A stretch of 64,000 nucleotides of DNA. Source: a virus. Its lineage: Duplodnaviria; Caudoviricetes. This document shows positions 1 to 64,000 of the stretch, in pieces. A model generated the notes under the pieces. The model was not told where the DNA came from and made no database searches. It saw nothing but the letters and a program-made list of their open reading frames with translations. Numbering within the stretch: the stretch's first letter is position 1; the number at the start of each line of letters is the position of its first letter. The stretch covers positions 1,649 to 65,648 of IMG/VR virus record IMGVR_UViG_3300021431_002979. The stretch is one strand, 5' to 3'. Made by a program: the position numbers and the translations under genes.

Positions 1-29
1 ATTACATTTTTACTTGTATTTACAAAAAT

Positions 30-58
30 AAAAAGTCGCCCAACAAAGGCGACTTTTT
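30..58 (-). terminator. Rho-independent terminator (possibly bidirectional)
   Basis: Inverted repeat AAAAAGTCGCC/GGCGACTTTTT downstream of the sigma factor gene. Confidence 0.8.
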
Positions 59-264
59 ATTTGGTAAGTGACCATCAATGCGACCAACACTGATAAACCC
101 CGAATTTAAATTTCGTCTACAGTAGGGCGATATTTTATTTTAGCCACATCGCCCTCAGAGACTTTATACTATCAGTTCTAGCACAACTGTTTGTATAACT
201 AAAATTTTTTCCAAATATCAAATATGTCAAAGCTGACCATCTATTGTGGTTCGCTCTATTTTTT

Positions 265-1143
265 TTAATAACTCATTTGCATCATATCTCGAATTTCGTC
301 AACAGTTAAAATATGTTGAACTGTTTCTTTAATTTTTTTCCAACGAAGATATACTCCCGCACGGGTCATATTTATCTTCTTTGCAATATCTTTAATTTCC
401 AATCCCGATACAATAAGATTAATAATATATAAGTCCTTTCCTTTAAATAAAGGTAAAATTCTATCTTTTACAGCTTGCACAAGACAAAGTTTATCGAATA
501 TCCCTTCCTGACTATCGTCTCGAATTGCGTCGATAACTTTGACTTCTTCATCAATAGGAGAACTAGAATACATTGAAACTTCTCCAAACTCACTACAACG
601 TTTCTTGGCACTTTTTCTTGTGTAATACATACCCACAGCATTTTGTGCACAATTCCAAAAGAAAGTATTAAACTTTACTTTACCGCCTTTATACTTACAT
701 GCACAATCAAAAAATTTATATTGAAGTTCTTCGAGAAGGTCTTCATAAATCATTTGGTTTCCTTTAGATTTATCTCGTGCCATAAATTCAATTTTTTTCT
801 TGAATAAATTATAGGCATAATCAAAGGCGTGTTGTTCACCTTTCTGATAATCCAAAATTGCTTCCTCTACCGTAGGTGGAGTAAACCTTTTAAGTTCCAT
901 CTCCCGTTCTCGTTTAATCCGTTGAGCCTCGGTAAGTTTTATTGGTGACTCGCTATATAATATACAAAATTCTGCATCGAACTCCGTTTCCTCAGTACTA
1001 CAAACTAATTTTACAGTATTCTTGACCTCATTAACAATGTTAATGACAGCTTCCTTAACTCTCTTAATAATCCCCTCAGTGCTATATTCCACTTTCTCAC
1101 TTAACATAACACAGGAACTTGGGTCAAACTCCAAAACGCTCAT
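265..1143 (-). CDS. Sigma-70 family RNA polymerase sigma factor (SigH/ECF-like)
   Basis: Region-2-like segment (AFDYAY..KIEFMAR..EDLLEELQYKFFDCACKY..KFNTFFWNCAQN) and C-terminal region-4 HTH (GLEIKDIAKKINMTRAGVYLRWKKIK); extra ~90 aa N-terminus. Confidence 0.75.
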   Translation of the reverse strand: MSVLEFDPSSCVMLSEKVEYSTEGIIKRVKEAVINIVNEVKNTVKLVCSTEETEFDAEFCILYSESPIKLTEAQRIKREREMELKRFTPPTVEEAILDYQKGEQHAFDYAYNLFKKKIEFMARDKSKGNQMIYEDLLEELQYKFFDCACKYKGGKVKFNTFFWNCAQNAVGMYYTRKSAKKRCSEFGEVSMYSSSPIDEEVKVIDAIRDDSQEGIFDKLCLVQAVKDRILPLFKGKDLYIINLIVSGLEIKDIAKKINMTRAGVYLRWKKIKETVQHILTVDEIRDMMQMSY

Positions 1144-1246
1144 TGATGTAATACCTCTCTCATTCTCATCAAAATTTTATGAAATTAATAATGCCATGTC
1201 CTCAAGCTACACAAGACATAGCATTCCGTGTCTTTCATTTATGTTT

Positions 1247-1275
1247 ATTATAAACAAACTTTATGGTACTGTCAA
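1247..1275 (-). promoter_or_regulatory. Consensus sigmaA/sigma70 promoter for the sigma factor gene
   Basis: TTGACA (1275-1270), 17 nt spacer, TATAAT (1252-1247). Confidence 0.85.
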
Positions 1276-1308
1276 GACTAATTTCCCCAAAAAGTAAGTA
1301 AAATTTTA

Positions 1309-1941
1309 TTAGGGATAAATACCCTCAAAATCGCTTACTCTAGGTGTTTCCTTCTTTTTTGTAAGTACATCTTCCATCCAAGCTGGAACTGCGTCTTTGT
1401 TCTTAGACTTCTCATTGAGTCCATAATGCTCATACGCATTAGCAACCTCTACAGGATTGTTTGTTGGATTTGCTCTTTTATTCATTATATCGTCCCTTTC
1501 TGTATCTAAAACCCAAACTATTTTTGAAGGATTTGTGATAATCCGCACAATTTCGTCATCGTTTATCCAGCCGTAGGTAAAACCGCACTTTTCAGCAAGC
1601 TTATCACTGCCCTCATTTGCAACTTGCCATAATAATTGTTCATAATCACTATTTATGAACCACTTAATGCCGTCTTTTACCATTCCCTGAGCTATGCCTT
1701 TTCTTCTATATTCTTTACTAACTCCAATTACCACATTCAAGTCAGCAACCTCGCCCGATTTATCCATACATTCTGAAATGTCCTCAAAATATATAAAGGC
1801 TACAGGTTTGTCTTGGTCAACAAAGACTTGTGCATATACAGCAAATTCCATTCCATAATCACCGCAAATACATTCTCTGTCCTCGTCAGACATTGAATTA
1901 ATTATGGATGTAATTTGTTTTTTTATTTCATTATTTATCAT
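1309..1941 (-). CDS. GNAT family N-acetyltransferase with C-terminal extension
   Basis: Acetyl-CoA motif A IGVSKEYRRKGIAQGM and motif B ANEGSDKLAEKCGF. Confidence 0.75.
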   Translation of the reverse strand: MINNEIKKQITSIINSMSDEDRECICGDYGMEFAVYAQVFVDQDKPVAFIYFEDISECMDKSGEVADLNVVIGVSKEYRRKGIAQGMVKDGIKWFINSDYEQLLWQVANEGSDKLAEKCGFTYGWINDDEIVRIITNPSKIVWVLDTERDDIMNKRANPTNNPVEVANAYEHYGLNEKSKNKDAVPAWMEDVLTKKKETPRVSDFEGIYP

Positions 1942-2603
1942 ATTGTTTCTTCCTTGTCCAAGTCAAAATCGACAGGTTCTTCTTCTGAATTTTCTTCCTC
2001 GTCCAAATCAAAATCAGTATCGTCTTCTTCAATGGGTTCTTCTGTTTCTTCGTTTTCCATATTGTCGTCAGTTTCTTCCAAATCTTCGGAATTATCAGAA
2101 GAAACGTCAAAATCTTCTGTGTCTTCTTCTATAGGATTACCGTCCTCGTCATATTGCTGCGGTTCAAAATATTCTCCTTCTTCCAAAGTATCAATAGCCT
2201 CTTGGAACGGTTCACCTTCTTCATTTTCAGACAATTCAAGAATATCGTCATATTCAGGTAAATACGGAATTTCAAAATCGCTCATATTATTATGGATTTC
2301 TTCACTAGAATCCGTAATCATTATACCCGTCTCATTATTATCAACATTCATTAAGGAATCATCTACAAACAATTGCTCAATTCTATCAAATCTATATGAA
2401 CGAACTGACCCGTCCTGTTTATAGCACATCACCAACAAATTGTTATCTTGTGAAGTGGTAAATGAATATGGCAATACAGTTCTCCAACCTGAACCTTGAT
2501 ATTCGATTTGAATATTCATTTTGTTTGCCATTGAATCTGTAATATATTGAATGGCTTCGTCACCATTTAATTTTACTTGCCGAAATTCTGCATATCTTTT
2601 CAT
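1938..2603 (-). CDS. WYL-domain protein with long acidic C-terminal tail
   Basis: IQIEYQ..WRTVLPYSF..LLVMCYKQDGSVRSYRFDRIEQL matches the WYL signature; last ~100 aa are D/E-rich; no N-terminal HTH. Confidence 0.7.
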   Translation of the reverse strand: MKRYAEFRQVKLNGDEAIQYITDSMANKMNIQIEYQGSGWRTVLPYSFTTSQDNNLLVMCYKQDGSVRSYRFDRIEQLFVDDSLMNVDNNETGIMITDSSEEIHNNMSDFEIPYLPEYDDILELSENEEGEPFQEAIDTLEEGEYFEPQQYDEDGNPIEEDTEDFDVSSDNSEDLEETDDNMENEETEEPIEEDDTDFDLDEEENSEEEPVDFDLDKEETI

Positions 2604-2828
2604 ATAAAATCATTTCCTTAAAAAAACTAAGAAGGTACAACTCTTAATCCAATACTGCATATGTTATCGTACCATTCTATAGTACATCCATTGACCCGAT
2701 TGAATACTCAGTACTAAGTATATCAAGTATAGTTATCGTTCAAATGCTACTTACCATAACCTTCTCGAAAAATAGGTTGCCCTTCTACACTTTAAATAAA
2801 CGTCTATCTATTCTTTATAACAGCAACA

Positions 2829-2866
2829 CAAAAAAGAGCAAAAATTTTATTTTTTGCTCTTTTTTG
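2829..2866 (-). terminator. Rho-independent terminator
   Basis: Inverted repeat CAAAAAAGAGCAAAAA/TTTTTGCTCTTTTTTG overlapping the 3' end of the DHH gene. Confidence 0.75.
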
Positions 2867-3842
2867 CTTGTTTTTCTTTATCTATTAATTCCTTTATTTT
2901 TTTTATTACTGAATTCATCAGTGAAAACGGGGAATCTGAAAACACTACTGCACCCGCAGCTAATTTGTGTCCACCACCACCATAATGTTCCATCACTTTA
3001 GCAACATCATATTTAGTACTACGAACCTTAATATACACATTCTTTTCAGCAGACAAAAACAAAACTGCAACGTCCACGTCCTGCATAAGTTTCATTATAT
3101 CTATAATCTGAGAGGCTTCTGCATAAGTAGTGTCAGAATTGCGTATAGTATCTTTATTAATCAAAGCATACATTATACGATAATTAGCGTCATACATTAT
3201 ATTAGACCAAACTTCCCGTTCGAGTTTAAGAATACTTCTTGGATAACGTTCAATTTCATTTATTTCATTCAAGTCAGCACCTTTTTTTATCAAATCAGCA
3301 GAAATTTCATGTGCTTCTGCAGTAACATTAGGATTTCTAAAATTAAAACTGTCTCCACGCAAGCCCATATACAACGCTGTTGCAATTTCTTTATTAAATT
3401 TAACATTAAGTTTCATTTCCTGCATTTTGTTAATCAATTTATAAATCAATATTGTGTCGGAAATTACATTCTCTCGCCAACACAAAGTACCATATTCTTT
3501 ATAGTTTGCATGATGGTCGATAACAATTATTGTATCACTCATTCTAGTCAAATCAAAACTTACTCTTGATTCGTCAGAACAATCAAGGACAAAAACCATA
3601 TCAAAATGACTGTAAGGAACATTTATTCTATTCACTCGATGCCTACCTACAATGTTTGCATATCTTTTCCTGATTTTATTCTGTGTTACAAAAGTTACAT
3701 TTTTGTCTAGTTGTAGCAAAACATTTTCTAATGCCGCTGCTGACCCTATAGCGTCTTCGTCAGGGTTATTATGAACAACAATAGCTATATCGTACACATT
3801 ATGGTTTAGGATTTTATTTATAATTTGTTCTTTAATGTCCAT
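2847..3842 (-). CDS. DHH/DHHA1 phosphoesterase (NrnA-like nanoRNase/pAp phosphatase/c-di-AMP PDE family)
   Basis: Motifs HNNPDEDAIGS, LDCS, IDHH, GGGHKLAAG; start moved to ATG 3842 (MDIKEQ) behind a GGAG RBS. Confidence 0.85.
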   Translation of the reverse strand: MDIKEQIINKILNHNVYDIAIVVHNNPDEDAIGSAAALENVLLQLDKNVTFVTQNKIRKRYANIVGRHRVNRINVPYSHFDMVFVLDCSDESRVSFDLTRMSDTIIVIDHHANYKEYGTLCWRENVISDTILIYKLINKMQEMKLNVKFNKEIATALYMGLRGDSFNFRNPNVTAEAHEISADLIKKGADLNEINEIERYPRSILKLEREVWSNIMYDANYRIMYALINKDTIRNSDTTYAEASQIIDIMKLMQDVDVAVLFLSAEKNVYIKVRSTKYDVAKVMEHYGGGGHKLAAGAVVFSDSPFSLMNSVIKKIKELIDKEKQAKKSKK

Positions 3843-3935
3843 ATCTAAAACTCCATACATAAAAAACAACCAAACCATTACAACAATCAAATAGCAAATT
3901 GTTTAATTCGTATGTATTGCTTTGGACACTAAAAT

Positions 3936-3969
3936 AAAAGAGCTAGGACTTTTGTACCGTAGCTCTTTT
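3936..3969 (-). terminator. Rho-independent terminator
   Basis: AAAAGAGCTA/TAGCTCTTTT inverted repeat after recJ. Confidence 0.65.
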
Positions 3970-3979
3970 AATTACCAAA

Positions 3980-5650
3980 TCACCCGCAAGCCTTAATATC
4001 TTTAAGTTGCAACTGTATTGTCTTATTTCCGTTCCACACATTATACTGAACTATAAATCCAATGTCCACCTTGTCAGGAGCACCAAGTTCGTCGATATAT
4101 TTATCTTTAACGTCATTAAAGCAAATACCTTTTAAAATAGTACCATTTTTTTCAAAATCGAATCTTACAGCATTATTTTTTGCACCGATTACTTTATAAT
4201 CTGCGACATTAACATTCATCGTGCAAAACATAGGCTCACGATTTCCCAACCCAAACGGTGCAAGTTTTTCTATATCGTCCACAAAGTTTTCATTAATCTT
4301 ATCAAAACCAAGTTCAAATAAGAAAACCATTGTAGGGTCTTTAGGCTTACCGTCATTTTGAGCAAGCCAATCAAAATATAATTTCTTGCAACGCTTTTTA
4401 AATTCAGGTAAATATTCTTCTCTTAAAGAATGTATACCACAAGCCCCTGAGTGACCACCGCCACCTACGCCAATATCTGCACAGCTTGTAATACAATCTC
4501 TCAATTTAAAATCTGATATACCACGACCCGAACCTGCAAGAATACCATTATCATTACGCATAACAAAACAAGGTCTTTGATACTTGCCACCGATTTTACC
4601 TGCAAGTACACCAACTACACCTTTTGGAACGTCATCAAAAACAACAACCAAAACACCATCATTTTCGTCTACTTCTGCTTCAGCGACTTTTTTATTTTCC
4701 AAGTCCTTACGTTCGTCATTCCATTTAAATGCTTGTTCTGCAAGTCGTTCTGCAACAACTTCGTCGTCTGTCAATAACAATTCTACAGCTTTTGAAGCGT
4801 CGTCCATTCTACCAATAGCATTAATCATAGGAGCTATAGTAAAACCAATACTTGAAGAAGTAATAGCCCCTCGCTGTATCTTCCCTTTTTTTAATAAATG
4901 TTCTACACCGTAGCCAATAAAATATTTCGGATTATTCATTATATTCAGTCCGAAATGAACAAATCTGCGATTTTCTTCTAACAAAGGCATAGAATCTGCA
5001 ACGGTAGCAATTGTTGCAAAAGTAGTAAGCTCGCCAAAAAAGTCGATACCAATTTTATTTTTTAAATCAGGGATTAATACTTGCAAAAACTTAAATGCCA
5101 CCATACAACCACAAATTTCTTTAAAAGCAATTGAACTATCAATAAACGGGTCGACAACAATAGCATTTGGTAGCTTACCATTTGATATATGGTGGTCTGT
5201 AACAACAACGTCGATATTATTTTCCCTTGCATAATCAATAGCTTCATTGGCATTAATACCGTTATCAACAGTAATAATTAAATCTACTTTTTTATCAATA
5301 GCTTTTTGTATCATTTTCTTGGATAAACCATATCCGTCTTTTCTAAGAGGAACTATCCAACTTACATTACGTGCCACTGTTCTTAACCCAACAACCATAG
5401 TTGCTGTAGCTGTTACCCCGTCACAGTCATAGTCGCCCGCAATCATAATATGTTCGTCATTGTCAATAGCTTTTTTAACTCTTTCTACAGCACTGTCTAT
5501 ATTAGGCAAAGTATGTTCATCAAATTTACTAATTTGTTTAAAATCCAAAAAACGTTCCAACAATCTATCTGTTGAAAAACAATGCTCGTCTTTTATAAAT
5601 TTCCACAATCCCTCTTCGTACTTCCCTTTAATTTTCCAATTATAATTCAA
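3980..5650 (-). CDS. recJ: Single-stranded DNA-specific exonuclease RecJ
   Basis: GDYDCDG, LIITVDNG, VVVTDHH, ATIATVAD, APMINAIGR, GSGRG, GGGHSGACG, LAPFGLGNREP motifs. Confidence 0.9.
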   Translation of the reverse strand: MNYNWKIKGKYEEGLWKFIKDEHCFSTDRLLERFLDFKQISKFDEHTLPNIDSAVERVKKAIDNDEHIMIAGDYDCDGVTATATMVVGLRTVARNVSWIVPLRKDGYGLSKKMIQKAIDKKVDLIITVDNGINANEAIDYARENNIDVVVTDHHISNGKLPNAIVVDPFIDSSIAFKEICGCMVAFKFLQVLIPDLKNKIGIDFFGELTTFATIATVADSMPLLEENRRFVHFGLNIMNNPKYFIGYGVEHLLKKGKIQRGAITSSSIGFTIAPMINAIGRMDDASKAVELLLTDDEVVAERLAEQAFKWNDERKDLENKKVAEAEVDENDGVLVVVFDDVPKGVVGVLAGKIGGKYQRPCFVMRNDNGILAGSGRGISDFKLRDCITSCADIGVGGGGHSGACGIHSLREEYLPEFKKRCKKLYFDWLAQNDGKPKDPTMVFLFELGFDKINENFVDDIEKLAPFGLGNREPMFCTMNVNVADYKVIGAKNNAVRFDFEKNGTILKGICFNDVKDKYIDELGAPDKVDIGFIVQYNVWNGNKTIQLQLKDIKACG

Positions 5651-5783
5651 AATTTTTCCTCCTCGAGTGAGACTTATATACTATATTATTATTACACAAA
5701 ATACTGTTATTCTTCAATTATTATTTTATTTATTTAGTGCAGATATTGTTTAAAATTTTTAAAAAAACGTGTGGTGATTATTA

Positions 5784-6662
5784 ATGAAACTAATTAATTT
5801 TAGACAAATTGACGGTGGTATGTCGTTAGTTGCAAAAGTAAAAGAATTATCTGCATATAACGTTTATACAACCACCCTTGTAAACGCTTTAAAACAAACT
5901 GTTTTTCCTGTTAAAGAAAAAATAGATTTGTCCGATTTTGACGACCCTAAGTCTCCTGCAACAGAATTTGTTCTTGCAAATCAACCTGCTTCTCAGGACG
6001 TAGAATTATTTATTAACGGTATAATGTACGAGGAAGGAGACGCTTTTGAAGTTAATCGTGCAGAAAAGAAAATAACTTGGGTTTTTAATTCTACTGCCAA
6101 TGGTTTTGATTTATATAATGAAGTGACTGACGCTATGACAGCAAAGTATTTTATCAATGTTGTAGCAGATAAAAAATTAAAACACAAAGTTATTTTAAAC
6201 CAAACTATTCCAACAGAAGGTACTTTCGTTGAAGGTGACATTGTACTTCGTAGCCAAGCCGACAAAGAAAATAAAATTGGTTGGATTTACAAAGCTAACG
6301 AAGAAGACGCAACTCTCTTTGAATGGATTGAAATTGATATTTATTTCTTAGAAAAATTACTTGAAGAAGCTGCTAAGTTACCTGACGAACCTGAAGAATC
6401 AGAAGAACCAAAAACTGACGAAGAAAAATTACCTTATGTAACTTTTGAATCTGTTGCAGATGACGGAACACCATCAGGCAAACAAGTAGAACTTCAAGCC
6501 ACCAAAACTTGGGACGGCAAATTAGAATATTCCTATGACACCAAAAATTGGACTGAATGGGACGGTAGTACAATCACTTCCACAGACGGCAAATTATATT
6601 TGCGTGGTGTAAACAATACTATAATCTCCGACGATGTTCCATTTGTTGTTAGAGAAGTTTAA
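5784..6662 (+). CDS. Putative virion-associated protein; C-terminal beta module shared with 7412..9049
   Basis: N-terminal FVLANQP..VELFING..ITW segment like phage decoration/tail modules; C-terminal TWDGKLEYSYD..W..W..DGKLYLRG.NNT recurs inside 7412..9049. Confidence 0.5.
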   Translation: MKLINFRQIDGGMSLVAKVKELSAYNVYTTTLVNALKQTVFPVKEKIDLSDFDDPKSPATEFVLANQPASQDVELFINGIMYEEGDAFEVNRAEKKITWVFNSTANGFDLYNEVTDAMTAKYFINVVADKKLKHKVILNQTIPTEGTFVEGDIVLRSQADKENKIGWIYKANEEDATLFEWIEIDIYFLEKLLEEAAKLPDEPEESEEPKTDEEKLPYVTFESVADDGTPSGKQVELQATKTWDGKLEYSYDTKNWTEWDGSTITSTDGKLYLRGVNNTIISDDVPFVVREV

Positions 6663-6688
6663 TTTGTCCATATAAAAGGTGATAATTT

Positions 6689-7393
6689 ATGGCTATAAAA
6701 ATAAAAGGAAATATCGAGACATTGTTGGATTACGAAAAAGTAGCAAAGAATGAGCATCCTACTATGGGAGAAAATTGTTTTGCTAGTATGTTTAAAAATT
6801 GGGTGAAATTAACACAAGCTCCTGATTTACCTACTACTACATTATCTGCTAATTGTTATTCTGAAATGTTTGCAGGTTGTACAGAATTAACAAGTATTCC
6901 AAGCACTTTACCCGCTGAAACATTATCTGATTATTGTTATTTTAAAATGTTTGCTGACTGTACTAAATTATCAGTAGCCCCTACCTTACCTGCCGAAACA
7001 TTAAGCGATTATTGTTATAGCAACATGTTTCAAAATTGTAGTATGTTGGAAGGTACTCCTGAATTACCTGCAACAACTTTAGCTGTAGGTTGCTATGATA
7101 CTATGTTTAGCGGTTGTGTAAAAATTTCAACCATGCCACAATTACCTGCAACAACTTTAAGTTCAAACTGTTATTCTGATATGTTTAATGGTTGTACTAT
7201 TTTAAATTTTGCAAATTCAGACATGGAATTACCTGCAACAAAATTGTCTGTTAATTGCTATACTCAAATGTTCAAAGATTGTTCTTCTTTAACAGGCACA
7301 ATTCATTGTCCTGCTTCTGTAAGCAGTAACAAAAACAATATTACTAACAAAGGTGGCTTAAATGAAAACGTCACCGTTGTTTATGATTTATAA
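6689..7393 (+). CDS. LRR-like (BspA/TpLRR-like) repeat protein, ~6 repeats of ~26 aa
   Basis: Repeat PxLPATTLxxxCYxxMFxxCxxL; N-terminus MAIKIKGNIETLLDY and C-terminus TIHCP..VTVVYDL shared with the next gene. Confidence 0.7.
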   Translation: MAIKIKGNIETLLDYEKVAKNEHPTMGENCFASMFKNWVKLTQAPDLPTTTLSANCYSEMFAGCTELTSIPSTLPAETLSDYCYFKMFADCTKLSVAPTLPAETLSDYCYSNMFQNCSMLEGTPELPATTLAVGCYDTMFSGCVKISTMPQLPATTLSSNCYSDMFNGCTILNFANSDMELPATKLSVNCYTQMFKDCSSLTGTIHCPASVSSNKNNITNKGGLNENVTVVYDL

Positions 7394-7411
7394 GCAAAGA
7401 GGTGATAAATA

Positions 7412-9049
7412 ATGGCAATAAAAATAAAAGGTAACATTGAAAACCTTTTGGATTATCAAAAAGTAGAAAACAATGAACACCCTACTATGGGAAATAGATG
7501 TTTTGCTAGTATGTTTAAAAACAATAAGGACGTAGTTGAAGCTCCAACTTTTCCTGCAAATGTACTTTCTGACGAATGTTATGTAAATATGTTTGCAAAC
7601 TGTTCTTTAACTGTAGCTCCTACAGTTTCTGCGACAATATTCGGCATAAATTCCATGACAGGATTTTTATACAACAATTCAGCAACCGCAGGTAGCGTTT
7701 ATGAAGGCGTTGACAAAAAAATCCCATTTGAATATTATTCAAATGATTTTTTAACATTTAAAACTTCTGACGGCAGTGCTTTTTACATTTATGTAGAATT
7801 AACAGAAGAAGAACGCCAAGGACAATTAAATGGTACTATTTCACTTAACGAAAATTTAAGAAAAGTTTGGGATGGAGAAATTGAGATTTCCACAGACAAA
7901 GAGCATTGGACAACTTGGTTGGGCGATGATAGTGGTTATGCTCCTAATGGCGTACTTTATATGCGTGGTCGCGGCAATACATATGTTACCAAATACATTG
8001 ACGATACCAATTATCATAAATGGATTTGTAGTGTTGACGGTAATGTTGATTTGGAATGTACAGGCAATATCGAAACTCTTTTGGATTATGAAAAAGTTTC
8101 AAATGGTGAACATCCTACTATGGGAACAGGCTGTTTTTATGGACTATTTAGAAGTATGCCACGTTTAACGAAAGCACCTTATTTACCTGCAAAACAACTT
8201 GCTCCATATTGTTATTGTAGAATGTTTGGTGGCACTGCCATAACAAAAGCACCCGCACTTCCTGCTACTGAATTAGCTGAAAGTTGTTATGATAGAATGT
8301 TCACAGGTTGTAACGCATTAATCAACATGCCTGTTTTACCTGCAACAACCATGCAAAAAAAATGCTATAATAGTATGTTCCAATATTGTAAATCTCTAAC
8401 ACAAACACCTAAATTACCTGCTATTGAATTAGCTGAAGAATGTTATAGAGGAATGTTCACAGGTTGTACGTCACTAACCCAAGCACCTGAATTACCTGCT
8501 ACAACTTTGGCTACTAGTTGTTATCAAGGAATGTTTTATGAATGTACTTCTTTAATAAATGCTCCCAAGCTTCCTGCTTTAACTTTAGCCGATAATTGTT
8601 ATGAAAATATGTTTCAATATTGTTCTGCGTTAATAAGTGCTCCTGAATTACCTGCTGTAAATTTAACCAATGAATGTTACAGACAAATGTTTTTGGGATG
8701 TACATCATTAACCCAAGCACCTGAATTACCTGCTACTGTTTTGACGGACGCTTGTTATGGTTGGATGTTCCACGGCTGTACTTCACTAACAGAAGCACCC
8801 GAACTACCTGCAACTGTTTTAACAAAATCATGTTATCAACAAATGTTTACTTATTGCACCTCATTAACAAAAGTGCCTGCTAATTTCCCTGCTACTACAT
8901 TAGTTGAAGATTGTTATACTAATATGTTTAGTGGATGTGAAGCATTAACAACTACAATTCATTGTCCAAAATCTACTGACGGTGATTTAAACTGTCTTAA
9001 ATATTGTGCAGCATTACCTGAAACAGTTACAGTTGTTTACGATTTATAA
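7412..9049 (+). CDS. LRR-like repeat protein, ~10 C-terminal repeats of 26 aa plus duplicated cap module
   Basis: PELPATTLATSCYQGMFYECTSLINA-type repeats; cap GNIETLLDYEKV..EHPTMG..CF present twice. Confidence 0.7.
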   Translation: MAIKIKGNIENLLDYQKVENNEHPTMGNRCFASMFKNNKDVVEAPTFPANVLSDECYVNMFANCSLTVAPTVSATIFGINSMTGFLYNNSATAGSVYEGVDKKIPFEYYSNDFLTFKTSDGSAFYIYVELTEEERQGQLNGTISLNENLRKVWDGEIEISTDKEHWTTWLGDDSGYAPNGVLYMRGRGNTYVTKYIDDTNYHKWICSVDGNVDLECTGNIETLLDYEKVSNGEHPTMGTGCFYGLFRSMPRLTKAPYLPAKQLAPYCYCRMFGGTAITKAPALPATELAESCYDRMFTGCNALINMPVLPATTMQKKCYNSMFQYCKSLTQTPKLPAIELAEECYRGMFTGCTSLTQAPELPATTLATSCYQGMFYECTSLINAPKLPALTLADNCYENMFQYCSALISAPELPAVNLTNECYRQMFLGCTSLTQAPELPATVLTDACYGWMFHGCTSLTEAPELPATVLTKSCYQQMFTYCTSLTKVPANFPATTLVEDCYTNMFSGCEALTTTIHCPKSTDGDLNCLKYCAALPETVTVVYDL

Positions 9050-9053
9050 AAAC

Positions 9054-9083
9054 AAAAAGACCCCATTAAGGGGTCTTTTTTTT
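9054..9083. terminator. Bidirectional terminator between convergent cassettes
   Basis: AAAAAGACCCC-ATTAA-GGGGTCTTTTTTTT. Confidence 0.85.
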
Positions 9084-9234
9084 ATTTGTTTACAACCTTG
9101 CCGTCCTCGTCAATCTTATAACCACGTTCATCAAGAATTGCCAATACTTTATCAACATAATCTTCTTTATTAGTCTTAAGTGACTCCCAAGACAAAGTTC
9201 CTTTTATCAAACAAGTTGCGAAAAATTTTTCCAT
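9082..9234 (-). CDS. Small protein (50 aa), XkdX/CD1375-like; not in the ORF track
   Basis: MEKFFATCLIKGTLSWESLKTNKEDYVDKVLAILDERGYKIDEDGKVVNK; ATG overlaps the upstream TAA; position after tail-fibre genes is typical. Confidence 0.6.
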   Translation of the reverse strand: MEKFFATCLIKGTLSWESLKTNKEDYVDKVLAILDERGYKIDEDGKVVNK

Positions 9235-9500
9235 TATTTTTTACTCCCCATGCCCATCAAAGCTAAAAGTGTCTCTTGAATTTCTGCAATCTGTTCCTCT
9301 GTAGAAGGTGGTGTCGGTGGTAATTCTTGTTCAATATACTCGCTCTTTTTAACATAGCCACTACCATCCGACTGCATTACAAATTCTTCATCAGACTCGC
9401 CAAAATTTTCCCAATCACCTTGACGAACCTTTAATTGAGCTAATTTCAAATTGTTTGTATACTCACCAAGATTATTAATATTATAATAAATTTTTGCCAA
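9234..9500 (-). CDS. Putative tail fibre assembly/chaperone (XkdW-like)
   Basis: TTG start behind GAGGTG RBS; C-terminal PPTPPSTEEQIAEIQETLLALM short coiled coil; follows the RBP gene. Confidence 0.45.
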   Translation of the reverse strand: MAKIYYNINNLGEYTNNLKLAQLKVRQGDWENFGESDEEFVMQSDGSGYVKKSEYIEQELPPTPPSTEEQIAEIQETLLALMGMGSKK

Positions 9501-9506
9501 TTTATA

Positions 9507-11252
9507 TCACCTCATTCTACAAAAACCCCGACCACCGACACTAACAGCGAAAAAAGAACCAAAGTAAAAACAAGAAACCGTCCGAGAACCGCAATCAGCC
9601 AAAGAACTAACATAGCTACCGCCCAATAACAACCGCCGAAGCAGACCATCACAAGAACCACGCTTTACCATATCTACTGTAGGGTTATATACTGATTTAT
9701 CTTGCCATGCATAGCCAACCATAAAATAGTCAATACCACCCCAATAGGCAGTATTACTACCGCTTGTACCACAATGTTCTGCTAATGTGCTTGACCACTG
9801 CCATAATACTCCAACACAATCCTCTAGCCCATAATTACTTATTATTCTTGCCCCAAGTGTTCCTACGTGACCACCTGCACCTGTAGGCACTGCTCCTGTA
9901 CTTATATGGTCGCCCTCTGGTGTGCCTTTGGAACAGACAATAAACTCATCATAAGTAGGTAATCTTTTACCTACTAAGCCTAATTCTTCTGCCATCATTA
10001 TTCCATGCATAGCTTTAGTGGATGTTCCTGTTACACACTCCTGATTAAACTTACTTACAAGATTTGAACCATTCCAACTGCATAAATAAATATCTGCCCA
10101 TAAGCCAATTTCTGAAATCCAAACCATTCCTTCATTCTCGCTTACTGCCCTATGCTTTAAATCCCATACACTTAATGGTAAAATATCACCTGCCAAGTAA
10201 CCACTTAATGTATGCCCACTAATTGTTCCAACACCCATACAAAGACAGTGAAAACCACCAATCTTTCTGCTGTTTGTAGCTGTATAGCCTGTAGGTACTG
10301 TTGAATTAGCGGATAAAATATATTCGCCTGTCTCTAAAGCGTAGACATAAAAATCTTTACCTGCCCTATTGCTTGCTGTAGTATATGTATTATTATCCCA
10401 ACTTACTGCATTAGTTAAATCCAATACTTTCTCGTCATTTACAAAGCCTGTATTATTTACATTTACCCAAGTCTTACTAATTGTTATAGTTGTTTTATTA
10501 GGTACAGGTAAGCTATCTCTTTCGTAATATGTTGGGGCTGATGCTATCAAATTCTGCATTAGCTTTTCTGTACTCATTGGAACAAATTCTATACCCACAA
10601 TCTTATTTATTACTACATTAGCTATTGTACTGCCTTTATCCAATAAAGTAGCAAACGCTTGTCTACCACTAACATCTAATGTTAAAGCCACGTTAAAGAA
10701 ATAATCTACTGTTGGCTCAGAGTATCTTAACTGCCACTCTAAATCTCCTTCAGGAGCTACCATTATAGTCTTTTCAAAAGAATAACCGTTTGAAGGAATA
10801 CCCCTAGCCTCAATAATGATATAATCGAATTTAAATACATCATCACCCAAAGCAAGTATTTTTGATATATTACCTAATTCATCACCACTAGCATACCTAT
10901 AAAGAGTAGTATTTCTAGGTACACTATTAGCTTTACCTATTGGAAGTCTATTACTTCTATCATTTGGTACTAAATTACCATTCTCGTCATACTTCCATAA
11001 GCAATCACCATTTTCGTCCATTACTTCAAATACTGCTGTGCCATATACTACTCTATCACCAACAATATAATTACTTAAATCTATTGAAGCATTAGCTGTT
11101 TTTCCTGCTACTGTACAACGCAAAAATGTGTTTCCTTTATTTATTATTGTACCTACAGAATAATCTTTATTTCTCTGTAATATGTTAGTTTGTTCTTTTA
11201 ACTTACTATCATAGTCAGCCAAATCTTCAAGATATATATTTTTTGAACTCAA
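9507..11252 (-). CDS. Receptor-binding protein with C-terminal major-tropism-determinant-like (CLec fold) domain; probable DGR target
   Basis: WDLKHR..EGMV..W.DIYL..KRLPTYDEF..GLEDCVGVLWQW..LLGGSY..CGSR..GGRG pattern of Mtd/FGE-like domains; N-terminal module shared with neighbouring fibre genes. Confidence 0.75.
   Translation of the reverse strand: MSSKNIYLEDLADYDSKLKEQTNILQRNKDYSVGTIINKGNTFLRCTVAGKTANASIDLSNYIVGDRVVYGTAVFEVMDENGDCLWKYDENGNLVPNDRSNRLPIGKANSVPRNTTLYRYASGDELGNISKILALGDDVFKFDYIIIEARGIPSNGYSFEKTIMVAPEGDLEWQLRYSEPTVDYFFNVALTLDVSGRQAFATLLDKGSTIANVVINKIVGIEFVPMSTEKLMQNLIASAPTYYERDSLPVPNKTTITISKTWVNVNNTGFVNDEKVLDLTNAVSWDNNTYTTASNRAGKDFYVYALETGEYILSANSTVPTGYTATNSRKIGGFHCLCMGVGTISGHTLSGYLAGDILPLSVWDLKHRAVSENEGMVWISEIGLWADIYLCSWNGSNLVSKFNQECVTGTSTKAMHGIMMAEELGLVGKRLPTYDEFIVCSKGTPEGDHISTGAVPTGAGGHVGTLGARIISNYGLEDCVGVLWQWSSTLAEHCGTSGSNTAYWGGIDYFMVGYAWQDKSVYNPTVDMVKRGSCDGLLRRLLLGGSYVSSLADCGSRTVSCFYFGSFFAVSVGGRGFCRMR
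9521..9660 (-). repeat. Candidate DGR variable repeat (VR)
   Basis: Only 9 adenines in 140 nt of the coding strand (counted by hand); four CGG Arg codons; variable positions are NNT/NNC codons as expected from AAY template codons. Confidence 0.65.
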
Positions 11253-11791
11253 ATTAATCCCAACTCCTTCGCTGAGGCTACTGAATAAATAAACTTAATA
11301 TGTACAAACTTAAAATATGAAGAACTAGAACTATCATATTCAATAATATCGCCCTTATTAACAGGCATTATTGAAGACACTTGATTATCTACACCGCTAA
11401 AGCTTAAAAATATTCCATATTTTCTAACATTACAAAAAGCCCTTACATACAAAGTATTTGGAGCAGATAAAGCACTAGCCGAAATTACAATATACCCATT
11501 TGCACTAACTGTATAAAATTTAGCTGTAGGTGATAAAGCAGAGTCTACGACAATTACTACACTACTAGGAGCAGACATGTTTGCTATTGAATCTGCCCCA
11601 CCACCATCTAATAAGCTCCATGTTACTGTTCCGTCTACAACTTCTGTTGCTTCACTTGGTATTGTTAAGGGGTCTGTTCCTGTAGTTCCCGCTACCTTAC
11701 AAACTAATCTTATTCCGTCTAAATTATAATCTATATTACCTACATTGTAGTTAAAATTTCTTTTTACCACATCATCTACCACCTTATACAA
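11249..11791 (-). CDS. Tail fibre-related protein
   Basis: N-terminal KRNFNYNVG..LVCKVAGTTG..VVDGTVTWSL module shared with 11776..12435; C-terminal domain similar to 12457..13359. Confidence 0.55.
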   Translation of the reverse strand: MYKVVDDVVKRNFNYNVGNIDYNLDGIRLVCKVAGTTGTDPLTIPSEATEVVDGTVTWSLLDGGGADSIANMSAPSSVVIVVDSALSPTAKFYTVSANGYIVISASALSAPNTLYVRAFCNVRKYGIFLSFSGVDNQVSSIMPVNKGDIIEYDSSSSSYFKFVHIKFIYSVASAKELGLI

Positions 11792-12435
11792 TACAATACG
11801 GAAGTATTTGTTGGGCGAGAAGTATATTTGACTATATTATTCAATGAATATGTTTGAGCATCAGAAAGCCATATTTCAGTAGAACTTTCTAATCCACTAT
11901 CAACTTTTGCAACTTGTGCATTTGCACCGCTTTGTGATTTTGGATTTAACACGTTGGCTATACCGCCTAACGAACCAACATGTTCAGTACCATCTTGATG
12001 AACACCCACATTTTCTCCGCTACCCTGATTAGTGTGGCTATTTGTGCCCGTTCCCCTTAAAAATTCCCCTCTAAGGTCAGGCACTGCAAATGTAGAAGTA
12101 CCATCTCCACCAAAGAAATTCTTACTTCCAAATTCTACTTCAATATGATTAGCTAATCTTGAATAATCAATTATATTATAAATACTTCCGTCACAACTTA
12201 AAAATCCTTTAGGGGGATTTGACCCAAAATACTGTATTATAGTACCTACTTGGTCATTTCCCCCTGATATATCTATTAGTGACCATACTACTGTCCCGTC
12301 TGTTACTTCACTAACATTAGATGGTATTACTAAATCTTCCGTAGAAGTTGTTCCTGCTGTCTTACAAGTAAGCCTTACACCACTAACTGAGTATTCTATA
12401 TCTCCTACATTGTAGGTATAATTTCTTTTCAACAT
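11776..12435 (-). CDS. Phage tail collar domain protein
   Basis: GTIIQYFGSNPPKGFLSCDGS..YSRLA..FGGDGTSTFAVPDLRGEFLRG and C-terminal RPTNTSVLYCIRW. Confidence 0.85.
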   Translation of the reverse strand: MLKRNYTYNVGDIEYSVSGVRLTCKTAGTTSTEDLVIPSNVSEVTDGTVVWSLIDISGGNDQVGTIIQYFGSNPPKGFLSCDGSIYNIIDYSRLANHIEVEFGSKNFFGGDGTSTFAVPDLRGEFLRGTGTNSHTNQGSGENVGVHQDGTEHVGSLGGIANVLNPKSQSGANAQVAKVDSGLESSTEIWLSDAQTYSLNNIVKYTSRPTNTSVLYCIRW

Positions 12436-12456
12436 TAAACAAACAACCCTTTTTAT

Positions 12457-13359
12457 TTATAACAATCCTAATGCTTTAGCATCTCCTACTGAATAAAAGA
12501 AGGTAGCACTATCTGTACTATCCCATCTATATTTGCAACCCTTTCTGACAGAAATAAAAGTAGCTGGATAAGCCTGCCCATATACAATGTTGACCAAATT
12601 ACTTTGTCCTTGTAGATAGATTGTCGTTGCTGTTGAATTACTAACAACTAAATAGCCATTAGCAGGTGCAATCCATCTATCTGTACTATTCCAATCACCC
12701 CAATTTGTAGCAGGTAATGTAATATATACATCACTAGGCATAGCCATTTCTGCTATATCTGCTGTTGATAGAGTGTTGAGCTTGATACCTGTTATTCTTA
12801 ATAATTTAACCCCTTTAAAAGATGAACCCATTCTCGTCAAGGTTAAATTAAAAGTTGTTGTATATAGCATTTCAACTGATATATACGAAGTATCACTATC
12901 ATACAAATTGCTTTCTATAATAGTATCAATTTCGCTGACACTTACAATTGAGCTTTTTGTTTCTCTAAGAGAGTCAGTACGTAATATTTCAATTGTTATT
13001 ATAAAATAATCGTAATCAGTTAAATCAGCATTTATTGAATATGTCTGAGAACTGTATAAAGTAGTAATAAAAGTATCATTAGTTCCATCATATAAAGTAG
13101 TCTGTGTTACATTATTGATACCTTCTTTACCTATCCACTCCCATTTACCTGCCAATACATCAGTAAGGAAATCAGTACCGCTAGTGTGAGCAGTTTTACA
13201 AATATAGAGTCCGTTGGTGCTATAGACAAGCTTATTAGCTTTATAGTTAGTGTTTTCTTTCCAAGGAGTAATAGAGCCACCTTCAGTTACTCCATCACTC
13301 ACGTCTAACGTATTACAAAATATTGTATCAAATCTATTATTTTCAGCACCTAAGTTCAA
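12457..13359 (-). CDS. Tail fibre-related protein with CBM5/12-like N-terminal module
   Basis: PWKENTNYKANKLVYSTNGLYICKTAHTS..KWEW; C-terminal IAEMAMPS..APANGY..VRKG..FYSVGDAKALGLL similar to 11249..11791. Confidence 0.55.
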   Translation of the reverse strand: MNLGAENNRFDTIFCNTLDVSDGVTEGGSITPWKENTNYKANKLVYSTNGLYICKTAHTSGTDFLTDVLAGKWEWIGKEGINNVTQTTLYDGTNDTFITTLYSSQTYSINADLTDYDYFIITIEILRTDSLRETKSSIVSVSEIDTIIESNLYDSDTSYISVEMLYTTTFNLTLTRMGSSFKGVKLLRITGIKLNTLSTADIAEMAMPSDVYITLPATNWGDWNSTDRWIAPANGYLVVSNSTATTIYLQGQSNLVNIVYGQAYPATFISVRKGCKYRWDSTDSATFFYSVGDAKALGLL

Positions 13360-13437
13360 TATTAATCCACCCCTTAGTAATCTACAACATAATTAGCACA
13401 TTTAGTTAATTACAAAGGGTAATTAAAGATTGAACTA

Positions 13438-13578
13438 CTACCCTTTTTTATTATTATCATTCTTTCTATACTCTAACAGCTCCATTAACCACTCTGCAAG
13501 CTGTCTATGCTCTTTGGCACATTCATCACAGCCTTGAGCTTTTTCAAAGCAATGCTGTATTGCTTCCTGTAATGTCAT
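13438..13578 (-). CDS. Small phage hypothetical protein (46 aa); not in the ORF track
   Basis: MTLQEAIQHCFEKAQGCDECAKEHRQLAEWLMELLEYRKNDNNKKG behind GAGGGTG RBS, overlapping the oxidoreductase 3' end. Confidence 0.65.
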   Translation of the reverse strand: MTLQEAIQHCFEKAQGCDECAKEHRQLAEWLMELLEYRKNDNNKKG

Positions 13579-14980
13579 TTACTTCACCCTCTAATTTTCT
13601 AATCCTTTCAATAAACTTTATGTCTGCTAAAATTTTTCTTGCAACGAATACACCTGTTGCGGAAGCTTGTGACAATCCTCTTGTTAATCCCGAACCATCA
13701 CCTATAGCATAAATACCGTTCTTGGTTTTTAAATTATTATCAATTTCAACCCTAGAACTAAAGAATTTTACTTCTACACCATATAACAAAGTGTCGTCAT
13801 TATTAATACCTTTTGCTATATTATCAAGTGCTTCAAGCATTTCCAAAATGTTATCCAAATGTCTTTTTGGTAATACCAAGCTTAAATCACCTGCAGTGGC
13901 ATTAAGTGTAGGTTTTGTAAAGCTCTTGCTCAATCTATGCTCATTGGTTCTTCTGCCTTTACGCAAATCGCCAAGTCTCTGCACAATAACACCGTCACCC
14001 AACAAATTAGACAATGACGCAATTCTTTCACCATATTTATTAGGTTCTTTAAAAGGTTCTGTAAATTTATTACTTACCAACAATGCAAAGTTTGTGTTCT
14101 CACTCTGCAATTTTTTATCTTCATAACTATGACCGTTTACTGTAATAATACCATTAGTATTTTCAGCAACTACCTGTCCATTAGGGTTCATGCAGAAAGT
14201 TCTTACAATATCACCATATTTTTTAGTTCTATAAAGTAACTTAGCTTCATATACCTCGTCTGTAATATGTTTCATAACAGACGCAGGAACTTCCACACGC
14301 ACTCCCAAATCAATTCTATTACTAGATACATTCAAACCCATAGCTTTGCATTGTTCCGCAAACCATGAAGCTCCTGCTCGTCCTGACGCAACAATCAAGT
14401 TATCACAAGAAATTTCCTCACCATTTTTCAAAACAACATTATGGGAATCCACAATTTTATCCACAGGACACTTAAATCTAATTTCTACTTTATCCTTTAA
14501 AAACTCATAAATTGAGGACATGATTTTAAGGTTATTTTCTGTGCCCAAATGCCTAACAGAAGCGTCAAGCAAATGAATATCATATTTTAAAGCTTCATCC
14601 TTAATAGTAGAATTAGTAGTATTGAATACACTCTTGGGAGCACCAAAAGCAAGATTGATTTTATCAACATAATTAATCAAATCCATAATTTCTTTTTCGG
14701 GTAAATACTCATTGAGCCACCCACCAAACTGAGTAGTAAAGTTGTACTTACCGTCAGAAAAAGCTCCTGCTCCACCAAAACCACGCATAATATTACACGG
14801 GTTACAGCTTACACACTTTTTGGACTTATTTTCAACAATAGGACACTTTCTCTTATAAACGTCATTTCCTTCTTCAAGAAGAAGTACCTTTAAGTCAGGC
14901 TTGTTAATAATCAGCTCATAAGAAGCAAAAATACCCGCCGGTCCTGCTCCGACAATTACAACGTCATAGTTCGTTTTCAT
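13544..14980 (-). CDS. NAD(P)/FAD-dependent oxidoreductase (COG2509-like)
   Basis: Rossmann VVIVGAGPAGIFA, CxxCxPC then GFGGAGAFSDGK, FCMNPNG, NGHS, YAIGDGSGLTRGLSQA. Confidence 0.85.
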   Translation of the reverse strand: MKTNYDVVIVGAGPAGIFASYELIINKPDLKVLLLEEGNDVYKRKCPIVENKSKKCVSCNPCNIMRGFGGAGAFSDGKYNFTTQFGGWLNEYLPEKEIMDLINYVDKINLAFGAPKSVFNTTNSTIKDEALKYDIHLLDASVRHLGTENNLKIMSSIYEFLKDKVEIRFKCPVDKIVDSHNVVLKNGEEISCDNLIVASGRAGASWFAEQCKAMGLNVSSNRIDLGVRVEVPASVMKHITDEVYEAKLLYRTKKYGDIVRTFCMNPNGQVVAENTNGIITVNGHSYEDKKLQSENTNFALLVSNKFTEPFKEPNKYGERIASLSNLLGDGVIVQRLGDLRKGRRTNEHRLSKSFTKPTLNATAGDLSLVLPKRHLDNILEMLEALDNIAKGINNDDTLLYGVEVKFFSSRVEIDNNLKTKNGIYAIGDGSGLTRGLSQASATGVFVARKILADIKFIERIRKLEGEVNDITGSNTALL

Positions 14981-15002
14981 GTTTCTCCCCTATATAAATA
15001 CA

Positions 15003-15089
15003 TTATTTATCCAAAAACAATTGCAACAAAAATAATATTGATACGGCAATTATAATTGCAACCGTTTCCAAAAATGCCTCAATTATCAT
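15003..15089 (-). CDS. Putative 28-aa hydrophobic peptide
   Basis: MIIEAFLETVAIIIAVSILFLLQLFLDK; start overlaps the MTase 3' end; fills the gap. Confidence 0.35.
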   Translation of the reverse strand: MIIEAFLETVAIIIAVSILFLLQLFLDK

Positions 15090-15831
15090 TAATTCGCTTT
15101 TCTGCAATATCAAAATATTGCTTATCTAATTCTATACCAATGAACTTCCTATTTAAATTTTTACACGCAATACCTGTAGTACCACTACCCATACAATTAT
15201 CAAGAACTAAATCATTCTCTTTGGTATAAGTTTTTATCAAATACTCAACTAAAGCCAATGGTTTTTGTGTAGGGTGTACTTTTTTACATTCAGTATTAAA
15301 TTTTAATATAGAAATTGGTAATCTATCCTTATACGTTTTTATATTATCCTTTGTTCCATTTTTATATTCATGCAACAAATTATTATTTCCATAAATTTTT
15401 ACATTAGAGGTTCTTTCTTTCTCTCTTTTTTCTTTTTGAGGATAATAATTCATACTTATATGATTGGACGTATAGCACGCTTTAGCTTTGCTAAAAACCA
15501 TAATATTTTCATGCACCCTTCCACACTGATAGTTCATTAACTGAAAGTTGGAAGGTTTTTGTTTTTGCCATACCCAATCATATCTATACATAGGAAGATT
15601 ACTCGCTCGCATTAAAGACGAAAAAGGCTCTTGCCCAAACAACACAATTGCACCGTCGTCTTTTATAATCCTATTATATTGTTCCCACAATTTATCTATA
15701 GGTATTATTACGTCCCATTTGCATTTAGTTGTTCCATAGGGCAAGTCGCACACAATGCAATCTACACTTTTATCTTGAATGTTTGTCATTATATCAAGAC
15801 AATCGCCTAAATATAAACCTTCTTTAAGCAT
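15079..15831 (-). CDS. N4C/N6A DNA methyltransferase (beta class)
   Basis: CDLPYG catalytic motif, HPTQKP, VLDNCMGSGTTG SAM-binding motif. Confidence 0.9.
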   Translation of the reverse strand: MLKEGLYLGDCLDIMTNIQDKSVDCIVCDLPYGTTKCKWDVIIPIDKLWEQYNRIIKDDGAIVLFGQEPFSSLMRASNLPMYRYDWVWQKQKPSNFQLMNYQCGRVHENIMVFSKAKACYTSNHISMNYYPQKEKREKERTSNVKIYGNNNLLHEYKNGTKDNIKTYKDRLPISILKFNTECKKVHPTQKPLALVEYLIKTYTKENDLVLDNCMGSGTTGIACKNLNRKFIGIELDKQYFDIAEKRINDN

Positions 15832-16558
15832 TTTCTACCCTTTCACGAGCAATATCAAAATATTGTTCGTCCAACTCCATACCAATAAATTTCCTATTTA
15901 AATTTTTACAGGCAACACCTGTAGTACCACTGCCCATACAATTATCAAGAACTATATCACCCTCATTTGTATAAGTCTTGATAAAATATTCACAAGCTTC
16001 TACGGGTTTTTGTGTAGGATGTAATCTACTTTTTTGCTTGTCCCATTTAAACGTTAAAACGTCCCGTGGGTATCTATCGGTACTATCGTATGTGGTTAAC
16101 CCATGTTCCCCATAATCAGTAGTTTTTTTGCAGTTGACTTTATGTTCTGCTTTACTTACTTTTCTTTGGTGTCCATGTGTCATTTGTGGATTATAAGTAG
16201 GTAATTTTTTATAAAATATCAAAACATTTTCATGTGCTTTCATTGGCATTTTCTTAGCATTAAGAAAGCCTGTCGCACTTGTTTTTTCTATAATCCACTC
16301 ATACCTAAACATATTGGAATTAGACATTACTAATTTGGCGGTAAATGGCATTTGTGCCCATAAAGCAATAACGCCATCGTCTTTAATTATGCGATTATAT
16401 TGTTCCCATAGCATAGGGAATGGAATGATGCTATCCCATTTATTTCTTGCCGTCGTGCCATAAGGCAAATCGCAGAAAATCATATCAATAGACTTATCTG
16501 CGATTTTTGCCATTTCCGTCAAACAGTCACCATGTATTAAATTAATATCATTATACAT
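15824..16558 (-). CDS. N4C/N6A DNA methyltransferase (beta class), paralog of the adjacent gene
   Basis: CDLPYG, HPTQKP, VLDNCMGSGTTG; start moved to ATG 16558 (MYNDINLIHGDC), overlapping the clpX stop. Confidence 0.9.
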   Translation of the reverse strand: MYNDINLIHGDCLTEMAKIADKSIDMIFCDLPYGTTARNKWDSIIPFPMLWEQYNRIIKDDGVIALWAQMPFTAKLVMSNSNMFRYEWIIEKTSATGFLNAKKMPMKAHENVLIFYKKLPTYNPQMTHGHQRKVSKAEHKVNCKKTTDYGEHGLTTYDSTDRYPRDVLTFKWDKQKSRLHPTQKPVEACEYFIKTYTNEGDIVLDNCMGSGTTGVACKNLNRKFIGMELDEQYFDIARERVENA

Positions 16559-17753
16559 TTTCTGCCTTAACATCTTCCTCTTTAATAACAATTTCCTTGG
16601 TGTTCTCGGTAGGAGCAGTATACATAATATCAAGCATGGTATTTTCCAAAATGGATTTAAGACTTCTCGCACCTGTCTTATTCTTCATTGCCATTTTTGC
16701 AATCTTATGAATAGCCTTGTTATCGAATTTTAAAGATACACCGTCTACTTCCATTAACTGCTGATACTGTTTAATTAAAGCGTCCTTTGGTTCTTGCAAA
16801 ATCTTCACCATAGCTTCTTCGTCAAGCTTATGGAGAACTGCAATAGTCTGAATACGACCAACAAATTCGGGAATCATACCAAATTTAATCAAATGTTCCT
16901 GAGTTACACGGTCAAGAAGATTATTCTTTTCCTTATCAGACAATTTATGTGGAGAAGAACCAAAGCCAATACCCTTGTTTTCTTCCTTTGCCTTAATAAA
17001 TTTCTCAATGCCTACGAAAGCACCGCTAACGATAAATAAAATATTGGTAGTATCAATAGTCATTTGTTCTTCTCCACCAAGAAAGTTCTCTTTTTCTTTT
17101 GGGAGATACATTGTAGTACCTTCAATCATTTTCAAAAGTGCTTGCTGAACACCCTCGCCACCAACGTCTTTTGTGCCACCACCTGCATGACCTGCAATTT
17201 TATCAATTTCGTCAAGAAATACAATACCACGTTCTGCTTTTGCAACATCCCCATCAGCTTTCTTTACAAGAGAAGCTAAACAATCTTCAACGTTCCTCCC
17301 CACATATCCCGCAGAAGTAAAGGACGTACAATCTGCAATAACAATAGGCACGTCCAAAAGCTTTGCTACAGTCTGAGCAATAAGAGTTTTACCACTACCG
17401 CTCGAACCAATCAAGCAAATGTTAGCTTTCTGTACTGCAGAATCTTTAAGTTTTGCAATTCTCTTATAATGATTATAAACAGCAACAGAAATAATCTTCT
17501 TAGCTTTTTCCTGACCTACAATATATTCGTCCAATTTCTTTTTAAGTTCCATTGGTTTTGGGACTTCTTTCATTTCAAATACTTCTTGAGTTTCGCCTTT
17601 TCTATCTGCAACAATACTATTGCAAATGTTCAAGCAATCCTCACAAATGGTAATATCTTTTTTCTTACCATACAACAATTTTGTAGCGTCTACCTCTTTA
17701 CCACAAAACCTACATTTGACTTTTAAAACGTCAGAATCTTTTGTAACTGCCAA
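16551..17753 (-). CDS. clpX: ATP-dependent Clp protease ATP-binding subunit ClpX
   Basis: C4 Zn finger CRFC..ICEDC, VGQEKAKK..VAVYNHYKR, Walker A GSSGSGKT, AGYVG, LDEIDKI, DVGGEGVQQALLK, IGFG loop, TGARSL. Confidence 0.92.
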   Translation of the reverse strand: MAVTKDSDVLKVKCRFCGKEVDATKLLYGKKKDITICEDCLNICNSIVADRKGETQEVFEMKEVPKPMELKKKLDEYIVGQEKAKKIISVAVYNHYKRIAKLKDSAVQKANICLIGSSGSGKTLIAQTVAKLLDVPIVIADCTSFTSAGYVGRNVEDCLASLVKKADGDVAKAERGIVFLDEIDKIAGHAGGGTKDVGGEGVQQALLKMIEGTTMYLPKEKENFLGGEEQMTIDTTNILFIVSGAFVGIEKFIKAKEENKGIGFGSSPHKLSDKEKNNLLDRVTQEHLIKFGMIPEFVGRIQTIAVLHKLDEEAMVKILQEPKDALIKQYQQLMEVDGVSLKFDNKAIHKIAKMAMKNKTGARSLKSILENTMLDIMYTAPTENTKEIVIKEEDVKAENV

Positions 17754-17835
17754 TTTGCAAAACCTCCTATTTCTTTCCTAAATTTACTATATTTAATTGC
17801 CCTTCATTTAGTAAATATATTTAAAGACAAAAAAA

Positions 17836-17870
17836 TAAAGCGTGGAAAATTTTCTATCTTCCACGCTTTA
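17836..17870 (-). terminator. Rho-independent terminator after gyrA
   Basis: TAAAGCGTGGAA/TTCCACGCTTTA followed by a T run on the minus strand. Confidence 0.75.
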
Positions 17871-17876
17871 AAATCA

Positions 17877-20279
17877 TTACAGCTCAATAAAATTATTAAC
17901 ACCCAAAGTCTTGGAGAACGGTTCACCGTTCTTTACAATTCTATTTGTTACATTATATTTATTAAACGTATATTCTTTATTCTTATTATCCAACAAAACA
18001 AATTCCTTTTCTGCAATGTCAATCTGCAGTAAATGGTCAACTTTCCGACCTGAAATACAATTCAAAGCCTTTGCAGTTCTACCCTTAACCATAAGGTCAC
18101 TAATGTTAATAACCTTATATCCAAGTTTACCGTCATTATATGCGAATAATAACAACAATTTATTTTTGGTATCGTCTTTTACATTACTAATCTTACAGTC
18201 AACAACAAAATCACCGTCGTCAAGTTTTGACGTACCCATTGCTCTTGCTCCGCAAGCTGTTGCAGTAAAGGAATTAACACTAAATCTACCAATGCAACCA
18301 TTATTAGTTGCAAGTGTAATAGTTTCTTCCTGCAAATCGTCTACCAAATGATTTACAACAATTTCAGAATCCATATCTTTAATAATCTGTGTTGGCTTAT
18401 TAATCTTAAATTTCATTTTATTAACAAAAGTTTTCTTAATATTGCCATTTTTCAATACAGAAATTAGAGTTTTATCTGAATCAATGTCAAACTTAATCAT
18501 ATTAATAGCGTCAGCAAATTTCATATTATTATATTGCAAAGCGTTCATTGGAACACGTTCAACCAACCCTGTCTTGTTAATAATAAGCAAATCGTCTGAA
18601 CGCCTACACTTTAACGCTTGTTTAAACATATTGGTTCTATCCTTATATGTTTTATCGGCAACAAATTTCGCATATTCTTCTGTTTCATACACATTTACTT
18701 TGCCGTTAACATACAAAACTGCCACAACATCTTCAGGAATATCTTCTGCTCCTGTATCAAATTCGTCAAAGCTAGACACAATTTTAGTTCTACGCTTATC
18801 ACCGAATTTATTTTTGAGTTCTTCCAACTGAGAAACAATATCCTGTGTCATAACTTCCTTGCTATCAAGTTTAGCCTGACAATCTTCAATAAGTTTTTCA
18901 AGTTCGGAAATTTTTGCAAAAATAACATTTCTATCTTTGCTTACCAAAGAACGTGTTTTTTGTTCAAGAATATATTCCACTTGTTCTTCATTAAGATTAT
19001 ATTTAGCAACTAATTTCTCTTTAGCTTCTGCAACTGTTTCAGAATCAATAATAATATTAATTGCTGTCTTAATATCTTCAACAATCTTTGCCAAACCACG
19101 TTGAATATTCAACTTTTTACTATATGTATCAACAAGATGAGTATACCGCTTAGTACAAACCTCAAATCTATGTTCCAAGTAAATATCAACATAGTCCATT
19201 AATGTAACAAGTTTCAATTCTTTATCCAAAATGCCACGCATATGGAAACTAGCACTAGATTGGAGTTTCGTTTTTTCAAAAATATCCTTAATAATAAGAT
19301 TAATGTTGGCAGTAGGCATACATTCCACAACAATTCTGATTTCTTGCATACCTGTAGATTCGTCACGCACAGACAAAGCTCTTGGCAAAGCCTTTTCATT
19401 AATCAATGCGTCAATCTTTTCTACAATCTTGGGTTTATCAGAATATGGTGGCATATCTGTAAATACAATCTGAGGATTATTATTTTCTGCATTAGTTTCA
19501 ACAACATAATTCGCTCTGAATGTAAGTTTGCCCTCACCTGTCTTATATAAATGCTCCAAACCCTCTTTAAGCATTTTAGACCCATACGGAAAGTCAGGGC
19601 CTTTCATTATCTTCATTAAATCTTTTAGTGTATATTCTTCATGCTGTAACGCATAAATCAACATATCGCACAACTCAGTAAGATTATGAGAAGGTGTACA
19701 AGCTGTGTAACCTACTGCAATACCCGTAGGACAACCATTTGCCAAAAAATTCGGGAACAACGCAGGTAAAACTACAGGTTCTTCGTCAGTTTCAGAATAA
19801 TTAGGCTTAAAATCTACACTATGTCTGTCCATTACGTCTTCAAGAAGTTCGTAAGCTTTTCTATCCAAACGTACCTCTGTATAACGTCCTGCACCTTCCC
19901 TATCACCGTCAATAGAACCAAGGTTGCCATGAAAATCAATCAACGGATAACGCATAACCCAAGGTTTTGCCATATTTGCAATAGTACCATAGCAATCGCC
20001 ATGTGGGTGGAAAAGACCCATAACGTCACCTGCATATCGTGCAGATTTCATATATTGTTTATTAGAATCATAACCTTTAAATTTGCCCGTATATAAAATT
20101 CTTCGTTGTACGGGTTTCATACCATCTCGAATTTCAGGCAAAGCACGGTCTACAATCGAAAGAATTGAATAGCTTAAATAAGAATTCTGCATTTCTTTAT
20201 CTACGCCATAATCAATAATATTCTCATTGGCAATTAAAGATTCAATATCTTCTTTTTTGTCGGTTTTTTTAGCCATCAA
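17877..20279 (-). CDS. gyrA: Type II topoisomerase subunit A (GyrA/ParC-like)
   Basis: RALPEIRDGMKPVQRRILY, HPHGD, GNLGSIDG, catalytic GRYTE, VVLPALFPN, GIAVG, DFPYG; C-terminal pinwheel-like repeats. Confidence 0.92.
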   Translation of the reverse strand: MMAKKTDKKEDIESLIANENIIDYGVDKEMQNSYLSYSILSIVDRALPEIRDGMKPVQRRILYTGKFKGYDSNKQYMKSARYAGDVMGLFHPHGDCYGTIANMAKPWVMRYPLIDFHGNLGSIDGDREGAGRYTEVRLDRKAYELLEDVMDRHSVDFKPNYSETDEEPVVLPALFPNFLANGCPTGIAVGYTACTPSHNLTELCDMLIYALQHEEYTLKDLMKIMKGPDFPYGSKMLKEGLEHLYKTGEGKLTFRANYVVETNAENNNPQIVFTDMPPYSDKPKIVEKIDALINEKALPRALSVRDESTGMQEIRIVVECMPTANINLIIKDIFEKTKLQSSASFHMRGILDKELKLVTLMDYVDIYLEHRFEVCTKRYTHLVDTYSKKLNIQRGLAKIVEDIKTAINIIIDSETVAEAKEKLVAKYNLNEEQVEYILEQKTRSLVSKDRNVIFAKISELEKLIEDCQAKLDSKEVMTQDIVSQLEELKNKFGDKRRTKIVSSFDEFDTGAEDIPEDVVAVLYVNGKVNVYETEEYAKFVADKTYKDRTNMFKQALKCRRSDDLLIINKTGLVERVPMNALQYNNMKFADAINMIKFDIDSDKTLISVLKNGNIKKTFVNKMKFKINKPTQIIKDMDSEIVVNHLVDDLQEETITLATNNGCIGRFSVNSFTATACGARAMGTSKLDDGDFVVDCKISNVKDDTKNKLLLLFAYNDGKLGYKVINISDLMVKGRTAKALNCISGRKVDHLLQIDIAEKEFVLLDNKNKEYTFNKYNVTNRIVKNGEPFSKTLGVNNFIEL

Positions 20280-20308
20280 GTGTTCCTCCTATATTACTAA
20301 CTGAAATT

Positions 20309-20338
20309 AGTATATTGAGGTACAAAGAAATTAGTCAA
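20309..20338 (-). promoter_or_regulatory. sigmaA-like promoter for gyrA
   Basis: TTGACT, 18 nt spacer, TATACT. Confidence 0.55.
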
Positions 20339-20355
20339 GTTTTACGCAAAACAAA

Positions 20356-20376
20356 AAAGAGAGCAAAGCTCTCTTT
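20356..20376 (-). terminator. Rho-independent terminator
   Basis: AAAGAGAGC-AAA-GCTCTCTTT. Confidence 0.6.
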
Positions 20377-20377
20377 G

Positions 20378-20572
20378 TTAATGACAAGCAGGTGCAAGCA
20401 TTTCGCCTAACTGCGATTTACGCTGTACAAAATTTGAACCACTCACGCATTTCATACATTTCTTTAAATCTCTTGTTTCCTCGGGTATCATATTGGAACA
20501 TTGTGGACACCGATACATTTTTTCATTACTAGCACTTTCCCGTGTTTTTTTCATCATTATCCCCCGTCTCAT
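20378..20572 (-). CDS. Small Zn-ribbon protein
   Basis: CPQC..CMKC; probable start at MMKK (20557). Confidence 0.5.
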   Translation of the reverse strand: MRRGIMMKKTRESASNEKMYRCPQCSNMIPEETRDLKKCMKCVSGSNFVQRKSQLGEMLAPACH

Positions 20573-21102
20573 CTTGTTAAGTCTATCTTATATAAATAAT
20601 TGGACACATATTGGTCATTCACCTTAAAAGAATTCCATAAAGTAATATTAGTTACAGGAACAGGAATTTTTTTCGTTTCGATTTCATAATCTATTTCAGG
20701 TGTATTATAAGCCAAAGTAATGTGTGGTGTATATCCTTCAAATTTGTCGGGAGCTTTTTGATAACCAACTTGTTTAAATTTTTCTTCCATTGCATAATGA
20801 ATATCATACAATTTCTGACAATCGTCTACACCCATCCACAAAGCACCACCGTCAAAGCGGTTAATTTTATTTGCAAAAACATACTGATTAAATAAAGTGT
20901 TTTCTTCCTCGAACAATTTCATTGCTTCAACCACTTTTTCAAAATCAGTTTCGTCTTTGCCAAGATAGTCTAGCGTTATATGAAATTGTGTTGGGTCTTC
21001 CCAATCACCATAAGTTTTTGATTTTAGAATTGTTTGATAATATGCTATCTGACTTTGAGCCACTTTATTATCAATATCCATAGAAAGCCATAATGAAGCC
21101 AT
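20569..21102 (-). CDS. 2H phosphoesterase (2'-5' RNA ligase/ThpR or Acb1-like)
   Basis: Two HxT motifs: FHITLDYLG and YTPHITLAYN. Confidence 0.85.
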   Translation of the reverse strand: MASLWLSMDIDNKVAQSQIAYYQTILKSKTYGDWEDPTQFHITLDYLGKDETDFEKVVEAMKLFEEENTLFNQYVFANKINRFDGGALWMGVDDCQKLYDIHYAMEEKFKQVGYQKAPDKFEGYTPHITLAYNTPEIDYEIETKKIPVPVTNITLWNSFKVNDQYVSNYLYKIDLTR

Positions 21103-21174
21103 TGTTTAACATTCCTTTACATTTATTTTCTACTTATAGTATAGATAAAATACAAAGAATTATTAAACAAAATA

Positions 21175-21402
21175 TCAAACGCATTCTAAATTACAGTTAT
21201 GAGTTTTTGAACAAGCCTCTTTTTTGTGACGATTAGCCATTTTTTCAATACTTTGTATATCGCTATTACACATAACCGCAAAAGCATACAAAGCCTTGTC
21301 GTCCTTGAAAACATGTTCTGCAATACTAGATACGTTGGAGTCATAGTCGTGAGCAAACTCATAAAATTTTCTTCTTTGTTCTAACGTAGACATAACCAAC
21401 AT
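21175..21402 (-). CDS. Hypothetical early protein
   Basis: 75 aa ORF with GAAAGGA RBS and its own sigmaA promoter. Confidence 0.55.
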   Translation of the reverse strand: MLVMSTLEQRRKFYEFAHDYDSNVSSIAEHVFKDDKALYAFAVMCNSDIQSIEKMANRHKKEACSKTHNCNLECV

Positions 21403-21445
21403 CCTTTCTCTATATATAAAAGATTACATACGTCTACTTTCGTCA

Positions 21446-21474
21446 ATTATATCATTCGTCAACATGTTTTTCAA
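21446..21474 (-). promoter_or_regulatory. sigmaA-like promoter
   Basis: TTGAAA, 17 nt spacer, TATAAT. Confidence 0.7.
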
Positions 21475-21559
21475 GCATTTTTCAAAAACGACGAATATTA
21501 TGTTATAATATAAACACTTTTAAACAAAGAGTAAAAATTACAAAATTTAGTAAAATAAA

Positions 21560-21585
21560 AAAGGAGAAGCCTTAGCTTCTCCTTT
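21560..21585 (-). terminator. Rho-independent terminator after gyrB
   Basis: AAAGGAGAAGC-CTTA-GCTTCTCCTTT. Confidence 0.8.
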
Positions 21586-21590
21586 AATTA

Positions 21591-23537
21591 TTAAAGAGCT
21601 TCCAAATCTACTTCACTAGAATTAGCTTCAATAAAGTTTTTACGTTTAACAACGTCCTTACCCATTAAAGTTTCAAACAACTCTGCTACTTCTTCTGCGT
21701 CTTCCATTGTAATACGACGTAAAGTACGCTTGCTAATATCCATAGTAGTATCTCTTAATTGGTCAGGATTCATTTCACCTAACCCTTTGAAGCGGTTTAC
21801 CTGATATTTCTCATTCTTATGCTTAGTTCTATAATCCTTCAATTCAGAATCACTAAGCAAATAAACCGATTCGTTATTAGATTTAATAATACGATACAAC
21901 GGCGGTTGTGCTGAATAAACGCTACCGCTTTCAATCAATGACGGCATGTAATAATACATTAAAGTTAATACAAGAGTACGAATGTGGCTACCGTCCACAT
22001 CTGCGTCTGTTGCCAAAATAATTTTATCATATCTTACGTCGTCAAGTTTAAAATTCTTACCTATACCGCCACCAATAGCAGCGAAAATACCTTTAATTGT
22101 ATCTGAATTAAGGATTTTAGAAATATCTGCTTTACTTACATTGAGAATTTTACCTCTCAACCCGAGTATAGCCTGATATGCTCTGTTGCGTCCTTCTTTC
22201 ATTGACCCCGCAGCGGAGTCACCCTCGCAAATCCACAATTCACGATAACCATCCTTAATAGAACAATCAGCCAATTTGCCTGGGAGCGAAATCTTCATAG
22301 CATTTTTGGCTTTACGACTAACCGCTCTCGCCCGTCTAGCAGCGAGTTCAGCTTCCTTAGTTTTCATTGCTCTATTAACAATAGCGTCAAGAATAGGTTT
22401 GTATTCCTTTTTCTTTGAAATTTCGTCAAAGAATTCGTGCATAACCGTACTTACTGCGGTTTGTGCTTCTTCACTACCAAGTTTGGTTTTAGTCTGACCT
22501 TCAAACTCAGGGTCATACAATTTTACAGAAATAGTAGCGTGAATGCCGTCCATTAAATACTGCATTTCAATCGGCTCTTTTATGAGCTTTTTATCCATAC
22601 CGTATTCATTAATACATTCCTTAAAAGAATCCTTAAATCCCTTTAAATGATAACCGCCCTCATAAGTATTAATGTTATTTGCAAAAGATTTAATCTGACT
22701 ATTAGGTTCTAATTCATCGTCATGAATAAATGAAATGTCACAAATAATATCATGACCTTCTGAATCGGTATAGGTCTTGTTGAAACTCAATGGATTATCA
22801 TAAAGTTTCTTCTTATTTTCAACCATAGCAGAAGTGTAACCTTCTACACCGTTTTTAAAACAATATTCCTGTTTATCTTTTGTAATTTCATTTTTATAAA
22901 TAATCTTCAGCCCTGCATTAAGCGAAGCAAGTTCTTTTAAACGATGTTTAATTCGTTCGCTAGGCTGTAACGTAAGTTTAAAAACTTTCTTATCAGGGTG
23001 ATACTTAATAATTGTACCTGTTTCAGTTGTTGGTTCAAGTCGCTCAACCTCAGTAGTAGGATTACCTTCACAAAAATGTTGATGCCATGTATATCCGTCA
23101 CGCTTTACAATAACGTCAAACGAATCACTTAACGCATTTACGCACTTTGTACCAACTCCGTGCAAACCTGATGAACATTTATAACCTTCAGTCTTAAACT
23201 TACCACCTGCATGAAGATTGGTAAGAATACCCGTCAAAGCGTCAATCGGATTTCCTTTTTTATCTTTGAAAGTGTCATTCTTACCAACAGGAATTCCTCT
23301 ACCGTGGTCAATAATTTCTACAGAACAATCTTTGCAAACGGTAACTGAAATCTCTTTACCCCAACCTGCAACAAATTCGTCGATACTGTTATCAATTACT
23401 TCGTATACAAGTTGGTCAATACCCGATTGAGAAGTACTCCCGACGTACATCCCGGGACGAGTTTTGACCGCTTCAAGTCCTTCTAAGACGTGAATTTGTT
23501 TTACGCCATAATCGTCAGTAACCTTTGTACTAGCCAT
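21591..23537 (-). CDS. gyrB: Type II topoisomerase subunit B (GyrB/ParE-like)
   Basis: LEGLEAVKTRPGMYVG, EVIDNSIDE, DHGRGIP, LHAGGKF, GLHGVG, EGDSAAG, LRGKILNV, DADVDGSHI, RFKGLGEM. Confidence 0.95.
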   Translation of the reverse strand: MASTKVTDDYGVKQIHVLEGLEAVKTRPGMYVGSTSQSGIDQLVYEVIDNSIDEFVAGWGKEISVTVCKDCSVEIIDHGRGIPVGKNDTFKDKKGNPIDALTGILTNLHAGGKFKTEGYKCSSGLHGVGTKCVNALSDSFDVIVKRDGYTWHQHFCEGNPTTEVERLEPTTETGTIIKYHPDKKVFKLTLQPSERIKHRLKELASLNAGLKIIYKNEITKDKQEYCFKNGVEGYTSAMVENKKKLYDNPLSFNKTYTDSEGHDIICDISFIHDDELEPNSQIKSFANNINTYEGGYHLKGFKDSFKECINEYGMDKKLIKEPIEMQYLMDGIHATISVKLYDPEFEGQTKTKLGSEEAQTAVSTVMHEFFDEISKKKEYKPILDAIVNRAMKTKEAELAARRARAVSRKAKNAMKISLPGKLADCSIKDGYRELWICEGDSAAGSMKEGRNRAYQAILGLRGKILNVSKADISKILNSDTIKGIFAAIGGGIGKNFKLDDVRYDKIILATDADVDGSHIRTLVLTLMYYYMPSLIESGSVYSAQPPLYRIIKSNNESVYLLSDSELKDYRTKHKNEKYQVNRFKGLGEMNPDQLRDTTMDISKRTLRRITMEDAEEVAELFETLMGKDVVKRKNFIEANSSEVDLEAL

Positions 23538-23572
23538 TATACCCTCCTATTTAATTTAAAATTTTCAAATAT

Positions 23573-23601
23573 ATCATATTCGTTTTTGTTAAATTTGACA
23601 A
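23573..23601 (-). promoter_or_regulatory. sigmaA-like promoter for gyrB
   Basis: TTGTCA, 17 nt spacer, TATGAT. Confidence 0.55.
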
Positions 23602-23651
23602 TACGACAATTTATTTTACATAATTTATCTTATAATATAATTATACACTTC

Positions 23652-23975
23652 TCATTCTGCGTCAATATAAATTTTAAACGGTGTGCCAACGTCTTTAATA
23701 TAAAAGTATAATTTCTTTGGTGTATCAAAACTATACTCTATACCCTCAGAATCCAAATTGTTGGCGTTTGGCATAAATTCTTCCAATGCCTGTATCACCG
23801 CTGTAGGGTCAAAAGAAGTATCGACCAAATCTTCCTCGTCTACAAAATGCGTTATAAACATACCTGATGGTACTGCGTCTTTAATATATAACTTAAAATG
23901 TGTACTAGCAGGTATCTCAGAGAAATACCGCATAGCCGTCTTATCAGACATCATCATTTTAGAATACGTCTTCAT
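23652..23975 (-). CDS. Hypothetical protein
   Basis: 107 aa ORF with GAAAGGA RBS; no recognised motif. Confidence 0.55.
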   Translation of the reverse strand: MKTYSKMMMSDKTAMRYFSEIPASTHFKLYIKDAVPSGMFITHFVDEEDLVDTSFDPTAVIQALEEFMPNANNLDSEGIEYSFDTPKKLYFYIKDVGTPFKIYIDAE

Positions 23976-24034
23976 AACGTCATTCCTTTCTTTTTTTATT
24001 TACTCTACTATTCTATTATATTTAATATAAAAAA

Positions 24035-24059
24035 AAGCGTAATGTAGAACATTACGCTT
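24035..24059 (-). terminator. Rho-independent terminator
   Basis: AAGCGTAATG/CATTACGCTT followed by a T run. Confidence 0.7.
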
Positions 24060-24072
24060 AAAATATGTACAA

Positions 24073-24570
24073 TTAAGCAAATAAGCTATCAATATCTTCT
24101 GTGGTAGCAAAATCCATTTGACTATTTGTAATAATATCCTGTTCCATTTGCTCAATTTTTGTATTGATTGGAGACAAATCTACTGTACCTGCAAGAACGT
24201 CCCAAGCCGTACCTGTCCAAGTTACATTATCACCTGCAAGTACATTGTGGTCTGAATCAGCAGTAGCAATATTCCAAGTGTCACCAATTTCATTATCTTC
24301 GGTAGGCAGTTCTGCATAAGTTTCCTTAGAACCTTTATACTTAAATACAGTGGTAATGTCAGACTTTTTAGCATAATCTGTTAAATCGTCTGCCTGTAAA
24401 GCAGATTCAAGAGTAGCTTTAAGTTCGTTGGTAAAGTCGTTAGTGGACAATCCCTTACCCTCTACAACTGCAACTTTTTTTTCTAATTCACTTGCTAATT
24501 TCTCGTCATATTTGTCTTTAAAATGTGACAGCATAGCAAAACTTACGTGTTTTTCTGAATTTTCAGCCAT
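24073..24570 (-). CDS. Putative head fibre/virion decoration protein
   Basis: KVAVVEGKGLSTNDFT and YKYKGS-like..LP..GDTWN..GDNVTWTGTAWDVLAG, typical of phage head-fibre-like proteins. Confidence 0.55.
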   Translation of the reverse strand: MAENSEKHVSFAMLSHFKDKYDEKLASELEKKVAVVEGKGLSTNDFTNELKATLESALQADDLTDYAKKSDITTVFKYKGSKETYAELPTEDNEIGDTWNIATADSDHNVLAGDNVTWTGTAWDVLAGTVDLSPINTKIEQMEQDIITNSQMDFATTEDIDSLFA

Positions 24571-24774
24571 ATTATATCACCTCAAAATTAATTATCAAAA
24601 TAGTATTCTACAAAACAAACATATTTAATTTTAAATTTATTATTTGTACATTGAACATATAGGTAATTAGTTTTATAAATTACTTTGTACTTCTTTCTTA
24701 TACAAATTCTATATATAAATACAAAAAAATCACTACACAAACTATATCCATTCATGTAGTGATTTTAATTTACA

Positions 24775-25137
24775 TTATTCTTCGTATCTGTCAATGTGTC
24801 CACGCATATCGACGTGCACAAAGTTATCGTCATATTTTAACACAATCCCTTCAGCACCGCATTCCTCACAGAGGTCGGCAAATTCTTCAATTACCATATC
24901 ATCAGGAACTGCAATATCTACAGCCATTCCTTGAACGTGATAACTATTCTCATAACCACCAATTTCGTCATTATATTCTTTGCAACGAGCACAAGCAACG
25001 ATTTCCAATGGTTGTTCCACCTGTTCTTGAAGTTCATCTAAGAACTCTAATAATTCTTCCTCTATACCTTCGTCAGGTTGCCATCCACAATGTGGACAAG
25101 ACAAAATTTCTTCGTCAAAATATTTTGAACTATTCAT
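24775..25137 (-). CDS. Peptidase M15A-like Zn protein, very acidic
   Basis: CPHCG, RC..YN..IGG..SYH..G.AVDI, FVHVD.R motifs. Confidence 0.75.
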   Translation of the reverse strand: MNSSKYFDEEILSCPHCGWQPDEGIEEELLEFLDELQEQVEQPLEIVACARCKEYNDEIGGYENSYHVQGMAVDIAVPDDMVIEEFADLCEECGAEGIVLKYDDNFVHVDMRGHIDRYEE

Positions 25138-25299
25138 AATTTGTAGGGGAAAACCTTTTTTTATGTTGATTTTTCAACTTCCATTTGTAAATAATAAAAT
25201 TGCTGTTTTCACCCACCTCTCACCTCGATTCATAAGTTTTTTATTATTTCAAAATAAACATACACTTATAAATCATTGTTATTTCGTCATTACAGCAGA

Positions 25300-25327
25300 A
25301 AAGAGCATCCTATAAAGAATGCTCTTT
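25300..25327 (-). terminator. Rho-independent terminator
   Basis: AAAGAGCAT/ATGCTCTTT. Confidence 0.6.
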
Positions 25328-25332
25328 AAATA

Positions 25333-25611
25333 TTAATTGTTCAGTTTTGTTTTTAAACTCTTAGAAACCACTACCTTCAACGCCTTGGTTGCAGGAATTT
25401 CAACAATTTCACGAGTCTGAGGATTACGACCTTTACGTGGAGCACGGTCAATACGCTTAAATGTACCGAAATTCTTCTGATTATAGGACTCACCTTCTGC
25501 AAGCTCGTCACCTAAAACTTCAAAAAAAGTATCAATACAATCTTCAATTTGAGTAAGTGTTAGACCATCCATACGGTCAGCAATGGCTCTTGCCATATCA
25601 TGTTTCTTCAT
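25333..25611 (-). CDS. HU/IHF family DNA-binding protein (divergent copy)
   Basis: FGTFKRIDRAPRKGRNPQTREIVEIPA. Confidence 0.88.
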   Translation of the reverse strand: MKKHDMARAIADRMDGLTLTQIEDCIDTFFEVLGDELAEGESYNQKNFGTFKRIDRAPRKGRNPQTREIVEIPATKALKVVVSKSLKTKLNN

Positions 25612-25774
25612 TTCATATCACCTTTATCATTAATTTTACGTAAAAATATATTTCCTGTTATACTTGTTCAAAAAAATAATATATCTAAAATAAACATTTA
25701 TTCGTTGAAAACATAGGAAATAATTGTTTGCATATAAAAATAAGAACCTATTATTACAACAGGTTCTTAAAATA

Positions 25775-26056
25775 TTAGCAATGCAACAGATTATCACTTT
25801 CTTCCAAATTATGTTCTCGACGAAACTCCACTACTGCTCGTGTAGCAAAATCTGCTTTTGCCCTAGTATCGTCATTGTTTGTAATTGGCAAAGTGCCGTA
25901 TGCTCTTTTTTCATTATATTCCAATTGTTCCAATGTCTTATATTCTTCTATGGTCAAGCCCATCTCGTGAGCCTCGTGTTTTCCGCACTCCTTTTCGTTG
26001 TCAAATTCCTTACCGCAAATTTGACAAATATACTTTGTATAATGTTTTACTTTCAT
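25775..26056 (-). CDS. C2H2 Zn-finger hypothetical protein
   Basis: YICQICGKEF..ECGKHEAH. Confidence 0.6.
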   Translation of the reverse strand: MKVKHYTKYICQICGKEFDNEKECGKHEAHEMGLTIEEYKTLEQLEYNEKRAYGTLPITNNDDTRAKADFATRAVVEFRREHNLEESDNLLHC

Positions 26057-26069
26057 GTAAATTACCCCC

Positions 26070-26804
26070 TTAATTGTTTTGATTTACAGCCTTTGCAAAA
26101 GCATTTTCAACCTGTTCACGATTCAAATGCTTAAAATCATGGTCTTTTGCAAATACATTATCCATTGCCATATCAATATTGTTCATTGCGTGTTCCATTA
26201 AACGCTTATTATGAGAAGTAAAAATTATATCTTCGTTTGCTGACTTAACATGCAGGATATAATCGTTACCATGCTTATATAAAGTCATCGTCATATCATG
26301 ATTATAAATCAGACCAATAGACTTGTAATTCTTCAACATATCTACAGTGTAGTTGTTCTTGGCATTTCTGCAACTGTTCTTTACATGGCTCTCACGAATA
26401 CGCTTTTCAACGTCCTTTGTTCTTGCCATTGTTCCGCTAGTGAACTCACGAATATACTCGTCAAACAAGTGCTTATCTGCATTTGGATAAGTTGCCTTGA
26501 ACTCTGCAATCTTAATAGAAACTGCTTCCTTAATTGTATTGTTACGCTTATCTTCCTTTTCCTTCTGCTTAATCATTTCTCTAGTTTCTTCTGCAAGCTG
26601 TTCAGAAGCTTTCTTGTCATTCATATACTGAGAATACTCACTAGAAATCTGTGTCTCATTAAACATGTGGAAAAGAACATTCATAATAGTACGAACAATC
26701 AATAATACTGCAGAAGCAATAGCTCCACATATACCTGTAAACAAACCTAAAAATGCAATTACTATAAGAATTACACCTACTAACATTAAACCTGTACCTA
26801 ACAT
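26070..26804 (-). CDS. Membrane-anchored hypothetical early protein
   Basis: N-terminal ~40 hydrophobic residues, then coiled coil; strong upstream promoter. Confidence 0.6.
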   Translation of the reverse strand: MLGTGLMLVGVILIVIAFLGLFTGICGAIASAVLLIVRTIMNVLFHMFNETQISSEYSQYMNDKKASEQLAEETREMIKQKEKEDKRNNTIKEAVSIKIAEFKATYPNADKHLFDEYIREFTSGTMARTKDVEKRIRESHVKNSCRNAKNNYTVDMLKNYKSIGLIYNHDMTMTLYKHGNDYILHVKSANEDIIFTSHNKRLMEHAMNNIDMAMDNVFAKDHDFKHLNREQVENAFAKAVNQNN

Positions 26805-26841
26805 ATTTACCGCTCCTTTACTTGTTCTGTTCTTTGATTAT

Positions 26842-26870
26842 ATAGTAACACAAACGTAGTAAAATGTCAA
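26842..26870 (-). promoter_or_regulatory. sigmaA-like promoter
   Basis: TTGACA, 17 nt spacer, TACTAT with upstream TG. Confidence 0.75.
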
Positions 26871-26894
26871 TACCTTTTTTAAAGTTTTTTAAAC

Positions 26895-26931
26895 AAAAAT
26901 CCCACTAGATATTAAACCTAGTGGGATTTTT
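26895..26931 (-). terminator. Rho-independent terminator after HU
   Basis: AAAAATCCCACTAG/CTAGTGGGATTTTT. Confidence 0.85.
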
Positions 26932-26942
26932 ATATTTTAATA

Positions 26943-27218
26943 TTACTTGTTGATAAGTTCCTTAAAGGACTTACCTGCCTTGAAGCCTGGAGCCTTGGAA
27001 GCAGGAATATCAATCTCTGCACCTGTCTGAGGATTGCGACCCTTACGAGCGGAACGTTCCTTAACCAAGAAAGTACCAAAGCCTACAAGAGATACCTTGT
27101 CGCCCTTCTGCAAAGTCTTCACAATAATATCAATCATGCTCTGAACTGCCTTTTCAGCGTCCTTCTTGGTAATTTCTGCACTTTCTGCAACCTGTGTAAT
27201 AAATTCCTGTTTTGTCAT
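26943..27218 (-). CDS. hup: DNA-binding protein HU
   Basis: MTKQEFI..GDKVSLVGFGTF..RSARKGRNPQTG..IPASKAPGFKAGKSFKE. Confidence 0.92.
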   Translation of the reverse strand: MTKQEFITQVAESAEITKKDAEKAVQSMIDIIVKTLQKGDKVSLVGFGTFLVKERSARKGRNPQTGAEIDIPASKAPGFKAGKSFKELINK

Positions 27219-27298
27219 TTTTAATTTCTCCTTTTTGTCAAAACTTTACTGTTTTCTAGCTCCAAAGAGCTTTTTATATTACTTATCATACTACATAC

Positions 27299-27958
27299 TC
27301 AACAATCTGTCAACAGTTCTTTTTGTTTTTTGATAGTATTTTCTGTAATATTTATAAGAATTTTTGCTTCTTTAGCATTACGCTGTTTTAATTCACGGTC
27401 TAACTTCTTAAAAATTGACTGTACATATTCATATTGTTCGTCAAACTTGTCAACATGATTTTCCAACACAAACCGCAAATAATTCCTCAAAGCTATAGAA
27501 CACACGAAGTTTATTTCTTGTAAAGTCATAGTTTTTTCAACTTCATTATTTGCTTCATTCAATGCCATTTTAAGAGCATTAAACCGATTATCGCCCTCAA
27601 ACTCTATATTGAATTTATGTTGCAAGGAATCACAAGCGTCACTAGCCGTATCAAGGTTATAATATAGTTCCTCGAAACGAACTATATCACCACCTTTTTT
27701 ACAACCAAAACAATACCAAGAAGTATGGTCTTGTGGTTTACCATCCTCACCTTTGAATCCTTCGGGATATATTCTCAGGGATTCCGTTTTCTCATTATGA
27801 AACGGACACAATGCAGTATAAATATTACCAACCTTTTTAACTTTTAAAAGACTTTTAATATATTCAACGCCGTCAATATTTTGATTTATAAAATTACGAC
27901 GTAATTTAAGCCGTTCATATTCTTCATTTGACATTCGTTTGCTCATATTGCTTCCCAC
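27299..27958 (-). CDS. Primase CHC2 zinc-binding domain protein lacking TOPRIM
   Basis: CPFHNEKTESL..WYCFGCKKGGD; the rest is a short helical region without an EG/DxD TOPRIM. Confidence 0.8.
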   Translation of the reverse strand: MGSNMSKRMSNEEYERLKLRRNFINQNIDGVEYIKSLLKVKKVGNIYTALCPFHNEKTESLRIYPEGFKGEDGKPQDHTSWYCFGCKKGGDIVRFEELYYNLDTASDACDSLQHKFNIEFEGDNRFNALKMALNEANNEVEKTMTLQEINFVCSIALRNYLRFVLENHVDKFDEQYEYVQSIFKKLDRELKQRNAKEAKILINITENTIKKQKELLTDC

Positions 27959-29298
27959 TCAGACTCGTCAATCTCTATCATTTGCATTTTATCATAGTTT
28001 TTCTGAATATGAAAACTAAATGTACTACCGTCACGAGTTTTTGAAGATTCTACCAACGCCGTATCTTCGTCTAAAGAACGCACAACAAATACATTATCAG
28101 CATGGTCAGCAATTTGGTCTGAACCCGCAATGCCGTCAGTATCAGCATGACCATTCTTCTGTTCCATATCTTTTTTACCACTACGGTTTAACTGTACCGC
28201 AGTTATCAATATTTTCTTTTGTTCACGAGCAAAACGTTTTAAATCAAGTGCAATCGCACCTAAATCATCACGAACAACGCCTGTAGGGGTATTAGAACTC
28301 ATGATACCAAGATAATCAACAATAACACAATTGTAAATTACTCCTGTTTTTTTCTCAATTTCCTCAGTTTTAGAGGCGATAAATGCAGGTGTGACACTCT
28401 GAGGACAATCGACAATATATACAGAACCGACTTTATTACCGAATAAATCTTCTTGTTTTGCCAAGCAATTAATATATTTCTCGAAAACTTTTTCTTCTTC
28501 CTCAGTCAAGCTACCGCTTTTTAAACCTTTACTGCTAACCAAAGCCGCTCTTGCGTCCCAACGACGTTCATACTGCTCTTTATCAATTTCCAAAGAATAG
28601 AATAGAACATTAAATCCCTGCTTCCAAAGAGCATGTCCTAAATTTAGAAGCATTACAGATTTACCGTCACCTTTACGACCACAAACAATATTTTCAGAAC
28701 CATAGCCCCAACCAACAATTGATTCATCAATATGTTTAAATCCTGTTTTAACAAGATTTGCGTCTTCGGGATGTTCCTTCAAATGTTTATACTTAGCCAA
28801 ACGGTCTTGAGAATCACCTTCTACAGTACCTTCTTTTTCCACGTCATAATCTGTACTGTTAATGTCAACCAAAACTTTTTGTACAGTATTCTGCAGTTCT
28901 ACTAAATCGTCCTCGGAACAAATATTAGGATTAACATTAATAACTTTCTCAGCTATAGACAACATTTTTCTACGTTTGTAGTCTTCTATAATTTGTTCCT
29001 GTACCGCTTCAAAATTAGCTTCGTCAGTTACAGTCATAGATTTGGCACTAGAAACCAATGTCTGTAAACGAATAATCTCGTCCTCACTAAGATTTCTCTT
29101 ACGAAACTGTTGTTCTAATGTAGCGTCGTCAATAACGCCACGGTATTTATTATAAAAACCTACAATTAATCCGTACAGATTTTTGGTTTCTGTTAAATAA
29201 CTCCTGTTTATTCGAGCAAGAGCTTTTGCAATATATGATTTATCAGAAAAAAGATAAGCCAAAAATCTTTTCTCTGCTTCTAATGCATTATTTGCCAC
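27943..29298 (-). CDS. dnaB: Replicative DnaB-like helicase
   Basis: VKTGFKHID, Walker A GRKGDGKS, YSLE, IVDYLG, AVQLNR, GSDQIADHAD, KTRDG. Confidence 0.85.
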   Translation of the reverse strand: MANNALEAEKRFLAYLFSDKSYIAKALARINRSYLTETKNLYGLIVGFYNKYRGVIDDATLEQQFRKRNLSEDEIIRLQTLVSSAKSMTVTDEANFEAVQEQIIEDYKRRKMLSIAEKVINVNPNICSEDDLVELQNTVQKVLVDINSTDYDVEKEGTVEGDSQDRLAKYKHLKEHPEDANLVKTGFKHIDESIVGWGYGSENIVCGRKGDGKSVMLLNLGHALWKQGFNVLFYSLEIDKEQYERRWDARAALVSSKGLKSGSLTEEEEKVFEKYINCLAKQEDLFGNKVGSVYIVDCPQSVTPAFIASKTEEIEKKTGVIYNCVIVDYLGIMSSNTPTGVVRDDLGAIALDLKRFAREQKKILITAVQLNRSGKKDMEQKNGHADTDGIAGSDQIADHADNVFVVRSLDEDTALVESSKTRDGSTFSFHIQKNYDKMQMIEIDESEWEAI

Positions 29299-29312
29299 AA
29301 TTCCCCCACCTT

Positions 29313-30098
29313 TTAAAATTCAAAATCGTCTTCGTCTGTTAATGCTTTAGTTTCTTTCTTAACTCTATAATTGTCGCCTGAGAAATATACGCAAATATTA
29401 TTCTGAGTAAGAAAATCCTTAATATCCTTATTATATTCTGAACCAACCTCGTCCAAATTATAATTTGTGGACACAATTGTAGGTAAAGAAGCATTGTCAC
29501 GTTTACGCAAAATCATTTCCAAAGTTCTTTGTGCAAACTGATTTTCATTTCTGCCCGATTCATTACCAAGATTATCAATAATAAGCAAATCTGTTTTGTA
29601 CAGAAGTGAATTTAAAATATTTTTATCTTCCTTATCAAACTGTTTCTTAATAATATCCTCGAACATCATGAACCCAACAACGAAACAATTACGTCTGTCT
29701 CCTGTATCGGGATTTATTTTACTAGCAATTTCTTTTGCTAGGATACATTCAATCGTTGTCTTGCCCCTACCTTGTGGGCCAAATAAAAACAAACCTTTAC
29801 CTTCATCATAATAATCTATAAAGTTGTCAACATAATCTTTAATATCATTATAATAAGGTTTATCTTCAAGCATAGTCATATTCCATTTAGGATTTAAAAA
29901 CTTCAATGGAACACCGTAATCTACCAACCTTACACATGCTTCTATATCTTTTTTACAACTACAAGGAAAAGACGTACTATCTCCATGCTCGTCAGTCTTG
30001 ACAACAAATCCCTTGCCATGACATTTCGGACACTTCTCCATAATACGTCTTCTCAGTTTTTGTCGTTCTAATTCTAATTCTTCTTTATTTAATAACAT
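29313..30098 (-). CDS. DnaC/IstB-like ATPase (helicase loader)
   Basis: N-terminal CPKC..CSC Zn site, GLFLFGPQGRGKT, LLIIDNLG, PTIVSTN. Confidence 0.82.
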   Translation of the reverse strand: MLLNKEELELERQKLRRRIMEKCPKCHGKGFVVKTDEHGDSTSFPCSCKKDIEACVRLVDYGVPLKFLNPKWNMTMLEDKPYYNDIKDYVDNFIDYYDEGKGLFLFGPQGRGKTTIECILAKEIASKINPDTGDRRNCFVVGFMMFEDIIKKQFDKEDKNILNSLLYKTDLLIIDNLGNESGRNENQFAQRTLEMILRKRDNASLPTIVSTNYNLDEVGSEYNKDIKDFLTQNNICVYFSGDNYRVKKETKALTDEDDFEF

Positions 30099-30177
30099 TT
30101 TCTCGTCTCACTCTCCTTTGTCTTTAGTATATTCAGACAAGGGTAAAACTGTAAAAATCAAAACGACCAATATTCAA

Positions 30178-31425
30178 TTAATACAAACCATAATCTGCAA
30201 GCCAATTATGATATTTATTCATTACCTCACGATATTTATTTGCCTTGGCTTCGTCCCCAATAATCTGCTTGCCCAATTTATTAAATCGGCTATTACGACG
30301 ATTGTTATATACTTCGCCATAAGCAATCATTTCGTCGTCCATTGGCAAATTAATTTTAAACGCCCATTCAAAATAATTGTAATTTTCGTTAAAATCACCA
30401 TTCATAAATTTTTGTTTAAGAATGGCAATGCACTTCGGGCGAATTTCCGTATTAACCTTATCAACAGTCAATTTGCCGTTCACAATTTCCTGAATATTTT
30501 CATTAATTTCTCTTTCCTCAGAATAATTATGTACAGGGTCATCGTTCTTTTTGGCTTGATTAGCATACTTAGCAACTTTGCTATCAAACCAAAGTAAAAC
30601 TTGTACCTTTTCTTTAATCATGCCATTAAGAACATTTTTTACTTGTTCTATAGTAAGATTATTTGCAAGCATAGAGGATTTAATACAATTATATTCCTTC
30701 ATAAAAGATTTAAAGCTAGGCTTTAATCCAATTTTATTATAAAAATAACCTATTAAATATGGAATTGTATCAGGTTCATTCCTCTGCTTGCAAATCTCAA
30801 CAAATTCCATTGCTTCGTCAATTTTATAATTAAGGTTGACAAGTTTATATCCCATTTTTGCCATATACTTAATTACTTTATGAGCTACATCGGGCTGTAA
30901 ATTATATTTGGTATACAACCCTTTAACAATCTGTATCTCAATCATAAAATTGTAGCACTTTGTTTGAACAAGATTATGATATTCTTCTACTAAAGCTTTT
31001 GGTCTGTCGTTAACATTCAAAGACTCCATTTTGTCTTTTTCAAGACGCTTGCGAATATCTCTTTCTTCTTGAAGTTCAGCCAACCGTTTTAAGTCAGCTT
31101 CGTGACGAGCAAGTTTACGCTGTTCTATCGCTTGCCGTTTAGCGTAGTCACGTTCCTCTTTTTCTTTGCGAACATCTGTACGAATTTTCTCTAACAAATT
31201 ACCTTTGTTCACACAAGAAAATTCTTCCGTTGCATTGTCAAAATAAGATTGATATTTTTCCACATAAGAATTAAGGTCTTTGCATTTTATATGTAACTGT
31301 TCATATACATATGCCAACAACTGATGTTTACAATCAGTCGATTTTACTATATGGTTTTTCATCACAATTGCAGATTTAAATTCTTGCCCACACAATCTGC
31401 AAGTAGAATCATTATTCTGACCCAT
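30178..31425 (-). CDS. Hypothetical replication-region protein with N-terminal Zn finger
   Basis: CRLC..H..H N-terminus; repeated DnaD-like short helical segments; lies between the SF2 helicase and the loader. Confidence 0.5.
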   Translation of the reverse strand: MGQNNDSTCRLCGQEFKSAIVMKNHIVKSTDCKHQLLAYVYEQLHIKCKDLNSYVEKYQSYFDNATEEFSCVNKGNLLEKIRTDVRKEKEERDYAKRQAIEQRKLARHEADLKRLAELQEERDIRKRLEKDKMESLNVNDRPKALVEEYHNLVQTKCYNFMIEIQIVKGLYTKYNLQPDVAHKVIKYMAKMGYKLVNLNYKIDEAMEFVEICKQRNEPDTIPYLIGYFYNKIGLKPSFKSFMKEYNCIKSSMLANNLTIEQVKNVLNGMIKEKVQVLLWFDSKVAKYANQAKKNDDPVHNYSEEREINENIQEIVNGKLTVDKVNTEIRPKCIAILKQKFMNGDFNENYNYFEWAFKINLPMDDEMIAYGEVYNNRRNSRFNKLGKQIIGDEAKANKYREVMNKYHNWLADYGLY

Positions 31426-31448
31426 ACATATTCTCCCTTCCTCAAATT

Positions 31449-32942
31449 TTATGTATCGGGATTTACTACAAACTTTCTAATATCCCACAATGGTTCTGTT
31501 TCATAATATTTCTGTCTTGTTCTCGAATGTCGTCTCAACATTGGAGTGTAATCAATAAAATCAAACACAATAGCTTTCTCTTTACCCTCTGCAAGTCTTA
31601 AAACACGACCTACTCTTTGGAAAGCTCTTGTAGAAGATTTTCCCCCACCTGCAAGAATTAACGTATCGAGAATTGGCAAATCCAAACCTTCATCTGCAAT
31701 AGTAGAAGCAATAAGACAACGACAAATACCTTGCTTTACAGCTTCAAATACTGCAGTTCTACGCAAAGCGTCGTCATTACCTGACAACATTTCAACATTA
31801 CGAACTCTTACAGTAGTTTCTTTACCATTCTTTGGATTAATTACTCTGATAGGAGTAACTTCTTCACCCAAACGGTCAAGCAACTGTTTCTGCATTTCTT
31901 CACCATGTTTAATCGTCTTAAACAAAATTAAGATATGCTTATTACGAATATACATCTGCTCAGTAATTTTGTAAATGATACGATTTCTATAGTCATTATT
32001 GACAATAGCTTGATTATAAATATCATTATAATTTTTACCCTTAAACACTTGCTTAATTGGCACAAAACAAATATCAGGTTTAACCAAATAACCCAACTCA
32101 ATGAGCTTACTAGCATTAATGTTGGTTTCATTATGACGCTTTGCCAAGCAAGCCTCAATAAGCATTTCATCTCCTGCGTCTCTCCAAGGAGTTGCAGAAA
32201 CACCAACCCTGTAATATGCCTGTGTACATTGATTTGCTACTTCGGTGCAAGTCGCTGCTGGAACATGATGACACTCATCAAACAAAATCATTTTTGCTTT
32301 CTCAACATACTCTTGCTCCGCAGACTGTAAAGAAATAACCGTAATATCTTTGTATTCCTTTAACCCGTCACCAACAATACCGACTTCAACGCCAAGGAAC
32401 TTTTCAATTTCCTGTTTCAACTGCATACACAAACCGATTTTATCAGCAAAAATACATACAGGTTTAACATTAAATTTGGCAATTGTAGCTGCCATCATTA
32501 ATGTTTTTCCCGCCCCTGTCGCCGCTTGAATTACTTCTCGCTCACGACAATTATCAACGATTTCCTGCTGATATGGTCTTAACTTTAACGGAATAGTTTT
32601 CTCGTCATCAATAAATTCTACCAATTTAAAATCAGCATTGCTCTCAGGTTTTACTCGATTATCATTAAGCACATACTCCAAATCATTATTTTCCAAGAAC
32701 TCAATTACATAATCCAACAAACCTGCATAAGTTTTTTTGGTTTTACGGTTATACAAGTGTCTATACCGAACTTCTTGCATACCATATATCTGTATCTGAA
32801 AACACAGTATGTTCCAAAGTTTTACTTCGTCTTCTTTTTCCATACCTGTAATTTTCAAATATACATTATCCAAATCTAATTGAATAGACACAAATTTCAC
32901 CTCAATACAAATCACCCTTAAATTCATAAGGGGTTTTACCAA
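31449..32942 (-). CDS. Superfamily II DNA helicase (UvsW/Rad25-like)
   Basis: LRPYQ, ATGAGKT, FDECHH, GVSATP, ADEGLDLP, QRVGRVLR. Confidence 0.9.
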   Translation of the reverse strand: MVKPLMNLRVICIEVKFVSIQLDLDNVYLKITGMEKEDEVKLWNILCFQIQIYGMQEVRYRHLYNRKTKKTYAGLLDYVIEFLENNDLEYVLNDNRVKPESNADFKLVEFIDDEKTIPLKLRPYQQEIVDNCREREVIQAATGAGKTLMMAATIAKFNVKPVCIFADKIGLCMQLKQEIEKFLGVEVGIVGDGLKEYKDITVISLQSAEQEYVEKAKMILFDECHHVPAATCTEVANQCTQAYYRVGVSATPWRDAGDEMLIEACLAKRHNETNINASKLIELGYLVKPDICFVPIKQVFKGKNYNDIYNQAIVNNDYRNRIIYKITEQMYIRNKHILILFKTIKHGEEMQKQLLDRLGEEVTPIRVINPKNGKETTVRVRNVEMLSGNDDALRRTAVFEAVKQGICRCLIASTIADEGLDLPILDTLILAGGGKSSTRAFQRVGRVLRLAEGKEKAIVFDFIDYTPMLRRHSRTRQKYYETEPLWDIRKFVVNPDT

Positions 32943-33300
32943 TAGTTCTAGTAGTAGTTTCTATATTTACCACAGAATCTAAATAATCAATTATCTTTTT
33001 TATTTCTTCCCTATTTAAAGTATTACGTTCCCATTTATGCTCATATAAAGCACACAATACGTCACGTAACTGCCGAAGATTATATAGTCTTGTCCCCGAC
33101 ACAATATCTGTCTTTGGTATAATTTTCAAATCTTCCCATTTACGAATTGTAGAAGAAGTTTTTCCCAACAGCTTCGCCAATTCTGTAATGGTAATATCTG
33201 TATTTGATAAGATTTTATCATAAACTTTCTTTTTAGCTTGTACTAATTTTTCTTCGTCACTTAGCTTTCTTCTTGGCATAACAATTCCTCTCTTAATCAT
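32902..33300 (-). CDS. MerR-type HTH DNA-binding protein
   Basis: ITITELAKLLGKTSSTIRKWEDLKIIP..GTRLYN. Confidence 0.75.
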   Translation of the reverse strand: MIKRGIVMPRRKLSDEEKLVQAKKKVYDKILSNTDITITELAKLLGKTSSTIRKWEDLKIIPKTDIVSGTRLYNLRQLRDVLCALYEHKWERNTLNREEIKKIIDYLDSVVNIETTTRTIGKTPYEFKGDLY

Positions 33301-33303
33301 ACA

Positions 33304-33332
33304 AATGAGCCAAGAGGTATTCTTGGCTCATT
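33304..33332 (-). terminator. Hairpin/terminator after the PC4-like gene
   Basis: AATGAGCCAAGA/TCTTGGCTCATT. Confidence 0.6.
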
Positions 33333-33342
33333 CTTGTACCTT

Positions 33343-33600
33343 TTAAAAGAACTTCTTGCATTCTTCAAAGTAATCATTAAAGGCTTTCTGATACTTGTCA
33401 ATATCCTCTACAGTATTGAGCTGAAGCATCATACCATTACGGGTAGGACCATCATAGGTATCGGTGTGAGTGAACTCACGAACACTTGCACGAAGAAGCC
33501 CGCTCTTTTTGTTTTCAAGCAGAGAGAACTTAATCTCCTTAGTATCGCCGTTCTTGATTACATTTTCATATAATGCGTTGTTGTTGTCCTGAAAAGCCAT
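33343..33600 (-). CDS. PC4/YdbC-like ssDNA-binding protein
   Basis: SVREFTHTDTYDGPTRNGMML resembles PC4 IRE..GP.KKGI; start likely MAFQD at 33600 behind GAGGAGG. Confidence 0.55.
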   Translation of the reverse strand: MAFQDNNNALYENVIKNGDTKEIKFSLLENKKSGLLRASVREFTHTDTYDGPTRNGMMLQLNTVEDIDKYQKAFNDYFEECKKFF

Positions 33601-33654
33601 TTTTTGTTTCCTCCTCAAAAATTAATAAGTGCAGAGAATTTTTTCTCCACACTT

Positions 33655-33683
33655 ATTATATCAAATTCTTATTTCTTAGTCAA
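33655..33683 (-). promoter_or_regulatory. sigmaA promoter heading the replication operon
   Basis: TTGACT, 17 nt spacer, TATAAT. Confidence 0.8.
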
Positions 33684-33701
33684 TTAGTACCTTAAAATTT
33701 T

Positions 33702-36700
33702 TTATCGAATACTTGTTGGGCGACCTTCTATACGATATAAATCACCATACTCAGGATGTAAATTGTTTGTAATGGTGTCCACTTTATCATAATTACCAAC
33801 AATAAACACCATTAGCTCACCTGTTTCAGTCACTACAATACAATATGCACCAAGATATTTCTTAATCTGATTTACACAATCAGAGAAATACATATTGAAA
33901 TCTACATTGTCAAACTTAATCTTACCGTCCTGATAATTACTACAATTTTTTCTTACTTTATATTCAGTAATAAGATTGCAGAAGTCTACACCGTCTTTTA
34001 AAGCATATTCATTGATAAATACCAATTTTTTATTAATATCTGCCAATGCACCGCCCATAGTGTTTTGAACATATTGCAAAACAATATCTTCATTATCTAC
34101 AACATAACCTTCAGACAACCCGCCTGGTAGATTATTAACAATATTCAACTTAATTGCTTCACTAGGGTCTTTACCTGTACCCAATGTAGAAATAAAGTAT
34201 CTCCAATCAGTGATACGTTTTACTGTCTGAGTGCTACTATCCATTACGCCCTGATAAGGAATGTAATTGTACCAAATAGATAACAATTCATCCTTCAAAG
34301 GCTGATATGTTGTCATAATTGGTATTTCGATTGTATATCCTTCAGGCAAAATTGTACCCAAATTAATTGTAATAAATGGAGTACCAAAACCTGTTACAGT
34401 AACTTCACGAGTATTAAATCTATGTCTATCCTCGTCTACCTCACCGTACTCATTATAGAAAACCATAGTATCTTCATAGCATTGGAAATGTTTTTCGCCT
34501 TGCTTATCCACAAAAGTAAATGCAGATACCAAAATACCACCATGCATAACCTCGTCAGAATTAGACATACAAGGAACAGTAAACGTACTATTTTTACCGT
34601 CTGTACTAATCTGCAAAACTTTACATTGACACATATTAGTCATAATGGTTTTTGAATTTAAATCATAGTCAAATGAGAAACCTGCTGTTGCCAATTCAAA
34701 AGTAATTGTTTCGCCAACCAAAAGAGGTTCTTTCAAATGTACAGTAATATACTGTTCAGGTTCGTCAGGAATTTCAGAAGGAGTACGATATACTTTGTCG
34801 ATTTCTCCAATAGAGCTACAACCAACAACACCGATAACCTGATAACCATACAATTCCATAGGAATTTGATACTCAATTGTACCATTACCCGACATATTAT
34901 AATAAAGAAGTCTAGCATAGCACTGATTTTCAGTACGTACCTTATTGGACACGTCGTATGCCTTATCTTCCTCACCGTTTACCTTACGTGGTTTTAACAG
35001 GTTAACTTGTCGTGGATAATCACCTTCAGCATTAAATGATACCTCTTGTGCAATATTCAGCTTGTAATCAAAATTAACAGCCTCGTCGTCATACTTCATC
35101 CAAGCAGCATTCAAGATTTCAGTTGGTATATCTTGTCCACCACAACCTGCATTTAGTTCCAAAGTAAATTCAACAATAATCTTTCTAATAGAAGAAAATG
35201 CTGTCGTAAAGATAATCTTTGCTTCTGTACCACGATTTTCTACAGAATAATTAGACAATGTGTATAACTTATGAGTTTCATAATTATATACCTTATCAAT
35301 GCTAACAATCTTTTTGTCTGAAGATACAGACAATTCAAAGGTTTTGCCTGTGCTTGTTTCTGCACTAGGGTTTAATTCTGTAGTAACCTGTGTTTGAGTA
35401 TATGGATTGTCGCCATAATTATTAACATAGCCGTTAAATGAAGGTAACAATAAAGTATCTGAATAAGTAAAATCATAAGGGAGCATTGGGAAAAATGAAT
35501 TTTTAGCATAGCCATAATCAGTACCTTGCATAGCCAAAATTTCAAAATTCTTATTATATCCAATAAATTGTTCAATTAAGAATCCTTTATCTGTATTACA
35601 AGTACCGCCAATAGTTAAATAATTTGCTACCAACTTACACGGAGAAATTTCAGACTGTGCAACAATTTGACCATTAATGTACAAATAAATCATACCATTC
35701 AAAGGCATAGGCTTATTTGTCCAAGAAATACGCATATGATAATACTGATGGGATTTCAAAAGTGTTGTTGACAAATTAACAACTGCTTCTGATACGCCAC
35801 TTTGCAAAATATCATTATAATGAGTAAGGATTAAATTCATTCCTTTTTTCTCAAATTTTAAAATTGGAGTATTAGACGTACTCTTTAAAGTAAAGATTTC
35901 CTGATTTACTTCATCGTCACTGCCGTTCCAAAATGGCATAAAATAGAAATCTATTGTACCATTATCTCTATTCATTAACGGAGCATCTACGTCTTTACGA
36001 ATGTTATATGTTAATTCCAAACTATTTTTAATTACTGCACCAAAACCGCAAATGGAATCTTGATATTCTACTTGTGGGTGTTCATTAATAATAGGGTCGC
36101 CATTATAACTACCTACCACAGGCAAAACGCTCTTTTCAAAAGGAATTACAAGCGTTGCATTTTCTACCTCTTGATATGGCATCATTTTGTTACCAAACTG
36201 AACTCTACGCATTTGCTTAGTTTGTTTTGTCTGTAAAGTGTTTGAAAACAACTTGCGTACAGTATCGTCAGCAAATGAATTCTCATTATAATCCGCAAAT
36301 TGTACAGATTTTCTTAAATCCATTACGTCGTTTACATCAATAACGTCATAAGCTAATCTGTCAGGTCTAAATCCACCAAGCAAATCACCTTTTAACGAAC
36401 TATTGTTTGCAATAATCATTTCATTATAAGAAGAAGAACCGTTGAAATTCTCCAAGCTGTATTTAGTCTTATTACGTCTACGAATTCTAAACATAGGCAA
36501 AGCATAAACATACTTACCATATAAAGTAGACGAATCTATTTCATAGGTTGGTCTTCCCGCTACATACAAATTCTTGTCGTAATGGAATGGTTCAGCTCTA
36601 AATAAATCATTTGTAGCTTCACAGAAACTAATATTTACATTGTCTTCGCTACCAAGCTGACCATTAGCCTTTGCAAATACATGTGAATAATGGAAAATAT

Positions 36701-37289
36701 CTTGGTAGCCCAAACCTTCGGGATATAAAGGGAAATTACATTCACTCTTTGCTCGTACAGTCCAACACAATGAAATACGTCTTGAAGTTTCTTCTCCAAC
36801 ACGGTCATCTTTTGCAGGAGTACCAATTACGTCACCATCAACATAACCATATTTTAATGCAGAATCAGTACCTTTAGTCGTTTCAAACCAAACTTCCAAA
36901 TATACCAAAGTATCATTCAAAGAATTTTTGGTTGTTTCTCCCAAATCTACCAAAATATAATTATCTATCTTATTATAAGTAAAATTGCCTTGACCATTTA
37001 CTTCATAACCTGCAATATTAGCTCTAAACGGAGCAATAGCGATTTTATTAACTAAAGTCAAACCATTCTCAGTTGGATTATAGATAATTGGTTCTCCTTG
37101 GAATTCTTTTTGGACTATCTCAGTAAATCCGCTATATATATGTTTTCTAATCAAATCAATTCGTGCATTTTCCTGTAACTCTTGAATTTCATTCAATTCA
37201 GTTTCAAGTATCGGATTATCATGACCGAACTGCACTCTTTGATAACTAGACCGTTTATCATAATTTGAAAAACGTTCAAATTTATCCAC
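33702..37289 (-). CDS. Large virion structural (baseplate/tail) protein with LamG-like domain
   Basis: N-terminal FGHDNPILETELNEIQ (DUF4815-like); central GTIDFYF..YYHMRISW..LYING LamG-like segment; likely GTG start at 37289 behind GGAGG. Confidence 0.6.
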   Translation of the reverse strand: MDKFERFSNYDKRSSYQRVQFGHDNPILETELNEIQELQENARIDLIRKHIYSGFTEIVQKEFQGEPIIYNPTENGLTLVNKIAIAPFRANIAGYEVNGQGNFTYNKIDNYILVDLGETTKNSLNDTLVYLEVWFETTKGTDSALKYGYVDGDVIGTPAKDDRVGEETSRRISLCWTVRAKSECNFPLYPEGLGYQDIFHYSHVFAKANGQLGSEDNVNISFCEATNDLFRAEPFHYDKNLYVAGRPTYEIDSSTLYGKYVYALPMFRIRRRNKTKYSLENFNGSSSYNEMIIANNSSLKGDLLGGFRPDRLAYDVIDVNDVMDLRKSVQFADYNENSFADDTVRKLFSNTLQTKQTKQMRRVQFGNKMMPYQEVENATLVIPFEKSVLPVVGSYNGDPIINEHPQVEYQDSICGFGAVIKNSLELTYNIRKDVDAPLMNRDNGTIDFYFMPFWNGSDDEVNQEIFTLKSTSNTPILKFEKKGMNLILTHYNDILQSGVSEAVVNLSTTLLKSHQYYHMRISWTNKPMPLNGMIYLYINGQIVAQSEISPCKLVANYLTIGGTCNTDKGFLIEQFIGYNKNFEILAMQGTDYGYAKNSFFPMLPYDFTYSDTLLLPSFNGYVNNYGDNPYTQTQVTTELNPSAETSTGKTFELSVSSDKKIVSIDKVYNYETHKLYTLSNYSVENRGTEAKIIFTTAFSSIRKIIVEFTLELNAGCGGQDIPTEILNAAWMKYDDEAVNFDYKLNIAQEVSFNAEGDYPRQVNLLKPRKVNGEEDKAYDVSNKVRTENQCYARLLYYNMSGNGTIEYQIPMELYGYQVIGVVGCSSIGEIDKVYRTPSEIPDEPEQYITVHLKEPLLVGETITFELATAGFSFDYDLNSKTIMTNMCQCKVLQISTDGKNSTFTVPCMSNSDEVMHGGILVSAFTFVDKQGEKHFQCYEDTMVFYNEYGEVDEDRHRFNTREVTVTGFGTPFITINLGTILPEGYTIEIPIMTTYQPLKDELLSIWYNYIPYQGVMDSSTQTVKRITDWRYFISTLGTGKDPSEAIKLNIVNNLPGGLSEGYVVDNEDIVLQYVQNTMGGALADINKKLVFINEYALKDGVDFCNLITEYKVRKNCSNYQDGKIKFDNVDFNMYFSDCVNQIKKYLGAYCIVVTETGELMVFIVGNYDKVDTITNNLHPEYGDLYRIEGRPTSIR

Positions 37290-37442
37290 GAGGATTCCTC
37301 CTTTTTTTTCTTCTAAATATAACATATAACTGTTGCCACAAAAAATCCCCACACAAAAAGAAATCTAATTTTACGTTATATAAATTTTTCTACATTATAT
37401 TATATTAATGAATTTAATTTTAAAATAAGGAAGGTTACATAT

Positions 37443-38153
37443 ATGGCTCAACAATTATATTTAAAAGTTTTTTTAACCAACCTTGGTAAATACAACGAAG
37501 GTGAATTGGTTGGTAATTGGGTAGATGTAGAGGACGCTGATTGGGACGAAGAACTTAAAAAAATCGGTATCTCTGACGAACCCGACAAAGACGGAAATAT
37601 TTACGAAGAATATTTTATTACAGATTATGAAACTAATATTGAAGGTCTTGCTTCTGAGTTAGGCGAATATCCTAGTCTTGATTTATTAGCTGAAATTGGT
37701 GATAATTTATCAGATATTAACAGAGACGACCCTAACAAATTTGAAGCTGTTGTTGAAAGCGGTTTTGCGGGTTCTATTAAAGACGCAATCGCAAATTATG
37801 ATGATTATTTTTATATTGACGACGTACATTCAGACAGCGATTTAGGGTATGCTTATTTTCATGACATTTTAGGTGACGACATTTCACAAGTTGCTAATGC
37901 AGATAATTACTTTGATTATGAAGCTTATGGTCGTGACGTTGCACTTGAAAGCCCTGATTATATTGACGAAATGTATGGTGAAGATGACGCACCTGACGAT
38001 TACACCATTGGTAGTGATTTGGTTGACAGCATTGGCGGTTTAGAATATTTATCCAAAGACGCTAAAGAACAATATTTCGATTTTGACCAATTCGGCAGAG
38101 ATTTGTCTTTTGACGGTACATTTGCAGGCAATGGGTTTTTATTCAATCAATAA
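37443..38153 (+). CDS. ardA: Antirestriction protein ArdA (acidic DNA mimic)
   Basis: FLTNLGKYNEGELVGNW, EEYFITDYE, LGEY.SL..L, YFDYEAYGRD and YFDFDQFGRDL; very acidic. Confidence 0.9.
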   Translation: MAQQLYLKVFLTNLGKYNEGELVGNWVDVEDADWDEELKKIGISDEPDKDGNIYEEYFITDYETNIEGLASELGEYPSLDLLAEIGDNLSDINRDDPNKFEAVVESGFAGSIKDAIANYDDYFYIDDVHSDSDLGYAYFHDILGDDISQVANADNYFDYEAYGRDVALESPDYIDEMYGEDDAPDDYTIGSDLVDSIGGLEYLSKDAKEQYFDFDQFGRDLSFDGTFAGNGFLFNQ

Positions 38154-38155
38154 TT

Positions 38156-38185
38156 AAAAGAGTCCGTTTAAACGGACTCTTTTTT
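38156..38185. terminator. Bidirectional terminator between ardA and the MTase-like gene
   Basis: AAAAGAGTCCGT-TTAA-ACGGACTCTTTT. Confidence 0.8.
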
Positions 38186-40075
38186 GTTTAACACTTTATA
38201 TATTCTTTTAGCAGTTTCAATAGCATAGGGCTGAAAAATACTTCTGCCCGCTCTTTCATACAACGCAGAATTAGACAATCCCGTATTAATCATAGCGTCT
38301 ATATCTGCTTCTTTGATACCTTGCAATCTAAAAACTTCCCGTGGGGTTAATTTTCTCAACTTACCATATTGAACAACCAATGGCACATTGTTACCACCCG
38401 TACCCATTGAGGCTGTTAAGGTTGGTACATATCCATCAAATCTCCTAAAATAGCCACGTCTGTATTGAAAGATAGATGTTTCTGTATCATACGTGTAACT
38501 TGTTGGTCTGAGAGGAAAAATGTTCTCGGTGGGTTTTTCTCTAAGATGTCCGACAATGAATACCCTTTCTCTGATGATGGGGTAGCCAAAATCTTTTGCG
38601 TTTGGACAATGCCATTCGACATCGTACCCCAATTCGTCCAACTTCCTGAGTATTGTTCTAAAGGAGTTTCCTTTATCATGATTTAACAATCCTTTCACAT
38701 TTTCAAACCAAAACATTCTTGGTTTTTTTATTTCTAACATTTTCGCTAGTTCCCAAAACATTTGCCCACGGGGGTCTGTGGATTCAAAGCCCATTCTGTC
38801 ACCAGCAATAGAAAACTTGGCACAATTATGAGCAATACAATTATTAGCAACAAAAGAATGATTTTCCTCTACAGTAATATCATAAACAAGTTCTCGAACA
38901 TTGGCTTTTTCAACTTTCTTTATTGGAAACCAAATATATCCATTTTCATAAAAAGCCTTGTCTTGGGAACTTATTTCTTTTTTAAATTCTACAATATAAA
39001 AAGGACGGCAATTAACGGTTCTACCCTCAATAACACGGGTTTTTGCATTGTTTCTAAAATAAATAGACGTTGGACGACGATAAACTTTCGCAACAACCTG
39101 CGAAAAAGTATACGCTAATTTTTGACTAATTGTAGTAATACGATATTTTTTTTGTTTTGTAAAATAACCGTCACTATCAAGATACCCCTCAATAATTTTA
39201 GATAAATATTTAGGGCTTAAATCAATAAACTCTTGTGGTATAAATTTATTTTCTGCACCTTTACCCATTTTTGCAAAAAAATTAGCCATTTCAACGTTCG
39301 AGAAAATATATTTATTAACAGTTTTTTCTTCAACTTTAGTATAATGATATTTTTCCCCAATAATCGTTTCAAACTTGTCGGCTTTGTGTTTACCACAGCA
39401 AACAATTACTCCACCAACACCTGTGCTACGGTCTTTACGTGCTCTAATCCAACCGTCTCCCAAATATCTACCTGCCAAATACCAAATAGTTTCTTCAGAT
39501 AAATCAATATTAGTATATTCCGAAGTACATGGCTCATTATTTTTATCATTAACGGGGAAACCCATATAATATTCTTTTGTTAAATTTTTACATTCAACCC
39601 ACGTCGGATTCGTAAACTTACGAACATTTTTATGCCCTTCTCTATATTTTTTTCTAACATAAAAAAGATGATTTTCTGTAGTTCTTAACCCCGCAGTAGC
39701 CATAGCATCAACGTCCCAAATTTCCTTTTCGCCTTGCTCTAATATTGCGGAAACTGCTTTATATGTTCCGTCATGTGTAAGAACCTTATCACCATTTTTA
39801 ATGTCTTTTATTGCAACCAACCCATCGTCTGTAATTACCAAAGTATCTCCTGTAAAGCAAGGAAATCCCCCGCAAAGCAAATCCATATCAGGCAATGTAT
39901 TATAATCAAATGTTCTTATATCGTCAGGGAAAGGCTCGTCACCATGTATTGCTTTATAACAAATCTGAGCGTCTTTATTATAATCAGAACTAAACACACA
40001 TTCTGAATCCACATGGTTCAATGCCATTCTAAATCCACCAATGCCACAGAACATATCTGCATATTTTATAGTCAT
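38168..40075 (-). CDS. C5-cytosine DNA methyltransferase homolog with intein; candidate carboxymethyltransferase
   Basis: Motif I DMFCGIGG; motif IV GGFP|C(AKFSIAG) split by intein; motif VI ENVKG; motif VIII RERVF; motif IX LTPRE..RLQG; motif X AGRS (canonical GNS); ~290 aa after splicing. Confidence 0.85.
   Translation of the reverse strand: MTIKYADMFCGIGGFRMALNHVDSECVFSSDYNKDAQICYKAIHGDEPFPDDIRTFDYNTLPDMDLLCGGFPCFTGDTLVITDDGLVAIKDIKNGDKVLTHDGTYKAVSAILEQGEKEIWDVDAMATAGLRTTENHLFYVRKKYREGHKNVRKFTNPTWVECKNLTKEYYMGFPVNDKNNEPCTSEYTNIDLSEETIWYLAGRYLGDGWIRARKDRSTGVGGVIVCCGKHKADKFETIIGEKYHYTKVEEKTVNKYIFSNVEMANFFAKMGKGAENKFIPQEFIDLSPKYLSKIIEGYLDSDGYFTKQKKYRITTISQKLAYTFSQVVAKVYRRPTSIYFRNNAKTRVIEGRTVNCRPFYIVEFKKEISSQDKAFYENGYIWFPIKKVEKANVRELVYDITVEENHSFVANNCIAHNCAKFSIAGDRMGFESTDPRGQMFWELAKMLEIKKPRMFWFENVKGLLNHDKGNSFRTILRKLDELGYDVEWHCPNAKDFGYPIIRERVFIVGHLREKPTENIFPLRPTSYTYDTETSIFQYRRGYFRRFDGYVPTLTASMGTGGNNVPLVVQYGKLRKLTPREVFRLQGIKEADIDAMINTGLSNSALYERAGRSIFQPYAIETAKRIYKVLNKKESV
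38825..39859 (-). mobile_element. Intein with LAGLIDADG homing endonuclease (345 aa)
   Basis: Starts CFTGDTLV, ends VYDITVEENHSFVANNCIAHN before Cys+1; LAGLIDADG-like blocks YLAGRYLGDG and IIEGYLDSDG. Confidence 0.92.
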
Positions 40076-40797
40076 TAATAACCTTCCTTTATAGCTACTA
40101 TTCCTTCAAAATTCAAACAACGCCAAAAAGTTTCTATTTGTTTAAATCCTGCTTGTTTTAACAAATCCACATTCCAAGCAGAAGTACAAGGAACTAATAC
40201 ACCTTCCAACGATTTTTTCTTTCTATCAATAGACTCATAACTATAACCATTTGCATTTTTAATAGAATAGTACGAATCCACTAACAAATTGTTTATGACA
40301 GAATTAGAACCCATAACTTTTTCTACAAATATAAACATACCATTTGGTAACAAGGAATTATATATATCTGTTAAAATCTCTTGTCTGTATTCCATAGGCA
40401 CAAACTGCAAAGTGAGTATAGACGTAATATAATTCATTTTGGTAAAATTAGGAACATTCTTCAACCCGTCTCTTACGTCAAAACAACATATGCAAGTGTT
40501 AGGTCTGTCTGCAAACTTACTTTTAGCTTTATCAATCATAGGCTCGCTAATATCAATACCATATAAATTAATAGGCTCATTTGCAAACAATTCCATATTT
40601 ATTCCATTAGAACAACCTATATCGAGCAAGCTGTAATTTTGATTACAGTTTATTTTCATATCTTTTGTAACCAATAATCTAGTCAAATCTCTCATTCTAT
40701 GATAATCGGGAATTGACCGTTCAAGCATATTCTCAAAGCACTCAGCTACTTCTTGATTAAATTCCCATTTACCTTTTGGCACTACATTGTCTAACAT
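40075..40797 (-). CDS. cmoA: CmoA-like carboxy-SAM synthase/class I SAM-binding protein
   Basis: WEFNQEVAECFENMLERSIPDY, LDIGCSNG, TLQF, FVEK, KNANGYS, AGF..FWRCLNF all follow the CmoA pattern; TAATG overlap with the MTase gene. Confidence 0.78.
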   Translation of the reverse strand: MLDNVVPKGKWEFNQEVAECFENMLERSIPDYHRMRDLTRLLVTKDMKINCNQNYSLLDIGCSNGINMELFANEPINLYGIDISEPMIDKAKSKFADRPNTCICCFDVRDGLKNVPNFTKMNYITSILTLQFVPMEYRQEILTDIYNSLLPNGMFIFVEKVMGSNSVINNLLVDSYYSIKNANGYSYESIDRKKKSLEGVLVPCTSAWNVDLLKQAGFKQIETFWRCLNFEGIVAIKEGY

Positions 40798-40851
40798 TTG
40801 CTACCCACCTTTTTTTTTGTTTATATTATATTTTTTTGCCCACTAAATTGT

Positions 40852-40881
40852 AAAAGCCCTATATTACTATAGGGCTTTTTT
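40852..40881 (-). terminator. Rho-independent terminator
   Basis: AAAAGCCCTAT/ATAGGGCTTTT. Confidence 0.7.
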
Positions 40882-41337
40882 GTTATTTATTGTTATATAC
40901 AAATCATATTGATAATAATCTCGCATGATAAAAAGATATTGTTTTTGATTATATATGCCTCGACCTTTATGTGTTAATACTCTGTTTTTTCTATTAGGTA
41001 TCTTAAGCCATTGTTTTAAAAAATACTCATACGACGACAACACTTCTACATGATTTTCACCGAAAGGATTTCCCGTCGAAACCATACCAAACCAACTATT
41101 ATGAAATTTATCATAATCGGGTTCATAATTATCATAATCTTCTTTGGTCATATTATCAAAAAAACCTTCTATTTCAGAATTTTTATCATAATCATAATAT
41201 TTAAAGAATAATGCTATTTGATTATTTCTCAATTCTTTTAAAACTTGACGGGTTATGTTATGTGCAATTATCCACTTTTCGTCAAACAATTCTTGATACA
41301 ATCGTTTTTCTTCTTCTATAGTAAAATTTATTAACAT
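40867..41337 (-). CDS. Hypothetical protein
   Basis: 156 aa ORF abutting the upstream small gene; no recognised motif. Confidence 0.55.
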   Translation of the reverse strand: MLINFTIEEEKRLYQELFDEKWIIAHNITRQVLKELRNNQIALFFKYYDYDKNSEIEGFFDNMTKEDYDNYEPDYDKFHNSWFGMVSTGNPFGENHVEVLSSYEYFLKQWLKIPNRKNRVLTHKGRGIYNQKQYLFIMRDYYQYDLYITINNKKAL

Positions 41338-41523
41338 TCATTTAACCTCGCCCACAATTTCAAAATTTTGCGTTATTTTTATAATTTTATAAGGAGCATA
41401 TGCGGGTTGGTCAAACTTTGCAAATTCCACCGCTTCTTTATAAGTATCAAAATATATAATGCTTATGTGTCCCATTTTATTCATAGTACAATAATTTATT
41501 TTTTCTTTTAAATTTTCTTCCAT
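41338..41523 (-). CDS. Hypothetical small protein
   Basis: 61 aa ORF with AAGGAGG RBS. Confidence 0.55.
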   Translation of the reverse strand: MEENLKEKINYCTMNKMGHISIIYFDTYKEAVEFAKFDQPAYAPYKIIKITQNFEIVGEVK

Positions 41524-41553
41524 ATTTAATCCCTCCTTTTATATTTATTATAT

Positions 41554-41588
41554 AAAAAAAGAGGCTTTTTAAAAAGCCTCTTTTTTTT
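41554..41588 (-). terminator. Terminator ending the baseplate operon
   Basis: Perfect palindrome AAAAAAAGAGGCTTTTTAAAAAGCCTCTTTTTTT. Confidence 0.8.
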
Positions 41589-41694
41589 GTTATTCGTTAA
41601 GTGCTTTATTTACTGCTTCTTCAGCCCATTTTTTACGGTAGCTTCGTCATATTTATCATATATCAAATTTATAACTAAAATGACAACATCTATA

Positions 41695-42348
41695 TTAGAA
41701 GGTTAATTTCCAAACAATTGTTAAACGAGATTGGTCAATTTTATTCCAAACTTTAACCGTCTTATAATTGAAAAGTACTCCGCTATCTTTACCTTCTCCT
41801 GCATTCCAATCCTGTGCGTCGCCACCATACAAACCCATTTCTGTTATGGGCCCGTTACCTTCATTCTCATAGAATGTAGTAGTAATCTTCAAAATATTTG
41901 TCAAAGAAGAAGTCTCGTTACCTGCAGCGTCAACAAAACACCAAGAAGTAAAAGGTTTACGATAAAACTCACCTACAAGCTTAGTAGTGGTAAGTGTCTC
42001 AGAAGGTGGGTCTTGCAAATCCCACTGAGTGGTATCTACATTATTAGTCCTTTCATCGTAAGGTTTATCAGGGTCTTGAAGTACACCTACACCCAAAGCC
42101 AAATACTGCAAACCACGGTCTAAAAAGTTACCTTGGAAAGCGGGGTCAGTAGCACCCGTAATAGCACCTGGAGCCATTCTCGCTGCCATTAATTTAGAGG
42201 CACTATCTACAATCAAGTTCTGAATAGTTTCAGATTTAATCAGCTTACCACCAACGAGCTTACCATTAATAAACTCACCGCCCTGATGTTCATAAAAAGT
42301 AATCTGACCTTTTATATTTTTTGTATCAATAATTTCTTGAAAATTCAT
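41695..42348 (-). CDS. Baseplate/tail-fibre attachment structural protein
   Basis: NLIVD..LQYLALGVG..ITEMGLYGG..LTIVWKLTF pattern of myophage baseplate-distal proteins; operon position. Confidence 0.55.
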   Translation of the reverse strand: MNFQEIIDTKNIKGQITFYEHQGGEFINGKLVGGKLIKSETIQNLIVDSASKLMAARMAPGAITGATDPAFQGNFLDRGLQYLALGVGVLQDPDKPYDERTNNVDTTQWDLQDPPSETLTTTKLVGEFYRKPFTSWCFVDAAGNETSSLTNILKITTTFYENEGNGPITEMGLYGGDAQDWNAGEGKDSGVLFNYKTVKVWNKIDQSRLTIVWKLTF

Positions 42349-42362
42349 TTATTAAATCCCCT

Positions 42363-44363
42363 TTATTCTTTTTCTCGAACCACAATTAAAGGTTCAATAA
42401 ATTCCATTTTAACAGACAATGTATCATAGTAATCATCAACAGGAACGTCATTAAACACAAGGCACTGTACTGTAGCACCTGCGTCACCTGTATTATATAC
42501 GGTAAAAATTTCATCCTCGTCAACGTCAGCATAAATATCACCAATGCTACCCTGTTCAATATTCATTGCAGAAGTTACAATTGGTGTACCCAAAGACAAA
42601 CGATAACGTTCGCCAAATTCAGTAGAAGAAACCTGAACACCATTCTGACCGTCAAGTGTTACATTCATATAATTGATATTCTTCCAAGTTTCAGAATACA
42701 TATCAATTACAACCCACTGAAATTTATTGCCTGTGGTTGAAACAATATTGCTATACCCGTCGGTTTTTAAACCTGTATTATATACATACATTTGGTCTTC
42801 TACAAATTTAACAAAAATTTCACCATTACGACCTTCTGTATTATCAATAGCAGTTACTTGTACAAAATATCTATCGTCATCAAGTGTAAATGGAAGGGTA
42901 ATTGCTGTACCGTCCATGCCACTAAATACACCTTCACCGCTAAATACTGTTTCATTATCCACAGCAATAGCTTCAAAATTCATACGAAGTCCTTTAGCAC
43001 CTGTATTATATACACGGAATTTATCTGAGAATTTATTGATATAATAATCACCCATTGTACCTTTATCTTCCCAATCATAATCAATACAAGTAGAAAGTAC
43101 ACAATAGTCGTGATTTTTAAGTTTCCTACCAACATAATATTTATTATGCTTGTGATAAGCAATTTTCTTATCTTCATCCAATGGGTCAATCATTCCACCC
43201 GAGGTTGTACCCCACTGATGGAACATTTCTACGCCATAGATTTCTTTATCATAAATGGACGGCATATCAGAATCAAGATTACGCATAATATTACGCATAT
43301 TCTCCCAATCATATGCCAAACGATAAATTTTATTACGAAGAATTGTTTGGTCTTGATAATATTCTTCCAAACGGGTATAGATTTTATCATACTGAGCTTC
43401 ACTCATTGTAGCCAAATGACGCAAATCTTTAATATTATCCTCATAAATAATATTAGAATACTTAGCGTCAGGTCTATCGGCTGTTGGAGTAACTTCTTCA
43501 CTCACATAATCTATACCGCCCATTGGATTGTACTTAGGGTCATAACCACTATTGTTATAACGTAAAATATTAAATAAAGGAATAGCATATACATAACCAT
43601 CAATAGTATGAATACGCTGATTATTAACAAGTCCTTCACCTGCAATAAACAAGTAAGGGTCATAATCTACAGGCTTGAAATAATAATTATCTGTACGATA
43701 ACCTGTTTGTGCTAATGGATGAATTTTTTCATTTGGTTCGCCATTAGGTTTAATGAACCCGTTTTCACACCAATCGTCATAGTCCTCATAATGTGAAATT
43801 GTCCACTGTAACTGAACTCTACGAGAAGTTTCTGCATTAATTCTCTCGTCCATAATATTAAATTCCATAGAAGAATTTGCGTCATAACCATACTTAGGAA
43901 TTGCGTCATTTTGCTTCAATTCAGCAAACCAAAATTCAATAAATACGAAATCATGACGGAAACCACCAATTGGAGGATTCGGCAATCTTACAGGAATATT
44001 AATATGGTCAGGTTCAGTATTTCTGTAATACTGATGATGAGTTAAATAACCATTACATACTGTTTTGAATGGTGGTAACTCAAACCCATTTAAATGTTCT
44101 TTGTCATTGTTTATAATCTTAAAGCACTTTTTCAAGTTGCTTTCAGTATCAATTGTTAAGACACCGCTTTTTGTAATTTCTCGCAATGTTTTAGCCGCGT
44201 TCTCAACTTGAATCCACTGTTTTTCATTGGTTTCTCGTTCAGTAACGTAAGCGTCTGTACCAACATTCAATGCGACAAAATGAGTGTCGTCTTTAAAAGA
44301 ACCCTTAATAGGTTGCATAAATGTTGGGTTGTAATCTACTAATGGACTACTTGGCATTAACAA
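42363..44363 (-). CDS. Virion structural protein, paralog of the 33702 N-terminus, with three C-terminal repeats
   Basis: ERETNEKQ, VFIEFWF, DERINAETSRRV, YVYAIPLF shared with 33702..37289; three G..G.(I/Y)..VYNTG units. Confidence 0.55.
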   Translation of the reverse strand: MLMPSSPLVDYNPTFMQPIKGSFKDDTHFVALNVGTDAYVTERETNEKQWIQVENAAKTLREITKSGVLTIDTESNLKKCFKIINNDKEHLNGFELPPFKTVCNGYLTHHQYYRNTEPDHINIPVRLPNPPIGGFRHDFVFIEFWFAELKQNDAIPKYGYDANSSMEFNIMDERINAETSRRVQLQWTISHYEDYDDWCENGFIKPNGEPNEKIHPLAQTGYRTDNYYFKPVDYDPYLFIAGEGLVNNQRIHTIDGYVYAIPLFNILRYNNSGYDPKYNPMGGIDYVSEEVTPTADRPDAKYSNIIYEDNIKDLRHLATMSEAQYDKIYTRLEEYYQDQTILRNKIYRLAYDWENMRNIMRNLDSDMPSIYDKEIYGVEMFHQWGTTSGGMIDPLDEDKKIAYHKHNKYYVGRKLKNHDYCVLSTCIDYDWEDKGTMGDYYINKFSDKFRVYNTGAKGLRMNFEAIAVDNETVFSGEGVFSGMDGTAITLPFTLDDDRYFVQVTAIDNTEGRNGEIFVKFVEDQMYVYNTGLKTDGYSNIVSTTGNKFQWVVIDMYSETWKNINYMNVTLDGQNGVQVSSTEFGERYRLSLGTPIVTSAMNIEQGSIGDIYADVDEDEIFTVYNTGDAGATVQCLVFNDVPVDDYYDTLSVKMEFIEPLIVVREKE

Positions 44364-44424
44364 TTCAGTCCTTTCTATATTTTCTTCTACCTAAATAATA
44401 TTGTGACACAAGGAAATTATCGCT

Positions 44425-45141
44425 TTATTTCAACAAAACTTGGTAAGCATACACAATATTATCGTGATTTACCTTATTTTTAATTTTGACATATAACTTG
44501 TCAATACCGTCGTCAACAATTTTATTATTTTTCTTAGCTTTAACAAAATGTTCACCATCATAAGAGAACATATATTCTACGTCATCTCTGCTATCTACAC
44601 GAATAGCAAATTCCTTGTTGTCACCAATTTTAATTGGTGTGGTTACAACATAACTATCTTTTAGTAATCTAATCTCACTATCATTTGCCTGTACATTCAA
44701 ACTCTTATCAAAATCAACGAAATCAACAAGATTAAATTCATACATCATACAATCATTATATTTTTCGTGTTCAAGCATATAACGTTGCTTATGTTTCATA
44801 ACATCAATCTTATTAAATTTATCAGGATAGTGCATAAAATCAACAGTATCATGAACTGTAATTTTTTTTGTTAAAGGCTTTGCGTCTCTTTTGTCTGTAG
44901 TTGGCATACCATGTTTATCTACATACCATTTTAGACCACCTTTGTTTTCGTCTACCCAATATTCTTCTTCTATATCTTTGGTAAGCATAGACACGTCGTC
45001 TACACGTATGCCCGTAGTGAACGGTTTTACCCGTTCACTATATCCACAAGCATAATCGTTACCTTCTTCAAACAATACATACATTATATTGTCACTCGCT
45101 TTCTTGTCGCAATACCGTAATGTCACCTGTAGTTTCGTCAA
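44425..45141 (-). CDS. Hypothetical virion protein
   Basis: 238 aa ORF within the baseplate operon. Confidence 0.5.
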   Translation of the reverse strand: MTKLQVTLRYCDKKASDNIMYVLFEEGNDYACGYSERVKPFTTGIRVDDVSMLTKDIEEEYWVDENKGGLKWYVDKHGMPTTDKRDAKPLTKKITVHDTVDFMHYPDKFNKIDVMKHKQRYMLEHEKYNDCMMYEFNLVDFVDFDKSLNVQANDSEIRLLKDSYVVTTPIKIGDNKEFAIRVDSRDDVEYMFSYDGEHFVKAKKNNKIVDDGIDKLYVKIKNKVNHDNIVYAYQVLLK

Positions 45142-48061
45142 CAGAATACATTGTTATACTACATTCTTCTGTAGGGCGAGAAAAATCTTCTTCCATGACA
45201 GGAAGCTTTGCTTCAATATTTAAATCTTCTTTTACAGGATTTATTTTATCTTCAAAACTATTTTCTTGTTCAATTAACACGTCGTCATGTAACCTATTAC
45301 GAATACCATACACATGATGATTTGTAATCCGTTGTTGTCTGCGTCTAGGAGTGTCCGTATATGTTATCATAGTACGACTATAATAAGGAACAAGACCAAA
45401 CTTCAATTCCTCAAATTCGGTTTCGTAGTTTATAGAAAAATCTTCTTCTTTTGCCTTATCATAAGTTTCTTCAAAGAAAGTTTTCCATTCAAAATATATC
45501 AATTCTTCTCTAGCTTTATCATATTTATCTTCTGCATAATATTCAAATAGCATCCAATATTCGTCATACAAAGCGTATTTAAAGCCTGTTACATAATTAT
45601 TTAAAGTTCTGTTTTCGTTACCAATTACGTTACCGTCTTTATCATAAATCAACCCGCCGTTAGTTTTTAAAATTCTATTGGTAACAGTAGGTTTCATACC
45701 AAACTTACTCTCAGAAAAATTGTATTGAAAATCATATGACATATCATCCTGAATAGGTAGATTATATGTATCTTCATACCAAGTTTCATACAAAGCTAAA
45801 AGTTCTTCTTTAGGTTTTGGTATTATTACATTAAAGTTTTGAACCATGTCCAACCATAAACGGTCATGTAATGTGTATCTAGCTCCAATTGGGAAAGCAG
45901 AGTTTGTATCTATACTATGGTTATCCCCGTCAGACTGTAATACCCAATCATAATTGTATGATTTCCAACCATATTTATTACTTTCTTCAAGCTGCATAAT
46001 ATCTATGGTTAAATCATCAGACTCGGAAAAATCTCTACCATAGCGTTCTTTATACCACTCACGATAATCTTCTTCACCAACAAGAACAATCATAATAACA
46101 GGCAAAGTATGAGCAGGTTTTACAAAGTTAACAGCCTCTTTAACTTCATCATAAACCTCTGCCAAACCTTGGGTGTCATCCAAACTCTTTTCTACTTCAA
46201 TAGTAAATTTATATTGATTGTCCCAATTTATATCTTGTGACAAACCATAATGTTCATAATCCTTAAACATTTCATATACAGTAACTTCAAATCCTGTATA
46301 TCTTCTAATAGCTTTCTGAATAGAATTCTTGTTTGCACCGTGGAATATACCTTCCATGATACCTGAAACAGCCTCTCGATATTGTTCTTCAGACCACTTT
46401 TTCTTCCATTTTAATCCGATTAACGCACCGAAATTATTATAAATAGCGTCACCATGAGCAGTTTTTAAGAACCCGTTTTCTTCTAATATTTTAAATTCAT
46501 ACCTCATATCGCCAAATTCCATAGCGATACCACGAATTAAATTATAGAAGTTTGTATCAAATACTTCTTTGTTATAATCATCAGGTAAATGTTCTAACCA
46601 AGTCTTTACATAAGTTTCATAAAAGTTCAACCTTAACGCAATTTCGTCAGCTAATTGTTCATTTGTTTTGGTATTAACAACCAAATTTTCCTCAACTATA
46701 ACAAAGTCATAATTCTTAAAGTAAACGTCGGTTGGATTATCTAAAGTTGCCTTTGTACCATTAGGAACATAAACTGTTCTGCTAATTGCAGGTTTTAAAG
46801 TAACCTTTGTAAAACTTTTATTTCCTGTAGCAATAATACGTTCGTTTGCAGGAAAGACTACAGTTAAAATTTTATCTTGTGCGTCATTAATAAACATAAC
46901 GCTTAGAATTTCAGAAGTATAATCATAAGGTCGTTTAGCTTTAATCATAAGCTCATCACGACAAACAGTATTATAACCTTCTAATTTATTTAACAAGAAA
47001 TTAAATTGCTGATATGAAGGTTTTCTATCATTGCCCAAATAATAATAAAGCAAACCATATACATTCTTCTTGGCATTACCGTCAAGAGGATTATAGAATT
47101 CGTCTACAAGCTGATTTTTAAATGGAATTACATCCACAATAAAATCACTCATATATTCTTTAATATCACGATACGCTTGTAATTCCAAATCCTGTTTGCT
47201 AGTTTTATCAGCAAAGTGACCTTGTTTGGTTGACATAAACGGAATATCTAAATTTAAACCATTACGCTGTGCTTGTGTCTGTAAACCTTGTTTTAATTTA
47301 GTTATTACAAGCGGGAATGTAGAATATTTAAATACGCCTGTACTACTATCTCCCTGAAATGCAAAAAAATCTATATAAGGAAGAAAACCACATGCTTCTG
47401 TAGCGTCATATTTTACGTCTGTGCCATATAATTCACCTGTTGCTTCCGCAAGCCAACCTGTATGAAACACTTCATTATCTTCATTGACATAAGCAGAATC
47501 AACATATTCATTGATGGCTTCAAATACACCTGCACCACCAATTTTAATGTCAACATATTTATTATTAACGGTTTGGTAAATATATTTAATTAATTGTACA
47601 TATACCGCAGGTGGACATTTTTGTAGTCCCGATTCGTCATAACTTTCGGGAACAGTCATAATTTGCCAATATTTGATAAAAGAATATCTATCTATTACCT
47701 CGGTGGCAAATTGAGCATATTGCTTGTAATTAAATTCTGTAACAACTGTTGGGAATTCAATTTCAACCATTAAATTTATCTTGTATTTATTTGCACACTC
47801 ACGATATAAAAATAAACGGTCATTAATGTTCCACAAATCACCATTGACACCCGTATTAGGCAAGTACAGGCTGTTTGTTGCGTCCTTACCTAATGCCAAA
47901 GTATCTATTACGGTGTCTATATTCAACCTATCTACATGCAAGAACATATCCTGTACTTTTTGTTCAATAGCTTCAACGCCCAAGTACCCTTTATATTCCC
48001 ATGTTTGACCTAATAGGTTATCACCATTTTTTAAACAAGTAAAACGTATACCTGTTTTCAA
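45092..48061 (-). CDS. Baseplate wedge/tail protein with N-terminal glycoside-hydrolase-like domain
   Basis: N-terminal TIM-barrel-like segment (FATEVIDRY..YWQI..KIGGAG..DFFAFQ); central DAIYNNFGALIG..EQYREAV..VKPAHT tail-protein-I-like motifs. Confidence 0.55.
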   Translation of the reverse strand: MKTGIRFTCLKNGDNLLGQTWEYKGYLGVEAIEQKVQDMFLHVDRLNIDTVIDTLALGKDATNSLYLPNTGVNGDLWNINDRLFLYRECANKYKINLMVEIEFPTVVTEFNYKQYAQFATEVIDRYSFIKYWQIMTVPESYDESGLQKCPPAVYVQLIKYIYQTVNNKYVDIKIGGAGVFEAINEYVDSAYVNEDNEVFHTGWLAEATGELYGTDVKYDATEACGFLPYIDFFAFQGDSSTGVFKYSTFPLVITKLKQGLQTQAQRNGLNLDIPFMSTKQGHFADKTSKQDLELQAYRDIKEYMSDFIVDVIPFKNQLVDEFYNPLDGNAKKNVYGLLYYYLGNDRKPSYQQFNFLLNKLEGYNTVCRDELMIKAKRPYDYTSEILSVMFINDAQDKILTVVFPANERIIATGNKSFTKVTLKPAISRTVYVPNGTKATLDNPTDVYFKNYDFVIVEENLVVNTKTNEQLADEIALRLNFYETYVKTWLEHLPDDYNKEVFDTNFYNLIRGIAMEFGDMRYEFKILEENGFLKTAHGDAIYNNFGALIGLKWKKKWSEEQYREAVSGIMEGIFHGANKNSIQKAIRRYTGFEVTVYEMFKDYEHYGLSQDINWDNQYKFTIEVEKSLDDTQGLAEVYDEVKEAVNFVKPAHTLPVIMIVLVGEEDYREWYKERYGRDFSESDDLTIDIMQLEESNKYGWKSYNYDWVLQSDGDNHSIDTNSAFPIGARYTLHDRLWLDMVQNFNVIIPKPKEELLALYETWYEDTYNLPIQDDMSYDFQYNFSESKFGMKPTVTNRILKTNGGLIYDKDGNVIGNENRTLNNYVTGFKYALYDEYWMLFEYYAEDKYDKAREELIYFEWKTFFEETYDKAKEEDFSINYETEFEELKFGLVPYYSRTMITYTDTPRRRQQRITNHHVYGIRNRLHDDVLIEQENSFEDKINPVKEDLNIEAKLPVMEEDFSRPTEECSITMYSVDETTGDITVLRQESE

Positions 48062-48079
48062 TGAAATCCCAACCCTTCA

Positions 48080-50068
48080 TTACAATTCTATTGAGCCACC
48101 TGTCGTAACATTAACAATCAAATTTTCCAAATTGAAATATTCGTTTTGTTTTAACTGTATTTGGTCAACGTCGTCTTTACCTTTTTTACACAGTTCAACA
48201 TTGTTAATATCTACGTGATTTACTCCCGACAATTGTCGTACTATAGTAACTAATTGAGAGTCCTCTATCAAACCGCCCATACGAATAAATGAATTAACAT
48301 ATGTGCTTATCGCTGTTTTAATACTAGCCTTTACAATTTCAGAATTGGCAGTAATGTCACAATTACAATTAATAGTAATTTGCAAATCTATTTTTTTAGC
48401 TTGACGTAAAAGTATATCTGCTGTCAAAATTCGTACTGCATTCATTTCTTGTTGTAAATAACCAACCAATGAATTATATGAATACGTAATAATTAACGTA
48501 TCTCCGTCCTGAATTAATTCTTTGCCTTTGTCAGTAAAATGAATTAAATCTTTAGCCAATACACTACCACCAATGTCCTTACCAAGTTGTGATTTGCTTT
48601 GTTCTTCTTCAGAATATGGAGTAGGAACTAAAGCATAATCAGGGTCTTGATAAACTCTCAAATATATTCTATTGTTTTTCTTTACAAACGTTCTACCATT
48701 TAACCTTTTATCTACAGCAATTAATTTATATACAGAACCTTGATTAGAACTTGAATTAAAGTAAACTTTTCTAAACATTGGCGTTACGTCATAAGAAGAT
48801 AAATCTTCGTATTGTGCTAACTTCCAATTCAACGAATAACTCATATTTGCCATTTCGTCAGATAATCTTTGAAGTTCTGCATTTACCTGTTTTCTTAAAA
48901 CTTCAATTTCTGTAGCGTCAATTACATCCAACGGGTAATAATCTGTATCGTCAAAAGTCTCTGTTACTGAGAAATCCCAAAGAAAATCTCTGTAATATGT
49001 TTGTTCAATTTTAGAGCCTGTATAACCATACTCAATAGCATAGTTATCAGCATTTTCATAAACATATCCTGTATTTTTAGAAACAATTGAAGTAACTTTT
49101 AATACAGGTTGGTCAGGCAAAACTATATCATGACATGGAATTCCTTCATAACCACCTGTCTGTCCTATACCTGTTTTATAACTAGTCGTAACCTGCATAC
49201 TAAATGTTTTGGATTGTGGTTTTTGCCCTCTCACCCAAATATCTACCATACCACCACGACCATATGTATACGCACCTGCAGAATTGATAAACCCACCGTC
49301 ACGGAACATTATATCTTCGCCCGCACCAATAACTACTGCGTCGTTAACGTTATCTTTTTGAATTACCCATTTCAAATAACCATACTTAGTACAAATAGAA
49401 GCACCAAGCACAGAAGTCATTATTCTCATTCTCAAAGAAGCGTCATTTTCAGAATCCTTGCCACCTGTAAAAGCCAATGGATTACCAATTGCCACAACAC
49501 CTTCGATTGTAGAACCATAAGTTTCAGTAATTTCGTTGGCTTTAACATTACCTATAGACCCCATTACTTCGCATTCTACTTCAAGCTCAACATATTTATA
49601 TCCTGTACCTTCATCTACCAAAGCAGAGTTAAAAATCTGTCTTTGAGTTAAATATGCAGAATCCAAAGTTTTAAAAACAACCTGCTCTCTTGTAGGAGAA
49701 CCCGAGGTTGCCACTTCAAATCCAACAGGGATATTAATAGCAATCGGCAACATGTCAACTGTTAAATTTGGTCTATTGGATTTTTCTATATAAAAACGTA
49801 CCCGACCCGTTGCTCTCTCTGCACCGTCACGATATACAAAATAATTAAATCCCAATCTATCTAAATCATATCCTGTAGCAGTTAAAATTGATTGATTTAA
49901 TTCCATCAATTTCATATCTATATATGTAGCTGCTAACTCGTCAGAAGCAGGAGCTACAAATACGTCAGAGACAAATGTACCTGCCTTAGAGTCTACTCGT
50001 GCGTCTCTATCATTAATGTTATCTCTAATTGATTGACGTATTTCGTCATATACTTTTTGTCTAATCAA
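48080..50068 (-). CDS. Baseplate J-like protein
   Basis: ATGYDLDRLG.NY..R..AERATG.V.F, C..MGSIGNVKAN.I, AFTGGKDSENDASLR.R..GYL.W motifs. Confidence 0.85.
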   Translation of the reverse strand: MIRQKVYDEIRQSIRDNINDRDARVDSKAGTFVSDVFVAPASDELAATYIDMKLMELNQSILTATGYDLDRLGFNYFVYRDGAERATGRVRFYIEKSNRPNLTVDMLPIAINIPVGFEVATSGSPTREQVVFKTLDSAYLTQRQIFNSALVDEGTGYKYVELEVECEVMGSIGNVKANEITETYGSTIEGVVAIGNPLAFTGGKDSENDASLRMRIMTSVLGASICTKYGYLKWVIQKDNVNDAVVIGAGEDIMFRDGGFINSAGAYTYGRGGMVDIWVRGQKPQSKTFSMQVTTSYKTGIGQTGGYEGIPCHDIVLPDQPVLKVTSIVSKNTGYVYENADNYAIEYGYTGSKIEQTYYRDFLWDFSVTETFDDTDYYPLDVIDATEIEVLRKQVNAELQRLSDEMANMSYSLNWKLAQYEDLSSYDVTPMFRKVYFNSSSNQGSVYKLIAVDKRLNGRTFVKKNNRIYLRVYQDPDYALVPTPYSEEEQSKSQLGKDIGGSVLAKDLIHFTDKGKELIQDGDTLIITYSYNSLVGYLQQEMNAVRILTADILLRQAKKIDLQITINCNCDITANSEIVKASIKTAISTYVNSFIRMGGLIEDSQLVTIVRQLSGVNHVDINNVELCKKGKDDVDQIQLKQNEYFNLENLIVNVTTGGSIEL

Positions 50069-50087
50069 AAATTGCCACCTGCCTAAT

Positions 50088-50573
50088 TTATAGTAAAATT
50101 GTTTGGTCTAACAATTCGTCCGAAGTATTTTTGATTGTTACATTTAAATCATATCCAACAACATAATCTTGAACATTTATACTTTCTACGCCCAACAAAA
50201 TCTCATCCATAGTCATATTTTTATATTCTTCATGTTCTGTAACCTGTAGCAATCTCAGATATTCCAAAGAAGTCCTTACCATCATTTGTAATTTAGCACT
50301 TGTTAAAGCGTCCTGCTTTGAACCAATTAAATCATGTAATTCAGAACCCCACCGTGCAAAGTACGGATTATCACCTTTAACGTCATTAATAATTTTCAAA
50401 ACTTCTTGTTGTAATTTAATTGTACCTGTTACTAATTTTGCTCTACCTTGCAAATCATAGCTTATATCATAATAATAACCCTTACCCAAACATTTTGGAC
50501 AACGGTCAGGTATATATTGTTTACCACCTGTATAGTGGTCACATAATGTAAAAATTTTCGCATCTACTGACAT
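50088..50573 (-). CDS. Baseplate wedge gp25/gpW-like protein
   Basis: KLQQEVLKI..GDNPYFARWGSELHDLIG; directly upstream of baseplate J. Confidence 0.65.
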   Translation of the reverse strand: MSVDAKIFTLCDHYTGGKQYIPDRCPKCLGKGYYYDISYDLQGRAKLVTGTIKLQQEVLKIINDVKGDNPYFARWGSELHDLIGSKQDALTSAKLQMMVRTSLEYLRLLQVTEHEEYKNMTMDEILLGVESINVQDYVVGYDLNVTIKNTSDELLDQTILL

Positions 50574-50590
50574 ATATCTTCTTCCTTTTA

Positions 50591-51571
50591 TTAATTACTG
50601 CCTGGGTTTGTATTATCAATACTATTGCGATTTTGAGTAGCACCATTATTACTATAAGAGCCACTTGTATTTACAGAAATGGAATCTTTGCTTATACCCA
50701 CACTCGATGAACCGCCACTTTGCATATTAACGAAGTTTTCTGTAACAGACAAAGAAGATTGACCTTTCGCTTGCATATACAAGCCGTCTTCTTTAATAAT
50801 CAATCCCGTTCCATTAACTGTCAAAGAAAGTGTTCCATTATCACCGTCTAAAGTAATTTTTACACGAGAATCTGCATTAGCAGACTTACCACCTGAACTA
50901 TCATCCAAATCTTGTGCCCCTTGCTGTGCACCCGCAACAATATCTAATTTATTACTCCATTTCCAATGGATATAATTATTTCCCCAACCTTTAATACACA
51001 CCTCACCTGGGAGCAATGGTGGGGTCATTACCTTAAATGCCTCATTTAAATAACCCAATATAATTGGAAAATTTGCTTTACCAAATCCCACAACTACCTT
51101 TGAACCAACAGGTGGAATATAATTAATACCACACCAATTTTTTGCATTTGCAAAAATGAAAGGATATGTTAAAGGTATATTTTGCGTATTGTCAGAATCA
51201 TATAATTCATTTAACGTTCTATCTTCAGAGGAATAAGAAAGATTTTGATTTGGCTTTCTACCTTCTGCTTTTAATATTCCCGCACCAACATTAAGGTCGT
51301 TGAACCGCAAACAAACCTTGCCTGTACTCAAATTTACCACATGCTTTGTTTCAAGTGGGTCTTTTGAGATAGGAGAAGTAATACTTCTTTGTGGGTTTTC
51401 AATTGTAGCAATTCTTAGTTGAACAGCAAAATGTTCTTCCAATTTATTATGTTGTTCGTCTAATTTATATGTTGATACCGCAGGAGGTATTGTTCTTGCA
51501 ATCGGTAACTCAGCCTCTTTTGCCACTTCCATCGAAAAGGCATTAATATCTGGTCCTGCAAAATTTGCCAT
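50591..51571 (-). CDS. Baseplate central spike/gpV-gp5-like protein
   Basis: CGINYIPPVGSKVVVGF..PIILG..PGEV OB-fold motif, then Ser/Gly-rich beta-helix-like repeats. Confidence 0.65.
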   Translation of the reverse strand: MANFAGPDINAFSMEVAKEAELPIARTIPPAVSTYKLDEQHNKLEEHFAVQLRIATIENPQRSITSPISKDPLETKHVVNLSTGKVCLRFNDLNVGAGILKAEGRKPNQNLSYSSEDRTLNELYDSDNTQNIPLTYPFIFANAKNWCGINYIPPVGSKVVVGFGKANFPIILGYLNEAFKVMTPPLLPGEVCIKGWGNNYIHWKWSNKLDIVAGAQQGAQDLDDSSGGKSANADSRVKITLDGDNGTLSLTVNGTGLIIKEDGLYMQAKGQSSLSVTENFVNMQSGGSSSVGISKDSISVNTSGSYSNNGATQNRNSIDNTNPGSN

Positions 51572-51601
51572 TTAAAAACCTTCTTTCTACCTAGAACCTC
51601 T

Positions 51602-51642
51602 AAAATTAAAATACCCTAACAGCGTTAGGATATTTTAATTTT
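51602..51642 (-). terminator. Terminator-like hairpin
   Basis: AAAATTAAAATACCCTAAC/GTTAGGATATTTTAATTTT with one mismatch. Confidence 0.6.
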
Positions 51643-52358
51643 TACAAAACATTTTTATCATTAGAACCAAGCAAGGTCTGTTTTGTATTGCTTTTATATT
51701 TTGATAAAGAATCAGTAGGTGATTTTATCACATTCTTAAAATCATATTTATTAACATTTGTTACATTATTGTTTGCAAATTTTTGTACAGCATTTGCCAT
51801 ACCGTTACCATTATTAACATTTGACAAACATTCTACAGCACTTTTTAACGGGAACATTGAATTTTGTTGAGCAGTAACTTTATTATTTTTTAACGCCTGT
51901 GCCATAATACCATTTGATACAGCATTGCCCAAAGCCATACCCGCAACATTACTAATGATAGAACCAACAGCACCCAATTTGCTTGTCAGTTTTCCAACCA
52001 ATTGAGTTGTAATAGTTGTTGTAACAGCTTTAGCAATCGTAGCTGTTACTTTGGATTTTGCTATATTCTGTAACATAGAATTTGCTTTCTTTTGTACTGA
52101 GCCTAATACAGTATTTTGAATTTGTGTAGGAGAAGTCCCTACCGCACCTGCAGATACACCATTCGCAGAATTAATAACGTCATTTTGTGAGTTATTTGTG
52201 CTTATTGTTGTATTTAAAAGCAATCCTTCGGGTGTTCCCGACGCAGGATTAGCAGAATTTGCTTTTCCAATGGCATTTTGCATTTCTTTAGCTGTTTGAG
52301 AATATGCATTAATAGTTTGTTTTGCAGTAGAAGTATCTATTGCTGTTGCGTCAGCCAT
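51642..52358 (-). CDS. Ala/Asn/Thr-rich hypothetical virion protein
   Basis: Low-complexity amphipathic protein in the tail operon; shares a segment with 52370..52981. Confidence 0.5.
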   Translation of the reverse strand: MADATAIDTSTAKQTINAYSQTAKEMQNAIGKANSANPASGTPEGLLLNTTISTNNSQNDVINSANGVSAGAVGTSPTQIQNTVLGSVQKKANSMLQNIAKSKVTATIAKAVTTTITTQLVGKLTSKLGAVGSIISNVAGMALGNAVSNGIMAQALKNNKVTAQQNSMFPLKSAVECLSNVNNGNGMANAVQKFANNNVTNVNKYDFKNVIKSPTDSLSKYKSNTKQTLLGSNDKNVL

Positions 52359-52369
52359 TATTTATCACC

Positions 52370-52981
52370 TCACAAAATATTCTTACTACCACCAAAGGTA
52401 GGAATTTTAACATTAGAACCTAATTTATTATAATTCAATTTATTGGCAAATGGATTAGTATTGGCAGAAAAACTCGTTGGAGTAATACTTTGTGTATTAG
52501 TTAATTTTAAAGCTTGTGTTGTTTTTTGTGATTGTGCCCAATCTTTTGCAATATTAAATTCAGCTTGACCACTTGCGTCAGTATTAATCTTTTCAGACTG
52601 TTGCCCTGCTGTAACTTCACCCGTTATATTTGTTTTTGGTTCTCCTGAAGCACTCATTTCGTCAACCTTGTCTCTAAGATTAATATTAGTTTGGTTCATT
52701 TTGGAAATAATATCTACAATGGTAGTCACGGCTTTTACCGTGACAGCCATTGTAGCAACTTTAGATATAATTCCCATAGCAGGTGTTTGACTTAATTTGC
52801 CCGACACCGAACTTAAAAAATTATTAGCAATCAAACCTGCTCCTACACCAAGCAGACCTGATAAACCACTACTCAATGAACTTTTTATATTATCAATTTT
52901 ACTTTTTTGTTTTGCTACTTGATTTTGTGCAGTTTGTTGAGCTTGTTGTTTTATTTTTTCTGTTTTGGTTGTCGCAGACAT
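52370..52981 (-). CDS. Ala/Ser/Thr-rich hypothetical virion protein
   Basis: Shares GKL..GIISKVA.MA..AV with 51642..52358. Confidence 0.5.
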   Translation of the reverse strand: MSATTKTEKIKQQAQQTAQNQVAKQKSKIDNIKSSLSSGLSGLLGVGAGLIANNFLSSVSGKLSQTPAMGIISKVATMAVTVKAVTTIVDIISKMNQTNINLRDKVDEMSASGEPKTNITGEVTAGQQSEKINTDASGQAEFNIAKDWAQSQKTTQALKLTNTQSITPTSFSANTNPFANKLNYNKLGSNVKIPTFGGSKNIL

Positions 52982-52996
52982 TATTACACCTCATAT

Positions 52997-55900
52997 TTAA
53001 CGTTTACTATTTTTTATAGCAGAAGCGTCTGAAGAAGTTCTTGTTTTTGGTAAATCTGAACTTGACCCATTAGAAGTAAGGTCGGTATTGACAATTACTT
53101 TAGTCATGTCCTGTGTACTTATATCCAAAACACCTTTATTTCTTTCCAAGAACTTGTCCATAGCAAAACCGCTATGATTAACATCTTTATACTGTGACAT
53201 TAACTTACTTACTTTTGACAAATCAACAGGAGTGTCTTTAATTTCATATTCTGAAATAAATGTTTCTCCGCATTTACCATTTTTAAATTCAGAAACGCCC
53301 AATGTAGTTGTAGAGTTATCTAAAGGCTTAGAAGATTGCAAATCAGCAATTTTATTTTTAATTTCAACCACATATTGATTACCTGTAGCATCGCTTACCC
53401 GCACACCCTGTTTCAAAATATAATCACCTTCGGGGTCTTTATACTTCAAGGTAAAGCTCCCTGAATCTTTCAAATTATCTTTATATCCTTCTACATCATC
53501 AGTTTGTGCGACAAAATTATCACCTTCAAGTGTCGTTATATAATGACCACCCTTACGTTCCTGAGTTTTCTTTACATTTTGAGAATCTACCCCATTTTCT
53601 TTTAAGAATTGTTTATCTGCGTCAGATAATGCCACTTCTTTCTTTGCCTCATCACCAACATTTTGAGGTTGTGGCAACTGATATTCTTTACCAATATCCA
53701 AGAATTGAGGAATTGTTACAGCTTTACCAACATTATCATGAAGAATTTGATTAAACTGCTGATTATTCAATCCTAAAGAATTACCAAACATTTGTGTGTT
53801 CAAAGCAACTAACGCATTTGCAAATTCTTCTAACAAACGCTGTTCAAGCGTCTTTTCGTCTTTGTTTGGAGCTATATCAAATGAAGGAGAAGAAAATATC
53901 TTCTCAGGTTTTGCATTTGAATAAAACTCATGGTCGTCACCATATTTTAAAGCATGATTATACATTGCTTGACATTTATTCAAATCGTCCACGTCATAAG
54001 ACAAATCTTCTTCGTCGGGAGCAGAATAAAACGTTTTTAAAGGTAACTCGTCACTTTGTGCTACCCCATATTCACCCTCGCCAATTTTTTGTCCATATGC
54101 ATTTCTTACAAAGAACCAACGACCTTTACAATAATCAAAGATATAATACTTATAACTATATTCAACCTTACCTCTATTTTTGTTTTTGGAATTCATTTCA
54201 TACATTGTTCCTTCAATAATAGAAGTATACTTTGTCCAACCTTTTTGTTTCGCTGATTGGAATATTTGTTTCTCAGTTTCGTCTTTTGGAGTATAACCTT
54301 TACCGCTAATAATATTATCTACCATATATGGGTCGTCTTGTGCTTTTTCGTCCTCTATATCAGTAGTATGAGCAGTAGGAATTTTAAACAACTGATATTC
54401 TGCTTGTGCAATACTTGTCAAAGTATCTGTTGGAGTAATAGTATGTTGCTTAGTTACACCCTTGTATTTTTTTACAATGTGTGCAATTCTACCAATATCA
54501 GAACAAAAACCCAAATTGGGGTCAAAATATGTTTTATACAACAGTAACATTGCGTCAATCGCAGAAGGTTTACCCATCATACGTCCGCAGGTCAATGTCA
54601 ATGTCATTGTACTTTCTTTAGAAGTACCAATGCTACGAGATACCTGTTCAACATAATATATTGATTGAGCGTCTGTATGCTGTGCAACCTGTGAGGCTTT
54701 TACACCTGCATAATCTGAGCCTGTTAATTTACCCGCTTTATGTTGCATTGCAGTTCCCGATTCTCGAACAATATCTTCATATACGCCCGCAGGGTCTTCG
54801 TCATTTGCACGTTGCTGATTTTCAGCACTTTCAATTTTTTCTTCAGGAGATTGTTCTACAGAAGAAGGTTGTTCAGGCTTTAAACCTTCGCTACCTGTAT
54901 TTTGAGCAGGTGGTTGTGTATTACTTGTAGGATTACCTGTACCCTGCGTTTTTACACCACTTGCACTAGTTTCTGTTGTTACAGTTTGTCTCTTTGGCTC
55001 ATCACCATACAAAGAAGCTATCTCAGCATTTAAATTATTTGTTACTGTTTGGAAAGAATCAGTGTTTCCATTTGCACCATATCTGTTTAATGCAGTTGCC
55101 ATAACAGAATGATTTCCCTGTGGTGAAAGTGGAATATCAGGGTGTTCGTCATAAGCAAAAAATCTTATAGGATTACCAACTTTAATATAAGAATCCTCTA
55201 TCATGCTCAATGTTGCTGATTTACGCCTAGCAACTGACTGAGCAGACATCATATATCCTAACAAGTGAGCATTCTCACGATTACCCATGTAAGGAAAACT
55301 AATTGCCCCACTTGGGTTTGGTCTGCAGCCAAATCTAACCATAGACGTTATATCAGGGAACACACGACTAATCTTTTGGATTGCCCCACCTTTATCAAAG
55401 ATACCAAAATCACCCTCAATATTAATCTCATACATGTTATACATGTTTTTATCAGAGTCGGTTAAACTGAAAGACAAAATATATTCTTGTGGTATTTCGG
55501 GAATTAAAGCGTCTGTTTGTTCAGATAATGTATCGTTATACCATTTTCGAGCAATAGTCTCATATTCTTCCTGTGTTTTATGAGCGTTGGCATTACCTTT
55601 ACCTTCTTCAAAAATATACCAATTTGACCAATTATTGGGGTCAGAAGGGTCGCCCAAATGTTCATAAATTTGAGCCGAGGATTGATGGGCAATATGCACA
55701 CCCTCGGAATTAATAGCGTCATACGATTGAGTTGTATCAAATTGAAATTTTCTTCCTACCAATTTACTACATTCATTAGGCGAAAAATCTGTTGTTTCAC
55801 CCTGAATTGCCATTTGTTGTTTTGCCTGATTGTATAATTCCATATACAAATTGCCGTCATTAAGATATTTTTTTGCAAGATTATAAAAAGTATCTCCTTC

Positions 55901-57979
55901 TGCAATTTCAATCTCCACTTTACCTTTAGACTCTTTATTATAATATGGATTATATGTTCTATTAGCAGAAGTTTTTCTGCCCAAAGGATTTACTTCTGTT
56001 GCACCACTAAAATAATTGGCAGTTTGTGTATAATTGTGGTCACTATACTGTAACGCTTCTTCCATAGCTTTTTGATAAAAATATTCTTTTGCTTCAGGGG
56101 TCAATTGTTTTTTAGCATTACGCATGATTTGTAGCTCGTCAGTTGATTGATTTGACATGGCTTGTGCTTCCATTTGCTCTTGCCTTTTTACTACGTCCTC
56201 TGAAATATTAGAAGAATAATATGGTTGAATATTATCCAAATCAATAGTATGAAGCAAACCACCACTTAGTTGGTCAAAATTCATATTATTTTTTGGTAAT
56301 GTATTAACACCTAATGCATAATTAGGGCATTTTAATACAATATTACCTTCTTCATCAGCAAAGAACTCTAACATTAATTTTTTAGCAGCAGTGGTACATT
56401 CTTGCAAACGTTTCATCAGAGAACCATTAAATAATGTAGAGGAATTTGCATTTTTCAATTGATATGTAAAAGGTGGAAATTTAATCGGTTCAATCCTGTC
56501 TTTTAAATACCAAGTAGGAACACCTGCGTCCAAACATAAAGTTTTAATAATTTCATTTACAGGTCGTCCCGCAAAAAAATTAGTAAGTGATAAATAACGC
56601 CAAGAAGAACGTAATACTTCTTTTTGGTCTTCTGTAGCACCCGAAGCACCTTCTGCTGATAACAACTGATTTACCATATACGGATTAAAAAGTTCAAATG
56701 TACCAAAATGTTTACCATCTTGGGCAGAATATCTTAAGTCAAGTCCTTGGATACCAGAAGCACCTGGGGTCATTGAAGGGTTCATGGTAACATAAGATAA
56801 ATCCAATATTTTTAATTGGTCAGTAGCAGTAATTGAAATTGTACAGCCACTAGTTTTACCACTAGAATGTTGTTTAGTGACAGTATCTATGTAACCAAAG
56901 AAAATTTGATTCATTTTAAAATCGCCTGTTTCAGGGTCACGTTCAAAATTAGATTTACCAAAAATCCAAACTTCGTCCATTGGCTCCCAGTCGCATTTTT
57001 CTGCAATTTTCCAACCGCTTACTTGGTCATTTTCCCATTGAGTTTCAGCGTCTTTAGGCTCAGAACCTAATGGAACTTCAATCTCATAATATGTACCATA
57101 TTCGTCTTGATGTAACTCTCTATGAAATTTTTCACCCTCGTCGTCAACAGTTCGTCCAACATAATCTTTTAGGTTATCTTGATAAACTCTTACTATTGTT
57201 GTTACACCATTTTTAGAAGGTCTTGTTCTAAAGGTAGCTTTATGTCCGTCCATTTCAACAGAAGAAGCATTATCTCTGTTGCCGATAGAATCGTCTCCTG
57301 CCACGTCAAAACTATAATTAGGGTTAATACTTGTAGTTTCTCCACCTCTACCTGTTGTGGCTATAGAACCGTCAGTACTAACCCCCCTTGAATTTTGAGA
57401 ATCGGTAACAATATTTGCATAATTATCGGGCCATTCGTCACAAACCATTCCTTTTAACAGCGGAACGCCTTTAGGTGTGAGAGAATTTTCTTCAAAACAA
57501 TAAACTCTCTCTGCACCTTTAACCTCAATCTGACAATTGCCTGGGGAACCCGATACACTAATATTAGTTCTTAAAGAAACAAAGTTATCTAATTTGTAAC
57601 TACGAACATAATTACCATCGTCCAAAGTAGCTTGGTCTTCGGGTTTATCAATCTGACTAGCAGAATTAGCAGCGTAGAACAATTTTTTTCTAATTAAAAC
57701 AACATAATCTTGCTTAAAATTGACAACTTTAATAGCTTTAGAATTAGAGGCATATTGTAACTGCACACCTTCCAATTTATGAGGATATTCATATTTTTGG
57801 AAAGTAGCACCCGTCATTATATCTCTGCCAACGGTCATACCATTAGTACCTTTAGTACTTACAGTAGGAATACGACCTGCACCACCACTTGTAGCTAAAT
57901 CAATATATGTACCTAAATTTACTTCATTTGTCGTATCATTTTGCTTCTGCTTATCGTCTTTATTGTCATTAGGCATCAA
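52997..57979 (-). CDS. Large baseplate hub-like protein with LysM-like motifs
   Basis: QIFFGYIDTV..ITATDQLKIL, LEFFADEEGNIVL, YIKVGNPIRF, IYYVEQVS..TLTLT.GR hub motifs; LysM-like EIAEGDTFYNLAKKY and HTITPTDTLTSIAQ. Confidence 0.65.
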   Translation of the reverse strand: MMPNDNKDDKQKQNDTTNEVNLGTYIDLATSGGAGRIPTVSTKGTNGMTVGRDIMTGATFQKYEYPHKLEGVQLQYASNSKAIKVVNFKQDYVVLIRKKLFYAANSASQIDKPEDQATLDDGNYVRSYKLDNFVSLRTNISVSGSPGNCQIEVKGAERVYCFEENSLTPKGVPLLKGMVCDEWPDNYANIVTDSQNSRGVSTDGSIATTGRGGETTSINPNYSFDVAGDDSIGNRDNASSVEMDGHKATFRTRPSKNGVTTIVRVYQDNLKDYVGRTVDDEGEKFHRELHQDEYGTYYEIEVPLGSEPKDAETQWENDQVSGWKIAEKCDWEPMDEVWIFGKSNFERDPETGDFKMNQIFFGYIDTVTKQHSSGKTSGCTISITATDQLKILDLSYVTMNPSMTPGASGIQGLDLRYSAQDGKHFGTFELFNPYMVNQLLSAEGASGATEDQKEVLRSSWRYLSLTNFFAGRPVNEIIKTLCLDAGVPTWYLKDRIEPIKFPPFTYQLKNANSSTLFNGSLMKRLQECTTAAKKLMLEFFADEEGNIVLKCPNYALGVNTLPKNNMNFDQLSGGLLHTIDLDNIQPYYSSNISEDVVKRQEQMEAQAMSNQSTDELQIMRNAKKQLTPEAKEYFYQKAMEEALQYSDHNYTQTANYFSGATEVNPLGRKTSANRTYNPYYNKESKGKVEIEIAEGDTFYNLAKKYLNDGNLYMELYNQAKQQMAIQGETTDFSPNECSKLVGRKFQFDTTQSYDAINSEGVHIAHQSSAQIYEHLGDPSDPNNWSNWYIFEEGKGNANAHKTQEEYETIARKWYNDTLSEQTDALIPEIPQEYILSFSLTDSDKNMYNMYEINIEGDFGIFDKGGAIQKISRVFPDITSMVRFGCRPNPSGAISFPYMGNRENAHLLGYMMSAQSVARRKSATLSMIEDSYIKVGNPIRFFAYDEHPDIPLSPQGNHSVMATALNRYGANGNTDSFQTVTNNLNAEIASLYGDEPKRQTVTTETSASGVKTQGTGNPTSNTQPPAQNTGSEGLKPEQPSSVEQSPEEKIESAENQQRANDEDPAGVYEDIVRESGTAMQHKAGKLTGSDYAGVKASQVAQHTDAQSIYYVEQVSRSIGTSKESTMTLTLTCGRMMGKPSAIDAMLLLYKTYFDPNLGFCSDIGRIAHIVKKYKGVTKQHTITPTDTLTSIAQAEYQLFKIPTAHTTDIEDEKAQDDPYMVDNIISGKGYTPKDETEKQIFQSAKQKGWTKYTSIIEGTMYEMNSKNKNRGKVEYSYKYYIFDYCKGRWFFVRNAYGQKIGEGEYGVAQSDELPLKTFYSAPDEEDLSYDVDDLNKCQAMYNHALKYGDDHEFYSNAKPEKIFSSPSFDIAPNKDEKTLEQRLLEEFANALVALNTQMFGNSLGLNNQQFNQILHDNVGKAVTIPQFLDIGKEYQLPQPQNVGDEAKKEVALSDADKQFLKENGVDSQNVKKTQERKGGHYITTLEGDNFVAQTDDVEGYKDNLKDSGSFTLKYKDPEGDYILKQGVRVSDATGNQYVVEIKNKIADLQSSKPLDNSTTTLGVSEFKNGKCGETFISEYEIKDTPVDLSKVSKLMSQYKDVNHSGFAMDKFLERNKGVLDISTQDMTKVIVNTDLTSNGSSSDLPKTRTSSDASAIKNSKR

Positions 57980-58003
57980 TCATTATCCTTTCTTAAAATT
58001 TTA

Positions 58004-59866
58004 TCAAGTCTTCATATCTTTCCGTTTATAGTCTTTTACTCCTTCTTCTTCTCCTGAACCTTCAGCAGTAGCATTGTTATCACTACCTGAATGCATCAAA
58101 CCACCCATAATAGCAGAACTTGCCATTGTACCAAGCAAATCGCCCAAAGAAGCTGTACCTTTTTGCTTTGCAATAGCTTTATCCACCTTAATCTGTCTTG
58201 TAACCGTAAAAGACATATCATAATTAATCAATAAAGTACTTGCTTTACGACTGTAATTAAAATTATCAAAATGACCAATATATATACGGTCATCAAAATA
58301 AATAATTACCTGTCTCGGTCTATATAAATCAGTTAATTGGTCTTCTATATCTGACCAATTCGCTCTAGCAGAATCTTTATCTATTTGATGTTCTCTATTA
58401 AAAGATTGTACAGTAGAAACTACATTGTTTAATTCTGTAGCACTCATTTTACCTAAAGTATAAAAATTACCGCTTGTACCTGTCATAGGCATAGTATATG
58501 TAGTTGCTCCTGTAAAATTACCCGTTAACATATTAGTCAATGCACCAAATCCATTCTTTAAAGTATTGTCCATTTGACTAAAAATAGCATTAGTATGTTG
58601 ATTATCTGCTGTACCCGTTAATACGGTACTACATATATCCGCTGCTAAAGCACCCATAATTTCAGAACTTGTACCATTTGACATCCCATCCTGAATACTT
58701 CTTAGTGTTTGATTAAAATACTCACCAAAAGCAGTAGGATTACCTGTTGTTAACGCCGCGGCTTTCATCAAATCAGAAATTGCCTGTGCATTACCATTTG
58801 CACCGTTTTTACCACCACTTGTAGCTGATAAAATGTCTCGCCATTGAGCACAATTACTCAAACAAGAATTTGACAAAGCGTCAAACAATTTAGCATTAGA
58901 TTGCCCCGAAGAAGTAGTTTTCCCAAATAATTTTTCTCCAATGGTATCTCCCTTGCTGTTATTAGTATAACCCAATGCGTCAGTAGCAGTAGTAATTACC
59001 CTAGAAAGCCAACCGCCAATGCCACCCGCATCATTCAACTGTTTTTCTGCTTCTTTTAAAGAAGTACCTTGATAAACAGTTACCGCATTGGTATGTACAG
59101 TAGAAACAGAAATATTTTGATATTTTAACAAAGCACCCGAATGAAAATAAACTTCTTCCAATGCTTCAATACCTTTCATTTGCGAATAACCTGTAGTACC
59201 GCTAATTTTCAAAGTCCACACGTCATCACCATAATGATGAAAATATATACCACCACGAGTATATACTTTCTGTTTTACTTTAGAAGTTTGTATAGCCATA
59301 TTCTCAGGGTTAATATACATAGTAATAGATTTTCTTTGTGTCGGAGTTAAATAATATTCAATCTCCATAGGTACACGTTCTTTTAACGACATGTATCTAT
59401 CAGAAGCCATTTGAGCTAACCCAAAATTACTAGTTAAATAATTATTATATCTTGCAAAATTTTGCATATATGAACGAGTGTTTGTTACATTTGCAAGATT
59501 ACCCATTAAAGTGCCTGGAATATCTATCTGTGCATTATTACCACCATCTGCACTTGCAGATTTTGTTCCCAATATTTTATTAAACAATCCACCCAATGCA
59601 TTAGATAACACCGCTGTACCAATATTTGTCATAACCGTGTCGCTTTTAGCAACAGTGCTACCTTGTCTTGTTGTGTTATTTGTAGTTTTAGAAATATCAT
59701 CATTTATAGTATACGGACTATATCTACCATCATTTTTTTCGCCCGTCTGTTTTGTACCGTCTGCGGAATGAGCAGCAGCATCGTCAGCATAGTTCCAACG
59801 GTCTTTCCCGTCACCTGGGTATACACCCTCACTTGTACTAACATTTTCTTTGCCGTCAGCCATCAA
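58004..59866 (-). CDS. Tail tube initiator-like/baseplate structural protein
   Basis: MYINPEN..TRGG.YF.H.G..LKISGTTG..YIGHFDNFNY..YDMSF; located between tape measure and hub. Confidence 0.55.
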   Translation of the reverse strand: MMADGKENVSTSEGVYPGDGKDRWNYADDAAAHSADGTKQTGEKNDGRYSPYTINDDISKTTNNTTRQGSTVAKSDTVMTNIGTAVLSNALGGLFNKILGTKSASADGGNNAQIDIPGTLMGNLANVTNTRSYMQNFARYNNYLTSNFGLAQMASDRYMSLKERVPMEIEYYLTPTQRKSITMYINPENMAIQTSKVKQKVYTRGGIYFHHYGDDVWTLKISGTTGYSQMKGIEALEEVYFHSGALLKYQNISVSTVHTNAVTVYQGTSLKEAEKQLNDAGGIGGWLSRVITTATDALGYTNNSKGDTIGEKLFGKTTSSGQSNAKLFDALSNSCLSNCAQWRDILSATSGGKNGANGNAQAISDLMKAAALTTGNPTAFGEYFNQTLRSIQDGMSNGTSSEIMGALAADICSTVLTGTADNQHTNAIFSQMDNTLKNGFGALTNMLTGNFTGATTYTMPMTGTSGNFYTLGKMSATELNNVVSTVQSFNREHQIDKDSARANWSDIEDQLTDLYRPRQVIIYFDDRIYIGHFDNFNYSRKASTLLINYDMSFTVTRQIKVDKAIAKQKGTASLGDLLGTMASSAIMGGLMHSGSDNNATAEGSGEEEGVKDYKRKDMKT

Positions 59867-59913
59867 ATCACCTCGCTAAGTCTTCTAATATTAAAATAGA
59901 AAGTCAGGACTAA

Positions 59914-62900
59914 TTAATTAGTCCTGACATTTGTAGTTTTGGTTTCAAAATTTAATTTTTCCAATAAACCCTTCACTGCTTGAACAAATTGTTCTGTTGT
60001 TTTACCTTTCTTTAAAGTACCCATTATTTGAAGATGAGCAACGTCTTTTTCCTCAGATTTACGTTTTTCTCTCTCTCTTTCTTCTTCTTTAATGGCTTGT
60101 TCTGTTTTTTCCAATTGTTCACGTACAGCTTCATTACTTTTTTCACTAACACGTTTATAAGCTTCGGTAGAAGTTTTGTTAGCTTGTTCTTGCACCTGTT
60201 TATCAAATTGTCTTTGTCGTTGACGTGTAGCATATAACTCTTTGGCAGAAGCCTGATTTCGCAAATCTTGCTCTTTTCTTAACGCAGCAATTTTATCTTG
60301 AATAGAAACAAATCCTTGCGAAGAATCAATATACATGCCATTAACCAAAGCACCTGTAACTTTAGCACCTTTTGAGCCAATTGCATTATAATAAGAATTC
60401 CAACCTTCTGCATGTTGTTCAGCTATAGTTTTGGGGTGTGCTTCAGCCAATGTAGCTCCACCGCCACCACTATAACCTTCTGCTACACCCGTTAGCCCCG
60501 AACCTTTAGCTATAGCAATACCTGCTCGCATACCTCGAATATAGGCATTCGGGTCGTCATTACCAAAATAGCCTTTTGCTTGTAATTGTCTTACAAAAGC
60601 TTCCAAATTATTATTTTTAGCATACTGTTGTAACAAGGCTCTTGAATCTTCTTCCGCAAATGCAACAGTGTGATTAGCAAACGCTTCAGAAGCTTCCTCG
60701 TTATCTGCATATATACCAAACCCATTATACATACCCAAACTACCTTGATAACGGGTATTACCATAATTGTGCATCTCTTGAGATTTTTCCCAAGTACCTG
60801 CACTTTCTATCCAAAACATGCCCAAAATATATTCAATAGGAATTCCTGTTTTAGCAGAAATCATTTTTGCCTGATTAACTGCGTCAGCAGGAAATTTACC
60901 ATCAGGGTCAACATCTGTAGCAGGTGGGATATTATTGGAAGTAATATACTTAGTATTTTTTTCCTTTTCCCATTCGGCTTGCTTCATATAAACATATTCT
61001 TGTTTTAATACGTCTTGCCAATCTTTGTATCTATTTTCTGCTCTTTTAATAAATATTGCTTCCCAATTTTCAAGAGCTGTTTTGTTACTCCCAATATTAG
61101 GATTTTTACTTTCATCAATAGCCTGTTCCAAAACGTAACTTTGCCAACGTTCATCATTACCATTAAGTTTGTACATGGCATAAAACCACAAACTTGATAA
61201 CTCATCTTTTTGCTTTTCAAATTCTTTATTATCTTCATCGTTGTCCAAAGCTTTTTTATATTTATTGATTTTATACATAGTAACGTCAGCAATACGTTGC
61301 CAATCAGGATTAGCAGTATTAAAGACTTTATCAGCTTCTTCTTTGGCGACTTTCAAACCTTCTTCGGTCAACATATAACCGTCTTGTCCACCGTTATATT
61401 TAAATGCTGTTTTAGCCCTTTGACCTGCAATTATTGCTCTCGCAACCAAAGTCGCAGCTGCTGTTTTACCATAAGCTAAAATTTCCATTTGCTCTTTGAA
61501 AATTTCTTTTTCAGTATCATTCAAATCAGCATAATCAAGCCCATTTTCTTTTAAAATTTTTCTCAAACGCTTACCGTCTTCTGTATCTGATTCTACCAAT
61601 TCTATGAAACTTTCTTTAGTAAGTTTTTCATTCTTTAATAATTTATCTAAAAATTCCTGATTGTTTTTATCATACTTATCACCAACGCCAATCATATTTT
61701 TCAAATATGAAGAAGTCGCAGCTAACGGGTCATAACCTAAAACAGCTTCACCAAGCGTACTCGATAAGAATGGCATACCCAAAGCAAGTATAGGTCCTAC
61801 ATAAGGGATTTTACTTAAAGCCATAGATGTTCCACCATAAACCAAAGCATCTACACCTGCACGTTGAATTTTTTCACTAGCGGTATATTGGTCAGAATCC
61901 TCAGAAGTAAATTCATTTAACATTGGTAAACCTACAGCCAAAGCCAAATTCCATTTGTTGTTTAACAAAAACCCTTTCGCTTTGTTTAACCAACCACCTT
62001 TTGTTTTACCACCATTTTCCAACATATCACCGCCCGCAGGTGGTGGATTTCCACCGTTTGACGCAGGTGACGGTTCAGTAATTAATTCAGGTGGAAGATT
62101 AACTGACGGTGGATTTGGAATGTTAGGAACAGGAGGTGCAACAGAATTTATTGAAGCAAGCTTATTTTTCATAGCTTGTATTATATCCTTTGATTTAGCA
62201 ATTAATGCTGTAAGTGCTATACTACCACCAACAACAGTTTCGGGAGCAACGCCAATTTCAGAACGTAAATATTCAGCCATACCACTTTCGTTGTATATAT
62301 CAACATATTTACCTTGTTTGTTTTTCATTAAAAGCATTGCGTCGCCTGTTTTAAACATATCTGCTAAAGTCAAAGCATTTTCTTCTTCTGATTTATTCTC
62401 AGGGTCGTCATGTTCTACCTCAGAACCCTCAGACTCAGCCTCAGATGAATTACCAAAAATCGACAAACCAATCATGACAGGTAAAGTAGCTTTACTTAAT
62501 TTACTAGTGCCAAAACCTTTTAAATTTTTTAACCATTTAGAAGGAGTTGAGAGCTTAGACTTCCAACCTTTGGATTTACCACCTTTATTATTAGATTTTT
62601 TTTTCGAGTCACTTTTTTCCTGCTTATCATAATCATTATAGTGATTCCACATGTGTTTTGCTTTTTTACCTAATTGACGCAATCCTAATAAACCCGCACC
62701 GCCAAGTAATGCAGATATAATAGGGTGTTGCCATATGAAACCACCTACAGAGCTAATGATTGGATGATTTTGTTTAAAGTTTTTTATATCTTTAAATAAT
62801 TGCCCAATCTTTTTAATAACATTAACATACCCTTCAGTAAAAATAGGTATCGCTTTTTCAATTGCATTATGAAAATCTAACATACCTTGATTATGACTAC

Positions 62901-64000
62901 CTAATGATTTTGAAATTAAATTAGCACTAACAGTCATGTTAGCTTTATTTTTAGTTGCTTCTGCCAATAAATTCGCAGAAGTTTTCAATTCTTTTCCAAA
63001 TTCTTTTGCAGTGTTAATTAAGTTATCAGTTTTTTGTTCTTCTTCTGTATCAATGCCAATTAATATTTTACCAACTTTTTCATCGTCACCTTCTACAGCA
63101 GCGGACGCAATAATATTTGCATTTTTCAAAGAAAAACCTTCATTTTGCAATTTTTGTAAATATAAAAATCTTTTCATTTCAGGGTTAGCAGAAAAACTAC
63201 CAAACATCTCTAGTTTAGTCATCATTTGCTGACCAAGTAATTTTTGACGATTACCAACAGGGTCGCCATTCATGTCATTTGTCTTGGCATTCATGAGCAT
63301 AGCTGTCCATAAATTACCTGTCTGCCCTGACAATACTGAATATACAGAGTTAGATTTATTATTACCAAAGTTATATAAAGCACCCAAAACCTGACCTTCC
63401 AAGTCACGAGCGTCTTCCAAACGCATACCTTGGTCAACCATATATTGAATATTATCCATAGCAATAGTACCGCTATAGCCCATTTTTCTTAAGTTCTTAC
63501 TAACGTCTGTTATGGTTTTAATATATTTTTCAATAGGTATATTTGAACGCTGTGCATTATTCATAGCTTGATAAACAGCCGTTAATGCAGTTTGAGCGTC
63601 CTGTTTATTTTCTTTATAATAAACGTCTACGAACCCCGAAATTGTATTATCTTGAATTCCATATAACTGTGCAGGTAACACCAAATTTCTAGCTAAATAA
63701 CTTAAATCTTTTGCTCCTGCATGTGGAGAAGAACCATATGCAGTACCAACATTTTTAACTAAATTGGCATACATGTTAGTTGGAGCGTCAAAACCAATCA
63801 TTCCATAAGAATTTGCATACAAATTAGTACCTTGGTTATATACTCTATCATATGCTCCCATACCCATATTTGCGTCAATAGAGGCATTAAGCATATAGTT
63901 TTGATACATCATTTTGCCATTATTGTCGGCACGATTTTTAACCATATTTTTCCAATTATTAAAAGAAAAAATACCGCCCATTCCCATTAGAGAACGATCG
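59914..64000 (-). CDS. Tape measure protein (5' end beyond the window) with GH73-like muralytic domain
   Basis: Long helical Ala/Gly-rich protein with hydrophobic segments; ~60520-60895 AKMISAKTGIP..FWIES..HNYG..KGYFGNDDPNAY resembles GH73/FlgJ; frame stays open to the window edge. Confidence 0.75.
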   Translation of the reverse strand, partial: DRSLMGMGGIFSFNNWKNMVKNRADNNGKMMYQNYMLNASIDANMGMGAYDRVYNQGTNLYANSYGMIGFDAPTNMYANLVKNVGTAYGSSPHAGAKDLSYLARNLVLPAQLYGIQDNTISGFVDVYYKENKQDAQTALTAVYQAMNNAQRSNIPIEKYIKTITDVSKNLRKMGYSGTIAMDNIQYMVDQGMRLEDARDLEGQVLGALYNFGNNKSNSVYSVLSGQTGNLWTAMLMNAKTNDMNGDPVGNRQKLLGQQMMTKLEMFGSFSANPEMKRFLYLQKLQNEGFSLKNANIIASAAVEGDDEKVGKILIGIDTEEEQKTDNLINTAKEFGKELKTSANLLAEATKNKANMTVSANLISKSLGSHNQGMLDFHNAIEKAIPIFTEGYVNVIKKIGQLFKDIKNFKQNHPIISSVGGFIWQHPIISALLGGAGLLGLRQLGKKAKHMWNHYNDYDKQEKSDSKKKSNNKGGKSKGWKSKLSTPSKWLKNLKGFGTSKLSKATLPVMIGLSIFGNSSEAESEGSEVEHDDPENKSEEENALTLADMFKTGDAMLLMKNKQGKYVDIYNESGMAEYLRSEIGVAPETVVGGSIALTALIAKSKDIIQAMKNKLASINSVAPPVPNIPNPPSVNLPPELITEPSPASNGGNPPPAGGDMLENGGKTKGGWLNKAKGFLLNNKWNLALAVGLPMLNEFTSEDSDQYTASEKIQRAGVDALVYGGTSMALSKIPYVGPILALGMPFLSSTLGEAVLGYDPLAATSSYLKNMIGVGDKYDKNNQEFLDKLLKNEKLTKESFIELVESDTEDGKRLRKILKENGLDYADLNDTEKEIFKEQMEILAYGKTAAATLVARAIIAGQRAKTAFKYNGGQDGYMLTEEGLKVAKEEADKVFNTANPDWQRIADVTMYKINKYKKALDNDEDNKEFEKQKDELSSLWFYAMYKLNGNDERWQSYVLEQAIDESKNPNIGSNKTALENWEAIFIKRAENRYKDWQDVLKQEYVYMKQAEWEKEKNTKYITSNNIPPATDVDPDGKFPADAVNQAKMISAKTGIPIEYILGMFWIESAGTWEKSQEMHNYGNTRYQGSLGMYNGFGIYADNEEASEAFANHTVAFAEEDSRALLQQYAKNNNLEAFVRQLQAKGYFGNDDPNAYIRGMRAGIAIAKGSGLTGVAEGYSGGGGATLAEAHPKTIAEQHAEGWNSYYNAIGSKGAKVTGALVNGMYIDSSQGFVSIQDKIAALRKEQDLRNQASAKELYATRQRQRQFDKQVQEQANKTSTEAYKRVSEKSNEAVREQLEKTEQAIKEEEREREKRKSEEKDVAHLQIMGTLKKGKTTEQFVQAVKGLLEKLNFETKTTNVRTN

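Follow-up and report, generated by a model that had tools for sequence, protein, structure and literature searches.

A phage cmoA-like gene coupled to an intein-containing C5-methyltransferase homolog as a predicted module for DNA carboxymethylation

In the window analysed here (the whole 64,000-nucleotide stretch of phage DNA), a cmoA-like gene adjoins a gene for a C5-cytosine methyltransferase (MTase) homolog, and the two are likely to form a phage module for 5-carboxymethylcytosine (5cxmC) in DNA, a divergent, HhaI-like form of the CmoA/CmoX pair. The CmoA/CmoX/CmoY system has been published (Nat Commun 2025; PMC12783734; PDB 8YF3). The carboxymethylation idea is not new, because that work predicts such phage pairs in the thousands, with 5,615 candidates in its census (PMC12783734). 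The background given in the original prediction, on CmoA, M.MpeI and a phage CmoX with a key Arg, holds (PMC12783734, PMC13288465), save that a conversion of E. coli Dcm by the same motif X mutation was not found in these carboxymethyltransferase papers (PMC12783734, PMC13288465).

Locus organization and origin

The features of the locus are as follows.

40825..40854, minus strand: candidate sigma-70-like promoter 5' of cmoA, TTTACA-18-TATAAT, 11/12 consensus positions, a consensus match alone
40075..40797, minus strand: cmoA-like gene, 240 aa, predicted carboxy-SAM synthase
38168..40075, minus strand: precursor of the cmoX-like C5-MTase including the intein, 635 aa (PF00145, TIGR00675)
39860..40075, minus strand: N-extein (aa 1-72), from motif I FCGIGGFR to GGFP of motif IV, from the translation
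38825..39859, minus strand: 345-aa class-1 intein (aa 73-417), LAGLIDADG, from Pfam and NCBIfam models
38171..38824, minus strand: C-extein (aa 418-635) with the catalytic Cys, Ala74, ENV, PIIRER, a short target-recognition region and motif X
38822-38824, minus strand: codon of the catalytic Cys, the +1 residue of the intein
38819-38821, minus strand: codon of Ala74
38243..38245, minus strand: codon AGA of Arg266 in the spliced protein (Arg611 in the precursor), predicted to bind the Cx-SAM carboxylate
38156..38183, no strand assigned: hairpin with a 12-bp stem and T runs on both strands, candidate bidirectional terminator that would serve both the MTase gene and ardA, which converges on it
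37443..38153, plus strand: ardA, anti-restriction protein, 236 aa (PF07275 ArdA, 9e-30; phrog_2059, 1.5e-28)

The coupling of the two genes through a TAATG junction, noticed in the original prediction, is read directly in the sequence, where base 40075 is part of both the cmoA stop (TAA) and the MTase start (ATG); the Arg codon is likewise read directly. In translation the spliced MTase, 290 aa long as originally stated, shows GGFP|CAKFS (IV), PIIRER (VIII) and LYERAGRSI (X), and the original observation is confirmed in each particular. The ardA gene is convergent to the cmoA-cmoX unit, and the identical layout recurs on independent contigs. An identical 635-aa protein is encoded on contigs of 333 kb and 404 kb from other assemblies, and the DNA of the locus matches animal gut metagenomes, with bovine and sheep gut represented through partial matches. 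The carrier is a large animal-gut phage, probably from a ruminant. Its earlier description as a phage of Firmicutes type is not supported, the DNA coming from animal gut metagenomes with contigs of 333-404 kb. A DNA search among isolated phages gave no close isolate and returned only matches of roughly 200 nt, at the level of motifs, to MTases of phages of Streptococcus and other Firmicutes, which give no host assignment.

The cofactor synthase and the remodelled methyltransferase

The product of CmoA is Cx-SAM (PMC12783734). The 240-aa homolog matches the CmoA model TIGR00740 over positions 9-239 of 239 (E 6e-46) with 157 bits against a model cut-off of 193.3; EcCmoA scores 455 bits and the biochemically validated SpCmoA 115.6, so the window protein is nearer the model than the latter. 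Its best PDB matches are YecO (1im8, 2e-32) and EcCmoA (4gek, 3e-24). In E. coli numbering Y39, D62, G64, S66, D89, D117, F137, E164 and K198 are conserved, and the alignment indicates that the residues conserved among phage CmoAs are retained. The departures are R199 to Lys, N90 to Ile and N132 to Ile, positions occupied in active SpCmoA by Glu, Leu and Leu, respectively. Arg199 of EcCmoA has been described as the key carboxylate-binding residue, which forms a salt bridge to the carboxylate. The differences from EcCmoA at two cofactor-contacting residues (Lys for Arg199, Ile for Asn132) lend something to an alternative in which the CmoA homolog yields another SAM derivative, or the group transferred by the remodelled MTase pocket (Ala74, Ile155, Arg266) is another or a larger one, so that the pair makes a mark other than carboxymethyl. 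We regard this as unlikely: the match to the CmoA model exceeds that of validated SpCmoA, the Lys at 199 is positively charged like the Arg, and K198 does not vary among phage CmoAs (48/48 aligned CmoA sequences).

The downstream gene matches MTase models strongly, PF00145 (DNA_methylase) hitting the precursor in three pieces at 4.5e-58 and TIGR00675 at 1.3e-61. Among solved structures M.HhaI is closest in sequence (profile E 3e-56), and HhaI, Dcm, HaeIII and MpeI all rank above 8yf3 in PDB sequence searches. In phmmer at E<1e-3 the C-extein by itself gave no match to 8yf3, a structure that is reached from an intein-free relative (9e-6) and from the clade profile (3e-16). The N-extein aligns to HhaI residues 12-80 in the clade profile. 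As originally proposed, Arg266 sits at the motif X Asn: it corresponds to M.HhaI Asn304 in a 20-sequence profile alignment, pairs with the Asn of the Dcm motif X QFGNSV, and aligns with Arg350 of the CmoX of Synechococcus phage S-B43 (SpCmoX). In the profile alignment Ala74 and Ile155 take the places of HhaI Gln82 and Gln161. Cys73 corresponds to SpCmoX C98 and HhaI C81, in a motif whose contiguity needs splicing of the intein, and E262-R263 align with SpCmoX E346-R347.

SpCmoX is a natural enzyme in which Arg350 binds the carboxylate of Cx-SAM (PMC12783734); R350 contacts the carboxymethyl group, and the wild type accepts Cx-SAM only, not SAM (PMC12783734). Contact of Arg266 with the cofactor is predicted from this alignment. 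The two enzymes share the Arg, the E-R-x-G-R signature, the catalytic Cys, the ENV Glu and the RxR Args, and the signature together with the Arg also argues against a different transferred group. At the level of the system, both combine a CmoA homolog adjoining a C5-MTase homolog with the lack of CmoB and a predicted role in the protection of phage DNA against restriction; the S-B43 CmoA-CmoX(-CmoY) system yields 5cxmC or 5-glycylcarboxymethylcytosine. The differences are considerable. Identity is about 23%, in the N-terminal half; the window enzyme has GFPC, PCA and Ile in motif VIII where SpCmoX has SPPC, PCS and Gln; and its length is 290 aa, compared with 372 aa for SpCmoX, whose target is GC, the region for target recognition being very short in the window enzyme. 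In the window cmoA precedes cmoX and its stop overlaps the cmoX start, no CmoY ligase was found, and an intein lies at the catalytic Cys, all unlike the S-B43 system. The hosts of the genes also differ, a 280-400 kb phage of the animal (bovine/sheep) gut in one case and a marine cyanophage in the other. The census signature SPPC is absent from the window MTase (GGFPC, versus GSPPC in SpCmoX), and GGFPC is present in all near homologs checked (n=117) but one, which has EIPPC; SPPC is a filter of the published census, not a demonstrated catalytic requirement. The low identity to SpCmoX, the rank of 8yf3 below HhaI, Dcm, HaeIII and MpeI, the missing SPPC, the subclade-specific loss of the motif VIII Gln and the replacement of EcCmoA Arg199 by Lys and Asn132 by Ile count against the carboxymethylation module, though Arg199 and Asn132 are absent from validated SpCmoA as well.

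Engineered enzymes offer a second comparison. In M.HhaI the group to be transferred lies in a pocket lined by Gln82 and Asn304, and methyl transfer drops about 16-fold in the Q82A mutant (PMC3526304). The natural changes in the window enzyme hit two of the three pocket-opening positions of the variant Q82A/Y254S/N304A (PMC3526304), namely Q82 and N304. At the latter the Arg would serve as a charge partner for the carboxylate, whereas engineered HhaI has Ala and takes a synthetic propargylic analog instead of the Cx-SAM predicted here. M.MpeI N374K is an engineered carboxymethyltransferase (PMC12783734, PMC13288465), and in this mutant and in M.CviPI variants a cationic residue placed at the motif X Asn or close to it leads to the use of Cx-SAM and to 5cxmC (PMC13288465). 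These laboratory mutants are still active with SAM and retain the Gln of motif IV (PMC13288465), whereas the window changes are natural, fixed in the clade and coupled to the loss of that Gln.

The coupling is seen in 121 of 121 homologs, which have either PCQ with YKQxGN or PC(A/C/F) with YERxGR. An Arg in motif X always goes with YER for YKQ and with a residue other than Gln behind PC, a co-occurrence far beyond chance. In the same set, motif VIII lacks its Gln (P[IV]xRER) in the subclade of the window alone, which is a further point for the transfer of some other group. The window clade comprises about 30 relatives and has a sister clade of PCAT-type Arg enzymes in IMG/VR, with the same GFPC scaffold, PCA, YERxGR and adjacent cmoA. 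The sister enzymes differ in keeping the motif VIII Gln (PQNRER), in their length of 320-370 aa and in having cmoA downstream, not upstream; a CmoY-like ligase lies nearby in 2/39 of their loci. Both clades fall into one Arg-type clade with a support of 98 in a FastTree tree that retained the trait columns, placed SpCmoX on a very long branch and fits the Arg having arisen once or twice.

A survey of 80 related IMG/VR loci, of the kind the original prediction had called for, found cmoA beside 38/40 Arg-type and 0/40 Asn-type enzymes; in the two Arg-type loci without it, the contig ends 107-177 nt past the MTase gene. The Fisher p-value of 1.6e-20 overstates independence, because the loci are related to one another. 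In the closest relatives, too, cmoA is directly upstream of the MTase gene. This linkage bears on the possibility that the MTase is an ordinary SAM-dependent 5mC enzyme and the CmoA homolog acts separately, draining host SAM or supplying Cx-SAM to host tRNA modification. The strong PF00145 and HhaI matches would fit such an enzyme, and SAM depletion by CmoA was itself proposed as a possible side effect (PMC12783734). Nevertheless, we consider it decidedly unlikely in view of the translational coupling, the 38/40 versus 0/40 linkage, the rejection of SAM by SpCmoX, which has the same Arg (PMC12783734), and the impaired methyl transfer of HhaI Q82A (PMC3526304).

CmoB is the other known user of Cx-SAM. 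It was found neither in the 65.6-kb record nor in a 98%-complete relative of 281 kb, which also speaks against a separate role of the CmoA homolog; this relative carries a single C5-MTase. Taken with the R350 alignment and the cmoA linkage, the lack of CmoB supports the predicted pairing of a cofactor synthase and a writer for 5cxmC. The original prediction saw no downstream ligase, and this stands for the families searched: PF00733, SpCmoY-like proteins, PF00501 (AMP-binding) and PF13535 (ATP-grasp_4) were found neither in the 65.6-kb record nor in the 281-kb relative, which is 98% complete; of the window's own genome, 13% was covered. The lack of a ligase that would require a free carboxylate is compatible with a non-carboxymethyl mark; for the carboxymethylation module, as no amide ligase was found, it means that the mark probably remains bare 5cxmC.

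The intein at the catalytic cysteine

The precursor contains, besides DNA_methylase, the Pfam domains Intein_splicing, Hint and LAGLIDADG_3 and matches the NCBIfam models for intein N- and C-termini (TIGR01445 and TIGR01443). The insertion point lies between Pro72 and the catalytic Cys. All intein blocks are intact by position (Cys1, TENH of block B, LAGRYLGDG and EGYLDSDG, DITV of block F, the terminal HN and the +1 Cys), and the element has every feature of a class 1 intein with a LAGLIDADG homing endonuclease, including two LAGLIDADG motifs. The related inteins, 702 in number, occupy the P|C site of a C5-MTase wherever the junction is readable. Inteins at motif IV P|C of ordinary C5-MTases share with that of the window the insertion point, the HINT and LAGLIDADG parts and 41-57% identity; unlike them, it resides in a gene for a CmoX-type enzyme. 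Among the best 120 intein matches motif X is readable in 61, all of Asn type save the window protein and one close relative, and these two are the only Arg-type enzymes with such an intein within those matches. The intein is 92% conserved between the two alleles, their exteins being 74% identical, and intein-free alleles (87% and 74% identity) have the same MTase motifs. The intein is mobile.

The break in the catalytic loop and the higher conservation of the intein than of the exteins (92% versus 74%) could be taken to mean that the MTase was inactivated by the insertion and is a decaying remnant, with selection acting on the intein only. This is very improbable. The 635-codon frame is open, the splicing motifs, the +1 Cys and the MTase motifs are all intact, the identical protein occurs in several assemblies, and the intein-free alleles hold the same motifs. 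A pseudogene reading of the MTase was rejected on the intact frame and motifs. In four bovine gut runs no contig was found in which the intein is skipped. The junction of intein and C-extein is spanned by contigs from two RNA libraries, although contigs cannot show transcription.

A proposed pathway and its significance

What is observed here is how the genes are built, which residues correspond, the association of the genes and the mobility of the intein; all of the chemistry, the target and the role of the module in biology are inferred. The CmoA homolog would convert SAM and prephenate into carboxy-SAM. Translation of the downstream gene, coupled via TAATG, would give a 635-aa precursor, presumably inactive because the 345-aa intein splits motif IV. 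Splicing would recruit the catalytic Cys of the MTase itself as +1 nucleophile and release the 290-aa enzyme with an intact GFPC loop. The mature enzyme is predicted to flip the cytosine out, Cys73 to attack C6, and C5 to receive the carboxymethyl group from Cx-SAM, with Arg266, which replaces the motif X Asn, binding the carboxylate and with Ala74 (for the motif IV Gln) and Ile155 (for the motif VIII Gln) opening the pocket. On the phage DNA, 5cxmC may block restriction enzymes jointly with the neighbouring ArdA, and the mark would probably stay as bare 5cxmC. The intein would be a separate selfish element homing into the conserved motif IV DNA.

A more far-reaching reading is put forward tentatively, with somewhat less than even confidence. 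It holds that natural DNA carboxymethyltransferases have a second lineage, HhaI-like (GFPC-A ... YERxGR), to which these enzymes belong and which would escape a census that applies SPPC+R350 literally. In the window subclade the pocket would be remodelled at the polar residues of motifs IV, VIII and X, with bare 5cxmC rather than an amide derivative as the final mark in 280-400 kb phages of the animal (ruminant) gut, and with a maturation that depends on a mobile intein.

Until December 2025, 5cxmC was called an unnatural base. The locus, together with its clade and the sister clade, suggests that this chemistry occurs also on a HhaI-like scaffold that differs from the cyanophage enzyme, with apparently no ligase to act on the product. 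If this is true, the phage encodes a small (290 aa) natural carboxymethyltransferase with a sequence specificity that is probably different, which would be useful for 5cxmC-based sequencing and footprinting, at present dependent on engineered M.MpeI and M.CviPI. The enzyme would also provide a natural test of which pocket residues (the equivalents of Gln82, Gln161 and Asn304) set the choice of cofactor. The use of the catalytic cysteine as the +1 nucleophile could, if true, make DNA modification conditional on splicing, and the intein would exemplify a selfish element able to jump from ordinary MTase genes to a neofunctionalised relative via the conserved DNA of the catalytic loop.

A cmoA homolog and an intein-split methyltransferase

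The predicted carboxy-SAM (Cx-SAM) synthase gene and the adjoining C5-cytosine methyltransferase (MTase) gene lie among the following features, the parts of the MTase precursor being read from its translation.

37443-38153, plus strand: ardA, encoding the anti-restriction protein ArdA, convergent with the cmoA-cmoX unit
38168-40075, minus strand: MTase precursor, 635 aa, start ATG
N-extein of the precursor: 72 aa, ending in GGFP
Intein of the precursor: 345 aa, Cys-Phe-Thr at its start and His-Asn at its end
C-extein of the precursor: 218 aa, beginning with CAKFS
40075-40797, minus strand: CmoA homolog, 240 aa, stop TAA
40867-41523, minus strand: two small ORFs of 156 aa and 61 aa, immediately upstream of cmoA

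The two coding regions share a single base, the last of the cmoA stop and the first of the MTase ATG. By consensus match, a promoter-like site (TTTACA-18-TATAAT) precedes cmoA, and a strong hairpin, a putative terminator shared with ardA, follows the MTase gene. Large virion or fibre-like genes flank ardA, cmoA and cmoX, and the trio is seen again on independent contigs (L092-L094). The two small ORFs travel with the cassette on a 333-kb contig; the 156-aa product matched nothing in Pfam or PHROGs, and the 61-aa product nothing in PHROGs, the only set scanned for it.

The 240-aa protein carries generic SAM-methyltransferase Pfam domains, and among specific models it matches the CmoA equivalog TIGR00740 best, by a wide margin (E 6e-46, 157 bits, full length). 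In the alignment it has Lys where EcCmoA has Arg199, the residue said to pair with the carboxylate (PMC3663124), and Ile in place of both Asn90 and Asn132. These substitutions do not argue against Cx-SAM synthesis, because SpCmoA of Synechococcus phage S-B43, which is validated and faster, also differs there (Glu, Leu and Leu, respectively) and scores lower against the same model (115.6 bits), while Y39, D62, G64, S66, D/E89, F137, E/D164 and K198 are kept in 48 of 48 aligned CmoA sequences.

The MTase was mapped onto M.HhaI with a profile of 20 intein-free relatives (E 3e-56), which placed the motif X Arg at Asn304, the Ala after PC at Gln82, and the Ile/Val of P(I/V)xRER at Gln161; in a direct alignment with Dcm, the Arg stands opposite the Asn of GNS. 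When the spliced protein and SpCmoX (from MN018232) were aligned to one HMM, C73 paired with C98, E113 with E156, R157/R159 with R200/R202, E262-R263 with E346-R347, and R266 with R350. In the SpCmoX structure (8YF3) R350 touches the carboxymethyl group of Cx-SAM, the sole cofactor accepted by the wild-type enzyme (PMC12783734). In M.HhaI, Gln82 and Asn304 crowd the transferred group, and methylation is about 16-fold lower in Q82A (PMC3526304). The original observation of a motif X Arg in this enzyme thus holds down to its codon, AGA at 38245-38243.

Arg-type enzymes and their cmoA neighbours

Only two combinations occur among 120 database homologs and the window protein: PCQ with YKQxGN (Asn-type), or PC(A/C/F) with YERxGR (Arg-type). 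The clade profile was used to retrieve 80 IMG/VR loci, 40 of each type; a cmoA homolog flanks 38 of the Arg-type MTases, usually at a gap of 2-40 nt, and none of the 40 Asn-type ones (Fisher p = 1.6e-20, the loci being related to one another); in the two remaining Arg-type loci the sequence stops 107-177 nt past the MTase.

In a tree, all Arg-type GFPC enzymes group in a single clade (support 98) that lies within the Asn-type HhaI-like enzymes and splits into two subclades. That of the window (30 rows) comprises enzymes of 262-316 aa with PC(A/C/F) and without the motif VIII Gln; among the loci read, cmoA is directly upstream in the window, L001-L004 and L008, and about 0.5 kb downstream in L005-L007. 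The 'PCAT' subclade (44 rows) retains this Gln and has cmoA downstream. The branch of SpCmoX is very long and is compatible with both a single and a double origin of the Arg.

In the more distant L005-L007 (6001-9095), the Arg-type enzyme (PCF, YERAGRM) is followed by two small ORFs, cmoA and, directly 3' of it, an ordinary PCQ-type C5-MTase, so that the phage would own both a predicted writer of 5-carboxymethylcytosine (5cxmC) and a 5mC writer. In L005, an HNH/NUMOD4 endonuclease, absent in L006 and L007, is either fused to the upstream dNK-like kinase gene or inserted in it. CmoA homologs with up to 42% identity also occur in 82 isolated phage genomes, including 48 Erwinia records (those listed being 260-267 kb jumbo phages; e.g., vB_EamM_Y3, 12650-13408, among H21-H60) and phages of Pseudomonas, Staphylococcus, Dickeya and Yersinia, mostly annotated as 'tRNA methyltransferase' or hypothetical.

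The intein at the catalytic cysteine

Pfam matches PF00145 (C5 DNA methylase) in three pieces of the precursor, with Intein_splicing, Hint and LAGLIDADG_3 between them. As the translations read, the intein sits exactly before the catalytic Cys of motif IV, the residue that would act as +1 nucleophile in splicing; no splicing block and neither of the two LAGLIDADG motifs is missing. Used as the sole query, the intein matched 702 related inteins. Among the best 120, PF00145 is found in 118, and the junction, readable by pattern in 68, is the same P|C site in each. Only the window protein and its relative P0125 are Arg-type in this set; motif X is readable in 61 of the other 118 and is Asn-type in all 61. 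The proteins P0126-P0243 represent a very large metagenome family, with inteins of about 357-371 aa inserted in ordinary C5-MTases at the catalytic P|C site, and our literature search found no description of inteins at this insertion site.

The exteins of P0125 match the intein-free P0006 at 99.7% identity, and the nearest extein relative of the window protein, P0004 (87%), also lacks the intein. Between the window protein and P0125 the intein is 92% identical but the exteins only 74%. Intein-free near relatives, together with an intein more alike than its exteins, indicate recent horizontal movement, i.e., homing, with the conserved DNA of motif IV as its target. The intein-containing allele is joined to cmoA on contigs of independent bovine gut runs, and contigs of two RNA libraries span the boundary between intein and extein, a weak hint at expression.

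Phage context and the published system

CheckV puts the completeness of the 65.6-kb IMG/VR record at 13%, and contigs of 333 kb and 404 kb carry an identical MTase with unchanged neighbours, which makes the window a piece of a very large animal-gut phage. The GC content of the record is uniform (32-35%), and its partial matches come from bovine and sheep gut samples.

This kind of system is already published: the activities of CmoA, CmoX and the amide ligase CmoY were shown in 2025, with 5,615 CmoX and 4,257 CmoA sequences predicted from phage data (PMC12783734), and our literature search for natural CmoX enzymes found nothing besides that paper. Unlike the published CmoX, the window enzyme is small, has a HhaI-like scaffold with GFPC, which falls outside the SPPC criterion of that paper, and has one more pocket residue replaced, at motif VIII; the gene order is reversed, the genes overlap, the MTase gene holds a mobile intein, and the locus has no ligase. 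A CmoY-like gene is near only 2 of the 40 Arg-type loci. A 281-kb relative, judged 98% complete and encoding an intein-free enzyme with 77% identity, has one copy each of cmoA and a C5-MTase gene, and neither CmoB nor any Asn-synthetase-type, SpCmoY-like, AMP-binding or ATP-grasp_4 protein was found in it. Since this relative lacks CmoB and has a single C5-MTase, the adjoining MTase is the only candidate user of Cx-SAM. On present evidence, and with all of the chemistry inferred, the window locus works like the published CmoA/CmoX/CmoY system, and 5cxmC is probably the end product in its lineage.
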